Of a stretch of DNA of 64,000 bases, positions 1-64,000 are shown piece by piece. The stretch is taken from assembly GCA_963770895.1 (NCBI GenBank), contig CAVYRF010000002.1:864001-928000 (forward strand). The letters run 5' to 3'. Every line of letters starts with the position of its first letter. The stretch's first letter is position 1. This stretch comes from an uncultured Acidobacteriota bacterium. Lineage in GTDB: Bacteria > Acidobacteriota > Thermoanaerobaculia > Multivoradales > UBA5704. Both the position numbers and the translations under genes were made by a program. The notes beneath the pieces are model-generated. The model saw only the letters and a list, made by a program, of their open reading frames with translations, was not told the origin of the DNA and ran no database searches.

Positions 1-89
1 GCAGCACCTGCCGCGTCTCTCCCCGCCTGCCCGCACTCCCGAATAGCTTCCCGACGGCCTCCTGCGCACGGCGGCCGCTGGCCGTCGCC

Positions 90-884
90 TCAGTCCCAGA
101 GATCCAGGGGGCGAGGTTCCAGGATGAGGCCGTGGGTGTGGGCGCGGCGGTAGAACTCTTCGAGGCCGGCCAGCTCTTCCTGGCGGAGGAAGAAGTGGAG
201 GCTTTCGGTGAGGTAGGAGCGGACCTCGGCGGAGTCGAGGTTGAGCTCGGCGGCGGATTCGCGGACCAGGGTGTCCAGGGAGGAGAGGCCGTAGCGCAGG
301 CTGCTTTTGAAGTAGAAGGAGAGGTCGGGCAGGTCGACTTCGGGGCGGACGGCCCAGACGGCGAAGGTGAAGGGCAGACCGGTCAGGGCGTGCCATTCGG
401 CGGCGAGGTCGTGGATCTGGTAGCGCTCGCGGTCGACGCGCAGCGCGGGGTCGCCGATGAGCAGGGCGGCGTCGGCGGTGGCCAGCATGCGTTCGGGGTC
501 GGGGTGCTCGTGGGTGTATTCGGGGTCCACGCCGAAGCGCTCGCGCAGCAGGATGCGCAGCAGGGCCGCCGAAGTACGGCTGTTTTGATCCAGGGCGACC
601 TTGCGGATTTGATCGGGCGGGCAGCGCGACACCATGAGCACGCTGCGCACCTCGTGATGGGCGGCGACGCAGAGATCGGCCAGCACCTTGAGCTGCGGGA
701 TGCGCTGCACCTCGATCGACGGGATCAGACCGATATCGAGATTGCCCTGTCCGAGCAGGCGCGCCACCACGGAGGGCGGATGGTAGCTGGGAGCGAACAG
801 GTCCGCGTGGTGCCCCTTGAGGAAGCCCCAGGCCAGCGGCTTGGCGTTCAGAAAGTTGACGATGCCGACTCGCAGCTTGGGCAA
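90..884 (-). CDS. mqnA: Menaquinone biosynthesis chorismate dehydratase (futalosine pathway), MqnA family
   Basis: N-terminal VGIVNFLNAKPL, SRTS motif, LLIGDPAL and DLAAEW..TGLPFTFAVW are typical of MqnA; 264 aa; directly downstream of rho. Confidence 0.88.
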   Translation of the reverse strand: MPKLRVGIVNFLNAKPLAWGFLKGHHADLFAPSYHPPSVVARLLGQGNLDIGLIPSIEVQRIPQLKVLADLCVAAHHEVRSVLMVSRCPPDQIRKVALDQNSRTSAALLRILLRERFGVDPEYTHEHPDPERMLATADAALLIGDPALRVDRERYQIHDLAAEWHALTGLPFTFAVWAVRPEVDLPDLSFYFKSSLRYGLSSLDTLVRESAAELNLDSAEVRSYLTESLHFFLRQEELAGLEEFYRRAHTHGLILEPRPLDLWD

Positions 885-892
885 GGTGACCC

Positions 893-2191
<1,299 letters not shown>

Positions 2192-2205
2192 GGTGCTCCT
2201 TTTTC

Positions 2206-2811
2206 TTATTCCTTATTCCCTGCACTCGCCGCAAGGTGGAGGTCGATGACACCCCACAGCTCTTTCATCCCTTCTCCCGAGTGCGCCGAGACGGGGATCA
2301 AGGGGACTTCCTCGCCGAGGCCCAACGCCTTGCCGATACCCGCCAACGCGGCGGTGCGCCGGCTGCGCCCGACGCGATCGATCTTGGTGGCCGCGATCGC
2401 CGTGCGCACCCCCAAATGCGCCAGGTATTGAAAGGCTTGCTGATCGAGGACCGTCGCGCCGACGTAGCCATCCACCAGCATCACCATCAACACCCTGGGT
2501 GTCGCTCGCTGCAAATACTCATTGACCACCTCTGCCCACTCACGCCGCTCCGTCTTGGCAGCGCGCGCATATCCGTATCCCGGCAGGTCGAGGAACCAGC
2601 AGCGGCCGTTGATGAGAAAAAGGTTGACGGCGCGCGTGCGACCCGGAGTGCCACCGACCCTGGCCAGGCCCTTCTGCCCCAGGATGCGGTTCATCAGGCT
2701 CGATTTGCCTACGTTCGAACGGCCGGCGAATGCAACCTCCGGGCGCCCGTCACGCGGGAAATCTCCGCTCCGATGAGCGGACCGAACGAACTCCGCAGTC
2801 TCGACCTTCAC
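2206..2811 (-). CDS. engB: Ribosome biogenesis GTP-binding protein YihA/EngB
   Basis: [25 protein letters not shown] motifs; conserved position after lon. Confidence 0.95.
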
Positions 2812-2897
2812 GGGCTCTTCGTGAGGCGGTACACGCCCGCCTCCATCGCAATTTTCAATCTGATTTGCCTCGAGGACCGCACCGGCCGCGAAGACCG

Positions 2898-2917
2898 GCG
2901 CGGGGGAAACCCCCGCG
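2898..2917 (-). terminator. GC-rich hairpin just after the lon stop codon (possible terminator or processing stem)
   Basis: cgcggggg-aaa-cccccgcg perfect stem; no clear U tract. Confidence 0.35.
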
Positions 2918-2928
2918 GCGACGCCAGG

Positions 2929-5346
<2,418 letters not shown>

Positions 5347-5389
5347 AGATGGAAGACTCTCTGCAGCTCCTGGAGCTTGCCAGCCGCGG

Positions 5390-6628
<1,239 letters not shown>

Positions 6629-6834
6629 CTCTCCTCCGTTGCACGCCGGGACGGTAGGGCCAGGGAATAGTCTTGATGCTAGGAGCGACTGGAACCCCTG
6701 TCAACTAGCCTCCGCCTGTAGAACAGGGTGCCGGCGCGCGGCTATTCCGCTCACCGCCCGCCGCCGCGACGGTTGACAGCGCCGGGACCGAGGGTCGACC
6801 GGCGCCGCCCGACAGCCACAATGGCTCCGCCGCC

Positions 6835-7530
6835 TCACCGGCCGCCCCCACCCATCGCGCCGGCGGCACCGGCCGCGGGCGACGGCGACGGACCGGACGA
6901 ACCGCCATGCCCCCCCGCCGGACCGCCAACCGGCGACGGGCCGGTGGGACCGCGCCGCTGCATCACCCGGTCGGCCAGGCCGTAGGCCAGCGCTTCCGGC
7001 GCCGCCAGGATGCGGTCGCGCTCGGTATCGTTGTGGACCTCTTCCTTGGTCTTGCCGGTATGGAAGGCCAGGATCTCGTCCATCTTGTCGCGCATGATGA
7101 ACATGTCCTTGGCGTGGATCTCGATGTCGCTCTGCTGCCCCTGCAGACCGGACAGCCACGGCTGGTGGATGAGGATACGGCTGTTGGGCAGCAGGATGCG
7201 CTTGCCCTTGGTGCCAGCCGCCATCAGCACCGCCGCCATCGAAGCGGCCTGACCGACGCAGTAGGTCGAGACGTCAGGCTTGATGTACTGCATGGTGTCG
7301 TAGATCGCCAGACCGGAGCTGATCGAGCCGCCGGGGGAGTTGATGTACAGAGAGATGTCCTTTTCGGGGTTTTCCGCTTCCAAAAAGAGCATCTGGGCGA
7401 TGATCAGGCTGGCCACGTCGTCGTCGATCGTGCGCCCCAGGAAGATGATGTTGTCCCGCAGCAGGCGCGAATAAATGTCATAGGCGCGCTCGCCGCGGCT
7501 GGTCTGCTCTACTACCATCGGGATCAGCAT
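6835..7530 (-). CDS. clpP: Clp protease proteolytic subunit ClpP, with Gly/Pro-rich C-terminal tail
   Basis: [21 protein letters not shown] (Ser), IHQP (His), DTERD (Asp). Confidence 0.98.
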
Positions 7531-7545
7531 GCTGTTTTCGCTCTC

Positions 7546-9048
7546 CTAAACCGTATCCGGGGCGGCGGTACCCGGCTCGCCGGCGTCGGCTCCATGGGGG
7601 CCATGGCCGCCATGGGCATGGACACCTGCCGCGGCAGCCTCATCCCCGGCCTGACCGGCAGCCGGCAGCTCGCCCAGCAGGTGCCGCGTCGTCTTGTCGC
7701 GCCGCATCTGGTTGCGCAGCGATTCGAGCCTGCCGTCTTCGTCGAGGGCGCGGCGCAAAGCCGGCGTCGTCGTCTGTTGCGCGCGCGCCAGGGTCGCCAG
7801 GGCGCGCTCGAACTCTTCGTCGGTGACCGCCACCCCTTCGGCCGCGGCCACCGCATCCAGCAACAACCGGTCGTGCACGCGCTGCTCGGCCAGCGGGCGG
7901 ATCTGCTGGCGGATCTCCTGCCAGTCGACACCCGCCTGCTCGGCGCGCAGGCCGCGCCGGGTCAGATTGTCGGCGTAGTCGCGAGCCATGTGCTCGATCT
8001 CGTGCTCCACGACGCCCTGCGGCAGCTCCAGCGGATGGCGCTCCCGCAGCTGTTGGAGCAACGTCGCCCGCCGGTGGTCGTTGCGCTCCTGGGTCCGCCC
8101 TTCGCGCAGGCGTTGCACCACCAGGTCGCGCAACGCCGACAGACCACCCAGCTCGGGGTTGACCCGCGCCGCCAGATCGTCGTCGAGAGCCGGCAGCTCA
8201 CGCTGCTTGACCGCGTCCACTTTCACCTTGAAACGCCGGCGACGCGCCGGGGTTGCAACGGCCGCAACGTCGGCCGCGTCCGCGGCGTCCGCGCCGGCGG
8301 CGGGCGCGGCGGGGGCCGTCACCTCTCCGGGCGCGGGCTCGTGCACGAAGGTGGTCTCCTGACCGGCCTCGACGCCGGTGACGGCCAGGGACAGGTCCTC
8401 CCACACGCGCGCATCGCCGACTTCGAACTCGACAGGCTGCGGCGCCGGGGCCGCCGCCTTGGAGTCGGTGGCATCGGCGGAGTCGGTGGCGGTGCCGGCA
8501 GCTGCGGCGCCCGCCGCGTCGTCGGGCAGCTCGGTGATCTGGGTGTGCACCAGGTCGCCACGCGCCGCCGCCCGCGTCACCGGCACCCATTCGCCGAAGC
8601 GCATCCGCAGGTCGTCCAGCGCCTTTTCCACGTCCATCTCCCCCGGCTCGACGTCGGGGTTGGGGATGTTGAAGTCGTGCACGTTGCGCAGCTCGATGCG
8701 CGGCCGCGTTTCGACGGTGGCGACGAAGGTGAGCGGGCCGCCGGATTCGACGTCGCGCACTTCGTCCACTTCGGGCGGCATCAGCGGATCGAGCTCGGCT
8801 TCAGCCTGAGCCTGGCGCCAATAGCGCGGCAGCAACCGATCCACCACTTCGTGCTCGATCTCCTTGGCGAAGCGGCGGCGCACCAGATCCGACGGCACCT
8901 TGCCGCGCCGGAAGCCGGGCACCCGCACGCGCTGCGCGTATTCGCGCACCACCCGCTGGGTCTCCGCTTCGACGGCAGGCGCCGGAACCTCCACCGTGAC
9001 CTGTTTGCGCCACGGCCCTACGTCTTGCACTGCTACCACCACGCTCAT
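7546..9048 (-). CDS. tig: Trigger factor
   Basis: VPGFRRGKVP ribosome-binding signature; tig-clpP-clpX-lon order. Confidence 0.93.
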   Translation of the reverse strand: MSVVVAVQDVGPWRKQVTVEVPAPAVEAETQRVVREYAQRVRVPGFRRGKVPSDLVRRRFAKEIEHEVVDRLLPRYWRQAQAEAELDPLMPPEVDEVRDVESGGPLTFVATVETRPRIELRNVHDFNIPNPDVEPGEMDVEKALDDLRMRFGEWVPVTRAAARGDLVHTQITELPDDAAGAAAAGTATDSADATDSKAAAPAPQPVEFEVGDARVWEDLSLAVTGVEAGQETTFVHEPAPGEVTAPAAPAAGADAADAADVAAVATPARRRRFKVKVDAVKQRELPALDDDLAARVNPELGGLSALRDLVVQRLREGRTQERNDHRRATLLQQLRERHPLELPQGVVEHEIEHMARDYADNLTRRGLRAEQAGVDWQEIRQQIRPLAEQRVHDRLLLDAVAAAEGVAVTDEEFERALATLARAQQTTTPALRRALDEDGRLESLRNQMRRDKTTRHLLGELPAAGQAGDEAAAAGVHAHGGHGPHGADAGEPGTAAPDTV

Positions 9049-9070
9049 GCGCCGTCCTTACCCCCTGAGT

Positions 9071-9159
9071 TGGTGCGAAAGGGGGGACTCGAACCCCCAA
9101 CCCGATCTCTCGGGACTAGATCCTAAGTCTAGCGCGTATACCAGTTCCGCCACTTTCGC
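9071..9159 (-). tRNA. tRNA-Leu(TAG)
   Basis: Reverse complement GCGAAAGTGGCGGAACTGGTATACGCG-CTAGA CT TAG GA TCTAG-long variable arm-GGGGGTTCGAGTCCCCCCTTTCGCACCA; usual position upstream of tig. Confidence 0.97.
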
Positions 9160-9238
9160 AGTGAGATCCTCCTGGAGGATACAGCGGAGGATGAAGAATC
9201 TAGGCTGTAGGGTGTTGGAGTCTCGGAGTTGAAAAGAG

Positions 9239-9314
9239 TGGTGAGCCGCCTAGGAATCGAACCTAGAACCCGCAGATTAAGAGTCTGCTGCTCTGCCAAT
9301 TGAGCTAGCGGCCC
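9239..9314 (-). tRNA. tRNA-Lys(CTT)
   Basis: Reverse complement GGGCCGCTAGCTCAATTGGCAGAGCA-GCAGA CT CTT AA TCTGC-GGGTTCTAGGTTCGATTCCTAGGCGGCTCACCA. Confidence 0.97.
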
Positions 9315-9326
9315 TGTATCGCGCCG

Positions 9327-9356
9327 ATCATACTGAATCGGCCGGGGGGCTGACAA
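9327..9356 (-). promoter_or_regulatory. Sigma70-type promoter for the tRNA-Lys/tRNA-Leu/tig unit
   Basis: TTGTCA-N18-TATGAT on the minus strand, 12 nt upstream of tRNA-Lys. Confidence 0.65.
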
Positions 9357-9437
9357 CTGACGACAACCTCCTGTTCCCTGCAGTGCATTCCCGATCGTCC
9401 AGCGCGCCGCACCCGCCGGTGCCCCCGCGCCGGCCCT

Positions 9438-9731
9438 TCACACCGAACCACCCTGCACAAAATGCACCACCTCGATGCGGTCGCCGGCGGCGAGCCGCGT
9501 CGCGGCATATTCGGCGCGCGGCAGCAGATCGCCGTTGCGCTCGACGGCCACCGTCCGCGGGTCGCGCCCCAGCTGGGCGATCAGGTCGCCGACGGTCGCG
9601 CCCACGGCGACCTGGTGCGGCTCGCCGTTGAGCGTCAGACCCAGCCGCTGGGTGTCGGCGCCGCCGGAAGCGGGGGCAGTGCCGGCGGGGGCGGCAGCGG
9701 CGGAGGGCGGGGGCGGTTGCGACGGAGCCAT
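9438..9731 (-). CDS. thiS: Sulfur carrier protein, ThiS family (ends GG-SV)
   Basis: LTLNGEP...VAVERNG...[13 protein letters not shown]; ATG at 9731 overlaps the stop of the upstream gene (real gene is the 3' end of ORF 9438..11072). Confidence 0.85.
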
Positions 9732-10543
9732 CACAAAAGGTGCTTCAGCTCGGCGCGGCCGATGCCGCTGATGGCGCTGATGATGAGCGCGGCGGTGCCG
9801 CGATCCAGCGACGGGATCTCGAAACGCAGCGGCAGACCGCCCAATTCGTCGGTTTTCCCGACCGCCAGCACGCGCGGTTCGGCGATCGTCGAGATCATGC
9901 GCACCGACACCTGGGCGCCGGCGACCGGCAGGCCGCTCTTGCTCGAGCTGGTGCGCAGCGCCAGGCTGGCCCGGCGCCCGAGCGCCAGGTCCGATTCCCC
10001 CTCCAACACCAGCACCAGCTGTTCCTGGTCGGCTTCGTTGGTGAGGTATTCCAGGATCACCTGGTCCAGGGTGCGCTCGCCGCCCATCGGCTTGGCGGCG
10101 GCGGGCGCCGCAACGGCCGGCGGCGACGGCGCCAGCGGCAGCGCGGTAGACGGCGGCGCGGCAGCCGGTGCCGCGGACGGCGACGCGGCGACGACGACGG
10201 GTTGCAGCGCGGGTGTCGGCGCTCGGAGCGGCACCGCCGACAGCACCGGCATCGCCGAGGTCTTGGACGGCTTGACGGCCATCGCCGCGATGCGGCTGTC
10301 GAATTTGCCGTGGCGGATGGCGGCGATCATGGTGCGGTGCTGGTGGTCCATGAACGCGATGATCTCTCTTTCGTCGCGCCCCGCGGCCAGCAGCTCGGCG
10401 TAGCTGGCCCGCTTCGTCGCCAGCACCTGGCCGCCCACGTAGATCATGCTTTCGATGAAAGGGTTGGCGGCGCCCTTGTCCTCGGTCTGGACATGGAAGA
10501 CCACTTCGCCGTGGCGGACGTCGGTGTTGTAACCGGTGATCAT
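9731..10543 (-). CDS. Conserved hypothetical protein (N-terminal [13 protein letters not shown] domain, Pro/Ala linker, LDQVILEYL motif, beta-rich C-terminus)
   Basis: Globular-looking N- and C-terminal domains with host-like codon usage; start set at MITGYN. Confidence 0.7.
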
Positions 10544-10918
10544 CGGCGGCGGCGCAGAGGGCGGCGGCAACCTTGACGTTTTTGGGCTCGGCTGATTCTA
10601 GGAAGAGCCCGGTGCGGAAGCAAGGATTATACGGAAAAGGCGGCGGAACCGCTGGAAAGCCGGCCAGACAGCCGGCGGACGGCCCCTTCGCCGCCATCCC
10701 GGGCCTCGCCGGCCGCTCTCCTACCGTCGCCGGCCGCCGGGGCGTACAATGGGGACGGCCCACCGAGCCCGTCCCACCCTCACCGGCCAGCGGCGGGGGG
10801 CCGGGCCGACAGGGTGCTGCGGGAAACCGGAGCGCCTCCCGTGCTTGGAAAGGCGGGCCGCGCCAGGAACCTTCCTGGCGGGGTGGTCGTGTTCGTGGCG
10901 GTGCGGCCCCAGGAGACC

Positions 10919-12124
10919 ATGAGCCCCACCGGCACCGCGCCGCATCCCACCCGCATCCGCCTGCCGATCCTCGCGGAACCGGGCTCGACCTCGCCGCAGA
11001 CCGTGCCGCCACCGCGCGGTCCTGCCGGGCGGCGTGCGGCATCCCCCGCGCTGGGGCCGATGTTCGCGGCAACCCCGGCGGGCGCGGCCGCGGCGCCGCA
11101 GCGGGCCGCGCCCGCGCCGGCGCCCGCCACCAGTCTCGTCGACGGTTTTGGCCGCCGTCTCACCTACCTGCGGGTATCGGTGACCGACCGCTGCAACCTG
11201 CGCTGCCTGTATTGCCTGCCCGACGACGCCGCCTTGCCGTTCGGGGAACGCGACTTCCTGAACCCCGACCAGATCGTGGCCATCGTCGGCGCCCTGGTGC
11301 GGCTGGGCATCCGGCGGGTCCGCCTCACCGGCGGCGAACCTCTGGTGCGCAAGGACATCCTGGACATCGCCCGCCGCATCAAGGCGCTGCCCGGCGTCGA
11401 CGACCTGGCCCTGTCCACCAACGGCACCGAGCTGGCGCGGCTGGCAGGTCCGCTGCGCGCCGCGGGCGTCGACCGGGTCAACATCAGCCTGGACAGCCTG
11501 GACGCCGAACGCTTCCACGCCATCACCCAGCGCGGCGACCTGGCGGCGGTCTGGGAGGGCGTCCAGGCGGCGCTCGCGGTCGGCTTTTCGCCGGTCAAGC
11601 TCAACGCCGTGCTGCTCGCGCGGCAAAACCTCGACGACGTCGACAGCCTGGTCCAGCTCACCCTGGAGCAGCCGCTCTCGGTGCGCTTCATCGAGATGAT
11701 GCCGACCGCCAGCAACCGCGCCCTGCAGCCCGCGGAATTCGTCTCCGCCGCCACGGTGCACGACCACATCAGCCAGCGCTTCGGCCCGTTGCTGCCGGTG
11801 GACCCCGCCGCCGGCGCCGCGCGCACCGGCCCGGCCCGCGCCTATCGCCTGGCGGGCGCGGCGGGAGAAGTGGGCTTCATCACGCCGCTTTCGCACACCT
11901 TCTGCGCCGACTGCAACCGGCTGCGCCTGACCGCCCGCGGCGAGCTGCGGCTGTGCCTGTTCGCCGACCAGGTTCACCCCCTGCGCCAGCTGCTCGACGC
12001 CGCCGATCCCGGCCCGGCCCTCGAAGCCGAGATCCTGCGCGTCGTGCAGGAAAAGCCCGCCGAGCACCTGCTGGCGCAGAGCAACTACGGCAACCTGCGC
12101 AGCTTCATGGAAATCGGCGGCTGA
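10919..12124 (+). CDS. moaA: GTP 3',8-cyclase MoaA (radical SAM)
   Basis: [25 protein letters not shown]-terminal [14 protein letters not shown], ends IGG; RBS aggag before ATG 10919. Confidence 0.96.
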
Positions 12125-12400
12125 CCCGCCGCTGTTATCCATTGCAGCTCCCCAGCCGGCGCGGCGGGCCCACCGGGTTCATCCGGGCCGCCGCCAGGCA
12201 GCGGGACAGGGTGGCGTCGCCGCTCCACGGATCAGGACGGCGCCGGCGGTGGACGCCTTTTTGACGGCGTGCGACAATGCCGTGTTCCGGCCGGCTGACG
12301 CTGCCGGGCGGGACACTAATGCTGAATTCAGAGCTCGAACCCGGGCAGGCGCCCGGGTTTCTGCACCATCTCTCATCCTGGCAATACGAGGAGACTACGA

Positions 12401-13219
12401 ATGGCTCAGACCGAGGTTGCGGAACAGACTGCGCAGCGCACCCTGGTCCGGTACGAGGTGCGTGAGGGCGTGGCCTATCTGACGCTCGACGATCCGCCGG
12501 CCAACACTTACACCCACGAGATGATGCGGCAGCTGGACGCCGCCATCCTGCAGGCCCGCTTCGACGCCAACGTCCACGTGCTGGTGCTGGTCGGCAACGG
12601 CGACAAGTTCTTCTGCGCCGGCGCCAACATCCAGATGCTGTCCGAGGCGGAACCCAACTTCAAGTACTACTTCTGCCTGCACGCCAACGAGACGCTCAAC
12701 CGGCTGGAGCAGACGCCGAAGCTGGTCATCGCGGCGCTCAACGGCCACACCGTCGGCGGCGGCCTTGAAATCGCCATGGCGGCCGATCTGCGCATCGCCA
12801 AGCGCAATGCCGGCAAGGTCGGCTTGCCGGAGATCAACCTCGGCGTGCTCCCCGGTACCGGCGGCACCCAGCGGCTGGCCCGCCTGGTCGGCAAGTCGCG
12901 CGCCATCGAGCTGATGACCACCGGCCGCCTCATCACCTTCGAAGAGGCGCAGGACATGGACATCGTCAATCAGATCTTCGAGCCGCAGGACTTCGCGGCG
13001 CAGATCCACACCTACGCCCGCCAGTTCTGCCCGCCCGGCCGCGCCGCCAAGGCGGTGGGACGCATCAAGCGGTCGGTGCAGTCGGGCGCCGAAGTGCCGT
13101 TCGAAAGCGGCCTGGCCATCGAGCGGGAACTGCAGCAGCAGCTGTTCGAGAGCAAGGACGCGCGCGAAGGCCTGGACGCCTACATCGGCAAGCGGCAGCC
13201 GCAGTTCAAGGGGCTGTAA
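12401..13219 (+). CDS. Enoyl-CoA hydratase/isomerase (crotonase) family protein
   Basis: FFCAGANI, GHTVGGGLEIAMAADLR, GLPEINLGVLPGTGGTQRL. Confidence 0.9.
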   Translation: MAQTEVAEQTAQRTLVRYEVREGVAYLTLDDPPANTYTHEMMRQLDAAILQARFDANVHVLVLVGNGDKFFCAGANIQMLSEAEPNFKYYFCLHANETLNRLEQTPKLVIAALNGHTVGGGLEIAMAADLRIAKRNAGKVGLPEINLGVLPGTGGTQRLARLVGKSRAIELMTTGRLITFEEAQDMDIVNQIFEPQDFAAQIHTYARQFCPPGRAAKAVGRIKRSVQSGAEVPFESGLAIERELQQQLFESKDAREGLDAYIGKRQPQFKGL

Positions 13220-13226
13220 AGGGACT

Positions 13227-14483
13227 GTGATGGACAAGGGCGGCCCGCAGCCCGACGACATCGTGCTGGCGGCACCGGTACGCACGCCGATCGGCAAGTT
13301 CGGCGGCGTGCTGGCGGCGCTGTCGGCGGCCGACCTGGGCGTCGCGGCCGCTGCCGCCGCGCTCCAACGCGCGGGGGTGCCGCCGCAAGCGGTCGACCAG
13401 GTCATTTTCGGCCACGCGCGGCAGGCGGGCGGCGGCCCCAACACCGCCCGCCAGATTTCGCATCGCGCCGGCGTGCCGGACGACCGCCCCGCCTTCACCG
13501 TCAACCAGGCCTGCGGCTCGGGCCTGCAGGCGGTGCTGTGCGCCGCCCGCGCCATCCGCCTCGGCGAAGCGCGGGTGGTGCTCGCCGGCGGCACCGAAAG
13601 CATGTCCAACACCCCCTACCTGCTGCCGCGCGCGCGGTGGGGGTACCGTCTCGGGCACGCCGAAATCGTCGACGGCATGTACCGCGACGGCTTCAACGAC
13701 CCACTGTCCGGCCTGGTCATGGGAGAGACGGCCGAAGAGCTGGCGGCGGAGGCGGGCATCGACCGCGCCGCCGCCGACGCCTATGCGCTGCAAAGCCAGG
13801 CCCGCTGCGAGCAGGCCCGCGCCGCCGGCCGGTTCGCCGGCGAGCTGGTGCCGGTCACGGTACAGGGCAAAAAGGGCGACCAGGTGGTGGACCGCGACGA
13901 GCATCCACGCGACGGCACCACCCTGGCGGCGCTCGGCCGCATGGCGCCGGTGTTCCGCGACGCCGGCACCGTCACCGCCGGCAACGCCTCGGGCATCACC
14001 GACGGCGCCGCCGCCCTGATCGTCGCCTCGCGCCAGGCGGCCACCGACCTGGGGCTGCCGATCGCCGCGCGGCTGATCGCCTGGGAAGTCGTCGGCGTCG
14101 AGCCGCGCATCATGGGGATCGGCCCGGTGCCCGCCGTCGAGCGCCTGCTGGCACGCACCGGCTTCGCCCTGAGCGAGCCCGCGGCGGCCACCGGCACCGC
14201 CACCGCCGCCAACGACATCGATGCCGTCGAGCTCAACGAAGCGTTTGCCTCGCAGGTGCTGGCCTGCCTGAAGGGCCTGCACCTCCCCGCTGACAGCCAG
14301 CTGGTCAACCGGGATGGCGGCGCCATCGCCCTGGGCCACCCCATCGGCGCCACCGGCGCGCGCATCCTGGTCACCCTGCTCCACGGCCTCGCGGCGCGCA
14401 ACCAGAAGCGCGGCATCGCCACCCTGTGCGTGTCCGGCGGCCTGGGCCTGGCCGCCCTGGTCGAGCGCGAGGATGCGGCATGA
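13227..14483 (+). CDS. Acetyl-CoA C-acyltransferase (thiolase)
   Basis: NQACGSG (Cys), NEAFA, GAIALGHPIGATG, CVSGG. Confidence 0.95.
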   Translation: MMDKGGPQPDDIVLAAPVRTPIGKFGGVLAALSAADLGVAAAAAALQRAGVPPQAVDQVIFGHARQAGGGPNTARQISHRAGVPDDRPAFTVNQACGSGLQAVLCAARAIRLGEARVVLAGGTESMSNTPYLLPRARWGYRLGHAEIVDGMYRDGFNDPLSGLVMGETAEELAAEAGIDRAAADAYALQSQARCEQARAAGRFAGELVPVTVQGKKGDQVVDRDEHPRDGTTLAALGRMAPVFRDAGTVTAGNASGITDGAAALIVASRQAATDLGLPIAARLIAWEVVGVEPRIMGIGPVPAVERLLARTGFALSEPAAATGTATAANDIDAVELNEAFASQVLACLKGLHLPADSQLVNRDGGAIALGHPIGATGARILVTLLHGLAARNQKRGIATLCVSGGLGLAALVEREDAA

Positions 14484-15454
14484 CCTGGGCGCCCGTCGTG
14501 GTGTCGTCCGCCGGCGAAGAGCGGGTGCGCCCCTACGTCCAGGCCCTGCAGGCGGCCGGCGTACCGGCGGAAGCGATCCGCGTCGTCACGCCGGACGGCC
14601 TGGCCGATCTGCCCGACGCGACGGACCTGGCGGCCACGGCATCCGGCGGTTGCGGCTGCGACGCCAAGGCAACGGACGCTGCGCGGTCACTGGCGGCACC
14701 GCCGGCACAGGCCGGCGCGGCTGCCGCGGCGGCGGCGGCGATGGCGGGGGCCGCCGGCCTGGTGCTGTGCGGCGGCTGCGACGTGGCGCCCCAGCTCTAT
14801 GGCGAAGCGCCGCTGGCGGGCGCCGGGCTGTCCCTGCTGCCGGCCAGGGACGCCCTGGAATGGGAGCTGCTGGTGGTGGCGCGCGCGCGGCGCCTGCCGG
14901 TGTGGGGCGTCTGCCGCGGGTTCCAGCTGCTCAACGTCTTCTTCGGCGGTTCGCTATGGCAGGACCTGGCCTTGCAGCGGCCCAGCGCGGTGGCGCACGA
15001 GGCGGTGCAGCCGCTGGACCTGTTGTCGCACTCCGTACAGGTGATCGCACCGGACGCCCCGCTGGGCAACCGCCTTGCCGACGGCGGCGCGCCGCTGCTG
15101 GTCAACAGCCGCCACCACCAGGGCGTCAAGCGCCTGGGCGCCGGCCTGCAGGCCGTTGCCGCGGCACCCGACGGCTTGATCGAAGCCGCGATCCTGGCGC
15201 CGGCGCCCGCGGCGCCCGGCTCCGGCGGCGCGGGCGGGGCCGGCGGCTGGTGGGTGCGGGGGGTCGAATGGCACCCCGAAAACCTCCTGGACCTGCCCCA
15301 GCACCTGGCCTTGTGGCGCGACTTCGCCGCGGCGCTTGCCGCATCCGCGGCGCGGGCCGCCGGCGCCGCTCCTGATCATGCCGTCGCGGCCGCCCTTCCT
15401 GGGGGCGCCGCGGAAGCCCCCGCCGGCGTCGCCGCGGCGCCGACTGCTGCCTGA
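14480..15454 (+). CDS. Class I glutamine amidotransferase-like, gamma-glutamyl-GABA hydrolase (peptidase C26) family
   Basis: GVCRGFQLLN nucleophile elbow, VNSRHHQ, WHPE; ATGA overlap with the thiolase stop. Confidence 0.85.
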   Translation: MTWAPVVVSSAGEERVRPYVQALQAAGVPAEAIRVVTPDGLADLPDATDLAATASGGCGCDAKATDAARSLAAPPAQAGAAAAAAAAMAGAAGLVLCGGCDVAPQLYGEAPLAGAGLSLLPARDALEWELLVVARARRLPVWGVCRGFQLLNVFFGGSLWQDLALQRPSAVAHEAVQPLDLLSHSVQVIAPDAPLGNRLADGGAPLLVNSRHHQGVKRLGAGLQAVAAAPDGLIEAAILAPAPAAPGSGGAGGAGGWWVRGVEWHPENLLDLPQHLALWRDFAAALAASAARAAGAAPDHAVAAALPGGAAEAPAGVAAAPTAA

Positions 15455-15465
15455 GATTCAGGCGG

Positions 15466-16242
15466 ATGGACGCGACCATGGAACCGATCCTCTGCGCTCG
15501 CGCCGGACATGCGGCGGTGGTGACTCTCAATGGGCCGCCGCTCAACATCCTCGACCTGGCCGCGCTCGGCGCGCTGCGCCAGACCTTGGCCGAGCTGGCG
15601 GCGGACCGCGAGCTGACGGTGGTCATCCTGCGCGGCGCCGGCGAGCGCGCGTTCTGCGCCGGCACCGCCGTCCAGGATCACGCCCCGGACCGGGTGGCCG
15701 ACATGTTGTCCGGCCTGCGCCAGGTGATCGAGCAGGTGCGCGCGCTGCCGGCCCTGGTCATCGCGGCGGTGGCCGGCCACTGCCTGGGCGGCGGCATGGA
15801 GCTCGCCCTCGGCTGTGACATGGTGCTCGCCACCGAGGACGCCCGTTTCGGCCAGCCCGAAGTGGGCCTCGGCTGCTTTCCGCCGGTGGCCACCGCGCTG
15901 TACCCAGCGCTTCTGGGACCCGCGCGGACGCTGGAGCTGCTCGCCTTCGGCAAGGGCATGGATGCCCGCAAGGCCGAACGTCTCGGCCTGGTGCAGCGCC
16001 TGGTACCGGCCGGGCGCCTGGTCGAGGGCTGCGAATCGCTGCTCTCCGAGCTGAGCACCAAAAGCGCCCCCGTTTTGCGTCTAATCAAGCAGGCGGTAGC
16101 CGCCAGCCGCGGCCTGCCGTTCGCCGCGGCCCTTGCCGAAAGCGAGCGCATCTACCTGGAAGAGCTGACGCGCCTCGAAGACATGCGCGAAGGCGTCACC
16201 GCTTTCCTGGAGAAGCGTCCGCCGGTCTGGAAGAATCGCTGA
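15466..16242 (+). CDS. Enoyl-CoA hydratase family (dienoyl-CoA hydratase-like)
   Basis: PPLNIL, FCAG, CLGGGMELALGCD, FGQPEVGLGCFPP. Confidence 0.85.
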   Translation: MDATMEPILCARAGHAAVVTLNGPPLNILDLAALGALRQTLAELAADRELTVVILRGAGERAFCAGTAVQDHAPDRVADMLSGLRQVIEQVRALPALVIAAVAGHCLGGGMELALGCDMVLATEDARFGQPEVGLGCFPPVATALYPALLGPARTLELLAFGKGMDARKAERLGLVQRLVPAGRLVEGCESLLSELSTKSAPVLRLIKQAVAASRGLPFAAALAESERIYLEELTRLEDMREGVTAFLEKRPPVWKNR

Positions 16243-16381
16243 GCCGCGGCCAGCCCCAGGCTGGCGGTCCTCGGCGCTGCTGCGGGCGCGGCCCCGGCCG
16301 GGGTGCGGCAAGGCGGCAGCAGCGCGCGGTACGCGGGCGGGCGTTGGACGTGATCAAGAGACGGACCGACAAGGAGATCTG

Positions 16382-17161
16382 GTGATGGCTGGAACGATCC
16401 TGGAAGAGCGGGAGGGCCGCGTTGCCATCCTGACGTTCAATCGACCCGACAAGCTCAATGCCCTCAACGAAGAAGTGCGCACCGACCTGCTGGCCAGCCT
16501 GGCGGCGCTGGAAGGGGACGACGCGATCGGTGTCGTGGTCGTGACCGGCGCCGGGGACAAATCCTTCATCGCCGGCGCCGACATCGGCGAATTCGCCGGC
16601 CGCACGCCGTTCGATCAGCGGCACGCGATGCGCAGCCCGCGGATCTTCGATGCCATGGCCTCCTTCCCGAAGCCGGTGATCGCCATGATCAACGGCTTCT
16701 GCCTGGGGGGCGGATGCGAAGTGGCGATGTCGTGCGACATCCGCCTCGCGTCCGAAAAAGCGCGCTTCGGCCAGCCTGAGATCAATCTCGGCCTGATCCC
16801 CGGCGGCGGCGGCACGCAGCGCCTCTCTCGGCTGGTCGGCCTCGGCCACGCCATGCGGCTGGTCTTGACCGGCGACATGATCGGCGCCGCCGAGGCGCGT
16901 GACATCGGCCTGGTCGACCTGGTGGTGCCGCACGACGAGCTGCGCGCCCGCACCCTTGAGATGGCGGCCAGGATCGCCGGCAAGAGCCCCCTGACCTTGC
17001 GGGTCGCCAAGGAGGCGGTGCGCGCCGGACAACGGCTCTCGATCGAGGACGGCATCCTCTACGAGCGAGACCTGTTCTGCCTCTGCTTCTCCTCCGCCGA
17101 CAAGGAAGAAGGGGTCAAGGCCTTCCTCGAAAAGCGTCCGGCGCAGTGGCAGGGCCGCTGA
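16382..17161 (+). CDS. Enoyl-CoA hydratase (crotonase)
   Basis: NRPDKLNAL, FIAGADI, GGGCE, GQPEINLGLIPGGGGTQRL. Confidence 0.92.
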   Translation: MMAGTILEEREGRVAILTFNRPDKLNALNEEVRTDLLASLAALEGDDAIGVVVVTGAGDKSFIAGADIGEFAGRTPFDQRHAMRSPRIFDAMASFPKPVIAMINGFCLGGGCEVAMSCDIRLASEKARFGQPEINLGLIPGGGGTQRLSRLVGLGHAMRLVLTGDMIGAAEARDIGLVDLVVPHDELRARTLEMAARIAGKSPLTLRVAKEAVRAGQRLSIEDGILYERDLFCLCFSSADKEEGVKAFLEKRPAQWQGR

Positions 17162-17276
17162 CCCCTGGTCCCTGAGAGATAACGCCAGGCAGGCCAGACC
17201 AAGAACCCTCCGTCGCCGCGGCAGGACGCACGGCATGGGGGTGCAACGGATGCGATGACGTGGAGGGGAGGCTACG

Positions 17277-18455
17277 ATGGAGACGGAGGGGACCCGGGTG
17301 ATGACCGAAACCGAGGATCTGCTGGCGTGGCGCCGGGAGTTCCCGATCCTCGAGCAGACGACCTACCTGATCAACAACTCCCTGGGGGCCATGCCGCGCG
17401 GGGTGCAGGACGAAATGGCGACCTTCATGGCCGAATGGGGGCAGCGCGGAGTCCGCGCGTGGAGCGAGGGGTGGTGGGAAATGTCCGCCACCACCGGCGA
17501 CCTGCTGGCGCCGCTGCTGGGCGTCGGCAAGGGTCAGATCGCCATGCACCAGAACGTTTCGATGGCGGCCGCCGTCTTCTTTTCCTGCTTCGACTACCCC
17601 CCCGAACGCAACCGCATCGTCTACACCGGGCTGAACTTCCCCAACGTGATGTACCTGGCCGAAGGGGAGCGGCGCAAGGGCGCCGAAATCGTCGTGGTGC
17701 CGTCCGACGACGGGATCGGGGTGCCGGTCGAGCGCCTGCTGGCGGCGATCGACCATCGCACGCGGCTGGTCCCCATCTCGCACACGCTGTTTCGCAGCGC
17801 CTTCGTGCAGGACGCCGCCGCCATCGCGCGCCGCTGCCGCGAGGTCGGCGCGATCCTGCTGCTCGACGTCTACCAGTCCGCGGGCGCGGTGCCCCTGGAG
17901 CTCGCCGCCTGGGGCGTGGACGCGGCCGTCGGCGGCTCGGTCAAATGGCTGTGCGGCGGCCCCGGCGCGGGTTTCCTGTGGGTGCGGCCCGACCTCGCGG
18001 GGGAGCTCCAGCCGGCGCTCACCGGCTGGCAGGCCGACAGCGATCCGTTCGCCTTCCGTCCCGGTCCCGTCCACTACGCCGAAACTCCCTGGCGCTTCCT
18101 CACCGGTACTCCCAACGTCCCGGCGCTCTATTCCTGCCGCGCCGGCTACCGCATCGTGGCGGGGGTGGGGTCCAGGCGTATTCGCGAGCGCTCGCTGGCA
18201 CTGACCAGCCACCTGATCGCCGCCGCCGAAAACGCCGGGTTCGAAGTGCGCACGCCGCGCGACCCGGCGCGTCGCGGCGGCACCGTCTCGGTGTGGCACG
18301 AGCGGGCCGAAGCCCTCTGCCGGCAGTTGATCGAGCGCGAGGTGATCTGCGACTATCGGCCCAACGCCGGCATCCGACTTTCGCCTCATTTTTACAATAC
18401 GGAGGCAGAGTGTAGCCATGCCATCGAAACTCTCATTTCCCTGGTCGCTGCGTGA
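17277..18455 (+). CDS. Kynureninase-like PLP enzyme (aminotransferase class V)
   Basis: YLINNSLG, LLDVYQSAG, GGSVKWLCGGPG (PLP Lys), GTP, RLSPHFYN; alternative start at 17301. Confidence 0.8.
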   Translation: METEGTRVMTETEDLLAWRREFPILEQTTYLINNSLGAMPRGVQDEMATFMAEWGQRGVRAWSEGWWEMSATTGDLLAPLLGVGKGQIAMHQNVSMAAAVFFSCFDYPPERNRIVYTGLNFPNVMYLAEGERRKGAEIVVVPSDDGIGVPVERLLAAIDHRTRLVPISHTLFRSAFVQDAAAIARRCREVGAILLLDVYQSAGAVPLELAAWGVDAAVGGSVKWLCGGPGAGFLWVRPDLAGELQPALTGWQADSDPFAFRPGPVHYAETPWRFLTGTPNVPALYSCRAGYRIVAGVGSRRIRERSLALTSHLIAAAENAGFEVRTPRDPARRGGTVSVWHERAEALCRQLIEREVICDYRPNAGIRLSPHFYNTEAECSHAIETLISLVAA

Positions 18456-18579
18456 CCCGTTTTGGCCATGTGAGAGCACCAGACAAAGTAGAAACGTCTT
18501 GCGCAAATGAAGCAGTTGAAGAGTTTATTCCTGCATGGTTAAATATTGATGCGTCGATGAACGGCGGGGGATCAGGGGA

Positions 18580-19587
18580 TTGAGCGTTCGCTACAAGAGT
18601 CTGCTGTCGTCCACCATTGCGCTCTCGGCGATTGCGCTGATCGCGCTCGGCGTGCTGCGGCCCCACCTCAACGCGCAAGTGCAGGAAGTGCTCTGGATCG
18701 CCCTGTCGGCCGGTCTGCTGGCGGGCATCGCGACCTGGATCGCGGTGCGGCGCATCTCGCGTCCCCTGCGGCGGCTCGCGGACGCGATGTCGGTCATGGC
18801 CAAGACCGGGACCCTCCACAGCGATCTTCAGCGCTCGTCCGGCAACCGCGACGTGCGCCTGATCGAGGAGACCTTCCGCACCCTGCTGGTGTCGCTGGTC
18901 GACTCGCAGCGCGCGCGGGAGCGCTCCTACGTCGAAGCGGTGGGCGCCGTGGTCACCGCCGCCGATGCCCGCGACCACGAAACCACCGGTCACTCCTTCC
19001 GCGTCGCCCTCTACGGCATGGCGCTGGCGCGCTCGCTCGGCCTGCCCGCCGACATGCTCAAGGCGATCGAATGGGGCGCCCTGCTGCACGACGTCGGCAA
19101 GATGGCGGTCCCCGACAACATCCTGCGCAAGGAAGGGCCGCTCACCGCCAACGAATGGCACATCATGAAACAGCACCCCACCTGGGGTTTCGACATGCTG
19201 GCCGAGGTGAGCTTCCTGCAGCCCGCGGCGCTCGAAATCGTCTACAACCACCACGAACGCTGGGACGGCCAGGGTTACCCGCGCAAGCTCGCCGGTGAGC
19301 AGATCCCGCTGGCCGCCCGCGTCTTCGCGGTGGTCGACACCTACGACGCCATCACCTCCGACCGCCCCTACCGCCGCGCCCGCAGCCACGGCGCCGCGAT
19401 CGCGGAACTGGAGCGGGTCTCCGGCCAGCAGCTCGATCCCAAGATGGTGACCGCCTTCCGGCGCCTGCCAGAGCTGGAGCTGCGCCAGCTCACCGAGCGC
19501 TGCCGCAAGATCCATCCCGGCCTCAGCCTCCCCGACGACCTGCTGGACTCGCTCACCAACACTCCCCCCGTCGCCATCAGCGGCTGA
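18580..19587 (+). CDS. Membrane-anchored HAMP + HD-GYP cyclic-dinucleotide phosphodiesterase
   Basis: Two N-terminal hydrophobic helices, HAMP-like ISRPLRRL, ETTGHS, LLHDVGK, HHERWDGQGYP; TTG start. Confidence 0.9.
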   Translation: MSVRYKSLLSSTIALSAIALIALGVLRPHLNAQVQEVLWIALSAGLLAGIATWIAVRRISRPLRRLADAMSVMAKTGTLHSDLQRSSGNRDVRLIEETFRTLLVSLVDSQRARERSYVEAVGAVVTAADARDHETTGHSFRVALYGMALARSLGLPADMLKAIEWGALLHDVGKMAVPDNILRKEGPLTANEWHIMKQHPTWGFDMLAEVSFLQPAALEIVYNHHERWDGQGYPRKLAGEQIPLAARVFAVVDTYDAITSDRPYRRARSHGAAIAELERVSGQQLDPKMVTAFRRLPELELRQLTERCRKIHPGLSLPDDLLDSLTNTPPVAISG

Positions 19588-19595
19588 CCGGGGGC

Positions 19596-19743
19596 CTAGT
19601 ACTACTGTGTCACGCCAGCAGAAAAAGCCTGCCAGCGTTGAATTCCACGAAATTTTCAGAAGTATTCAATTGAAATACGCAAAGTACTGAGACAGAATAA
19701 CTTGCACGGCAGCCTGTGCGAGTTTGTGACACTGTAGTACTAG
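19596..19743. mobile_element. AT-rich MITE-like element with IS701-like ends
   Basis: Terminal inverted repeats ctagtactactgtgtcac / gtgacactgtagtactag (17/18), CTAG at both ends, no ORF, AT-rich interior. Confidence 0.7.
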
Positions 19744-19946
19744 TGGCCTGTATCAGAGAAATCGGCAGCGCCTGGCTTGCCCTCGACGGCGGGGGCGGCG
19801 TTGCGACCTGCCGGAAGTGCCGGGACAGGCGACAGCCCCGGCCGCCTCCTCGACATAGGTTCGACTATGCCTGCGTCGGCGCGCCTGGCCCGCGCCGCCG
19901 AATGGCGGCGCCATCCGCCGCCAATTTCACTGATACAGGCCACTAG
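19740..19946. repeat. ~205-bp palindromic repeat element (MITE/REPIN-like), copy 1
   Basis: TIR ctagtggcctgtatcagagaaat / atttcactgatacaggccactag (22/23); internal catag-N6-ctatg hairpin; homologous to 37945..38150. Confidence 0.85.
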
Positions 19947-19966
19947 CCCGGCCCCCCCGCCGCGCG

Positions 19967-19997
19967 GGGCAGGCCAGGCTTTCGATTCGAACAGGAC
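19967..19997 (-). repeat. Fragment of the same repeat family (left end, inverted)
   Basis: gggcaggccaggctttcgattcgaacaggac closely matches the reverse complement of 37955..37987. Confidence 0.6.
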
Positions 19998-20018
19998 CGG
20001 CCGCCGAACGCTGGCGGC

Positions 20019-20981
20019 TCAGGGGATGCCGTAGCGGCGGCGCTTCTCCCACAGGGCTTTGCGGCTGATGCCGAGCAGCTGGGCCGCCTGGCCCTGGTGG
20101 CCGCGGCTGTAGGCGAGGGCGCGGCGGATCTGCTCCCGCTCCACTTCCAGAAGAGGGCGCGGCGCCGGCTCGGCCGTGCCGGGCGGCCAGGATGGGTCGG
20201 CGAGCGGCGGCGGGTCCAGGGTCTGCACGCCGTCCGGCGCGGCGGCGCCCAGGATCAGGCTGCGCTCCAGGACGTTGCGCAGCTGGCGGAGGTTGCCGGG
20301 CCAGGAATGCGCCAGCATCCACTCCGCCGCCGCCGGCGACAGCGCCAGCGCGGGGCGGCCGAAGCGCTCGGCCAGGTCGCGCATCAAGTCGGCGAAGAGC
20401 ACCGGCAGGTCGGCCCGCCGGTCGCGCAACGGCGGCAGGTGGAAGGCGACCACTTCCAGGCGGTAGTAGAGATCGGCGCGGAAGGCGCCGCGGGTCACCC
20501 AATCCGCCAGGTCGTCGGGGCCGATGGCCAGAAACCGGGCGCTGGTGTCGGTCTCGTCGCCGCCCAGCGGGGCGTAGCGTCGCTCGGCCAGGAGGCGCAG
20601 CAGCTTGGGCTGGCTGGCCAGCGGCAGCTCCTCGATGTGGTCGAGGACCAGCGATCCTCCCGCAGCCCGCGCCACGCGGCCTTCGGCATCGCCGGCGGCG
20701 CCGGTGAAGGCTCCGGCGCGATAGCCGAAGAGCTCGCTTTCGAACAGCGCGCTCGGCAGGGCGCCGGGGTCCACTTCGACCAACGGGCCGCCGGCGTGGC
20801 CGCTGGCCGCGTGCAGCGCTCGCGCCAGGCTGGACCGGCCGCTGCCCGGCTCGCCCAGGACGAGGATCGGAGCGTCGGTCGCCGCCGCCCGTTCGACGCC
20901 GCGCAGACACCCTGCCAGGGCCGGGTAGTCGCCGCGCAGACGGTGCAGTGAAAAGGGGAGGGAAACGGGGGCCGGCGCCAC
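20019..20981 (-). CDS. Sigma54-interaction (bEBP) AAA+ / Fis-HTH regulator lacking a sensor domain
   Basis: GEPGSGRS, ESELFG...GAFTGA, FRADLYYRL, WPGNLRQL, C-terminal HTH AAQLLGISRKALWEK. Confidence 0.88.
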   Translation of the reverse strand: MAPAPVSLPFSLHRLRGDYPALAGCLRGVERAAATDAPILVLGEPGSGRSSLARALHAASGHAGGPLVEVDPGALPSALFESELFGYRAGAFTGAAGDAEGRVARAAGGSLVLDHIEELPLASQPKLLRLLAERRYAPLGGDETDTSARFLAIGPDDLADWVTRGAFRADLYYRLEVVAFHLPPLRDRRADLPVLFADLMRDLAERFGRPALALSPAAAEWMLAHSWPGNLRQLRNVLERSLILGAAAPDGVQTLDPPPLADPSWPPGTAEPAPRPLLEVEREQIRRALAYSRGHQGQAAQLLGISRKALWEKRRRYGIP

Positions 20982-21000
20982 TAGTCCCGGGCCACTGGCG

Positions 21001-21384
21001 TCAGGGACGCGGCGTCGCGAACTCTGCGGTCACGTCGGGCGCGTCGCCCCACAACCGTTCGAGCGCGTAGAAGCGGCGCGGCTCTTCCTGGAAGACGTGC
21101 ACCACCAGGTCGCCATAGTCGAGCAGCGCCCACTGGCCGCGGTTGTACCCTTCGACGTGCAGCGGGCGCACCTTCTCACCGCGCAACCGCTCCTGCACGG
21201 CGTCGGCGATCGCCTGGACCTGCCGCTCGCTGCTGCCGCTGCAGATCACGAAGTAGTCGGTGAAGTCGCTCACCTTCTCAAGGTGCAGCACCTTGAGATC
21301 GATCGCCTTGCGATCTTCGGCGGAGACCACCGCCGCTTTCACGCGGCTGGCGGTATCGGGAGCGCTGGAGGGTTGGGCCTTCAT
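21001..21384 (-). CDS. rsfS: Ribosome silencing factor RsfS
   Basis: DRKAIDL..DFTDYFVICSG..WALLDYGDLVVHVF..R.FYALERLW; ATG overlaps the nadD stop. Confidence 0.95.
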   Translation of the reverse strand: MKAQPSSAPDTASRVKAAVVSAEDRKAIDLKVLHLEKVSDFTDYFVICSGSSERQVQAIADAVQERLRGEKVRPLHVEGYNRGQWALLDYGDLVVHVFQEEPRRFYALERLWGDAPDVTAEFATPRP

Positions 21385-22001
21385 CGATACAGACTGTATT
21401 TCTGGATGAATTCTACCACCAATCCAGGCAGCCAGCCGGGCGGCAGCGATTCGCCGCGCGCCAGCAGCTCGCGCACCCGCGTCGAGGAAACTTCGACCTG
21501 GGTCTGCGTCAGGACGTGCACCCGGTCGCTCGCCGCCAGTGCCGCCACCGCGGCCGGCAAGGCGCCGGGCTGGCCGGTCTGCTCGCCTGCCAGGGGGAAG
21601 CCCGGCCGGGCCAGCACCACCAGGCGCGCCGCGGCCACGATGTCCGCGAAGCGAACCCACTGCGGCAGATCGACAAAGGAGTCGCCGCCAAGGATCAGGT
21701 GGAGCTCTGCCTGCGGCAGCTGGCGCTGGAAGTGCTCCAGCGTGTCGATGGTGTAGGCGGGCCGCTCCGGCGTCAGCTCATGGGGCGACACGACCAGGCC
21801 GGGCTCCGCCAGCAGGGCCAGCTCCACCATGGCATAGCGCGCCAGTGCCGGCGCCTGGGCGCCGCCGCGCTTGTGCGGCGCCCTGGCGGTCGGCAGGTAG
21901 ATGACCTGGTCGAGGCCGAGCGCGCGGCGCGCCTGCTTCACCGGCTCGATGTGGCCCCGGTGAATGGGATCGAAGCTGCCGCCAAAAAGGCCGATCTTCA
22001 T
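21381..22001 (-). CDS. nadD: Nicotinate-nucleotide adenylyltransferase
   Basis: GGSFDPIHRGH, YTIDTL, ILGGD, VSSTRVR. Confidence 0.96.
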   Translation of the reverse strand: MKIGLFGGSFDPIHRGHIEPVKQARRALGLDQVIYLPTARAPHKRGGAQAPALARYAMVELALLAEPGLVVSPHELTPERPAYTIDTLEHFQRQLPQAELHLILGGDSFVDLPQWVRFADIVAAARLVVLARPGFPLAGEQTGQPGALPAAVAALAASDRVHVLTQTQVEVSSTRVRELLARGESLPPGWLPGLVVEFIQKYSLYR

Positions 22002-22014
22002 CGGTTCGCCGGCG

Positions 22015-23064
22015 TCACGGCGGGGTGCCCGCCGCCTGGGTCGCGGCGCGTCCCGCCCCTGCCGCCGCCAGGCCGCGTGCCAGCTCCGCCACCAGCTTGG
22101 CGGTCCCCTGCCGCGTCGCCGAGCTGATCGCCAGGTGGGGCAGGCCGCGCGCCGCGGCGGCTGCCGGCAGCTCCGCCAGCCGCTCCGGCAGCGCCGCGTC
22201 GAGCTTGCTGCCGACGATCCAGCGCGGCCGCGCTAGCAGCTCGGGGTCGAACGCTCCCAGCTCGCGCTCGACCGTGGCCAGGTCGTTTTCGAGCGTCGAG
22301 CCGGGCTCTGCCGGCGACGAGAGATCGACCAGGTGCACCAGCAGGCGGCAGCGCTCGACGTGGCGCAGGAACTGGATGCCCAGGCCGGCCCCCTGCGCCG
22401 CGCCGGCGATCAGCCCCGGCAGATCGGCGATGACGAACGGAGTGTCCAGCGGCCCCTCGGCGACCACCCCCAGCTGCGGAATCAGGGTGGTGAACGGATA
22501 GTCGGCGATCTTGGGACGCGCCGCCGAGATGACGCTGATCAGGGTCGACTTGCCGGCGTTGGGCAGGCCGATCACGCCGACGTCGGCCAGCAGCTTGAGC
22601 TCCAGCTGCAGGCGCCGATCCTCGCCGTCTTCGCCGGGCTCGCAGTGGCGGGGCGCCTGGTGCGTCGGCGTGGCGAAGCGCGCGTTGCCGCGGCCGCCGC
22701 GGCCGCCCGCCGCGACGCGCAGTCTGGCGCCGTCGGTCAGGATCTCGCCGATCTGGACGCCGGTGTCGCGGTCGCGCACCTCGGTGCCCAGCGGCACCGG
22801 CACTTCCAGGTCGTCGCCGCTGCGGCCGGTGCGGTTGGACCCTTCCCCATGGCGCCCGCGCTCGGCCGGGTACAACGAGGCGAAGCGCAGGTGGTACAGC
22901 GTGTTGCGGCCGATCTCGCCGACCAGGTAGACGCTGCCGCCGTGGCCGCCGTCGCCGCCGGACGGGCCGCCGCGCGGCACGTACTTTTCGCGCCGGAAGG
23001 CCACGCACCCGTTGCCGCCACGGCCGCCGCGGACCTGGATGGCTGCTTCGTCGAGGAAGATCAA
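22015..23064 (-). CDS. obgE: GTPase ObgE/CgtA
   Basis: Gly-rich Obg domain (FRREKYVPRGGPSGGDGG), GLPNAGKST, YPFTT, DLPG. Confidence 0.97.
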   Translation of the reverse strand: MIFLDEAAIQVRGGRGGNGCVAFRREKYVPRGGPSGGDGGHGGSVYLVGEIGRNTLYHLRFASLYPAERGRHGEGSNRTGRSGDDLEVPVPLGTEVRDRDTGVQIGEILTDGARLRVAAGGRGGRGNARFATPTHQAPRHCEPGEDGEDRRLQLELKLLADVGVIGLPNAGKSTLISVISAARPKIADYPFTTLIPQLGVVAEGPLDTPFVIADLPGLIAGAAQGAGLGIQFLRHVERCRLLVHLVDLSSPAEPGSTLENDLATVERELGAFDPELLARPRWIVGSKLDAALPERLAELPAAAAARGLPHLAISSATRQGTAKLVAELARGLAAAGAGRAATQAAGTPP

Positions 23065-23149
23065 GGGTTGGCGACCGGCGGTTGGCCGCAGGAGCCCGCG
23101 TCACGCGAGCCCCTGCCAACCAGGAAAGTGCGGGTGAAGAGAGCGGCGA

Positions 23150-23455
23150 CTACGATGCCGGCGTCTCGGCCGGGGCCGGAGCAGGCTCGGCCGGGGCGGC
23201 CGCGGCGGTCAGGATGTGCACCACGGTGCCGTGGCGCCCGCGGTTCTGGAACTTGACCACCCCGCCCAGCTTGGCAAACAGCGTGTCGTCCTTGCCCTGG
23301 CCGACGTTGTCGCCCGGGAAGAAGCGGGTGCCGCGCTGGCGGACCAGGATCGTGCCGCCGTTGACCCGCTGGCCGCCGAAACGCTTGACGCCCAGGTGTT
23401 GCGGGTTGGAATCCCGGCCGTTACGGCTCGAGCCCTGCCCTTTCTTATGTGCCAT
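23150..23455 (-). CDS. rpmA: 50S ribosomal protein L27
   Basis: [23 protein letters not shown]. Confidence 0.98.
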
Positions 23456-23471
23456 GAGACGGCTCCTTCCC

Positions 23472-23804
23472 TTACGGCAGCTGAATCTCGTCGATGCGCA
23501 CCCGGTGCATGTGCTGGCGATGCCCGCGCGTGCGCCGCTGCGTATTGCGATGCTTATGCTTGAACACCCGGATCTTGGGGCCGGCCGAAACGCCCACCAG
23601 CGACGCCGTGACCAGCGCGCCGCTCACCACCGGGTTGCCGAAGCTGATGTCGTCGCCCGCGCCCCCCACCACCAGCACCCGCTCGAACCGCACCGCCGAT
23701 CCCTTGGCCGCGTCGGGCGCCACCGTATCGAGCAGCTCGACGTCGACCAGGTCCCCCGCTTCGACCCGGTACTGCTTCCCACCGCTTTCGATGACTGCGA
23801 ACAT
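23472..23804 (-). CDS. rplU: 50S ribosomal protein L21
   Basis: [14 protein letters not shown]...GHRQ; start at ATG 23804. Confidence 0.97.
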
Positions 23805-23986
23805 AGACGCACTCTCCCAACAAACCCCCAACCGCCCTTAAGGCGTGGGACGCGAAACCCTACCACGCCCCCCGCCCCTCGTCAATCCAGCGAAGAGGGG
23901 TCGCTGCCCAGCCAGGAGGCGGGCAGCGCCCTTGTGGGGGGCTACCCGCACGCCACCTTCCGAGATCGATCCGCCGGTCGCTCTCC

Positions 23987-24433
23987 TCAGCAGATGTCGG
24001 CGAAGGTTGGAGCTGGGCAGTTGCTGTTACAGGTGAAGTACTCGCCGGCGCAGGTGCTATTGGGCTGGCAGGCAGGATGGTTCGTGTAGTAGCAGTTGTA
24101 GCCCGACACCAGCTCGTCGCACACGGCGCAACCGTTGCCACGACAGCCGGACCACTGGCCGGTAGTGCCGTTGCATTGCAGGTCGCTCGAGGACGGGGTA
24201 GGGCAGTTGGCATTGCATTCGAAGTAGAGGCCGTCGCAGGTGGTGTTGGGAGTGCAGGCCGCATGGTTGATGAAGTAGTACGGATAGGATTCGACAAGCT
24301 CCCAGCACACGGCACAACCGTTGCCGCGGCACCCGGCCCACTGCCCGGACGTGCCGTTGCAGGTCTGCGCGTGGGCTAGGACGGAAAAGAACGTTCCGAC
24401 GCAGAACAAGGTCGCGATGCAAAGCTTGCTCAT
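23987..24433 (-). CDS. Secreted cysteine-rich protein with two ~62-aa tandem repeats
   Basis: RBS ggagg, signal peptide MSKLCIATLFCVGTFFSVLAHA, repeats CNGT(S/T)GQW(A/S)GCRGNGCAVC...CN(A/S)NCP. Confidence 0.85.
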   Translation of the reverse strand: MSKLCIATLFCVGTFFSVLAHAQTCNGTSGQWAGCRGNGCAVCWELVESYPYYFINHAACTPNTTCDGLYFECNANCPTPSSSDLQCNGTTGQWSGCRGNGCAVCDELVSGYNCYYTNHPACQPNSTCAGEYFTCNSNCPAPTFADIC

Positions 24434-24940
24434 GGAACCCTCCTGTTGTGAAATTGCGCCATGGCGTCCTTCCGTTTCACCCTGAACGGGCAAGCGCCCA
24501 TGGCCGCAACAGCCACGGTACATTATTTTTATCATGGAAGCAATAAATGAATATAACGATCTCGCAGGACTGTACCCGCCGCAACCCCGCAGGCGCCCCG
24601 CGCTGGTTGGACCAACGGCGCGGCAGCCGATGCGGGGAACGGTGTTCGGGGATCGGCCTAGCCGCGCTTGAGGGGCAGTTCGCCGTCACAGCCGACCGTC
24701 TCACCCGCACAACTCCACCCGCCGGCGAGTAGTACCCCCCACCACCAACACATTGTTGGGACACCACCTCGGGTGACCCGGCGCAGGAGCGGAGCAGCCG
24801 GGGCGCGCGGGGCTGGATCACCAGCCAGCGAGGCGCGGCCGACCCATTGCGCCGCACACATACCTGTTTGAGGGTGATCGGGCACCGGCCTGGACCATCC
24901 CGCCAACGCCAGCTCTAACCGCAACGTTGAGGAGAACGAG

Positions 24941-25102
24941 ATGAAGAAGAGGACGATGTCCAAGCTCGAGCTGCACAAAGAATCGCTTCGCCAGCTCGAC
25001 CATGGATTGCCCAAGATCGTCGCTGGATTACCGACAACCCCGCATGCGCAGAGCTGCCCCTGCAATACCAACAGCGCCTGCTACCCGGAGCACTGTGACT
25101 AA
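24941..25102 (+). CDS. Small RiPP precursor-like peptide, 53 aa: MKKRTMSKLELHKESLRQLDHGLPKIVAG-LPTTPHAQSCPCNTNSACYPEHCD
   Basis: RBS gaggag; KLxLxKExL leader motif, AG double-glycine-like site, Ser/Thr/Cys-rich core; below the ORF-track size cutoff. Confidence 0.8.
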   Translation: MKKRTMSKLELHKESLRQLDHGLPKIVAGLPTTPHAQSCPCNTNSACYPEHCD

Positions 25103-25116
25103 CCAGGCATGAGAAC

Positions 25117-25139
25117 GTCCCCCGGCTCCGCTGGGGGAC
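25117..25139 (+). terminator. Hairpin downstream of the peptide gene
   Basis: gtccccc-ggctccgct-gggggac stem, 14 nt after the stop, between convergent genes. Confidence 0.45.
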
Positions 25140-25230
25140 ACTCGATGTGCGACGGGCCGCCACCAGCGGCAAAAACAGGTCCGGTGCCGTCCAGGCGGGC
25201 GGCGATCAGCTGGGCCGCCGGCTGGGCGCC

Positions 25231-27246
25231 TTACGGGTCATAGCGGTACAGGACCAGGTTGAGCGCGGCGTAGAGCGTGCCGGTCGGACCGACGTACAGC
25301 TGGGACACCTCATGGCCGGCGGGCAGGCCTTGCAGGGGCACGCCCCAGGTCTGGCCGCCGTCGCGGCTGGTCAGCACTTCGCCAACGCTGCCGGCGTAGA
25401 CCAGCGCCGGGTTGGCCGGGTCGATCGCCACCGACGCCACCGGGGTGAAGACGCCGTCGCCATTGCCGCCCGCGGTCGGTTGCAGCGGCATCAGGGTGCG
25501 CCCGCCGTCGACGCTCTTGTAAAGGCCGGCCTTCCCCGGTCCACAGTACATCGTGGCAGGGGCCACCGGGTCGGCGGCGACGAACTGGATGAACCCAGGG
25601 GTCGCCAGCTGCTCGAAGTTGGTGCCGTCGTGGCTGACGAAGAGCGCCGTGGAGGAAGCAGGCCTGACCACGTTCGTCACCACGTAGACCGTCTGCGGCG
25701 CCGGCGGCGAGATGGACGCCGCCAGGGAGGCCTCGGAAAGGGCAGTGCCGGCGTTGACCACCGCGCGCCAGGTGGCGCCGCTGTCTTGGCTGGCATACAG
25801 GCCGTAGGCCTGCGCGGTCCCCTCCCCCACGAAACCGGCGGCGTAGACGGTCGCCGCATCGCCGGGATCGGCCAGCAGCAGCGAGCCGGGGTGAAACGGG
25901 GTCGGGCGCAGCGACCAATGCGCCGCTCCGTCGTCGGACACCGCCACGCCGGCCGAGGTGGCGGCATAGAGCGTGGCGGGCGCCGCCGGGCTGATGGCCA
26001 GACCGAACAGATTGCGCAGCATCGTGTGGCTGGCCGCTTGCCAGCTGGCGCCGTCGTCGGCACTCTTGATCAGGGGGCCGCCGAAGAACGCCGTGGCATA
26101 CAGGACGCCAGGTTGCGACGGATCGACCGCCACGTTGGAGATCGGCGTCGCGTACAGCCCGCCGCCGGCCGGCTGCCAGCTGTCGCCTGCCGTGGAGCTG
26201 CGCAAGACCGCCGCCTCGCTCGCCCCGACCGCCTGGCTGCTCCCGGCGTACAGCCGGCTGGGCAGCGATGGCGCGATACTCAGGGAAATGAACGTCTGGT
26301 CGGAAAGCCCGCCGACGGCCTGCCAGTGGAATCCGCCGTCCTGGGAGCGGTAGATCCCTTGTCTGCCGCACCCGTACACCGTGCCGCGGGCGCTCGGCGG
26401 CACGGCGAGGCAAAGCGCCTCCGGCGAGCTGGCGGACAAACGCCGCTGGAACCAGCTGGCGCCGCCGTCGGTGCTGATCAGCACCCCAACCCTTGGCGCT
26501 CTCCCCCGCAATGCCTGCTCCTGGGGCAGGGCATAGACCCTGCCGGGCAGCGAAGGATCGACGGCCACCGCCATGATCGCGGCGCCGCCCGCCCCGGTAT
26601 TGGCCGCCTGCCAGGAGGCTCCGCCGTCGGCGCTCCGGTACATCCCGGAATAGGTGCCGGCATACACCGTCGAAGCCGCCGCTCCCGCGGCGATGGCCAG
26701 GGACGTCACCCTGGCGTCCGGCAAACCCGCGCCGGTCGCCACCCAATGATCGCCGTCGTCGACCGACTTGAGCACTTGGCTGCCGACGGCGGCGTAGAGG
26801 GTCCCGGCCGTGCGCGGATCGAATGCCACGTCGGAGACGATCTGCGCGACGCCGCCGGAGGCGCCGGACGGCGTCAGCAGCTGCTGCCAGCTGGCGCCGC
26901 CGTCGGTGCTGCGATCGAGGTCGCCGGTGACGGCGAAGACCGTGTTGGCCGCCGCCGGATCGAACGCCACCTTGGAGACCTGGCCCAGCAAGGTGCCGCT
27001 GGGCAGCCACTGACTGCCGGCGTCGACCGTCTTCCAGACACCGGTTTGAGTGGCCGCATAGACCGTCGCCGGCGCGGCCGGATCCACCGCCAGGCTGAAC
27101 ACCGTGCCGCCCAGCGGCCCGATGTTCTGCCAGCCCGCCGCCGCCGCGGGCATCGCCGCCAGCGCTCCAACCGCGGCAATCACGCCCGCCGACGTCGCCC
27201 GCAGGATCCACCGCGCCGCCGGGACTCGCGCCAGGACTTTCTCCAT
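25231..27246 (-). CDS. Secreted BNR/Asp-box repeat beta-propeller protein (VPS10/GH74-like fold)
   Basis: Signal peptide and many SxDGGxxW Asp-box repeats. Confidence 0.85.
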   Translation of the reverse strand: MEKVLARVPAARWILRATSAGVIAAVGALAAMPAAAAGWQNIGPLGGTVFSLAVDPAAPATVYAATQTGVWKTVDAGSQWLPSGTLLGQVSKVAFDPAAANTVFAVTGDLDRSTDGGASWQQLLTPSGASGGVAQIVSDVAFDPRTAGTLYAAVGSQVLKSVDDGDHWVATGAGLPDARVTSLAIAAGAAASTVYAGTYSGMYRSADGGASWQAANTGAGGAAIMAVAVDPSLPGRVYALPQEQALRGRAPRVGVLISTDGGASWFQRRLSASSPEALCLAVPPSARGTVYGCGRQGIYRSQDGGFHWQAVGGLSDQTFISLSIAPSLPSRLYAGSSQAVGASEAAVLRSSTAGDSWQPAGGGLYATPISNVAVDPSQPGVLYATAFFGGPLIKSADDGASWQAASHTMLRNLFGLAISPAAPATLYAATSAGVAVSDDGAAHWSLRPTPFHPGSLLLADPGDAATVYAAGFVGEGTAQAYGLYASQDSGATWRAVVNAGTALSEASLAASISPPAPQTVYVVTNVVRPASSTALFVSHDGTNFEQLATPGFIQFVAADPVAPATMYCGPGKAGLYKSVDGGRTLMPLQPTAGGNGDGVFTPVASVAIDPANPALVYAGSVGEVLTSRDGGQTWGVPLQGLPAGHEVSQLYVGPTGTLYAALNLVLYRYDP

Positions 27247-27370
27247 GGGATCGCCCTTCCTTTCGTTTACTTCGTTTCTCGATTCATTATATCGAGCGCC
27301 GCCAGGGCGGTCTTCGGCGGCCAGCGGGCGGCCGGCAGGCCACCCGGGCCCGGCCGGGGCCGGCCTGCCG

Positions 27371-30300
27371 CTAGTGCGAGGCGACGGGAGCGCCGATCGT
27401 GGCGTGCAGGGCCTGCAGCGAGATGACCGACAGGCCGTCGCGGCGCAGGGCGGCGATGCCTTCGGCGGCGGCCATGGCGCCGGACAGCGTGGTGATGCAG
27501 GGGATGTCGTATTTGAGGGCGGTGCGCCGGATCACCGCGTCGTCTTCGTGCGACGCACGGCCCAGGGGCGTGTTGACCACCAGGGCGATGTCGCCGTTGA
27601 TCAGCTGGTCGACGATGTGCGGGCGCGCTTCGTGGACCTTCAGGGTCTGGCGCACGGTGAGACCGTGGGCGCGCAGAAAGGCGGCGGTGCCCGCCGTCGC
27701 GAGCAGCTCGAAGCCCAGGTCGGCCAGGCGCCGGGCGACCGGCAGCAGCGCCGGCTTGTCCTGGTCGTGCACCGACAGGAAGGCGCCGCCGCTCTGCGGC
27801 AGGCGATGGCCGGCACCCAGCCAGGCCTTGGCGAAGGCGTTGCCGAAGGAGGTGCTGACCCCCATCACCTCGCCGGTCGATTTCATCTCGGGACCGAGGA
27901 TCGGATCGACGCCGGGGAAGCGGCGGAACGGAAAGACCGGCGCCTTGACGAAGACGCCCGGCACCGGCGGCTCGGCGGTGAACCCCACCTCGGCCAGGCT
28001 TTCGCCGGCCATGACGCGCGCCGCCAGCGCCACCAGCGGCACGCCCACCGCCTTGGCGATGAACGGCACGGTGCGCGACGCCCGCGGGTTGACCTCCAGC
28101 ACGTAGATGCGCCCTTCCTTGAGCGCGAACTGCACGTTCATCAGGCCGACCACCCCCAGGCGCAGGGCCAGGCGCCGCGCGATGTCGCGCATCGCGTCCT
28201 GGTCGGCGATGGAGATGCGATACGGCGGCAGCACAGCCGCCGAGTCGCCGGAATGGATGCCGGCCTCTTCGATGTGCTGCAGGATGCCGGCGACCACCGC
28301 CTGGTGGCCGTCGGCGATCATGTCCAGATCGACTTCGAAGGCGTCTTCCAGGAAGCGGTCGAGCAGCACCGGGTGCCCCGGCGACACCTCCGCCGCCTCG
28401 CCCATGTAACGTTCCAGCGTGGCTTCGTCGTAACAGATCGCCATCGCCCGGCCGCCCAGCACGTAGCTCGGCCGCACCAGCACCGGGAAGCCGATGCGCG
28501 CCGCCACCGCGATCGCCTCGGGCAGCGACTGCGCGGTGCCGTTTTCGGGCTGCAGGATGGATTCGCTGGCCAGCAGGTCGCCGAAGCGGCGGCGGTCCTC
28601 GGCCAGGTCGATCGCATCCGGCGGCGTGCCCCACAACGGCACGCCGGCGGCGGCCAGGCCGCGCGCCAGCTTGAGCGGCGTCTGGCCACCCAGCTGCACC
28701 AGGACGCCGCTCGGACGCTCGCGCTCGACGACCGCCAGGACGTGCTCGAGCGTCAGCGGCTCGAAGTACAGCCGATCGGAGGTGTCGTAGTCGGTCGAGA
28801 CGGTTTCGGGATTGCAGTTGACCATCACCGTCTCGTACCCCGCCTGGCGCAGCGCCAGGGCGGCGTGGACGCAGCAGTAGTCGAATTCGATCCCCTGGCC
28901 GATGCGGTTGGGGCCGGACCCCAGGATCACCACCTTGCGGCGGTCGGTCGGCTCGCTCTCGTCGTCGGCGAGATTGCCGAACGTCGAATACAGGTAGGGC
29001 GTGGTCGCCTCGAACTCCGCCGCGCAGGTGTCGACGCGCCGATAGATGCGGGTGATGCCGCGCGCCGCCCGCGCCCGCGCCACCGCCGCTTCGTCGGCGT
29101 CGACCAGGCCGGCCAGGCGGGCGTCGGTCAGCCCCGACACCTTGGCTCGCGCCAAAAGCGGCGTCGGGATCGAGGCGAGGTCCCAGCACGCCACCTCGGC
29201 CTCCAGGTCGACGATCGCCGCCAGCTCGCGCAGGAACCAGGGGTCGATGTGCGTCACCTGCGCCACCTCTTCCGGGCTCCAGCCCTGGCGCAGGGCCGCG
29301 AAGACCGCGAACAGCCGTTCCCAGTTGGGCACCGCCAGGCGCTGCCGCAGCCGCACCGGATCGCTCATGCGCCGCTCGCGCGCCGCCAGGCTGCCGTCCA
29401 GCTCGAGCGCCGACAGCCCCTTCATCAGCGCTTCGGCGAAAGTGGCGCCGATGGCCATCACCTCCCCCACCGACTTCATCGCCGTGCCCAGCGTCGTCGA
29501 GCTGGCGGGAAACTTTTCGAACGCCCAGCGCGGGATCTTGACCACGGTGTAGTCGAGCGTCGGCTCGAAGGCGGCGAAGGTCTTGCCGGTGATGTCGTTG
29601 GGGATCTCGTCGAGGGTGTAGCCGACCGCCAGCAGGGCGGCGATCTTGGCGATCGGGAAGCCGGTCGCCTTGGACGCCAGCGCCGAGCTGCGCGACACGC
29701 GCGGGTTCATCTCGATGACGACCCGTTCGCCGGTCGCGGGATCGACGCCGAACTGGATGTTGGAGCCGCCGGTCGCCACTCCCACCCGCCGGATCACCTT
29801 GAAGGCGTCGTCGCGCATCTCCTGGTATTCGCGGTCGGAGAGGGTCTGCTGCGGCGCCACGGTGATCGAATCGCCCGTGTGCACGCCCATGGCGTCGACG
29901 TTTTCCACCGAGCAGACGACGATGGCGTTGTCGGCGGTGTCGCGCATCACCTCCAGCTCGAACTCCTTCCAACCGATCACCGACTGCTCGATCAGCACGC
30001 GGCCGGCGGGGCTGGCCTGCAGCGCCCCCTCCACCACGTCCTCCAGCTCGTCGCGGTTGAAGGCGGTGCCGCCGCCCTCGCCGCCCAGGGTGAAGCTGGG
30101 CCGCACGATCAGCGGGTAGCCGATGCCGGCGGCGATCTGGCGCGCTTCCTCCAGGCTGCCGGCGTAGCCGCTGTGCGGCACCTTGAGACCCACCTCCTGC
30201 ATCGCCTGCTTGAACAGCTGACGGTCTTCGCCCAGGCGCAGGGCGTCGATCGACGCGCCCAGCACTTCGACGCCCAGGCGCTCCAGGGTGCCGCGCTCGG

Positions 30301-30607
30301 ACAGCGCGATCGCCAGGTTGATGCCGGTCTGGCCGCCGACCGTGGGCAGCAGCGCATCGGGGCGCTCGCGTTCGAGGATCTTTTCGACCACCTCGGGCAG
30401 CAGCGGCTCGACGTAGGTGGCGTCGGCCATGTCGGGGTCGGTCATGATCGTCGCCGGGTTGGAGTTGACCAGCACGACGCGGTACCCCTCGCGCCGCAGC
30501 GCGCGGCAGGCCTGGGTGCCCGAATAGTCGAATTCGCAGGCCTGGCCGATGACGATCGGGCCGGAGCCGAGGATCAGGATGGAGTGGATGTCTTGGCGTT
30601 TAGGCAT
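27371..30607 (-). CDS. carB: Carbamoyl-phosphate synthase large subunit
   Basis: [24 protein letters not shown], two ATP-grasp halves, C-terminal MGS domain; start at ATG 30607. Confidence 0.99.
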
Positions 30608-30617
30608 GGTTCGGGTA

Positions 30618-31604
30618 TCAGGTGCGCGCGGCGCGGGCGGCAGGCAGCAGTGACAGGTCTGCGGCGGTGGCCGGCGCGCCGGCAAACGTTTCCACCGCCA
30701 GCAGGACCAGGGAGATCCATACGAGATCGGCGACCAGCAGGTGCAGCAGCTGCAGCGGCAGCGGCGCCAGCAGGCCGAGGTTGACGACCCCCAGCCCCCA
30801 CTGCGCAAACACCAGCAAGCGCAGGCGGTTGGCGTGCCGCCGCGCCACCGGGCCGGCAGCGGCGGCCAGCTGGCAGAGGTAGAGCAGGAACGCCCCCAGG
30901 GTGACTGCCAGCAGCGGATGCAGGCCGCGCAGGCGCAGCAGGAAGTGCGAGGCGGGCGACAGGTCGCGCGCCAGCCCTTCGCGCAGCGACGCCGTGGGGA
31001 ACAGGGTGTCGCCCAGGGCGGCGACGGCGCCGGTGGCGGCGATCGCCATGGTGGCGGCCATGCCCAGGGCAAAGGCCCAGCCCAGCCAGCCTTGCGGCGC
31101 CCGCGCGGCGGCGAGAGGCGCCGGCTGGGCCGCCCCGGCCGGTGACGGCGAAAACGCGCCGGCCGCATGCGCCGCCAGCGTCACGGCGGCAAGCAGCAGC
31201 AGGGTGTTGAGCAGGTGGGCGCTGATCGCCAGGGCGCGCGCGATCGATTCGTCCCGCGCCACCAGCTTGAACAGCACCAGCCCCGCGCCAACCGCCGCCT
31301 CGGACAGGGTCAGGGCCAGCGCGGCCACCGCCCAGCGTCGCAGCGGATGACCCCGCGGCACGGCGCGAAAGACCCACACCACCAGCGCCACGACCAGCGC
31401 CAGGACCAGGCCGCTGCTCAGACGATGCGAGTACTCGATCCAGGTCGCCGCCGGCCGGCCCGCCGGCACCACCTCGCCATTGCACAGCGGCCAGTGGCTG
31501 CCGCAGCCGGCCCCCGAACCGGTCGCCCGCACGTAGGCACCCCAGACGATGACCGCCAGGTTGTAGGCGAGCAGGAAGCGGCAATAGGCGCGGAGCGCGG
31601 ACAC
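30618..31604 (-). CDS. Heme A synthase-like COX15/CtaA family membrane protein
   Basis: [25 protein letters not shown], further His residues in TM helices; GTG start inferred. Confidence 0.82.
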
Positions 31605-31611
31605 AGGCAGA

Positions 31612-31845
31612 TTATAGCGGCCGGTATCCGGCGCAGCGCACCACCGGCAGCGGCGGATAGCGGGGAAAGGCGGGATCGGTCGCGGCCAGGCCGCAGCGGA
31701 CAAAGACGCTGCGCGCCGACGCCAGCAGCTTGAGATGCACGCAGCCGGCGCACAGCCCAGGGTAGAGAGGCAGGCGGGCCAGCAGCCGCCGGCGCTGATC
31801 GCCTTCTGTCGTGTCCGCGTCGTCGGCGCTCATCAAGGCGCTCAT
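31612..31845 (-). CDS. Small conserved hypothetical protein with four Cys (GLCAGC...RC...RYPPLPVVRC)
   Basis: ATG overlaps the clc stop (TGATG); 77 aa; stop 7 nt before the ctaA-like start. Confidence 0.65.
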   Translation of the reverse strand: MSALMSADDADTTEGDQRRRLLARLPLYPGLCAGCVHLKLLASARSVFVRCGLAATDPAFPRYPPLPVVRCAGYRPL

Positions 31846-34091
31846 CAATTCATCGGGTGGTGCGCCTGGGCCTCGTCGTCGGCCGGGACCTGTCCGGTCG
31901 CCAGGCTCTCGATCTTGGCGGTCGGTCCGATCAACACCAGCAGGTCGCCGGCGGCGAGCACGGTGTCGGCGCTGGCGATGACCTGCTCTTCGCCCTGCCG
32001 CCCCTGGCGCTTGATCTCGATGACGCGGGCGCCCAGGGTCTGCGGCAGGCGCGCTTCGGCCAGGCTCCTGCCGACCAGGTCCGGCGGCACCGGCACCATG
32101 CGCAGCGAAAAGTCGGGCGGCAGCTCGACGTATTGGCGGCTGGTGCCGGCTTCGTGGCTCGACACGAAGGTGGCGAGCAGCGACGGGCGCCCCAGCACCT
32201 CCTGGGCGTAGACCGCCAGCAGGTCGCGCTTGGCCAGCACGCCCAGCAGGCGGCCGTCGTCGTCCACCACCGGCAGGCGTTCGAACTCGCTGCCCGCGAA
32301 CAACCGCGTCGCCTGGTGCAGGCGTTCGTCCTTGCGCACCACGGTGCCAACCGGCACCATCAGGTCGTGGGCCAGGACGGCGGTCAGCATCTCGGGCTGG
32401 TCCAGCCACTGCTTGATGTCGTGCAGCGAGATCGCCCCCAGCAGGCGGCCGTCCTCGGCCGCCACGAAGAGGCGCTGGCGGCGCCCGGAAAAGAACGTCT
32501 CCACCACCTTGCGGTAGTCGTCGCCGGGACGCAGCAGCTCGGATTCGGGCCGCATCAGGTCCACCGCTTTGAGGCCCGCCAGCACCGCCTCTTCCATCCG
32601 CCACGGCAGCTGGATGCCGCGCCCGCGCAGCGGCTCGGTGTAGATCGAATAGCGGTTCAGCCGCTTCGCCAGCATGCTGGAGACGATGGCGGCCAGCATC
32701 ACCGGCAGGATCAGGTCGTAGTTGCCGGTGAACTCGAACAGGATGAGGATGGCGCTGATCGGGGCGTGGCTGGTCCCCGCCATCACCGCCGCCATCCCCA
32801 CCGTCGCATAGGCGCCATAGGGAGAGGCGATGGCCGGCCACAGCGAGTGGATCCAGTAGCCGTAGGCCCCACCCACCAGGGCGCCGAAGCAGAGCGACGG
32901 CGTGAACAGCCCGCCCGAGCCGCCGCTGCCCGAGGTGAGCGCGGTGGCCAGCAGCTTGGCCGCCGCCAGCCCGAGCAGCAGCAGGATGGTGAACTCGTGC
33001 GGCAGGTCGAGCCGCGGCGGCAGGCGCAGCTGCCCCGACAGGGCCAGGTTGATGGTGCCGTAGCCGCGGCCCAGCACGTAGGGCGCGTACAGTCCCAGCA
33101 CGCCGACCAGCGACATGCCGATCAGCGGCTGCAGCGGGCGCGGGATCACCGTCAGGCGATGAAAGACCTTCCGCCCGGCCTCGATACCCGCGACGAAGGC
33201 GATCGACGCCACGGCGCCGACCACCCCCAGGCCGACGTAGGGCAGCAGCTCCCAACCGCTCACCAGGGTGTAGCCGGGAGCGGCGTAGAACGGCACGTTG
33301 CCGACGACCGACCGGGCGATCACCGTGGCGATCACCGACGACGCGACGATCGGACCGAAAATCTCCAGCGCGAAGTTGCCAAGGATCACTTCCATGGCGA
33401 ACAGGGCGCCGCCGATCGGGATGTTGTAGGTGGCGGCCAGACCGGCCGCCGCGCCGCACCCGACCAGAATCTTGACCCGCTGCGCCGGCAGGCCGAAACG
33501 CAGCGCCGTCCACGAGGAGATCAGCGCCCCCAGGCGGATCATCGGCCCTTCGCGGCCGAGCGAGCCGCCGCTGCCGACCGTGAAGATCGACGTCACCGCG
33601 TTGATCAGCACCGGGCGAGGCGCGATCTTGCCGCCGGACAGCGCCACCGCCTCGATCAACATCGCCATGCCTTCGCCGCCGCCGACCGGCTGGCGGGCGA
33701 GCCAGATGACCAGCCCGACCAGCACGCCGCCGCAGGCCGGGGCGGCGACGACCAGCCAGCGCGGCGCCGTCCGCGCCACCGCCAGCAGATCGCCCTGCGA
33801 GCCCCACAGCAGCCGCTGCACGACGTGGATCAGGCCTTCGGTGGCAACACCGAGGAGCCCCCCCACCACCCCGACCACCACGATGAGCACGAAGAACGTG
33901 CGTTCCTCGCGCGTCGCCAGGCCGAAACGCCGGGCCAGGGTGAAATCCAGGGAGCTCAGCCACTGCCGCAGACGCCGCAGGCCAACCGCCCGCGCCGCCC
34001 GCCTCAGCGGACCGCTCAAGGGCGGCGGCCCAGCGCGATCCGAGGCAGTTTCGATACCCACGGAGCTCAATTTATCAGGGTCATCCAACAT
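31845..34091 (-). CDS. ClC-family chloride/H+ transporter with CBS pair and C-terminal TrkA-C/RCK-C domain
   Basis: GSLGREGP, GGLFTPSL, CBS repeats, LVGRSLAEARL..LAAGDLLVLIG. Confidence 0.92.
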   Translation of the reverse strand: MLDDPDKLSSVGIETASDRAGPPPLSGPLRRAARAVGLRRLRQWLSSLDFTLARRFGLATREERTFFVLIVVVGVVGGLLGVATEGLIHVVQRLLWGSQGDLLAVARTAPRWLVVAAPACGGVLVGLVIWLARQPVGGGEGMAMLIEAVALSGGKIAPRPVLINAVTSIFTVGSGGSLGREGPMIRLGALISSWTALRFGLPAQRVKILVGCGAAAGLAATYNIPIGGALFAMEVILGNFALEIFGPIVASSVIATVIARSVVGNVPFYAAPGYTLVSGWELLPYVGLGVVGAVASIAFVAGIEAGRKVFHRLTVIPRPLQPLIGMSLVGVLGLYAPYVLGRGYGTINLALSGQLRLPPRLDLPHEFTILLLLGLAAAKLLATALTSGSGGSGGLFTPSLCFGALVGGAYGYWIHSLWPAIASPYGAYATVGMAAVMAGTSHAPISAILILFEFTGNYDLILPVMLAAIVSSMLAKRLNRYSIYTEPLRGRGIQLPWRMEEAVLAGLKAVDLMRPESELLRPGDDYRKVVETFFSGRRQRLFVAAEDGRLLGAISLHDIKQWLDQPEMLTAVLAHDLMVPVGTVVRKDERLHQATRLFAGSEFERLPVVDDDGRLLGVLAKRDLLAVYAQEVLGRPSLLATFVSSHEAGTSRQYVELPPDFSLRMVPVPPDLVGRSLAEARLPQTLGARVIEIKRQGRQGEEQVIASADTVLAAGDLLVLIGPTAKIESLATGQVPADDEAQAHHPMN

Positions 34092-34139
34092 GCGTGGTGA
34101 AATTGCTATTCCATAAACGTGCTCATTCGTGTATAACTA

Positions 34140-34320
34140 CCCCGCGGACGCGCCGCCGCAAGGCGTCGCGACCTCCTACCGGGGATCCGCCGAGCAGCGT
34201 CCGCTCTCGGACTGGAACCCTAAGGCGGATGTCTCGCACTGCGGCACCACCCTCCTGCGACCGCGGCCCAGCCGCGGACCAACTTTCAAGGGGACCGGGA
34301 AACCGGTCCCCTTCGCCTTT
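34140..34320 (+). ncRNA. Candidate structured small RNA (unknown family)
   Basis: Upstream TTCCAT-N17-TATAAC; four hairpins including a GCAA-capped stem and a terminal 11-bp GAAA-capped stem followed by cgcctttct. Confidence 0.4.
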
Positions 34321-34402
34321 CTAGCCCACTCCATCATGTCCGCCTCGTTACCGCTAAACCCTGATCGGCGCGATCGGCTGCGATGAGGCGACCTAGCATC
34401 GA

Positions 34403-34548
34403 GGTTGCTGGGAACTGGGAGGCACCCCTCGGCGGCGCTCTGGGGCGAAGCACCCCATCTCATTGACCGGCGCCCCTTCCGCAGGCCCCTGCCGCCTATC
34501 GAGCCAGCAGCGCGACGACCGAGGGGTGCCCCCCAGTTCCCGGCAACC
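34403..34548. repeat. Long inverted repeat (REPIN/MITE-like), 30-bp arms
   Basis: ggttgctgggaactgggaggcacccctcgg (34403-34432) pairs with 34519-34548 at 28/30. Confidence 0.75.
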
Positions 34549-34918
34549 GTCCACCGAGACCCGCCCTTCCAGTCCCCTGCCAACGCTTGACCTTGCGCAT
34601 CGGATGCGGGATTGGGCCATTTTTATACTCTAATGCCGTATTTGAACCACTTTGGGATCGCGATGGTTTGCGTTGGGCGTCCTCTCGGGGTGGTTGGCGA
34701 ACACATTGATGTTCTTGGACCGTCATGGCAACCGGTCCCCGGCGGTGGATCAGTTGTAACGAATCTGCCACGGATGTCACTTTTTTCGCACTTGAAGCAA
34801 CTATAGCTCTTAGAGGGCTGATGTTCCGACGCCCTTCGAGGGTACCAGGGCTGTCGGTTATGGGGTTGTCGCCGCGCGCTCCAGGAAGTCGGAGCGGGCG
34901 GTTGAAACGGAGGGTCTC

Positions 34919-36652
34919 GTGTTGCTGCATCAGCATCCTGATCGTGATGAATTGGAGAGGTATGCCCGCGGCGAAGCAGCCGTTGAGCGTGAGCTGTGGA
35001 TAGAGCGCCACTTGCGGTCCGGTTGTGCCGCGTGCCAGCGCTCTGTCGATAGTCTGTTGCCTGGAGCTCCCCTGGAGGCGCCGGCGCCGTCCGCCGCGTC
35101 CCCCGCCGCCTTGCGGTCGCGGCGGTTTCCTGTCGCCGCGCACGAAGCGGGCCGCCAGATGGGCGCGCTGGCAGCTGCCCGGCCACAGCGTGCGCAGGTG
35201 CCGGACTCGCCGTTCCCGGCGGAGGTGGAGCACCCCGCGGACCTGGCGGATGCACGGCAGACGGCCGACCCGGCCGGCTCGGCCAATCCGGCAAAGTTGG
35301 CGGACCACCGGCACGCGGCCACGACCCGGCCGGCCCACGGCGGCCATCCGGCAGCACACCAGGCACAGGCGGCCAATGACGCCTGGGACAGGATGTTCGC
35401 CAAGCTCGATCTGCGGCTCACCGCCATTACCACCGAGCGGGATGCGGCGCCCGGCCTGCTTGCCGAGCTGCTCGCCCATCCGCCGGCACGGCGGGCGGCG
35501 GTGATCGAGCAGGAGCGGCGGTTCTGCAACCTGTCGGTTTGCGACCTGCTGGTCGAAAAGATCTTCGACGCCGCCGCGCGCGCCGGCTTCGGCATGCCGC
35601 CGCCTCCCCCCGACCTGGCGGAGCTGGCTCTGCTGGCGTCCGAACGCCTCGACTCCGGCTATTACGGCACGGCGATGGTCAACGACATGCGGTCGCGCGC
35701 CTGGGCCGCGCTGGCCAGCGCCCGCCGGGCGGCCGGCGATTGGCATGCCGCCGAACAGGCCCTTGCCCTGGCCGAATCGCTGGCCGAAGACGGCTCCGCG
35801 GACCCGCTGGAAGAAGCGCGGCTGCTGGAGCTGCGGGCAGCCTTGCTCAGCGACCAGGGGTGGTTCGAAGAAGCCGTCCACCTCATCGATGCCGTGGTCG
35901 ACATCTACGACGACGTCAAGGACGCGCACCGCCTGGGCAGGGCCCTGATCAAAAAGGGCCTGTATCTGGGGCATTCCAGCCAACCGCAGCAGGGGATCGA
36001 GCTGATCCCGCAGGGCCTGGCGCTGCTGGATCGCAATCAGGAACCCGAGCTGGCCCTGCACGCCCGGCATCACCTGGCATGGTTCCTCAACGACTGCGGC
36101 GACTGGCGGCGCGCCCAGGCCCAGCTGGCAGAGTTCCGGCGCCTGCAGGCCCCCGGTGCCGACCTCGCCGGCGGCGCCGGACCCGCCGCCGACGGCGCCG
36201 GCGGCGCCAGCGGCAGCGACGGTTTCGCCGAGTCCGGCCCGCCGGCCCTGCCCGTCGACGCCCACACCGCCCTGCGGCTCGATTGGCTGGAGGCGCGCAT
36301 CGCCCACCGCTCGGGACACCTCGACGAAGCCGAATGGCGCCTGCGGCGTGTGCGCCAGGCATTCGTCGAGCGCGCCGCCGGCCTGGACGCGGCGATGGTG
36401 ATCCTCGACCTGGCCGGCCTCTATCTGGACCAGGGAAAACCGGCCAAAGTTCGCCGCCTTGCGGACGAGCTGCTGCCCATCTTCCTGTCGCGGGACCTCC
36501 ACCGGGAGGCCGCCGCAGCGCTCGTCGTCTTCCAGCAGGCCGTCGCCGGCGACCGCGTCACACCCTCGCTGTTGCGCCAGATCGCCGCCTACCTGCGGCG
36601 TGGCCGGCGCGAATCGGCGCCGGAGCTCCCCGCCCGCGGCCGCATCGCCTAG
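34919..36652 (+). CDS. TPR-like helical repeat protein with an N-terminal anti-sigma-type Zn-finger-like motif
   Basis: RBS ggagg; HP..L.........HLRSGCAAC N-terminus, low-complexity linker, helical repeats (RAWAALASARRAAG, GRALIKKG). Confidence 0.75.
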   Translation: MLLHQHPDRDELERYARGEAAVERELWIERHLRSGCAACQRSVDSLLPGAPLEAPAPSAASPAALRSRRFPVAAHEAGRQMGALAAARPQRAQVPDSPFPAEVEHPADLADARQTADPAGSANPAKLADHRHAATTRPAHGGHPAAHQAQAANDAWDRMFAKLDLRLTAITTERDAAPGLLAELLAHPPARRAAVIEQERRFCNLSVCDLLVEKIFDAAARAGFGMPPPPPDLAELALLASERLDSGYYGTAMVNDMRSRAWAALASARRAAGDWHAAEQALALAESLAEDGSADPLEEARLLELRAALLSDQGWFEEAVHLIDAVVDIYDDVKDAHRLGRALIKKGLYLGHSSQPQQGIELIPQGLALLDRNQEPELALHARHHLAWFLNDCGDWRRAQAQLAEFRRLQAPGADLAGGAGPAADGAGGASGSDGFAESGPPALPVDAHTALRLDWLEARIAHRSGHLDEAEWRLRRVRQAFVERAAGLDAAMVILDLAGLYLDQGKPAKVRRLADELLPIFLSRDLHREAAAALVVFQQAVAGDRVTPSLLRQIAAYLRRGRRESAPELPARGRIA

Positions 36653-36718
36653 TGCCTCCGATACTTCGCTGCCGAGTTGGAGCGGCACGGAGGGGGGATC
36701 GAATATGCTTGCGCCCTC

Positions 36719-37948
36719 ATGGCGCGGGCGGCGGTGCAGGTGGCTCGGATGTCGACCGGCGAGGCGCGGCGACTGCTGCTGGGCGCCCAGGGGCTGTTGG
36801 CGCGGCCGCCGCGGGCCACGGCGGAAAGCGTGTACCAGCTGGTCCTGCAGCTGGGATACGTGCAGATCGACTCGATCAATGTCGTCGAGCGCGCTCACCA
36901 CCTGATCCTGGGATCCCGGCTGCTCGGCTATCGGCCGAGCCTGCTGCAGGGACTGCTGGAACGGCAGCGGCGCCTGTTCGAGCACTGGACCCATGACGCC
37001 GCGGCGATCCCGACCATTCGGTTTCCCCATTGGCACGAGCGCTTCGAGCGTTTCCGCCGCTCGACCCGCCTCTGGTGGCGGGAGCGGATGGGGGAAGACT
37101 CCCTCGCAGTCGTCGCGCGGGTGCGGGAGCGCCTGCGGCTCGACGGGCCGCTCGCGGTGCGCGAGCTGGCCGCGGCGGAAGGCCATGCCGGCGGCGGCGG
37201 ATCCTGGTGGGGATGGTCGCCAGCCAAGGCGGCGCTGGAATACCTGTGGCGGACGGGCGAAGTCGCCATTGCCGGCCGGCGCAGCTTCCACAAGGTCTAC
37301 GACCTGGTGGAGCGGGTGCTGCCGGAGGCCGCCGCCCTGCCGCCCCCCGGCCCCGCCGTACACGTCGACTGGGCATGCAGAACGGCGATCGAACGCCTGG
37401 GGGTGGCGACACCCGAAGAGGTGGCGGCATTCTGGCACTCGATCCCCGCCGCCACGGCACGGCGATGGTGCACCGATGCCGCCTCCCGCGGCGAGCTGAT
37501 GGCCGTCTCCGTGCAGGCGGCGCCCAAGACGGTCGACGCGCGGCCAGGGCGCCTGGCCTTCGCCGTTCCCGACTGGCAGGAGCGGACGCACATCGAGCCC
37601 GCCAGCGGCGCCATGCGCCTGCTCTGCCCCTTCGATCCCATCCTGCGCGACCGGCGCCGGGCGCTGCGGCTGTTCGGGTTCGACTTTCGTTTCGAGGGCT
37701 TCGTGCCGGCGGGACAGCGGCAGCACGGCTACTACGTGATGCCCATCCTGGAGGGAGAGCACCTGGTCGGCAGGATCGACCCCAAGCTGCACCGTCAGTC
37801 GCAGCGGCTGGAGGTGCGATCCGTCCGCTGGGAACCAGGCATCCGCGCTTCCCGCCGCCGCCTCGCCGCGCTCGACGCCGCCGTCGGCCGTCTCGCCACC
37901 CGCCTGGGCGCAACCGCCTGGGACCTACCACCCGCGGCCAAGCACTAG
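36719..37948 (+). CDS. Crosslink-repair DNA glycosylase, YcaQ/AlkZ (HTH_42) family
   Basis: QIDSINVVERAH (QxD), LFEHWTHDA, YDLVERVLP, LLCPFDP, GYYVMPIL..LVGRID. Confidence 0.9.
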   Translation: MARAAVQVARMSTGEARRLLLGAQGLLARPPRATAESVYQLVLQLGYVQIDSINVVERAHHLILGSRLLGYRPSLLQGLLERQRRLFEHWTHDAAAIPTIRFPHWHERFERFRRSTRLWWRERMGEDSLAVVARVRERLRLDGPLAVRELAAAEGHAGGGGSWWGWSPAKAALEYLWRTGEVAIAGRRSFHKVYDLVERVLPEAAALPPPGPAVHVDWACRTAIERLGVATPEEVAAFWHSIPAATARRWCTDAASRGELMAVSVQAAPKTVDARPGRLAFAVPDWQERTHIEPASGAMRLLCPFDPILRDRRRALRLFGFDFRFEGFVPAGQRQHGYYVMPILEGEHLVGRIDPKLHRQSQRLEVRSVRWEPGIRASRRRLAALDAAVGRLATRLGATAWDLPPAAKH

Positions 37949-38150
37949 TGGCCTGTCCTGTTCGAATCGAAAGCGCCTGGCTTGCCCTCGACGGGGGGGG
38001 CTGCGTTCCGACCTGCCGGGATGCCAGGACAGGCGACAGCCCTGGCCGCCTCCTCGGCATAGTTCCGACTATGCCTGCGTCGGCGCGCCTGGCCCGCGCC
38101 GCCGAATGGCGGCGCCAGCCGCTTTCGATTTCTCCAGGACAGGCCACAAG
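37945..38150. repeat. ~205-bp palindromic repeat element, copy 2
   Basis: Homologous to 19740..19946; TIR ctagtggcctgtcctg / caggacaggccacaag; left CTAG overlaps the ycaQ-like stop codon. Confidence 0.85.
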
Positions 38151-38167
38151 CCCCCTGCAAATGCGAA

Positions 38168-38196
38168 GGGGAGAGGGCCGGTCGGCGCCTCTCCCC
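38168..38196 (-). terminator. Hairpin between convergent genes
   Basis: ggggagagg...cctctcccc stem. Confidence 0.45.
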
Positions 38197-38264
38197 GTTC
38201 GTTGTATCTACGGTGACGCTCGCCTGAACCGGGCGGGCGTACCGAGCTGTTGCTTACAAGCTGG

Positions 38265-38696
38265 TTACTTGCCGGTCGACTTGGCAGCGCCGGTCGTGGC
38301 CGACTTGTCAGCCATGATGCGGACCTTGAGCGCCCAGTTGTCGGTGCCGTCGTTGTGGTAGGAGACGGAAACCATGCCGCCCGTCTTCACGTCGTCCCAG
38401 CTGCCCTTGGCCTTGCCGTTCCAGTAGGTGGTCTTGTCGTTGGCCTTGACGGTCACGTCAGCGCCGGTCTTCGGGTGGACGGTGATGCTCTTGGACGTGG
38501 CGTCAACCGCGGCGACGGTGCCGTGGACGGACTTGGCGGAGGCCGTGTGGTGCTTGGTGGTGGTGGTCGTGGTGGTGGTGGTGCCGGTGCTGGTCGCGGT
38601 GGTCGCGCTGGTGCCGGTCGTGGTGGTGCCGGTCTGCGCATACGCGAAGGCGGCCACAACCAGGAGGACCAGGGTAAGAATGAACGTCTTGCGCAT
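38265..38696 (-). CDS. Small secreted protein with a Thr-rich linker and OB-fold-like (DUF5666-like) domain
   Basis: RBS aaggag, signal peptide MRKTFILTLVLLVVAAFAYA, GTVAAVD..SITV...DDVKTGGMVSVSY. Confidence 0.8.
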   Translation of the reverse strand: MRKTFILTLVLLVVAAFAYAQTGTTTTGTSATTATSTGTTTTTTTTTKHHTASAKSVHGTVAAVDATSKSITVHPKTGADVTVKANDKTTYWNGKAKGSWDDVKTGGMVSVSYHNDGTDNWALKVRIMADKSATTGAAKSTGK

Positions 38697-38754
38697 CGAG
38701 CGCTCCTTTATCGGAAACGATCGGAGATGATTCTCCGTCCCGACGTCACACACA

Positions 38755-38770
38755 TGCATTGGGAATGCCA
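38755..38770 (-). promoter_or_regulatory. Putative sigma54 (-24/-12) promoter
   Basis: TGGCATTCCCAATGCA (GG-N10-GC), ~60 nt upstream of ATG 38696. Confidence 0.55.
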
Positions 38771-38982
38771 GCGTTGGAGACCAGCCGCAGCGCGACCGCT
38801 CCGAGGGAAAACCGCGGCGACAACCCTCGCCGGCCGAGGGGAACCTACACCAATGGCGTGCCACTCCGACGCTATCGCCAAAACGGCACACACTCCCCCA
38901 CCCCAACTACCGCCCCTTCCAAACCTCCTGCACCACCTTCCACCACCGGCCGCTGCCGGCCTGCCCCCCTTGCCTGCCCCCC

Positions 38983-40143
38983 CTAGAGGAGGACCGCGGC
39001 GCGGGCGACCGGCAGCCGGTCTGCCGCGCAACGCGCGGCGCCCAGCAACGCGGTGCGGTCGTTCAGGATGACCCGCACCGGGATGCGCTCGAGCAGCCCG
39101 GCGAATCGCCCCTTGTCCCGGAACGACTGCAAAAAGGAACCGCTCTGTAATTTCGCCAGGTTCTTGGGAGCGATCCCTCCACCTACATAGATGCCGCCGG
39201 TTGCCATGGCGGTGAGCGCCAGGTTGCCGGCGGCCGCACCGTAGGCGGCGATGAACATGTCCAGGGCGTGCGATGCCAGCCGGTCGTTGCCCGCGGCGCC
39301 GGCAGCCGCGATGGCCGCCGACGGGTCGCCGGCCTGCATGGCCTGGCCCAGATCGGCCGCTTCGGGCGCATAGCCGTCGTCGCGCAAGTGCTCGTAGATC
39401 GCCTGGAGCCCATGTCCCGACACCACCCGCTCGACGCTGACGTGCTCGCCGAAGCGGCGGCGCAGGCCCAGCATCAGCGCCGCCTCCTCGTCGTTGCGCG
39501 GGGCGTAGTCGGCGTGCCCGCCTTCGGACGGGACGATCAGCCTCTCCTCCCCCGCCAGCGGCATCAGCGCCATGCCCAGACCGGTGCCCGCGGCAATCAG
39601 CGCCTGGTTGCCGCGCTCGATCGCGGCATGTCCCGGCTCGCCGGCGCCGCCGCCGCCGGCCGCCGCGCCAGGTCCAGCCGGCGGCGCAACCGGTTGCAGC
39701 GTCACCAGCTCGGCCTCCGCGAGCAGCGGAATGCCTGCCGCCGTGGCATACAGGTCGTTGATCAGGCGCACCGCGGGCAGCCCCACCGCCGCGGCCACGG
39801 CTTCGCCGTCGATCTCCCAGGCAAGATTTGGCGTGCTGGCGCGATTGCCGGCCACCGGACCCGCCACGCCAAAACAGGCGGCGGCGATGGGGCGCGAATC
39901 CTGCTGGCGAAGAAAGGCGGTCACCACCGCCGCCAGGTCGGCAAAGTCGGCGCTGCGAAAGGTCGCGGCGGCCAGCGGGCGCAGCGAGCGCGGCGATTGC
40001 GGCGCGCGCGCCGGCGCCGCGTCGTTGCGGCCGGCGCCACCCTGCTCGAACAGGCCAAGATTGCTCTTGGTGCCGCCGATATCGCCGGCCAGGAGGATCA
40101 TCGGCCCCCTCGCCGCGTTCGCCCCGTTCCGCTCATCCGTCAC
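38983..40143 (-). CDS. glk: Glucokinase
   Basis: LAGDIGGT, GVAGP, LINDL, GTGLG, SEGGH, ERVVSG, GGGIAPK. Confidence 0.93.
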   Translation of the reverse strand: MTDERNGANAARGPMILLAGDIGGTKSNLGLFEQGGAGRNDAAPARAPQSPRSLRPLAAATFRSADFADLAAVVTAFLRQQDSRPIAAACFGVAGPVAGNRASTPNLAWEIDGEAVAAAVGLPAVRLINDLYATAAGIPLLAEAELVTLQPVAPPAGPGAAAGGGGAGEPGHAAIERGNQALIAAGTGLGMALMPLAGEERLIVPSEGGHADYAPRNDEEAALMLGLRRRFGEHVSVERVVSGHGLQAIYEHLRDDGYAPEAADLGQAMQAGDPSAAIAAAGAAGNDRLASHALDMFIAAYGAAAGNLALTAMATGGIYVGGGIAPKNLAKLQSGSFLQSFRDKGRFAGLLERIPVRVILNDRTALLGAARCAADRLPVARAAVLL

Positions 40144-40508
40144 ACCTCTTCCCCGTCGTCGTCATCACCCCGCGTCGTCCCTCGGTGTCCTGGAGAGCAC
40201 GGTTGGCGCCGGCCGGCTGCGGATCGCGACGTCGCATCGAGGCCCGCGGCGCGGCGGCAGGTGAGAGGACGGAGAGCACGGACCATCCCGAAACCCGGCC
40301 GCCGGCGCGCCCCGGCCGCGGAGACCGCATGGTACGATCCGGCCGCGATGCCGAGTCCGGGAACGGCCCGGCTCTCCAAGTTGCGAAACGCGGTCGACCC
40401 CCAAAAGTTCCAAACGGGAAGCGATCGACTCGGCGCCGAGTTGGCGCGGAGCCGCGCCGACCGGCGCAACTCGGCGCCCACAGGCGCAATGCACAAGGGA
40501 GACACACC

Positions 40509-40937
40509 ATGCCGGTTCGGAAAGCAGATGCAGTTTGGGAGGGCGGCCTCAAGACGGGGCAAGGTCGCCTGGAGCTGGGCAGCGGCGCCTTCAAGGGCGC
40601 CTATTCATTTGGCTCGCGCTTCGCCGACGAACACGGCACCAACCCCGAAGAGCTGATCGCCGCGGCACACTCAGGCTGCTTCTCGATGGCCCTGGCAGCT
40701 GCCCTGGAACGCGCCGGCCATCCGGCCACGCGGGTGGCGACCACCGCCTCGGTGCACCTGGAGATGGCCAGCGACGGTCCGCGCATCAGCCGCATCGACC
40801 TGCAGACGGAAGCCGAAGTGCCGGGCCTGGACGAAGAGGCGTTCCGTCGCCAGGCCGAAGACGCCAAGACAGGGTGCCCGGTTTCGAAGGCCCTGGCCGG
40901 CACCACCATCACGCTGTCGGCACGCCTGGTCGGTTGA
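40509..40937 (+). CDS. osmC: OsmC family peroxiredoxin
   Basis: AVWEG..G.G, GTNPEELIAAAHSGCFSMAL, CPVSKAL; RBS aaggga. Confidence 0.92.
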   Translation: MPVRKADAVWEGGLKTGQGRLELGSGAFKGAYSFGSRFADEHGTNPEELIAAAHSGCFSMALAAALERAGHPATRVATTASVHLEMASDGPRISRIDLQTEAEVPGLDEEAFRRQAEDAKTGCPVSKALAGTTITLSARLVG

Positions 40938-41084
40938 TCCGCGGGCGCCCGCTCCGCCGCCGCGCCGGCGCGCCTCGCCGACTTTCAGTCCTGGGTGTCA
41001 TAGTAAAGTCGCTATGGCACCCTTGACTTCCCACCGCCGCCCTCCATAACCTGCCGACGAGTCCATCCTGATAAGGAGACCGCA

Positions 41085-41693
41085 GTGGCGTGGAAGAAGA
41101 ACGATGACAACCCCATCCTCCCGGAACCGGCGCCCCTCGCGACGCGCCCCGCCACCCCACCCCCCGCATCCCTGACCGACTCGCGGCGCGCCGACCGCGG
41201 CACCGCCACCATCGGCCCATCCATCTTTATCAAAGGCGACCTGAGCGGCGACGAAGACCTGGTGATCGAAGGCCGCGTCGAAGGCCGCATCGACCTCAAG
41301 CAGCACAACGTCACGATCGGCAAGAACGGCAGGGTGCATGCCGACGTCTACGGCAACACGGTGGTCGTCGAGGGCGAAGTGGACGGCAACCTCTTCGCCC
41401 AGCAGCAGGCGATCCTGCGCCAGTCCGGCGCGGTGCGCGGCAACATCACCGCGCCGCGCGTGATGCTCGAAGACGGCTCGCGCTTCCGTGGCAGCATCGA
41501 CATGGATTCCAAGCAGGAGGCAAAGGCCGGGGCACCGAACGCTGGCGGCGGCGGCGCCACCGCGCCGGCGCCCGCGTCGGGTGCCAACGTGGCCGCGGGC
41601 ACTCCGGCGCCAGCTTCGACGGGGGCGGCGGGAGCAGGTTCGCCGGCGGCGCTGGCCGGCGCCGGCGTCCGCGGCGGCAGCAGTGGCAGCTGA
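41085..41693 (+). CDS. Bactofilin (polymer-forming cytoskeletal protein)
   Basis: IGPSIFIKGDLSGDEDLVIEGRVEG..VEGEVDGN..V.GNI.APR..LEDG..F.G. Confidence 0.92.
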   Translation: MAWKKNDDNPILPEPAPLATRPATPPPASLTDSRRADRGTATIGPSIFIKGDLSGDEDLVIEGRVEGRIDLKQHNVTIGKNGRVHADVYGNTVVVEGEVDGNLFAQQQAILRQSGAVRGNITAPRVMLEDGSRFRGSIDMDSKQEAKAGAPNAGGGGATAPAPASGANVAAGTPAPASTGAAGAGSPAALAGAGVRGGSSGS

Positions 41694-41714
41694 TCGTCCG
41701 GCGAGACGCAACGG

Positions 41715-42491
41715 ATGAGCTGGTTCTCGCGCCGCGCCGGGACGCCCCCTCGTCCCGGCGCGGATCAACCCGGCGCCGCCGCCACGGCGGCGGCACCGCC
41801 ACCGCCCGGCGGTCCGCAGAGCCATCGTTCCCTGGGCCTGGCGGCGCTGCTCGCCAGCTTTGCAGGCCACGAGCGGCTGCACGTGCTGGACCTGGGCCCG
41901 GCGGTGGGGGGCAACGTGGAATTCCTCTCCCGCTACGGTTGCAAGTTGTACATCCAGGACCTCTACCCGGCGCTGGTGACGCTGCAGCCGCGCTCCGCGC
42001 AGCCCGGCGCCAACGAGAACGCCGCCCCCTGGGACCGCGCCGTGGTGCGCGAAGCGCGTGAAACCTGGGAGGCGCGCGACGAACGCGAGCGCCAGCAGAC
42101 CGAAGGCGGCAGCCGCTCCGGCGCGCTCGGCGCCCTGGTCAGCTATCCGGACGACACACGGTTCGACGCCGTGCTGGTCTGGGACCTTTTCAACTACCTC
42201 GACCGCCGCGAAGTGGCGGAGCTGGCCCGGCAGCTGGCGCGGTACTGCCGCCCGGGGGCGCTGGTGTTCGGGCTCATCTCGATCCTCAAGCAGATCCCGG
42301 CCGACCCGATGCGCTTCCGCATCGTCGACGCCGACCACCTGAGCTACGAGGCGCGGACGCCGGCGCTGCGCCCCTGCCCACGCTACGCCCCTGCCGAGCT
42401 CAACGAGCTGCTGCGCGGCTTCCAGCTGGACCGCTCGTTCCTGATGCGGCACGGCGTGCAGGAATACCTGTTCGCCCGCATGCCCGGCTGA
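41715..42491 (+). CDS. Class I SAM-methyltransferase-fold protein
   Basis: VLDLGP motif I variant, FDAVLVWDLFNYL, RPGA. Confidence 0.7.
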   Translation: MSWFSRRAGTPPRPGADQPGAAATAAAPPPPGGPQSHRSLGLAALLASFAGHERLHVLDLGPAVGGNVEFLSRYGCKLYIQDLYPALVTLQPRSAQPGANENAAPWDRAVVREARETWEARDERERQQTEGGSRSGALGALVSYPDDTRFDAVLVWDLFNYLDRREVAELARQLARYCRPGALVFGLISILKQIPADPMRFRIVDADHLSYEARTPALRPCPRYAPAELNELLRGFQLDRSFLMRHGVQEYLFARMPG

Positions 42492-42507
42492 GCTACGGGC
42501 GCGGGGT

Positions 42508-43119
42508 TCAGCCCAGGTGGCCCAGACGGGCGCCGGCGCGCAACAAGGCGACCGACGACTTGCCGTCGACGATTTCCCCGCCCGCCGCCATGGCCAGCGC
42601 CCGCGCCAGCGCCACCCGCTCCAGCGTCAGCAGCTCGTCGCCCTCCAGCGCCTGCCGCCCCGCGGTGAGGTCCGTCGCCAGGTAGAGCCAGATCCGTTCG
42701 TCGGTGAAGCCGGGCGTCGTCCAGATCCAGCCCAGCGATTGCAGGGCACCCGCCACCAGACCGGTCTCTTCTTCCAGCTCGCGCGCCGCGCACACCTCGG
42801 GCGCTTCGCCGGGATCGCGGGTGCCGGCGGGCACTTCCAGCAGCCAGCCGCCGGTGGCGTGGCGGTACTGGCGCACCAGCAGCACCTCGCCCGAGCCGAG
42901 CAGCGGCACGATCGCGGCTGCCCCCGGATGGTGAATGATCTCCAGGTCCCGCTCCGAGCCGTCCGGCATGCGCAGGCGATCGACCGCCACCTGGATGCGG
43001 CGGCCGGTGAAGCCGACACGGCTGCCGATCACCGCGACCGGCCGGTCGCCCGCCGGGTCGCCGGCCGCGGATGCGGCAGCCGGCGCCGGGTGCTGGTTGC
43101 CCTCGTCGTCGCTAGCCAT
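42508..43119 (-). CDS. NUDIX hydrolase (ADP-ribose pyrophosphatase-like)
   Basis: HPGA, VRQYR, Nudix box EVPAG..DPGEAPEVCAARELEEETG. Confidence 0.92.
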   Translation of the reverse strand: MASDDEGNQHPAPAAASAAGDPAGDRPVAVIGSRVGFTGRRIQVAVDRLRMPDGSERDLEIIHHPGAAAIVPLLGSGEVLLVRQYRHATGGWLLEVPAGTRDPGEAPEVCAARELEEETGLVAGALQSLGWIWTTPGFTDERIWLYLATDLTAGRQALEGDELLTLERVALARALAMAAGGEIVDGKSSVALLRAGARLGHLG

Positions 43120-43987
43120 GACTCTTGACTCCTTCGGTGCCGGGCGGCAGGTGCTTTTCCTGGTAGCCCTGCGGCAGCACGAACCATGCCTCGGGCGGCG
43201 TCGCGGCTTCGAGCCGGGTGACTTCCATGCTGGTGCGGGTCACCGCCGGGCGGCCGTCGTGCTGGCGGCTGGTCGACACGGTGACGGCGCGCAGGGGATA
43301 GCCGGGCACGGCGCCGGCCTGCGCCGCGATGCGGGCGTCCAGGCCGGCGTCGCCGGTCGGCGGCGGCTCGTGGCGCAACCAGACGCCGGCTCCCTGGTCG
43401 TGCAACTTGTCGGTGATCCACAGGTCCTGCTCGACCACCGTACCGCCCGAGGTGGACATCCCCAGCACGTTGACGACGGTCTTGTAGCTGATCCGGAAGC
43501 GGAAGATCCGCGTCGGCAGACCGGCCACGACGCCGCCGTCCGCTTCGGGCAGGCGCGCCACCCTGAGGTCCGAGACGTTCACCTTGAGCAGCGGCCCCAT
43601 GCCGTGCAGCACGCCGCCAACCCGCTCCAGCATCGCCCGCAGGTCCCAGGGGGTGTAGGAGCGCTGGGCGGGGTCGATCAGGTAGAGGGTGCGTCCGGCG
43701 TCACGGCTGACCAGCCAGGTCCCGGCGCGTGCCGCCGGGTTGTCGCTCTTGTGCAGCTCGATGCGCGCCCGCTGCCCCAGCGCCCAGCCCTCGACCTGCA
43801 CCTCGGAGCTGTGCGGCGCGGTGTCTTCGGCGCCGGCGATCGAGGTGCGCGTCACCGCCGTATAGTGAATCCCCGCCTGGGCCGGCAGCGCCACCGCGGC
43901 CAGGCCGAGCAGGACCAGCACCCCCGCCCCGGCGAGCGCCCGCGCCACCTGGCGGCAAGGGCTGTGCAAGAGGCAGCTACCGGACAT
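43112..43987 (-). CDS. Secreted DUF4412-like protein
   Basis: Signal/TM segment, beta-rich body, C-terminal PPEAWFVLPQGY; start uncertain. Confidence 0.65.
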   Translation of the reverse strand: MSGSCLLHSPCRQVARALAGAGVLVLLGLAAVALPAQAGIHYTAVTRTSIAGAEDTAPHSSEVQVEGWALGQRARIELHKSDNPAARAGTWLVSRDAGRTLYLIDPAQRSYTPWDLRAMLERVGGVLHGMGPLLKVNVSDLRVARLPEADGGVVAGLPTRIFRFRISYKTVVNVLGMSTSGGTVVEQDLWITDKLHDQGAGVWLRHEPPPTGDAGLDARIAAQAGAVPGYPLRAVTVSTSRQHDGRPAVTRTSMEVTRLEAATPPEAWFVLPQGYQEKHLPPGTEGVKSHG

Positions 43988-44777
43988 GACGACCGATCAT
44001 CTCGTTCCCGCCGGCGCACCGCAACCCCCGCACCCTTCGCACTCGCCGCACTCGTCGCAGGCGGGGGCCGCCCCGCCGCTGCGGCGGATGACCTTGCCCG
44101 TGCTGGCCGCTGCCGCGCTGCTGCTGGCGCCGGCGCTGCCTGCCGCTGCCCCGCCTGAACCGGCGCCGGCCACGGCCGCCGCCGGCGCCGCCGCCGGTCC
44201 GGAGGCGCCGCCACCCATCCCGCCGCCGGCGGACGCCGCCGATGCGGCGCGCCTGGCAACCGGCGAGGTGCTGCTGTCGTCGCGCCCCTACGGCACCCGC
44301 CAGCTCACCGAGGAGATCGGGCGCGGCCTGATCGACGCCGCTCCGCGGCGCGTCTTCGCCGCGGTGGCCGACTTCGCTCACTATGACGAATGGGTGCCGT
44401 TCGTGAAGAAGTCGGACGCCCACCCCCAGGCCGACGGCTCGGTGCTCTCCTTCCAGTCCCTGGACCTGCCGTTCCCGCTCGGCACGCGCTACTACCGGTT
44501 CCGCGCCAGGACGGCGGTCGAGGAGCGGGCCGGCAGCGAGGCGTGGCGCGTATGGTGGAGCTACGTGCCGGGCAGCGGCAACGTCGCGGACCACCACGGC
44601 TGGTGGGTCCTGGTGCCGGCGCCGGGCGGCAAGACACTGGGCACCTGCCTGCTGTTCACCGACCCCGGCGGCAGCACCCCGGCCTGGGCCCTGCACCGCG
44701 GCACCGCCGAGACCATGCCTTACGTCTTCAGCGCCCTGCGCCAGCAGATCCACCGCTCGCGCTACGACCGGCAGTGA
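43986..44777 (+). CDS. SRPBCC/START-fold protein, probably exported
   Basis: IDAAPRRVFAAVADFAHYDEWVP, DPGGSTPAW; hydrophobic N-terminal segment; start uncertain. Confidence 0.75.
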   Translation: MTTDHLVPAGAPQPPHPSHSPHSSQAGAAPPLRRMTLPVLAAAALLLAPALPAAAPPEPAPATAAAGAAAGPEAPPPIPPPADAADAARLATGEVLLSSRPYGTRQLTEEIGRGLIDAAPRRVFAAVADFAHYDEWVPFVKKSDAHPQADGSVLSFQSLDLPFPLGTRYYRFRARTAVEERAGSEAWRVWWSYVPGSGNVADHHGWWVLVPAPGGKTLGTCLLFTDPGGSTPAWALHRGTAETMPYVFSALRQQIHRSRYDRQ

Positions 44778-44859
44778 GGGTGGTACACTTCTCCCGGTCC
44801 TCCCTAAGCATCTGTAGAGTCGATACGTCGAGCGTACGGCAGGACTGAGGAAAGCGTGT

Positions 44860-46053
44860 ATGGAAAATGAAGCCCTGGCTCTCGACGCCCATCTCGGCGC
44901 CGAGCTGCACCGCCGCTCGTCGGAGCTCACCCGGCTGTGGCTGGACTGCCTGCAAAAGCGGCTCGACGTCAAGCCGCGCCGGATCTTCCCGTCCGAGACG
45001 CTGCTCAATCACATCCCCGAGGTACTGAAGGCCATCTCCGACTATCTCGGGGCCAGCGGCAACGCCGGCGCCGAAGAGCTGGTGCGCACCGAGCTTGCCA
45101 AGCTGGCGCACCTGCGGCGCGAGCAGGGCTACGACGTCGACGAGCTGCTTGCCGAGTTCGAGATCCTGGGCGACATCCTGTACGGCGCCTTGCGCGAAGA
45201 GGCGCTGGCCTTCGACCGCAAGGTGCCCGCCGAATATGCGATCGCGGTGGCCGAAAGGCTCTACCGGGCGCTCATGGCGATCACCAAGATCACCACCAAC
45301 ACCTTCAAGCAGGAGAGCGTGCGCGATCTGCGCGAGCGAGCGCGGCTGCTGGGCGGGTTCGGGCGCGACCTGGCGCACGAGCTGCGCAACCGGCTGGCCG
45401 CCGCCGAAGCGTCCCTCCACATCCTGGCGCACGACGCCGCACCGGTCGGCGAGCGCGCCCAGCGCGCGCTCGCCTCGCTCGGCAATGCCCTGCGCCGCAT
45501 CAACGGCGTCGCCGACGACGTGCACGCGCTGGCGATCGCCCAGGGCAGCGAAGAGTCGGCGCAGGGACGGCGCCTGGCGCTGCGCACGCTGGTGGAGGAC
45601 ACCGTGGCCGAGCTGGCCGGCCTGGCGCGCGAAAAGGACGTGACGCTCGAAGTGGTGGAGCCGCTGCCCGACGTGCAGGTGGACGCCACCCGCGTGGAGC
45701 TGATCCTGATCAACCTGCTCGGCAACGCGATCAAGTACTCCGATGAAACCAAGAGCCGGCGCTGGACGCGCATCTTCGTCACCCCCGAAGCGCCGACGGA
45801 CAACGGCAGCGGCCAATGGCGCGTCGGCGTCGCCGACAACGGCGTCGGCATCGCCGAGGACATGAAGGGGCTGGTCTTCGAACAGTTCGTGCGCGCCCAT
45901 CCCGACATCGCCGACGGCACCGGCCTGGGGCTGGCCATCGCCCGCTCCGCCGTCGAGCAGCTGCGCGGCCGCATCTGGGTAGAGACGGAACCCGGCACGG
46001 GCAGCACCTTCTACTTCACCGTCCTCGATCCGCCGTCCGCGGCGACGACGTAG
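44860..46053 (+). CDS. Soluble sensor histidine kinase with RsbRD-N-like globin-type input
   Basis: HLRREQGYDVDELLAEF, H-box AHELRN, NLLGNAIKY, DNGVGI, GTGLGL. Confidence 0.9.
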   Translation: MENEALALDAHLGAELHRRSSELTRLWLDCLQKRLDVKPRRIFPSETLLNHIPEVLKAISDYLGASGNAGAEELVRTELAKLAHLRREQGYDVDELLAEFEILGDILYGALREEALAFDRKVPAEYAIAVAERLYRALMAITKITTNTFKQESVRDLRERARLLGGFGRDLAHELRNRLAAAEASLHILAHDAAPVGERAQRALASLGNALRRINGVADDVHALAIAQGSEESAQGRRLALRTLVEDTVAELAGLAREKDVTLEVVEPLPDVQVDATRVELILINLLGNAIKYSDETKSRRWTRIFVTPEAPTDNGSGQWRVGVADNGVGIAEDMKGLVFEQFVRAHPDIADGTGLGLAIARSAVEQLRGRIWVETEPGTGSTFYFTVLDPPSAATT

Positions 46054-46082
46054 GCGTCGTCGCCGGGCGGCCGGCGGCCGGT

Positions 46083-47972
<1,890 letters not shown>

Positions 47973-48262
47973 CGACTGCTCCTCCTTGGGGAACCTCCTG
48001 CCATCCTGCGGGGGCCGCCGCCAATCTCAGGGGTCTCAGGGAGCCTCCACTCTTCGCCGGCCGTCGTGCAGGCCGGAGCAGCGGGCATGCGACCCTACGG
48101 TATCTCAGGTGCCGCGGGGAGGCCGGGCTGGGACGCCGGCTCCCACGACCCCCGATCTGGATCGCCTGCCCGGCCGTCGCGCCGCAGCCCAGGGGAGCCG
48201 GCAGGAGCCCGCGGCGCCGGCTTGATAAGATACCGGGCCGCGCCCGCCTGCGCACCCAAACC

Positions 48263-48922
48263 ATGTTCGAGGACCTGACGCGACCGCGAGACACGGCGCG
48301 GCGCCGGTTGCTGCTGGCCGGTTCCGCCCTGCTGCACGCGGCAGCCGTCGCCCTGCTGCTGCGCTCCGGCGCCGGAGGGTCCGCCGCGACCGAGCGCCAG
48401 ATCGACGTCCTGCTGTTCCCGCCGGCACCACGCCCGCACGCCACCGGCAGCGCGCCCGCCGACGCCGCCGCGGACCCGGCGCGGACGGCGCCCGCCGAGC
48501 AGCAGGTGGTGCAGCCCACCGTGGCGCCCGATCCGCAGCCGGCCGCGCCGTCGCCGCCCGCCGATGCCGCAACCGGCGCGCCGGCATCGCCCAATCCCGC
48601 CGGCGCGGAGCCGACGAGCGGCGCCGATCTGCCCGCCGACGCGGGCGGCGACGTGGCACGCCCCCAGCTCATCGCCGCCAGCCGCACCCTGCCCGACTAC
48701 CCCGTCGCGGCGCAGCAGGCCGGCCTTGAAGGGGTCGTCATCCTGAAGACCATCATCGACGAGCGCGGCAAGGTCGGCGACATCCAGGTGCTGCACGGCC
48801 TCGGCATGGGCCTCGACGAAGCCGCCGTCGCCGCCGTCCGCCGCTGGCGCTTCCAGCCTGCCACCCGCAACGGCAAGCCGGTCAAAGTCTTCTACGTCCT
48901 GTCCGTGTACTTCCACCTGTGA
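48263..48922 (+). CDS. TonB family energy transducer
   Basis: TM with SALLH, Pro/Ala linker, PDYP..A...GLEG.V...AV..WRFQPA..NG.PV. Confidence 0.88.
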   Translation: MFEDLTRPRDTARRRLLLAGSALLHAAAVALLLRSGAGGSAATERQIDVLLFPPAPRPHATGSAPADAAADPARTAPAEQQVVQPTVAPDPQPAAPSPPADAATGAPASPNPAGAEPTSGADLPADAGGDVARPQLIAASRTLPDYPVAAQQAGLEGVVILKTIIDERGKVGDIQVLHGLGMGLDEAAVAAVRRWRFQPATRNGKPVKVFYVLSVYFHL

Positions 48923-48924
48923 CT

Positions 48925-48961
48925 CCTGGGCGGTGGTGTTCTCACTCGTCGTTGGCGGTGC
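48925..48961 (+). repeat. Left arm of the 37-bp inverted repeat flanking the DUF262-hipA cassette
   Basis: cctgggcggtggtgttctcactcgtcgttggcggtgc matches the reverse complement of 51979..52015 at 33/37. Confidence 0.8.
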
Positions 48962-49033
48962 GGGAATGCGGTGCGGGAATGACGATCCGTACCGGGCCTT
49001 GTCTCAATGGCAAGAGGAGGACACCTGGCGCCC

Positions 49034-50224
49034 TTAGAGCTGCAGACCGCTCAGGTGGTGACGCAGGTGTTCCTTCGCTTCACGGTGCATGGGTAGATCC
49101 GCTTCGAGGCGAGCCCAAGCAGCCCTGATCCTTGCTGCCATTTCACCGATTTCGCTGGCCATACGCTGCTCATCAAAGTCACATTTGCGGGCCAGCCGCC
49201 TGAACGCTTCCCTGTCAACCCGCCGAAAATCCTTGTTGCCGTCGAGGTTCAACGCCAATGTATCCTCAGGATAGTAGGCCCGCGTGAACACAAGGTCATA
49301 TGCAGGCGAAAGCGCGGCGGTCCGGTCATCGGGATAGGTCAAGGACCAATTCTTGTGATGAGCGTCGCCGTTTCCCGACAACACCATGAACGCCAAGCGC
49401 CGCGCATACTCCAGAAAAGCATTGTCACCCGCCACCGCCCTGACGACCCTGCCGATCGTCTCGTAGTTGTACTTGATGTACTTTTGGCCTGGGTAGAGCT
49501 TGAGCACCTGTGCGAAATCTTCCTGATGGATCCGTCGCCGATCCTGACGATCGTACCGGCGCACCAGGAGGGCCTGCTGTTCTTCCAGCTGCCCGACTTC
49601 GCGTGGCAGCCCCTCCACGCCGGCGATCGGGATGAGCTCGACATCCGGAACTTCAATCCCCGATTCCTGAGCCCAGGTTAAGATCGAAAACTCGTTCGCT
49701 GGTACCAGAGAATGACGGCTGTCGGGAAGCTTCAAGATCCAATCGCCGCCTCGGCCGGAAACGGGTAGGACCACGCCCTTTCCTTTGCGCAACGCGGAGA
49801 ACTTCAACTGCACCCCGGCAAGAGAGAACTTAAGCGGTGAATCGCCGTTCAGATAGGAGGCGGAAGGGGGCTCATCGCCGGTCTCCGGCATCTCGCCCGG
49901 AGCGGCTTCGACAACCACGGCGCCAGGAAGGTCGCCCCCAAGGTAGGCCAGCAAGGAGAGGTCGTCAGGTTCCTGGATCTCGGCATGACGGACGATCAGG
50001 TCGTGCAGGGCGCCTTCGGGCAGCAGGTTGGCGAAGAAGGGCGGCAGGCGGCCTGCCGTCTTGTACGGCCGGCGTGGATCGTCCAGGAAGCTCTGGCCCA
50101 GCACGGGCCTGCGGCTCATGTCCAGGTAGCTGCTGGCAAAACGGAACTCGAAGACATTGCCGGCCAGGCGGCCGAGGCTGCCAACCGTCCGGTCACCCAG
50201 TTTCACCGCAAGATGGTCCATCAT
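49034..50224 (-). CDS. hipA: HipA-family Ser/Thr kinase toxin (N-terminal couple domain + kinase)
   Basis: LPPFFANLLPEG, FSLAGVQLK, WILK, RYDR, IHQEDFAQ, GNGDAHHKNWS, LSPAYD; ATG overlaps the upstream TGA. Confidence 0.92.
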   Translation of the reverse strand: MMDHLAVKLGDRTVGSLGRLAGNVFEFRFASSYLDMSRRPVLGQSFLDDPRRPYKTAGRLPPFFANLLPEGALHDLIVRHAEIQEPDDLSLLAYLGGDLPGAVVVEAAPGEMPETGDEPPSASYLNGDSPLKFSLAGVQLKFSALRKGKGVVLPVSGRGGDWILKLPDSRHSLVPANEFSILTWAQESGIEVPDVELIPIAGVEGLPREVGQLEEQQALLVRRYDRQDRRRIHQEDFAQVLKLYPGQKYIKYNYETIGRVVRAVAGDNAFLEYARRLAFMVLSGNGDAHHKNWSLTYPDDRTAALSPAYDLVFTRAYYPEDTLALNLDGNKDFRRVDREAFRRLARKCDFDEQRMASEIGEMAARIRAAWARLEADLPMHREAKEHLRHHLSGLQL

Positions 50225-51816
50225 TCGGCAACCACCAATGTGTCGATCGCGGGCCGATCGCGATCGCTCGGATCCCATTCGGCGCGGTCGTCCAGGAAAC
50301 GCTGGACATGCACTCTCAGGTCCAGCTCGCGGTGCCGCAGGAACCTGGCAAGGTCGCCCTGATGCAGCGCCCGCGCCGCGGCGGATGAGATCAGATGCGA
50401 CCGCAGAATGTCCTCATCCTCGCACTGCACGAGCTGCCGGCGAAGCGACGTCTTACCGTGTCTCGCCTGCAGAATGCGGTTGGCCAGACCCTCCGCTTCC
50501 GGGATGCTGTTAGTCGACGACAGGCGCCGCGCCGGACCTTCCGGCTGTTCGCAGAGCCGAGCGACGTCGAGGCTATCTCCCGTCTGGATGTCGCGAGGGC
50601 GCAGCGATCCGAGTGCGATCAGCTGCAGCTTGGTGCGGGCGAACCGGAAGCGATAGGGCCGCAGCGCCGGATCCTCGGTAGGGCGCTGGCCTACCTCCGC
50701 CAGAAGGCTGCGCACCGACGCGACCTCGTCGCCCCCCTTGACAGCATCAAGGGTCCGCCGGAGCGACACCGTGTCACCGCGGTGGGTGCCGCTTACGGCT
50801 CCCCGCCAGAGCCACCGAGTGAGCAGCTGGCGGGTTCGATACGCCGGTTCGGGATGCTCGTGGAAGAAGAGCGCCAGGGTGACCAGCGGCAGCCGATAGG
50901 GCATCAAGGAGATGTGCGGAAATTGTGCCTCTTTGACGAAGACAATCGCATTGCGCAGCGCCGCAGCCGTATCGGCCAGCGCTGCCGGTACGTCGACCTC
51001 CGGAATCTGCCGGAAGCTGCGCGCCTGGTCTTTGCGCCGCACGGCGAGCAGGGCGCGCAGAATAAGCTTGCTTTCGATGCGGCCGAATTGCAGCTGCAGG
51101 AGCAGATCGGCAATGCCATGCAAGCTCGACGGCTCCTGCGAGCTTTGGGCGCCAAACAGCGCGTCGAAGACTTCCTCCCCCTTCAGCTGTTTGCCGCTTG
51201 TGTTCATGCGATCGAAAATGTTGCGTAGCACCTTCTCGCCGGCCTCGACCACATAGGACGTCGTTTGATACTCGCGCAGGCGTTTACCCAGTTCGAAAGC
51301 GGTCAACTGATTGGGCCCCGTCAGCTGATTGGCGCTGGCCCAGGCCATCAGGCGGACTGCATCGTGCACCTCGCTCAAGGGGATCCAGAGCGGAGCCGGT
51401 TTTTGCGTCGCCGTTCCGTACGCGAATGCCTTGTCGGCCAGATTGAATCGGATCGTGCGGCCGGCCGGATTGGATCCCGCACCGGCGAGCAGGACCGAAG
51501 CGAGGGTGGTGACCCGCTGCTGTCCGTCGACGATCCACAGAGCATCCGTGCGCCCCTCGGCATCGACGGCAAAGTCGCCAAAGTAACTTCGTGCAGCTTC
51601 TGCCGGATGCTTCCAGAAGAGCAGGGTGCCGATCGGGAAGCCGCGATAGATACTGTCGAAGAGCGCGATGCGATCCTGATCGCCCCAGTTTAGAGCTCTT
51701 TGAAATTCAGGGATGCGAATCCGCCCCGCTCCGATTTCGCTTAGCAGATCCTCGACCGAGATCGCACGGGCTTCCGGACGCCGGTCCAGGCGAGCGGTGC
51801 TTTCGAATACGGACAT
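50221..51816 (-). CDS. DUF262 (ParB/Srx-like, GmrS-type) domain protein
   Basis: IPEFQR..W, FPIGTLLFW, IVDGQQR, IFDRMNTSG..L; start set at ATG 51816. Confidence 0.88.
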   Translation of the reverse strand: MSVFESTARLDRRPEARAISVEDLLSEIGAGRIRIPEFQRALNWGDQDRIALFDSIYRGFPIGTLLFWKHPAEAARSYFGDFAVDAEGRTDALWIVDGQQRVTTLASVLLAGAGSNPAGRTIRFNLADKAFAYGTATQKPAPLWIPLSEVHDAVRLMAWASANQLTGPNQLTAFELGKRLREYQTTSYVVEAGEKVLRNIFDRMNTSGKQLKGEEVFDALFGAQSSQEPSSLHGIADLLLQLQFGRIESKLILRALLAVRRKDQARSFRQIPEVDVPAALADTAAALRNAIVFVKEAQFPHISLMPYRLPLVTLALFFHEHPEPAYRTRQLLTRWLWRGAVSGTHRGDTVSLRRTLDAVKGGDEVASVRSLLAEVGQRPTEDPALRPYRFRFARTKLQLIALGSLRPRDIQTGDSLDVARLCEQPEGPARRLSSTNSIPEAEGLANRILQARHGKTSLRRQLVQCEDEDILRSHLISSAAARALHQGDLARFLRHRELDLRVHVQRFLDDRAEWDPSDRDRPAIDTLVVAE

Positions 51817-51978
51817 AAGCAAGAGTGGGCGACCACAGCAGGACGCCCCCCATAGGGCATGCCGGCCTCGGCCTGGAGTGGCGAAGGGTCGGCCTGCCTG
51901 CGGCGAGCCTATCATTGACGGCGGTAACCTGGCGGCAGACCGCGTGCCGCGCGCGGATCCGCCTACGGCGCCCAGCCA

Positions 51979-52015
51979 GCACCACCAACGACCAGTGAGG
52001 ACACCACCGCCCGGG
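51979..52015 (-). repeat. Right arm of the 37-bp inverted repeat flanking the cassette
   Basis: gcaccaccaacgaccagtgaggacaccaccgcccggg; pairs with 48925..48961. Confidence 0.8.
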
Positions 52016-52142
52016 CAGGCGGTTTGACGGCCGGAGCGGCACTCCGTAAGCTGCAAAGCGGCTGGGGACGGGCCGCGGCGTGGCACGAAGTCCGCAGGCA
52101 GGGGAGCAGCGGCAAGGGGCGGCAAGGGAAGGAGGGTCGGCA

Positions 52143-53528
52143 TTGGCGGCAGAGCAGACCAGGTATGACGCGTTGGTGGCGGGGGGCGGACCGGCCGGGT
52201 CGACGGCGGCGCTGGTGATGGCGCGGGCGGGGATGCGGGTGCGGCTGTGCGAGCGGGCGCGGTTCCCGCGCTTTCACATCGGCGAATCGTTCCTGCCGGC
52301 CAACCTCAACCTGATCCGCGAGCTGGGCCTGGCGGACCGCTTGAGCCGCGTGCCGCAGACGGACAAGCAGGGCGCGGAATTCGTGTTCGCGGACGGCAGG
52401 CAGGGGCAGCTGTTCTCGTTCTCCATCAGCCTGGTGGAAAACCTGGTGCAGGCGTTCAACCTGGAGCGCGCGCCCTTCGACGCGATGCTGCTCGCGGCGG
52501 CGCGCGACGCCGGGGCCGAGGTGAGCGAAGACTGCGGCATCCGCCGCATCCTGCGCCTCGAAGAGGGCGACGTCGAGGTGGAGACGGATGCGGGACAGCG
52601 GCTGAGCGCCGGCGTCCTGGTGGACGCCAGCGGCCAGGGGACGCTGGTCGGCCGCCATCTGGGGCTGCGGCGGGTGATGGCGGACCACCGCAAGGTCGCC
52701 TTCTTCGGTCACTTCACCGGGGTCGAGCGGCGCGGCGGCGTCGAGGGCGGCTACCCGACCATCGTGATGTGCGACGAAGGGTGGTTCTGGATCATCCCGA
52801 TCGACGATCGGCGCGACAGCATCGGCCTGGTGATGGACGTCGACGCGGCGCGCCGGGCGGGTGTGCCCCACGACCAGATGCTGGCCTGGGGGATCGCCCG
52901 CTGTCCCCTGGTGCGCCGCCGTACGGCCACCGCAAGCGGGGCCGACGGCAACCTGGTGTGCGCCGATTTCAGCTATCGCTGCGAGCCGTTCGCCGGGCCG
53001 GGTTACTTTCTGGCGGGCGACGCGGCGACGTTCCTGGACCCGATCTTTTCGACCGGCGTCTGCATGGCGATGATGAGCGCCGCCGAGGCGGCGCGGGGCG
53101 CCATCGCCCTCGACCGGCGGACGGCGCCCGCGGCGCGGGTGCGGCGGCGGTACCACCGCTTTGTCGACCGCAGCACGGCGCCCTTCTTCGGCATCGTGCG
53201 CGGCTACTACGACCATTCGTTCCGCGAGCTGTTCGTCAACGGCACCGGGCCGCTGCAGATCCATCGGGCGGTGATCGCCGTCCTGGCCGGCGGCGTCTTC
53301 CCGCGCCCGGTATGGCGCCTGCGCTGGCGCCTCGCCCTGTTCCACTTCCTGCGCCGCGTCAACCGCCATCTGCCGCTGGTGCCGCGCCGCCAACGCTTCT
53401 CGCTGTTCGGCGCCGACGCCGAAAGCGACGCCGCGGCGCTGCGGCCGGAAGCCTTCGGCCCCGCGGTAGAGCAGCCCCAGGCGTCGCCGGTCGCGTTGGC
53501 GGCGGAAGCGGTCGCGCCGCCGCGATGA
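52143..53528 (+). CDS. FAD-dependent oxidoreductase/halogenase (aryl-polyene-cluster type)
   Basis: GGGPAG, PRFHIGESF, WFWIIP (WxWxIP), GDAATFLDPIFSTG; TTG start after RBS aaggagg. Confidence 0.85.
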   Translation: MAAEQTRYDALVAGGGPAGSTAALVMARAGMRVRLCERARFPRFHIGESFLPANLNLIRELGLADRLSRVPQTDKQGAEFVFADGRQGQLFSFSISLVENLVQAFNLERAPFDAMLLAAARDAGAEVSEDCGIRRILRLEEGDVEVETDAGQRLSAGVLVDASGQGTLVGRHLGLRRVMADHRKVAFFGHFTGVERRGGVEGGYPTIVMCDEGWFWIIPIDDRRDSIGLVMDVDAARRAGVPHDQMLAWGIARCPLVRRRTATASGADGNLVCADFSYRCEPFAGPGYFLAGDAATFLDPIFSTGVCMAMMSAAEAARGAIALDRRTAPAARVRRRYHRFVDRSTAPFFGIVRGYYDHSFRELFVNGTGPLQIHRAVIAVLAGGVFPRPVWRLRWRLALFHFLRRVNRHLPLVPRRQRFSLFGADAESDAAALRPEAFGPAVEQPQASPVALAAEAVAPPR

Positions 53529-54562
53529 GCGCCCACCCGGGCGCCGGCTTCCGCCTGCTGGGCCAGCTCCGCCCATCACGCCCTCCAGCTGCGCCGTCGG
53601 CGCCGGCGGGTGCCCCCCCTGCCGGCACGCCGCCGGTGGCGGAGGTGGAAGTCCAGTCCGACAGCCCTCTGTTTGCCGGCCACTTTCCTCTCCAGCCGGT
53701 GCTTCCCGGCATCGCTCACCTGGCGCTCCTGGAATGGGTGCTGGCGCAGCTGGCCGCAGCTGGCGACCCCGCGGCCGGCGGCGCAGCGGCCGCGCCCGGA
53801 AACCGCACGGCGATCCGCCAGGTGCGCCAGGTCCGCTGGCGCCGCCCGGTGGCGCCGGGCGACCGGTTACAGGTCTGGGTGGAATCCGCCGGCGAGGACG
53901 CGGCCTGGCGCTTCGAGCTGCGGCGGGATACCCAGGTCGTGAGTCACGGGCTGATCTCCTGTGCGGACGCCCCATCCTCGGGGCCGCCGGCAGCCGGCCT
54001 GCTCGATGGAGCGCCGGAGCCGGCGGGCGGCGGGTTTCCGCACCCTGCCCTCCTGCTGCCGCACGGCCCCGCGGCGCAGCTGCTGGCGCGGGTGGTCCGC
54101 GTCAGCCCGGCGGCGGCAGTCGGAGAGGGAGGAGCGGGCGTGGGGGTCGAGGCGGCAGGAATCGTCTGCCACGCCGTCATCCCCGACGACCACCCGCTGG
54201 CCGCCGGCGGCACGGCGCCCGGCGTTCTGGCGCTTGAGATCGCCGCCCAGGCGGCCGCGGCCTGGATGTCGCTGCGGCAGCGGCGCGCTGATGGCGGCAG
54301 TGGCGGCGATGGCGGGAGTGGCGCCATGGGCGCCATGGGCGGCAACGGTGGTGAGCCGCGCGTCGGTTACCTGGTCGCCGCCCGCGACGTGCTGCTGGCG
54401 CCGCGGCTGGCGGCGGGCACGCCGCTGCGGATCGCCGTCACCGCTGCCGGCGGCACGGCGCAGCTGGGAATCTACCGGCTGGCGCTGGACGTCGCCGGCG
54501 CGGCGGCACCGTCCGGCGGGCTCGCCACGGGCGCGATCAGCATCTTCGTCGACGGGCGCTGA
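53525..54562 (+). CDS. Fused double hot-dog dehydratase (ApeI-like + ApeP/FabZ-like)
   Basis: FAGHFPLQPVLPGI, RPVAPGD, LLPHGP, LEIAAQ, RVGYLV; ATGA overlap with the upstream gene. Confidence 0.8.
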   Translation: MSAHPGAGFRLLGQLRPSRPPAAPSAPAGAPPAGTPPVAEVEVQSDSPLFAGHFPLQPVLPGIAHLALLEWVLAQLAAAGDPAAGGAAAAPGNRTAIRQVRQVRWRRPVAPGDRLQVWVESAGEDAAWRFELRRDTQVVSHGLISCADAPSSGPPAAGLLDGAPEPAGGGFPHPALLLPHGPAAQLLARVVRVSPAAAVGEGGAGVGVEAAGIVCHAVIPDDHPLAAGGTAPGVLALEIAAQAAAAWMSLRQRRADGGSGGDGGSGAMGAMGGNGGEPRVGYLVAARDVLLAPRLAAGTPLRIAVTAAGGTAQLGIYRLALDVAGAAAPSGGLATGAISIFVDGR

Positions 54563-54570
54563 CGCTCAGC

Positions 54571-55674
54571 TCAGGGCCACAGGCGGCGGAAGCAGAACCA
54601 TTGATGGGGCTGGCGGGCGATGGCGCGCTCCAACTCGGCGGCGAAGCGGCGCAGGGCTTGGTCGAGGTCGGCCCGGCGGTCGGCCGACGGCGGCACCGCG
54701 ATGGGCGGGCGCAGCTCGCAGCGGTAGCGGCGGCGGCCCTCGCGAAAGACGAACACCGGCACCATCGGCACGCCGGCGGCGCGGGCCAGCGCTGCCGGCC
54801 CGACCGGCAGCGGAAAGGGGCGCCCGAACAGACTGAGGGTGGCGGATTGGCCGCCGGCGCGCGGGCGGTCGCCCTGCAGCGCCACGATCTCGCCGCGACG
54901 CAGGGCGTCGAGCAGCGTCAGGCCCAGCTGCGGGTCCTCGGCGAAATGGGTGACGTAGAGGCCGCCGCCGGTCTGTTTCTTCATCAGGCCGGAGATGTAT
55001 TCCTGCGCTTTCGGATCGGTCTCCGCTTCGCGCACCACGTGGACCAGCCGCGATTCGGCGGTCGCCGGCAGCATCGAACCCACCTCCCAGCTGCCGATGT
55101 GGGCGGTCACCATCAGGCACCCCTGGCCGCTGCGCGCCAGCTCGTTCCAGCGCTCCAGGCCTTCGGCGTACAGGTGAAACGGGCGGCGCGTGACCAGCCG
55201 TTCGTAGCGCTCGGTCAGGCACCAGGCGAAGCTCCACAGGGTCTTCCAGATCCGCGCCTGCCGGCGCGGCCAGCCGCAGGGCCCCAGCACGGCTTCCAGG
55301 TTGTCGCCCACCGCGGTGCGGATGTTGAGCAGCGTGACGAAGAAAAAACTGGTGAAGGTGGCGATGAACGCCCCCATCAGCGCCCCTGGGAAGAACGCCA
55401 CGCCCCAGCCGTGGAACCGGTACCAGAACACCCCGGTGACGTGGAACGGCCCGAGCAGCCGGCGCACCCACCCGGTTTCGGGAGCGTGCGGCGGCGGCGC
55501 GGCGGGCATCGCCGGAGCGGGCGCCACCGGCGCCGCCCCTCCCGGCATCGCCACGCCCGACGCCGCTGCCGGCGACGCCATCGCCGGTGACACCAGGCCG
55601 GCGGTGGCGCCGACGGCGACCCTGGCCGGCGGTTTGGGCGGCGACAGGGGACGCGACAGGCGGTTGCGCATCAT
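54571..55674 (-). CDS. Lysophospholipid/lipid A lauroyl-type acyltransferase
   Basis: TAHIGSWE, ALQGDR, LFG..FP..GP..LA, P.QWF. Confidence 0.88.
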   Translation of the reverse strand: MMRNRLSRPLSPPKPPARVAVGATAGLVSPAMASPAAASGVAMPGGAAPVAPAPAMPAAPPPHAPETGWVRRLLGPFHVTGVFWYRFHGWGVAFFPGALMGAFIATFTSFFFVTLLNIRTAVGDNLEAVLGPCGWPRRQARIWKTLWSFAWCLTERYERLVTRRPFHLYAEGLERWNELARSGQGCLMVTAHIGSWEVGSMLPATAESRLVHVVREAETDPKAQEYISGLMKKQTGGGLYVTHFAEDPQLGLTLLDALRRGEIVALQGDRPRAGGQSATLSLFGRPFPLPVGPAALARAAGVPMVPVFVFREGRRRYRCELRPPIAVPPSADRRADLDQALRRFAAELERAIARQPHQWFCFRRLWP

Positions 55675-58214
55675 GGCTGCCCCGCCGCCGCCGCACCGGG
55701 CGGCGGCCCCTTGACCAGCCCCAGCGCCTCGATGGCCGGCAGCACCAGGAAGGTGGCCGCCAGGCAGGCGGTGATGCCGGCGGAAACCAGGATGCCGGCG
55801 GCGGCCAGGCTGGGCACGCGCGAAGTGCACAGGCTGCCGAAGCCGACGGCGGTGGTGAAGGTGGCCATCAGCATCGCCAGGCCGACGTCCTCCACCGTGC
55901 CGGCCAGGCCGCGGTGCGGATGCAGCCGCCGCCAGTGCACGGCGTGGGCGCCCAGGTCGATGCCGGTGCCCAGCAGCAGCGGCACGGTGAAGATGGCCAG
56001 CAGGTCGAGCGGCCGGCCGCAGGCGCTCCAGATGCCGAACGTCCACAGGCACCCCAGGGTGAGCGGCAAGAAGGCCAGCAGCGCCGAGGCGACGCGGCCG
56101 CGAAACGACACCAGCACGACGATCGCCACCAGCGCCAGCGCCAGGCCGCTCGACCGCAGCAGATCGGCCAGCGCCAGCTGCTTGAGCTCGGCGCCCACCC
56201 GCGGCGCGGAGGCCAGCGCGGCGCCCGGCGCCACCCGCCCCAGCTCGGCCGCGAGCGTCGCGGGCACCCCGGCCCCCGGCGTCGCGCCCTGCGGCAGGCG
56301 CACGTGCACCGCCACCGCCGCCCCGCCCGGCGGCACGCCGTAGACGCCGGGTCCGCTGCGCACCAGCTCGCGCATCCAGCTCGGCCAGGCGTCCGGCGCC
56401 GGCGCCCCGCTGTCCTCGCCGCGCGCGAAGCCGCGCAGGGTGGCGAGCGCCGGCGCGAACGGCGCGGCGCTGAAGCCGGCGGCAAGCAGCTCGCGCTGCA
56501 GGTCGTCCGCGGCACGTCCCAGCGGCAGCGCCCGCAGCGCCGCCAGGCGCTCCGCGCGCCGCCGCCCCACCACCAGCCAGTCCGCCGGCGTGGTGATCTC
56601 CGCCCGCGGCCCCAGGCGCCGGCGCAGCAGCGCGGTCGCCGCCGCGGCGCGGTCCAGCGCCTGGTCCAGGTCGCGCCCCGTCACCACCACCGACAGGGTG
56701 TCCAGGCCCAAGCCGAAGCTGTTCACCAGCAGCTCCTCCGCCGCGGCCGACGGCGGATCGGCCGGCCGCAGCACGCGCAGGTCGGTGGACAGGCTGGCGC
56801 GCGACAGGCCCCAGGCGCCGAACGCCGACAGGCCCAGCGCCACCGCCACCACCACCCGCGGCCAGCGGGTTGCCAACCCCACCAGCGCGCGCAGCCCCGG
56901 CTGCCCCCAGCGGGCCCAGGCGCGCGGCCGCGCCGGCGGCCGCACCGCCGCGCCGGGGGCGCTCGCCGCCAGCGCGGCGCTCAGGGTGACGGTGGCGAGC
57001 AGCGTCGCCAGCACCCCCAAGGCCAGCACCAGGCCGATCTCGCGCAGCGGCCGGAAGTGGGCGGTTGCCAGCGCCCCCAGGCCGGCGGCGGTCGCCAGCG
57101 CCGCGGTCAGCACGCCGGGGCCGGTGGCGCGGTAGGCGCCCGCCAGCGCCTGCTCGACGCCGGCGCCGGCCAGACGCAGGTCGCGGTAATGGACGCCGCC
57201 GTGAATCCCGTAGTCGACCCCCATGCCGACCAGGGCGGCGGCGAAGCCGATGCCGACCACGGTCAGCAGCGGCATCGTCAATCCCACCGCGCCGGCCGCC
57301 CACAGCAGGCCGGCGAGGACCGCGACCAGGATGGCGGCCGGCAGCAGCAGCCCTTCGAAGCCGGCCAGCAGCACCAGCGCCACGCCGCCCACCGTCGACG
57401 TCGCGGTGCGCGTCAGGTCGCTGCGCAGGATCCCTTCGTCCTGCGCCGCGTACAGCGGTCCACCCACCGCCTTGAAGTCGAGCGGCACCGCCACCTTGGC
57501 GCGCACCCGCGCGTAGGCCTGGTCGAGGGCGGCCTGCAGGGCGCGGCCGCCGGCGGGGTCGATCTCGGCGCGCGCCGGCGTCAGGATCACCATCGCCACG
57601 TCGCCGCGGCGCGACAGGAAGGCGCCCGAAATGGGGTCCATCGGCACGGCGTTGGCCAGCTGGCCCAGCAACCCTTCGGACATGCCGAGCGGATCGCTGG
57701 CAAAGAGCTCCGCCAGGGCGCCGCCGCCGGGGCTGGCCAGCGTCTGGCGCATCAGCGCCACGCGCCGCTTGAGCGCCGCCGGGTCCAGGCGCGCGGCCAG
57801 GTCGCCGCTGCCCGCCGCGGCCAGCAGCGGCATGCGCGGCGCGATGTAGCGGTAGAAGAAGCGCTCGTCCTCGTCGGTGCGGCCGCTCCTGGCGTCCGCC
57901 ACCTCGCGGTTGGCGCGCATCTCGTCGGCCAGCGCCGCCGCGGCGTCCTCGAGCGGCCCCGGATCGTCCAGCGGCAAGCCCCGCGAGCGCACCAGCACGA
58001 AGACCTTTTCGAAGCCGCCGAAGGTGCGCAGGAACACCCGGTAGTCGTCGGCGGCCGGCGCCCCGCTGGGCAGCAGCGTCGCCAGATCGGCGTTGATGCG
58101 GATGCGCGCCGCCGGGGCCAGCGCCGCCAGGCAGGCCGCCAGGCAGACCGCCAGCACCGTGCGCGGCCGCCGCGCCACGAGCGACGCCAGCGCGGCGCCC
58201 GCGCCGCCGCTCAC
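55671..58214 (-). CDS. MMPL/RND family transporter
   Basis: Two TM bundles with GMGVDYGIH and GTGIDLG; GTG overlaps the fabG stop. Confidence 0.88.
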   Translation of the reverse strand: MSGGAGAALASLVARRPRTVLAVCLAACLAALAPAARIRINADLATLLPSGAPAADDYRVFLRTFGGFEKVFVLVRSRGLPLDDPGPLEDAAAALADEMRANREVADARSGRTDEDERFFYRYIAPRMPLLAAAGSGDLAARLDPAALKRRVALMRQTLASPGGGALAELFASDPLGMSEGLLGQLANAVPMDPISGAFLSRRGDVAMVILTPARAEIDPAGGRALQAALDQAYARVRAKVAVPLDFKAVGGPLYAAQDEGILRSDLTRTATSTVGGVALVLLAGFEGLLLPAAILVAVLAGLLWAAGAVGLTMPLLTVVGIGFAAALVGMGVDYGIHGGVHYRDLRLAGAGVEQALAGAYRATGPGVLTAALATAAGLGALATAHFRPLREIGLVLALGVLATLLATVTLSAALAASAPGAAVRPPARPRAWARWGQPGLRALVGLATRWPRVVVAVALGLSAFGAWGLSRASLSTDLRVLRPADPPSAAAEELLVNSFGLGLDTLSVVVTGRDLDQALDRAAAATALLRRRLGPRAEITTPADWLVVGRRRAERLAALRALPLGRAADDLQRELLAAGFSAAPFAPALATLRGFARGEDSGAPAPDAWPSWMRELVRSGPGVYGVPPGGAAVAVHVRLPQGATPGAGVPATLAAELGRVAPGAALASAPRVGAELKQLALADLLRSSGLALALVAIVVLVSFRGRVASALLAFLPLTLGCLWTFGIWSACGRPLDLLAIFTVPLLLGTGIDLGAHAVHWRRLHPHRGLAGTVEDVGLAMLMATFTTAVGFGSLCTSRVPSLAAAGILVSAGITACLAATFLVLPAIEALGLVKGPPPGAAAAGQP

Positions 58215-58948
58215 GCCGAGGCTCCGGCGTCCACCACCAGCGTCTGGCCGGTGATGGCGGCTGCCCGGTCCGACAGCAGGAACAGCACCGCCTGCGCCAC
58301 CGCGCCGGTCGAGGTGCCGCCGGCCAGCGACTCGCCGGCGCGCAGCGCGGTCACCGCGGCGGCCGGCACGCCGGCGGTCAGGTCGGTCGCCACAAAACCC
58401 GGCACCACGGCGTTGACGCGCACCTGGCGCTTGCCCACCTCCCGCGCCAGGGCGCGGGTCAGGCCCAGCATGCCGGCCTTGGCCGCGGCATAGGCGGCCT
58501 GCCCGGCGACGCCGTGCAGCGCCGACAGCGACGCCACGTTGACCACCGCACCGCGCCGGCGCACCAGCATGCCGCGCAGCACCGCGCGGCAGCAGCGGAA
58601 GGTGCCGCCCAGGTTGGCGTCCACCACGGCATCCCAATCTTCGTCGCTCATCATCGCCAGCAGCGCTTCGCGCCGCTCGCCGGCGTTGTTGACCAGCCCT
58701 TCGATCGGGCCCAGCGCCGCCTCCACCTCGGCCACCAGCTCGTCGGGCCGGTCGCGGTCGCGCAGGTCGAGCTGGAAGGCGCGGGCGTGGCCGCCGCTCG
58801 CCTGCTCGAGATGCTCCGCCGCCTGCCGCTGCGTGCGCCAGGTGAACGCCACCGCCGGCGCGGCGCCGGCGGGCGCCGCCGCCACCAGCGCTTCCACCAC
58901 CGCGCGGCCGATACCGCGGCTGCCGCCGGTTACCAGGATCGTGCCCAT
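58211..58948 (-). CDS. 3-oxoacyl-ACP reductase (FabG-like ketoreductase)
   Basis: VTGGSRGIG, NNAG, YAAAK, VNAVVPG. Confidence 0.92.
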   Translation of the reverse strand: MGTILVTGGSRGIGRAVVEALVAAAPAGAAPAVAFTWRTQRQAAEHLEQASGGHARAFQLDLRDRDRPDELVAEVEAALGPIEGLVNNAGERREALLAMMSDEDWDAVVDANLGGTFRCCRAVLRGMLVRRRGAVVNVASLSALHGVAGQAAYAAAKAGMLGLTRALAREVGKRQVRVNAVVPGFVATDLTAGVPAAAVTALRAGESLAGGTSTGAVAQAVLFLLSDRAAAITGQTLVVDAGASA

Positions 58949-59721
58949 CAGCGCACCTGCCAGCGGGCGCGCAGCACCGCGCCGGCGATCCGCAGGCTGT
59001 CCACCATCGGCCGGTAGTGGCTGGTGGTGCGCCCGTCGGCGAAACCGAGATGGATGGGTACCGAGGCGATACGGAACCCGCGCCGCGCCGCCCGCACCAC
59101 GACGGCGCTTTCGGCCTCGAAGCGCGCCTCGGAGAAGCCGACGGCAGCGATGAGCTCGCGCCGATACAGGCGGAAACCGGTCTGCACGTCGGACAGCCGC
59201 CGCCCGGCGGCAAAGGAGATCGCCGACGACGAGATGCGGTTGGCAGCCCGCCGCACGCTGCTCATGCCGGCAAACAGGTGATCGCGGATGCCCAGGACCA
59301 GGTCGGCTTCGCCGGCCAGCGCCAGCAGCTTGGGCACCTCTTCCGGCAGGTGCTGGCCGTCCGCGTCCAGGGTCACGACCGCGGTACAGCCGCGCCCGAA
59401 CAGGTCGTCGAAGGCGGCCGCCAGCGCCCTGCCCTTGCCCTGGTTGCACGGCAGCGAGATGACGCGCGCACCGGCCTGGCGCGCCGCATCGGCGGTGCCG
59501 TCGCTCGACCCGTCGTCGATCACCAGCACGTCGGGCAGCAGGCGCAGCATCCCCGCGACCACCGCCCCCACCGAAGGCGCGGCCTGGTACGCCGGGATCA
59601 CTGCGGCGATGCGCTCTGGCAGCGGACCGTCCATGGCAGGCGAGGGAGTCGCAACTCGAGGCATCATCGTATCGGCTTCGGCGGGCCCGCGGCCAGCGTC
59701 GCTGCGGCGATCGTCGCTCAC
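58948..59721 (-). CDS. Glycosyltransferase family 2
   Basis: VIPAY, IDDGSSDGT, GKG, DADGQH, DVQTGFR. Confidence 0.92.
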   Translation of the reverse strand: MSDDRRSDAGRGPAEADTMMPRVATPSPAMDGPLPERIAAVIPAYQAAPSVGAVVAGMLRLLPDVLVIDDGSSDGTADAARQAGARVISLPCNQGKGRALAAAFDDLFGRGCTAVVTLDADGQHLPEEVPKLLALAGEADLVLGIRDHLFAGMSSVRRAANRISSSAISFAAGRRLSDVQTGFRLYRRELIAAVGFSEARFEAESAVVVRAARRGFRIASVPIHLGFADGRTTSHYRPMVDSLRIAGAVLRARWQVR

Positions 59722-60923
59722 GGCCGCCCCAACACCAGCCAGGCGGCGGCACCGCCGACCGCCAGGCTGGTGGCAAGCAGCGCCGCCGGCGGCGGCAGCG
59801 CCCCGCCGGCGTGAGGCGCCACGCCGAGCTCGGGATCGACCTCGAAACCGCCGGCGGCAGGCGCCACGGGAGCGCCGCCCGCCGCCGCCACCACCGCGGC
59901 CAAAAATCCGCCGCCGTATTCGCCGGTGACCGCCTTGGGCGCCAGCGTCGGCGGCACCGCGCCGCCGTCCCACAGGGCGCGCAGCATCCGCGCCTCCAAC
60001 AGGTCGCCGCCGCGCGAGCCCGAGGCGCCGCTGGCGACGCGGTCGACGGCCACCGGCACCCGCGCCAGCAGGCGGCGCACCGCACGCACCAGGCCGCCGG
60101 CGCCGCTGCCCCACCCCACCGCGCCTGCCGACGGGTCGAAGGCGCTGCCCCAGGCCAGGACCCGCGCCAGCGGTGCCTGGCCGCGCCGCGCCGCCGCCTC
60201 TTCGCTCTCCACCACCAGCACCGTGGCGCCATCGGCGGCCACGATGCCGCACCGGCGGCGATCGAACGGACGGCCGGTTTCGGCCGGGTGGGCCAGGGCG
60301 CCGTAGCGGTCGAGCAGGGCGTGCACCAGCGGCGAGATCTCGTCCACGGTGCCCACCAGGGCGCGGTCGGCGCGTCCCCCGGCGACCTCGGCGGCGCCGC
60401 GCGCCAGCGCCAGCAGCGCGCCGGCCTCGCGCTGGCACAGCGTGATGCTGGCGCCCTGGGCGTGGCAGGCCAGGGCGATCTGCGCCGCCGGGGCGTTGGC
60501 GACGCTCTCGGTGAACAGGTAAGGCGACGCGGCATCCGGCCCCTCCAGCAGGATCTGGCGCAGCAACGCTTCCGAAAAGGAGCTGGGCCCGAAGGCGGTG
60601 GCCATCACCACCGCGGTGCGCGGGCCGGCCAGGTCCGCCGCCGCCAGGCCGGCGCCCGCGATCGCCATGCGCATCGCCGCGACCGCCATGCGCGACGGCG
60701 GGCTCATCCGCCGCGCCTCGATCGGCGGCACCCAGGGGTGCAGCGACGCGAGCGGCGTGAGCAGCGCCCGGTGCGCCCCGGCACGGCGGTGGTAGCCGGC
60801 GGCGCGGTCGACCTCGACGGTGGCCGGCGCCGCCCCGGACGCCAGCGCCGCGGCCAGCGCCGCGGCGCCGCAGCCGTAGGCGCCGGCGGTGCCCAGCCCC
60901 GAGACGACGACCGGGCGGGTCAA
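59718..60923 (-). CDS. Ketosynthase-like chain-length factor (no catalytic Cys)
   Basis: RRMS, SPYLFTESVANA, QREAG at the active-site position, RPFD; TTG overlaps the KS stop. Confidence 0.82.
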   Translation of the reverse strand: MTRPVVVSGLGTAGAYGCGAAALAAALASGAAPATVEVDRAAGYHRRAGAHRALLTPLASLHPWVPPIEARRMSPPSRMAVAAMRMAIAGAGLAAADLAGPRTAVVMATAFGPSSFSEALLRQILLEGPDAASPYLFTESVANAPAAQIALACHAQGASITLCQREAGALLALARGAAEVAGGRADRALVGTVDEISPLVHALLDRYGALAHPAETGRPFDRRRCGIVAADGATVLVVESEEAAARRGQAPLARVLAWGSAFDPSAGAVGWGSGAGGLVRAVRRLLARVPVAVDRVASGASGSRGGDLLEARMLRALWDGGAVPPTLAPKAVTGEYGGGFLAAVVAAAGGAPVAPAAGGFEVDPELGVAPHAGGALPPPAALLATSLAVGGAAAWLVLGRP

Positions 60924-62239
60924 GCGGCGGCGCCTGCCCAGCGCGCGAAGACCAGCGCCGCGTTGGAGCCGCCGAAGGCCAGGCTGGTGGAGAGCGCCGC
61001 GCGCGCCGCCACCAGCCGCAGCGGCTTGCCGATCACCAGCGCCACCGGGCAGGCGTCGTCGAGCGGCGCCGCCGCCGGCGGCACCGGGTGCAGCTCGCCG
61101 TGCAGCAGCGACAGCACGGTGATCACCGCTTCGATCGCCCCCGAGGCGCCGAGCAGGTGGCCGATCCCGGCCTTGGAGGCGCACACCGGCAGGCTCCCGG
61201 CGCGCTCGCCGAAGACGCGCGCCAGCGCCCGCCATTCCGCGGTGTCGTTGAGCGTCGTGCCGGTGGCGTGGGCGTTCACGAAATCGATGTCGCCGGGGCC
61301 CAGCCCGGCGTCGGCAAGCGCCGCCGCGATCGCCAGCGCCGCGCCCGTCCCCTCGGGGTCCGGCGCGGTCATGTGGTAGGCGTCGCAGGCGGCGCCGGCG
61401 CCGGCAACCAGGGCCAGCGGCACGCAGCCTCGCGCCAGCGCGCGTTCGAGCGGCTCCAGGACCAGCACCGCCGCGCCTTCGCCGAACGACATGCCGCCGC
61501 GCCCGGCGCGAAACGGCCGGCAGGCATCCTCGTCGATCGCGCGCAGCGAGTTGAAGCCGGCATAGGTCAGCTGGCACAGCGAGTCGGCGCCGCCGGTGAG
61601 CGCCAGGTCGACCTCGCCCGAGCGCACCGCCTCCAGGGCCGCGCCGATCGCCAAGCCGCCCGAGGCGCAGGCCGACGAGACCGTCTGCACAGGGCCTGTC
61701 ACCTGGAAGTGACGCGCCACGGCGTCCCCCGGCCCGCTCACCTGCTGCGAAGCCAGCGCATGGAGCGAATCGAGGCGCCGCCCGGCGCGCGGGCCGAGCA
61801 GGCCGGCAAGAAAATCCTCGCTCTCCCACATGCCGCCGGTGCTGCTGGCAAAAAACACCCCGCAGGTCGCCTCCGCGTCGTGCGCCAGGGGACCCGCGCC
61901 CAGGCCGGCCTGCGCCAGCGCCTCGGCGGCAGCGGCCAGCGCGAAGCGGTCCGTCACGGAGAGCTCGCGGGCGTCGCGCGCCGCCGCGTCCGCGGCCTGC
62001 CGCCGCCGGGGCGGCGACGGGGGGGCCAGGCCGGGCAGCGCCGGCACCTCCGCGGCGAGGTGCGTGCGATGGGCAGCGGAATCGAAGCGGGACAGCGGAC
62101 GGATCGCGGTCGAGCCGGCGCGCAGCCCCTCCCAGAGGACCTTGGCGCCCAGGCCGAAGCCGCTGACCGCGCCCACCCCGGTGACCGCGACGCGACGGCC
62201 GCCAGCCTGCGCGGCGGAGGCAGGCCTGGCGGTGGACAT
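60920..62239 (-). CDS. Beta-ketoacyl-ACP synthase (KS, FabF-like)
   Basis: SSACASG (Cys), NAHATGT, SKAGIGHLLGASG, AFGG. Confidence 0.94.
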   Translation of the reverse strand: MSTARPASAAQAGGRRVAVTGVGAVSGFGLGAKVLWEGLRAGSTAIRPLSRFDSAAHRTHLAAEVPALPGLAPPSPPRRRQAADAAARDARELSVTDRFALAAAAEALAQAGLGAGPLAHDAEATCGVFFASSTGGMWESEDFLAGLLGPRAGRRLDSLHALASQQVSGPGDAVARHFQVTGPVQTVSSACASGGLAIGAALEAVRSGEVDLALTGGADSLCQLTYAGFNSLRAIDEDACRPFRAGRGGMSFGEGAAVLVLEPLERALARGCVPLALVAGAGAACDAYHMTAPDPEGTGAALAIAAALADAGLGPGDIDFVNAHATGTTLNDTAEWRALARVFGERAGSLPVCASKAGIGHLLGASGAIEAVITVLSLLHGELHPVPPAAAPLDDACPVALVIGKPLRLVAARAALSTSLAFGGSNAALVFARWAGAAA

Positions 62240-62246
62240 GGCGAGC

Positions 62247-62594
62247 TCAGATCCGGCCGGCGATGAAGCGCGCCAGACTGGCCACGCAGGTGAACACCTC
62301 GCGCCCGATCTCGTTGCTCTTGATCTTGATGCCGTACTCTTTTTCGATCGCGACGACCAGCTCCAGCGCGTCCACCGAATCGAGCCCGAGGCCGTCGCCG
62401 AACAGCGGCGCCTCGTCGTCGATCATCGCCGGCGTCAGACCGTCCAGATGGAGGTTCTCGACGATCAGCTGTTTGACCCGGCCGGTGATCGCGGCCAGGT
62501 CCTGCTCCGGCGCTGCTGCCATCGCGGCCGGCTCGCCGGCGGGCGCTGCCGGCTGCGGTGTAGGCGGTACGAATTCGGGCTCAAGAGTGCTCAT
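62247..62594 (-). CDS. Acyl carrier protein
   Basis: PLFGDGLGLDSVDALEL phosphopantetheine site, ApeE-like. Confidence 0.93.
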   Translation of the reverse strand: MSTLEPEFVPPTPQPAAPAGEPAAMAAAPEQDLAAITGRVKQLIVENLHLDGLTPAMIDDEAPLFGDGLGLDSVDALELVVAIEKEYGIKIKSNEIGREVFTCVASLARFIAGRI

Positions 62595-62690
62595 GCGGGG
62601 GTCTCGTCAGGGGAGAGGGTGCGGACATTCGCATTGGCGCTTGTATCGGCGTCATCAGGATCGCGCATACGGCTCGACCTACCGACCTCA

Positions 62691-62706
62691 TGCACTCTTT
62701 GTGCCG
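62691..62706 (-). promoter_or_regulatory. Putative sigma54 promoter for the ACP-KS operon
   Basis: CGGCACAAAGAGTGCA (GG-N10-GC), ~100 nt upstream of the ACP ATG. Confidence 0.5.
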
Positions 62707-62870
62707 GATTCGCCTGCCCGCGGTACGAGAGGTCATGCTACCGTGACCGTCCGGTGCTGGCAACCCGCCCGGATGCAGTCCGGCCAGGCGGCGCGCCCAC
62801 CACCCGGACGTGCGGGCGCGGCGATGCATGCCGATGCTAGGATGAGCCACACAACAGGAGACGACGGACC

Positions 62871-64000
62871 TTGATCCAGGCCCCAACGCCTACCGCACGG
62901 GGGCGGGAGACGCCGCCTCGCGCGCGCGCCCGCCGGCGGTCGCAGGACCCGTTGCTCGGCGCCTTCGAGCGCCTGTGCAAGCGTGGGCCGCTCGCGCCCC
63001 TGGTGGTGTCGCTGGCGCGGCGGGCGACGGTCGGCGACGTCGACAGCCAGGCGCTCGCGGCGCGGCGCGCCCTGGCCGCGGCGCTCGCCCTGCCGCCCGG
63101 GGCGCTGGTGGCGGTGGCCGCCGCCAACGGTCCCGGCCTGCTCGCGGCGCTCATCGCGCTGCGCCGCGCCGACGCCGCCGCCCTGCTGCTCGACGGCCAG
63201 ACGCCGGCCGCGGAAGCGCTGCGGGTGGCGAGGGCGCTGGGCGCCAGGGCCCTGTTGCGATGCCGCGGCGTCTGGCCCGCGGCGATGGCCGACTGGGACG
63301 TCACCCTGCTGCAGGGCGGCCAGGACGGCACCGGCAGCCCCTGGCAGGGCGCCGCCGCCGTCGAGCCGCTGGAGCTGCCCGGTATCGCGGTGGTCAAGCT
63401 GACGTCGGGCTCGACCGGCGCGCCGCGCGGCATCGCCACCCCCAGCGACGCCCTGCTGGCGGACGACGCGGCGCTCGTCCGCGCCATGGGCCTGCGCGCC
63501 GACGACCGCCTGGTGGCGGCGATCCCCATGGCCCACTCCTACGGCCTGTCCAGCCTGGCCCTGCCGGCGCTGGCGCGCGGCGCGCCGCTCATCCTGCCCG
63601 AGGACGGCGACCTGTGCGGCCCCTTCGCCGCCGCCGCCCAGCTGGGCGCCACCGTGCTGCCCACCGTGCCAGCCTGGCTCGACGCGCTGTTGCGGCTTTC
63701 CCAGGCGCCGGCGCGGCCTGCCGCCCTGCGGTTGGTGCTCGCCGCCGGCGCGCCGCTCGGCGGCCACACCGCGGCGGCGTTCCGCGAGGTCTTCGGGCTG
63801 CCGGTCCACGTCTTCTACGGCGCCAGCGAGTGCGGCGGCATCTGCTACGACCGCGAAGGCGGGGCCGCCGAGCGCGGCACGGTCGGCACCCCGGTCGATG
63901 GGGTGACGATTCAGCTGGCGCCGGTGCCCGGCGGCGCCGATGCCGATGGCGCCGAAGACGGTGACGGCGACGGCCGCGGCATCGTCTGCGTGCGCTCGCC
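62871..64000 (+). CDS. AMP-dependent acyl-CoA/acyl-ACP ligase (partial, runs off the window)
   Basis: RBS aggag + TTG; KLTSGSTGAPRG, IPMAHSYG, AGAP, FYGASECG; missing from the ORF track because it has no stop in the window. Confidence 0.88.
   Translation, partial: MIQAPTPTARGRETPPRARARRRSQDPLLGAFERLCKRGPLAPLVVSLARRATVGDVDSQALAARRALAAALALPPGALVAVAAANGPGLLAALIALRRADAAALLLDGQTPAAEALRVARALGARALLRCRGVWPAAMADWDVTLLQGGQDGTGSPWQGAAAVEPLELPGIAVVKLTSGSTGAPRGIATPSDALLADDAALVRAMGLRADDRLVAAIPMAHSYGLSSLALPALARGAPLILPEDGDLCGPFAAAAQLGATVLPTVPAWLDALLRLSQAPARPAALRLVLAAGAPLGGHTAAAFREVFGLPVHVFYGASECGGICYDREGGAAERGTVGTPVDGVTIQLAPVPGGADADGAEDGDGDGRGIVCVRS

Follow-up and report, generated by a model that had tools for sequence, protein, structure and literature searches.

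Genes and Features of the Locus

The window, i.e., the whole 64,000-nt stretch of DNA analysed here, carries on its minus strand two adjoining genes, encoding a DUF262 protein of the GmrSD/BrxU type and a HipA-family kinase, with the following features:

48750..52000, no strand: low-GC island with just the DUF262 and HipA genes, GC 0.58-0.68 in 500-nt windows
50221..51816, minus strand: DUF262/GmrSD-BrxU-like partner gene, 531 aa
51697..51711, minus strand: PEFQR motif of the DUF262 domain; R34, P36 and Q39 are invariant and the stretch aligns to BrxU
51514..51528, minus strand: DGQQR motif of the DUF262 NTPase-like domain (D97, G98, Q99, Q100, R101)
50224..50268, minus strand: C-terminal tail of the DUF262 partner, residues 517-531, SDRDRPAIDTLVVAE, a predicted HipA-docking peptide
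50221..50224, minus strand: ATGA stop/start overlap of the DUF262 and HipA genes (translational coupling)
49034..50224, minus strand: HipA-family Ser/Thr kinase gene, 396 aa, full length (N-subdomain and core kinase)
49802..49828, minus strand: Gly-rich loop of HipA, FSLAGVQLK, with the autophosphorylation-type Ser134 and Lys141
49349..49375, minus strand: catalytic motif of HipA, GNGDAHHKN, with Asp287
49295..49306, minus strand: Mg-binding motif of HipA, PAYD, with Asp310

Both ORFs and their ATGA junction, as described in a sequence-only reading of this DNA, were confirmed: the stop codon TGA of the DUF262 gene occupies 50223-50221 and the start codon ATG of the HipA gene 50224-50222 (read as ...GTT GCC GAA TGA TGG...). 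The FSLAGVQLK, GNGDAHHKN, PAYD and DGQQR motifs that it listed are all present, and their coordinates were verified. The same reading had called the pair more AT-rich than its flanks, which agrees with the measured GC content: the two genes have 0.626 against 0.742 in their flanks, and the window overall has 0.707. Its statement that no HTH or HipB ORF lies in the gaps around the pair also held, the small ORFs in these gaps giving 0 Pfam family matches, but the gap sizes that it gave (~160 nt upstream and ~70 nt downstream) did not: the non-coding gaps measure 263 nt upstream (to a GTG at 52080) and 111 nt downstream (up to the TonB_C stop codon at 48922).

The low-GC island is flanked by this convergent TonB_C gene and by a divergent gene for a halogenase-like FAD enzyme, and the neighbours of the pair in the window are lipid/polyketide-type biosynthesis genes, with no defence island there. 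The search of the region upstream of the pair for a promoter-like site or an operator-like inverted repeat revealed neither, and the terminator scan at the pair gave nothing useful. Of 30 other genomes from the same order, 27 have an orthologue of the halogenase-like gene on the right flank; in the nine loci examined for an empty insertion site, the TonB_C and acyl-AMP ligase genes were not found beside that orthologue, so the flanks offer no clean before/after comparison of an insertion.

The HipA-Family Kinase

HipA kinases are classic persistence toxins. Membership of the family is clear for the downstream gene product, in which both Pfam domains score above threshold, namely Couple_hipA at residues 5-105 (1.9e-20, 73.7 bits; cut-off 22.5) and HipA_C (6.8e-49, 166.8 bits; cut-off 30.5), and the Gly-loop Ser and Lys, the catalytic Asp and the Mg-binding Asp are all kept. 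Among structures in the PDB it matches HipT (7ab4, 3.7e-14) and E. coli HipA (3tpd, 2.7e-13), its FSLAGVQLK loop aligning with MSIAGYQPK of HipT and its GNGDAHHKN motif with GNNDMHLRN. Across 60 relatives K141, K165, D287, H289, K291, N292 and D310 are invariant, as are N285, P307 and Y309, while S134 is conserved in at least 90%. Judged by these residues, the HipA of the pair is an active kinase.

The DUF262 Partner and Its Degenerate Nuclease Domain

In the upstream gene product, the N-terminal domain is NTPase-like and of the ParB/Srx type, the middle part is helical, and the C-terminal domain, which is DUF1524-like but degenerate, is followed by a tail predicted to bind HipA. Pfam assigns GmrSD_N (DUF262) to residues 21-221 with 91 bits, and the DGQQR motif (D97-R101) is invariant in 60 HipA-paired relatives; of 141 full-length representatives, 138 contain it. 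The relationship to type IV restriction proteins extends well beyond this domain: alignment with GmrSD-like proteins by hhalign covers 481 columns (probability 99.9, E 1.3e-32), the BrxU profile matches at 5.5e-16, and the AF2 model (pLDDT 92.7) superimposes on BrxU (7p9k_A) over model range 14-516 with 460 residues aligned, Z 16.8 and an rmsd of 14.1, the GmrSD/BrxU-type fold also being recovered by Foldseek (E 1.4e-12). The N-domain further matches the CTP-switch fold of ParB, KorB and Noc at Z ~6. An ESM Atlas search with the C-terminal part returned unnamed clusters and a weak GmrSD_C lead (0.89).

The C-terminal domain is homologous to the DUF1524 nuclease by hhalign, but several comparisons indicate that it has lost its active site. 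PF07510 had 0 matches in 36 members of the family, the [DE]xHHxxP motif was found in 0 of 141 representatives, His is outside the top five residues in both GmrSD catalytic His columns among 60 members, and the region of the second nuclease Asn is deleted in 60/60. The partner is thus, from its aligned residues, a full-length GmrSD/BrxU homologue that is nuclease-dead, with the catalytic His-His lost; this, like the predicted HipA-binding tail, had escaped the sequence-only reading. No HTH family was detected in it by Pfam. Among 36 members of the family, weak Pfam hints were given by the winged-helix 'Dimerisation' domain of O-methyltransferases (four members) and by Antitox_RHH (two members).

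Conservation, Coupling and Spread of the Pair

The arrangement to which the sequence-only reading had drawn attention, a DUF262 gene directly upstream of HipA without an HTH gene, recurs elsewhere. HipA lies directly downstream on the same strand in 68 of the 70 testable metagenome loci encoding DUF262 relatives, and the 4-nt stop/start overlap is present in 29 of 67 related loci, most others having spacings of -26 to +4 nt. Pairwise identities of the DUF262 and HipA proteins correlate (r = 0.79; the highest value among 999 permutations was 0.17). The two genes make up a conserved operon with translational coupling, and their products are co-inherited. A possible third conserved gene was sought by clustering 630 upstream and 563 downstream ORFs, and this candidate was rejected, as clusters formed only among near-identical loci. 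Fusion of the two proteins was also looked for: none of 21 proteins of 703-811 aa from the HipA search contained PF03235, which is weak evidence, and the one long HipA protein checked consists of HipA and an unrelated C-terminal extension.

The DUF262 partner family comprises 529 clusters (50% identity; representatives at E <= 1e-30), with members in Acidobacteriota, Myxococcota, Pseudomonadota and Actinomycetota. Two Azospirillum plasmids also carry the pair, annotated there as DUF262 and HipA toxin; one of these plasmids is conjugative, and there the pair adjoins recombinase and T4SS genes. A further pair is present in an Actinocrinis MAG. A single-sequence scan of a collection of genome contigs found only one locus, and a sample of 401 genomes of the phylum contained the pair just in the genome of the window. 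This genome harbours a second, divergent pair (36% identity for DUF262, 44% for HipA), beside which there is an IS630-like transposase. Genes around the pair in other loci are varied and mostly housekeeping. An integrase adjoins the pair in locus L045, and locus L089 has kept the partner with most of HipA gone. The phage collection searched for the pair gave no match; viral contigs carry distant DUF262 relatives alone, with 23-27% identity.

Absence of an Adjacent HipB

Pfam identified an HTH domain or HipB in 0 of 141 ORFs upstream of related pairs, and among 150 downstream ORFs a single sub-threshold HTH_31 match was the only HTH signal. The scanned neighbouring ORFs of related pairs likewise included no separate HipS ORF. 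The same method, applied as a positive control to 29 other HipA loci, detected an HTH ORF in 17 and a separate HipS-type ORF in 5. The nearest HipAs outside the DUF262-linked family (432-469 bits) belong to hipBA loci, and in a tree from a quick search, the base of which is unresolved, they group as a single subclade that falls within or next to the 67-member DUF262-linked clade (SH-aLRT 99). Since the closest kin have a standard hipBA arrangement, HipB appears to have been replaced by the DUF262 protein, in accord with the earlier suggestion that this protein sits in the antitoxin position.

C-Terminal Tail and Predicted Complex

Modelling of the pair, for which the sequence-only reading had proposed a functional association, predicted direct binding. 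Three runs gave ipSAE values of 0.81, 0.81 and 0.82, and the best of three controls gave 0.00; the partner had a pLDDT of at least 80, and at least 52% of contacts were common to the runs. The mark used was attained by 58 of 80 solved complexes and by 2 of 110 mismatched pairs, a calibration that is only rough because our own alignments were used and the score is the model's own confidence. The predicted interface involves residues 510 and 517-531 of the DUF262 partner and residues 37-52, 240-266, 299-303, 326-329 and 347-348 of HipA. In this model, the tail docks in the cleft that separates the kinase core from N-subdomain 1. The C-terminus of HipB is reported, in the accessible portion of one source, to reach this cleft (PMC10627512). 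Direct binding of HipA through the tail is predicted with high confidence.

The tail motif, with W514, D520, R521 and P522, is a specific trait of the HipA-linked DUF262 family. A regular expression, drawn up after inspection of the tails, matches 47 of 60 members and 102 of 141 representatives, together with 3 of 13 HipBs and 0 of 5 PDC-M55C-like proteins. From these few sequences, the tail appears to resemble HipB C-termini.

Comparison with Known Systems

The partners so far described as controlling HipA are, to our knowledge, small ones, namely HipB, HipS and a few more. The pair shares with HipBA of E. coli K-12 and relatives a full-length HipA with N-subdomain 1 and intact Gly-rich loop, catalytic and Mg motifs, a partner gene that is directly upstream and translationally coupled, and a partner C-terminus directed, here by prediction, to the same HipA cleft. 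However, it has no adjacent HTH HipB, the partner is a 531-aa GmrSD/BrxU-like protein, and no operator-like inverted repeat was seen upstream.

HipAD/DS-6, in its HipAD form reportedly the work of Brenes and Laub in 2025, is also a two-gene system. According to the accessible part of the DefensePredictor paper, it is composed of a HipA-family kinase and a DUF3037/DUF1829 protein, a non-HipB partner predicted to bind the kinase, and it defends against phage in a manner requiring kinase activity (PMC13092281). As far as that part goes, the kinase and the predicted binding of a non-HipB partner are common to both systems, whereas the partner here has DUF262 and a degenerate DUF1524, and neither DUF3037 nor DUF1829 was found by Pfam in the window partner and 36 relatives. 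In HipBST, as described in the accessible portion of its source, the HTH regulator is not the protein that neutralises the HipA-family kinase (PMC10627512); here, too, a non-HTH protein, DUF262, is predicted to have that role. However, HipT is devoid of N-subdomain 1, supplied by HipS, whereas the present kinase has its full length and adjoins neither a HipS nor a HipB gene.

With GmrSD, BrxU and SspE (type IV restriction, PT-sensing) the DUF262 partner shares full-length architecture and fold as well as the DGQQR and FQR motifs. It differs in its His-Me finger, from which the catalytic His-His and second Asn are missing, in the gain of a tail of ~15 residues, and in being paired with a kinase toxin, whereas those systems are single-protein nucleases. 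The comparison with named systems through PADLOC, another point on which the earlier proposal of novelty depended, yielded just the C component of PDC-M55, a different three-gene candidate system (A, an ABC/OLD-type ATPase; B, unknown; C, DUF262). The PDC-M55C profile matches the DUF262 partner end to end (1.9e-59, 199.7 bits); like PDC-M55C, the partner is a DUF262 protein that lacks an active DUF1524 nuclease and acts together with a separate effector. However, true PDC-M55C genes reach 385-440 bits and are preceded by PDC-M55A and PDC-M55B genes, whereas here A and B are absent and HipA is downstream. Related three-gene DUF262 systems include, in the accessible portion of the source, Menshen NsnABC and ptuXYZ (PMC11980606). 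The NsnA profile of Menshen matches the DUF262 partner weakly (6.8e-14), and unlike in that system no ATPase gene adjoins the window pair and there is no conserved third gene. No description of a DUF262-HipA pair was found in the main text of the Gerdes Hip classification, PADLOC v2 or the full-text literature, although supplementary tables (Gerdes 2021, DefensePredictor) might list such loci. The cassette is a new variant among HipA toxin-antitoxin and candidate defence modules.

Proposed Mechanism and Alternative Explanations

With moderate confidence, the locus is interpreted as a mobile toxin/guardian operon, in which an active HipA is accompanied by a nuclease-dead GmrSD/BrxU-type protein that replaces HipB and releases the kinase on cue. 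The DUF262 partner probably holds HipA in check, and it may release it on phage attack. In resting cells, the tail of the partner would bind and silence HipA, as proposed for the C-terminus of HipB, and its ParB-like NTP- and DNA-binding body would serve as the switch. The cue would most plausibly arise during phage infection, from DNA that is foreign or modified or from a change in nucleotides; alternatively, it could be loss of the element followed by decay of the partner. The freed HipA would then arrest growth by phosphorylating a translation factor such as an aminoacyl-tRNA synthetase, with abortive infection or addiction as the outcome.

A more specific version of the sensing step is tentative, and we regard it as possible but doubtful. 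The type IV restriction scaffold would act as a pure sensor, whose NTP-gated ParB-like domain detects either a nucleotide signal linked to infection or DNA that is modified or foreign and, without cutting DNA, frees the HipA held by the HipB-mimicking tail, leading to translation shut-off and abortive infection.

A plain addiction (post-segregational killing) module, with DUF262 as a large labile antitoxin that stabilises plasmids or islands without any phage sensing, seems rather unlikely, even though several features of the genomic context would suit it. The pair is carried by the two Azospirillum plasmids, including the conjugative one with recombinase and T4SS genes nearby, an IS630-like transposase lies by the second copy and an integrase by the pair in L045, and the low-GC island points to horizontal transfer. 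Loss of most of HipA in L089 resembles decaying TA loci, and the predicted direct DUF262-HipA binding fits this explanation equally well. However, the invariance of DGQQR and PxFQR over hundreds of clusters points to an enzymatic or sensing activity needless for a mere plug, and the scaffold comes from type IV restriction and defence proteins, with a sister subfamily in a candidate defence system.

A reversal of roles is improbable. DUF262 would in that case be a DNA-directed effector or regulator, e.g., a ParB/KorB-like NTP-gated clamp silencing foreign DNA, and HipA, rather than a toxin, a regulatory kinase switching it by phosphorylation. The fold match of the N-domain to the ParB/KorB/Noc CTP switch, the conserved NTPase motifs and the predicted contact between the two proteins are compatible with such a scheme, but the nuclease catalytic residues of DUF262 are lost, HipA has all the toxin-type catalytic residues and its nearest relatives are hipBA toxins, and the predicted contact is an antitoxin-like tail in a cleft, not a substrate in an active site. 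That two unrelated genes merely abut by chance or mis-annotation is refuted by their adjacency in 68 of 70 loci over several phyla, the conserved stop/start overlap and the co-inheritance of the proteins, and has next to no probability.

Biological Significance

The toxin/guardian operon proposed here is within reach of bench tests, since cultured carriers of Azospirillum plasmids with the pair are known, and Azospirillum sp. B510 has such a pair. The widespread pairing of a 530-residue dead restriction enzyme with HipA would represent a new way to gate the kinase, and the last ~15 residues of the partner are, by prediction, a concrete binding element. We propose that the DUF262 partner exemplifies the natural exaptation of a nuclease for sensing. 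If the role in phage defence is true, the pair would constitute a second HipA-based immune system beside HipAD, in which DNA sensing is linked to translation arrest. If the sensor reading is true, DUF262, as also encountered in PDC-M55, Menshen and ptuXYZ, would be a general sensor module, exchangeable among effectors of different kinds.

Organization of the Locus

The two genes lie on the minus strand, and the ATGA junction described in the sequence-only reading agrees with the junction sequence:

50221-51816, minus strand, DUF262 partner gene (P0002, 531 aa; ORF translation)
49034-50224, minus strand, hipA kinase gene (P0001, 396 aa; ORF translation), 3' of the P0002 gene
50221-50224, minus strand, ATGA overlap shared by the TGA stop of P0002 and the ATG start of P0001 (junction sequence GAATGATGG)

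Pfam assigns residues 21-221 of P0002 to GmrSD_N (DUF262) and P0001 to Couple_hipA and HipA_C. The pair is more AT-rich than its flanks, as had been noted (GC 0.626 vs 0.742), and every motif quoted in that reading was found at the checked coordinates. Its statement that no HTH or HipB ORF adjoins the pair also held, small ORFs in both flanking gaps matching no Pfam family, but the gaps themselves (111 and 263 nt) are somewhat larger than it gave. The neighbors in the window are of lipid/polyketide type and include a polyketide cyclase, a histidine kinase, an acyl-AMP ligase, TonB_C, a halogenase-like FAD enzyme, a FabA-like protein, an acyltransferase, and MMPL. Between 43986 and 59213 the cassette interrupts an apparent gene cluster for lipid or aryl-polyene-type biosynthesis (polyketide cyclase, acyl-AMP ligase, halogenase-like FAD enzyme, FabA-like dehydratase, lipid A-type acyltransferase, and MMPL exporter). 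Synteny of this cluster with a genome of the same family is confined to its right-hand part (halogenase-like, FabA-like, acyltransferase).

Conservation of the DUF262-HipA Pair

Whether DUF262 genes precede hipA elsewhere without an HTH gene was a question raised by the sequence-only reading, and the pair does recur. The window's own genome (G000) holds a second, divergent pair on another contig, 36% (DUF262) and 44% (HipA) identical to the window pair, and the pair is also present in an Actinocrinis MAG (31% and 38% identical, respectively); among the 401 genomes of the phylum sample, the pair was found in G000 only. Full-length relatives of the partner numbered 654 proteins at E <= 1e-10 (among 7999 scored candidates), with named sources in Thermoanaerobaculia, Haliangium, Sorangium, Archangium, Azohydromonas, Thiobacillus, Azospirillum, Niveispirillum, and Xanthomonadales, and the family comprised 529 cluster representatives at E <= 1e-30 (among 1.84 billion). 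Scanning metagenomes with a 36-member alignment of relatives yielded 80 loci, 10 of which were set aside for having no more than 151 nt beyond the DUF262 match. HipA lies directly 3' of DUF262 on the same strand in 68 of the 70 testable loci; of the two exceptions, the contig of L079 stops some 650 nt downstream; in L089 the partner ORF continues into what is left of the HipA Gly-rich loop, with an AlaS-like gene next, which suggests a decayed toxin, as if the kinase had been deleted and the partner retained.

L004 (G000 contig C1) 5761-8636, minus strand, second DUF262-HipA pair (543 aa + 415 aa), 4-nt overlap
L004 4661-5721, two-part IS630-like transposase directly adjoining the second pair
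L089 3920-5680, solo DUF262 gene, ORF end a HipA Gly-rich loop remnant (RFSLAGSQLRLS)
L089 6058-8850, AlaS-like gene

Among 67 readable junctions, a 4-nt stop/start overlap was found in 29 and exact abutment in seven, most others falling between -26 and +4 nt. Pairwise identities of partners and HipAs were correlated across 60 pairs (r = 0.79; none of 999 permutations exceeded 0.17), and therefore the two genes move together. The pair is also carried, annotated as 'DUF262 domain-containing protein' and 'type II toxin-antitoxin system HipA family toxin', by two Azospirillum plasmids, one of them conjugative. Several lines of observation thus establish the pair as real. In locus L038, C-terminal aconitase fragments flank the pair on both sides (3234-3872 and 6944-7300, both minus strand), as if insertion of the cassette, within an aconitase gene or next to one, had duplicated its target.

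No third conserved gene occurs within 1.5 kb on either side of the pair. Scanned for HTH families, the 141 ORFs whose ends fall no more than 200 nt upstream of the pair (67 loci) and the 150 ORFs that begin no more than 300 nt downstream of it (56 loci) gave nothing above threshold, the sole match being one marginal HTH_31. When 29 other HipA loci of the phylum sample were scanned in the same way, 17 proved to have an Xre-type HTH ORF and five a separate HipS-type ORF; one of these five (L219) comes from an unpublished genome (G049), and the conclusions are independent of it. The cassette is self-contained, since its neighbors change between loci (aconitase, DinB, glyoxalase, cyclophilin, TatA, integrase, PIN protein, Uma2); outside the window they are for the most part housekeeping genes.

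The Partner as a GmrSD/BrxU-Type Protein

By sequence, solved structures matched only the N-terminal domain of the partner (BrxU 7p9k, 5.5e-16; SspE weakly). Profile-profile comparison with a set of eight GmrSD/BrxU-like proteins, each about 600 aa long and bearing the HHLFP...NQIAN...N nuclease motif, extended the homology from end to end (probability 99.9, E 1.3e-32, 481 columns). The AlphaFold2 model of P0002 (pLDDT 92.7, pTM 0.85) aligned with BrxU over residues 14-516 (VIA-align Z 16.8, rmsd 14.1, 460 residues; Foldseek E 1.4e-12), followed by SspE, the phosphorothioate sensor DndI, and ParB-type CTPases. In the N-terminal domain, R34, P36, Q39, W44, and D97-R101 are invariant, and DGQQR is kept in 138 of 141 full-length representatives. 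At both catalytic His columns of 60 members, His is absent from the five commonest residues; all 60 lack the stretch that would carry the second Asn, and 48 keep the Asn of 'IAN'. The pattern [DE]xHHxxP occurs in the last 160 residues of none of the 141 representatives, and DUF1524 (Pfam) gave no match in 36 partners. The lost nuclease residues and the invariant N-terminal motifs therefore point to a nuclease-dead GmrSD-type protein that probably retains an NTPase-like switch. Weak matches to the O-methyltransferase 'Dimerisation' (winged-helix) family (4/36 partners, best 2.8e-5) and to Antitox_RHH (2/36, 0.0055) may hint that the helical middle or the C-terminal part contains a DNA-binding element.

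The HipA Kinase and Its Relatives

P0001 is a full-length HipA that aligns with HipT (7ab4, 3.7e-14) and E. coli HipA (3tpd, 2.7e-13), its N-terminus aligning with HipS. The 60 DUF262-linked HipAs show no variation at K141, K165, D287, H289, K291, N292, and D310, and conservation of S134 reaches at least 90%, which argues that these are active kinases under selection. When their profile was searched against the 401 phylum genomes, the best matches outside G000 scored 432-469 bits, compared with 513-517 bits for the two copies of G000, and four of the six best (L202, L204, L205, L206) have a HipB HTH gene directly upstream. The DUF262 gene thus occupies the hipB position of the nearest HipA relatives. 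Two hipA genes of the hipBA-type sister subclade (L201 1408-2709 and L203 1378-2718) showed no HTH ORF among the scanned candidates and may have a short or unusual partner.

A quick maximum-likelihood search was run on 90 HipA sequences, 61 DUF262-linked and 29 other, with 58 of the 59 metagenome loci in which both ORFs are complete (L105, a near-copy of L104, was omitted). All 61 DUF262-linked HipAs and one subclade of six hipBA-type kinases form a clade of 67 (SH-aLRT 99); a single exchange of partner may be compatible with it, because its deepest branching is without resolution in this quick tree. Other HipA homologues (P0123-P0143, 703-811 aa, 37-45% identical to P0001) contain about 300 additional residues to which Pfam assigns no family. 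P0124 was rejected as a DUF262-HipA fusion, its C-terminal extension not being DUF262; within this extension, a second LPEGA-like piece recalls HipS-type domains.

Predicted Contact Between Partner and Kinase

Complex prediction for P0001 and P0002 from paired alignments (60 rows each) gave ipSAE values of 0.81, 0.81, and 0.82, against 0.00 for the best of three controls, with partner pLDDT of at least 80 and at least 52% of contacts shared between runs; by the tool's own account, its mark is reached by 58/80 solved complexes and 2/110 mismatched pairs, counts that are rough with self-made alignments. The predicted confident interface involves residues 510 and 517-531 at the extreme C-terminus of the partner, together with 325-327, and on HipA residues 37-52 (N-subdomain 1) and 240-266, 299-303, 326-329, and 347-348 (kinase core). 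The tail is situated past the end of the GmrSD homology; its motif has the form A-E-W-x(3-5)-D-R-P-S-[IL]-x-x-L, with acidic residues after it. A regular expression covering the motif core matched 47/60 paired partners, 34/36 of the first alignment, and 102/141 full-length representatives, frequencies that are partly by construction since the expression was written after the tails had been seen. It matched 0/8 GmrSD-like proteins, 0/5 PDC-M55C-like proteins, and 9/983 internal windows. Three of 13 HipB C-termini also match it, and several HipB tails resemble the partner tail by eye (e.g., ...RRPTLEELMSEE and ...EDTPLYQLDD). The HipB C-terminus is reported to lie in the cleft between N-subdomain 1 and the kinase core (PMC10627512), and the modeled contact of the partner tail appears to be of the same kind.

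Relationship to PDC-M55

P0002 has a full-length match to the PADLOC profile PDC-M55C (1.9e-59, 199.7 bits). Its remoter homologues in the phylum reach 385-440 bits and are preceded in three loci by PDC-M55B-matching genes; two of these loci also have a match to PDC-M55A (ABC/OLD-type ATPase). P0002 therefore falls in a sister subfamily that has another companion. Against PADLOC, P0001 matched PDC-M03A only, and faintly. Two PDC-M55C-type DUF262 genes (L195 6455-8599, minus strand; L198 6585-8438, plus strand; 416-432 bits) lack PDC-M55A/B neighbors, and hence the 'C' component is found by itself, or with different partners, as well.

Putative Role and Novelty

Computation shows that the two genes are coupled in a conserved way, that no HipB gene accompanies them, that the kinase and the NTPase-type domain are intact and the nuclease is dead, and that the partner ends in a specific tail for which HipA binding is predicted. 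In the proposed mechanism, the partner would silence HipA via its C-terminal tail, its NTP-/DNA-binding body would set the moment of release, and the released HipA would phosphorylate a translation factor, by analogy with GltX and TrpS, the targets of E. coli HipA and HipT, respectively, as summarized by Gerdes (2021; PMC8262856). A role in phage defense, as the sequence-only reading had supposed, is plausible by analogy because the scaffold derives from defense enzymes, the sister subfamily is part of a defense candidate, and HipAD (DS-6), a HipA kinase with another non-HipB partner, is reported to protect E. coli from phage in a kinase-dependent manner (PMC13092281). Against such a role, the window locus lies amid lipid/polyketide-type genes and the neighbors elsewhere are chiefly housekeeping genes; its plasmid and transposase contexts would suit addiction just as well.

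The view that this is not an already named system stood, PADLOC returning only PDC-M55C, with its different companion, and the main text of Gerdes' Hip classification giving no description of the pair. Full-text searches for HipA with DUF262 or GmrSD returned only ptuXYZ work, unrelated to HipA pairing; 'PDC-M55' gave no description; DUF262 with antitoxin gave no description of the pair by title or abstract start among the matches listed; and HipA with 'ParB-like' gave nothing relevant by title. The DUF262-HipA pair would thus join the HipA toxin modules with alternative partners, in what appears to be a new pairing.
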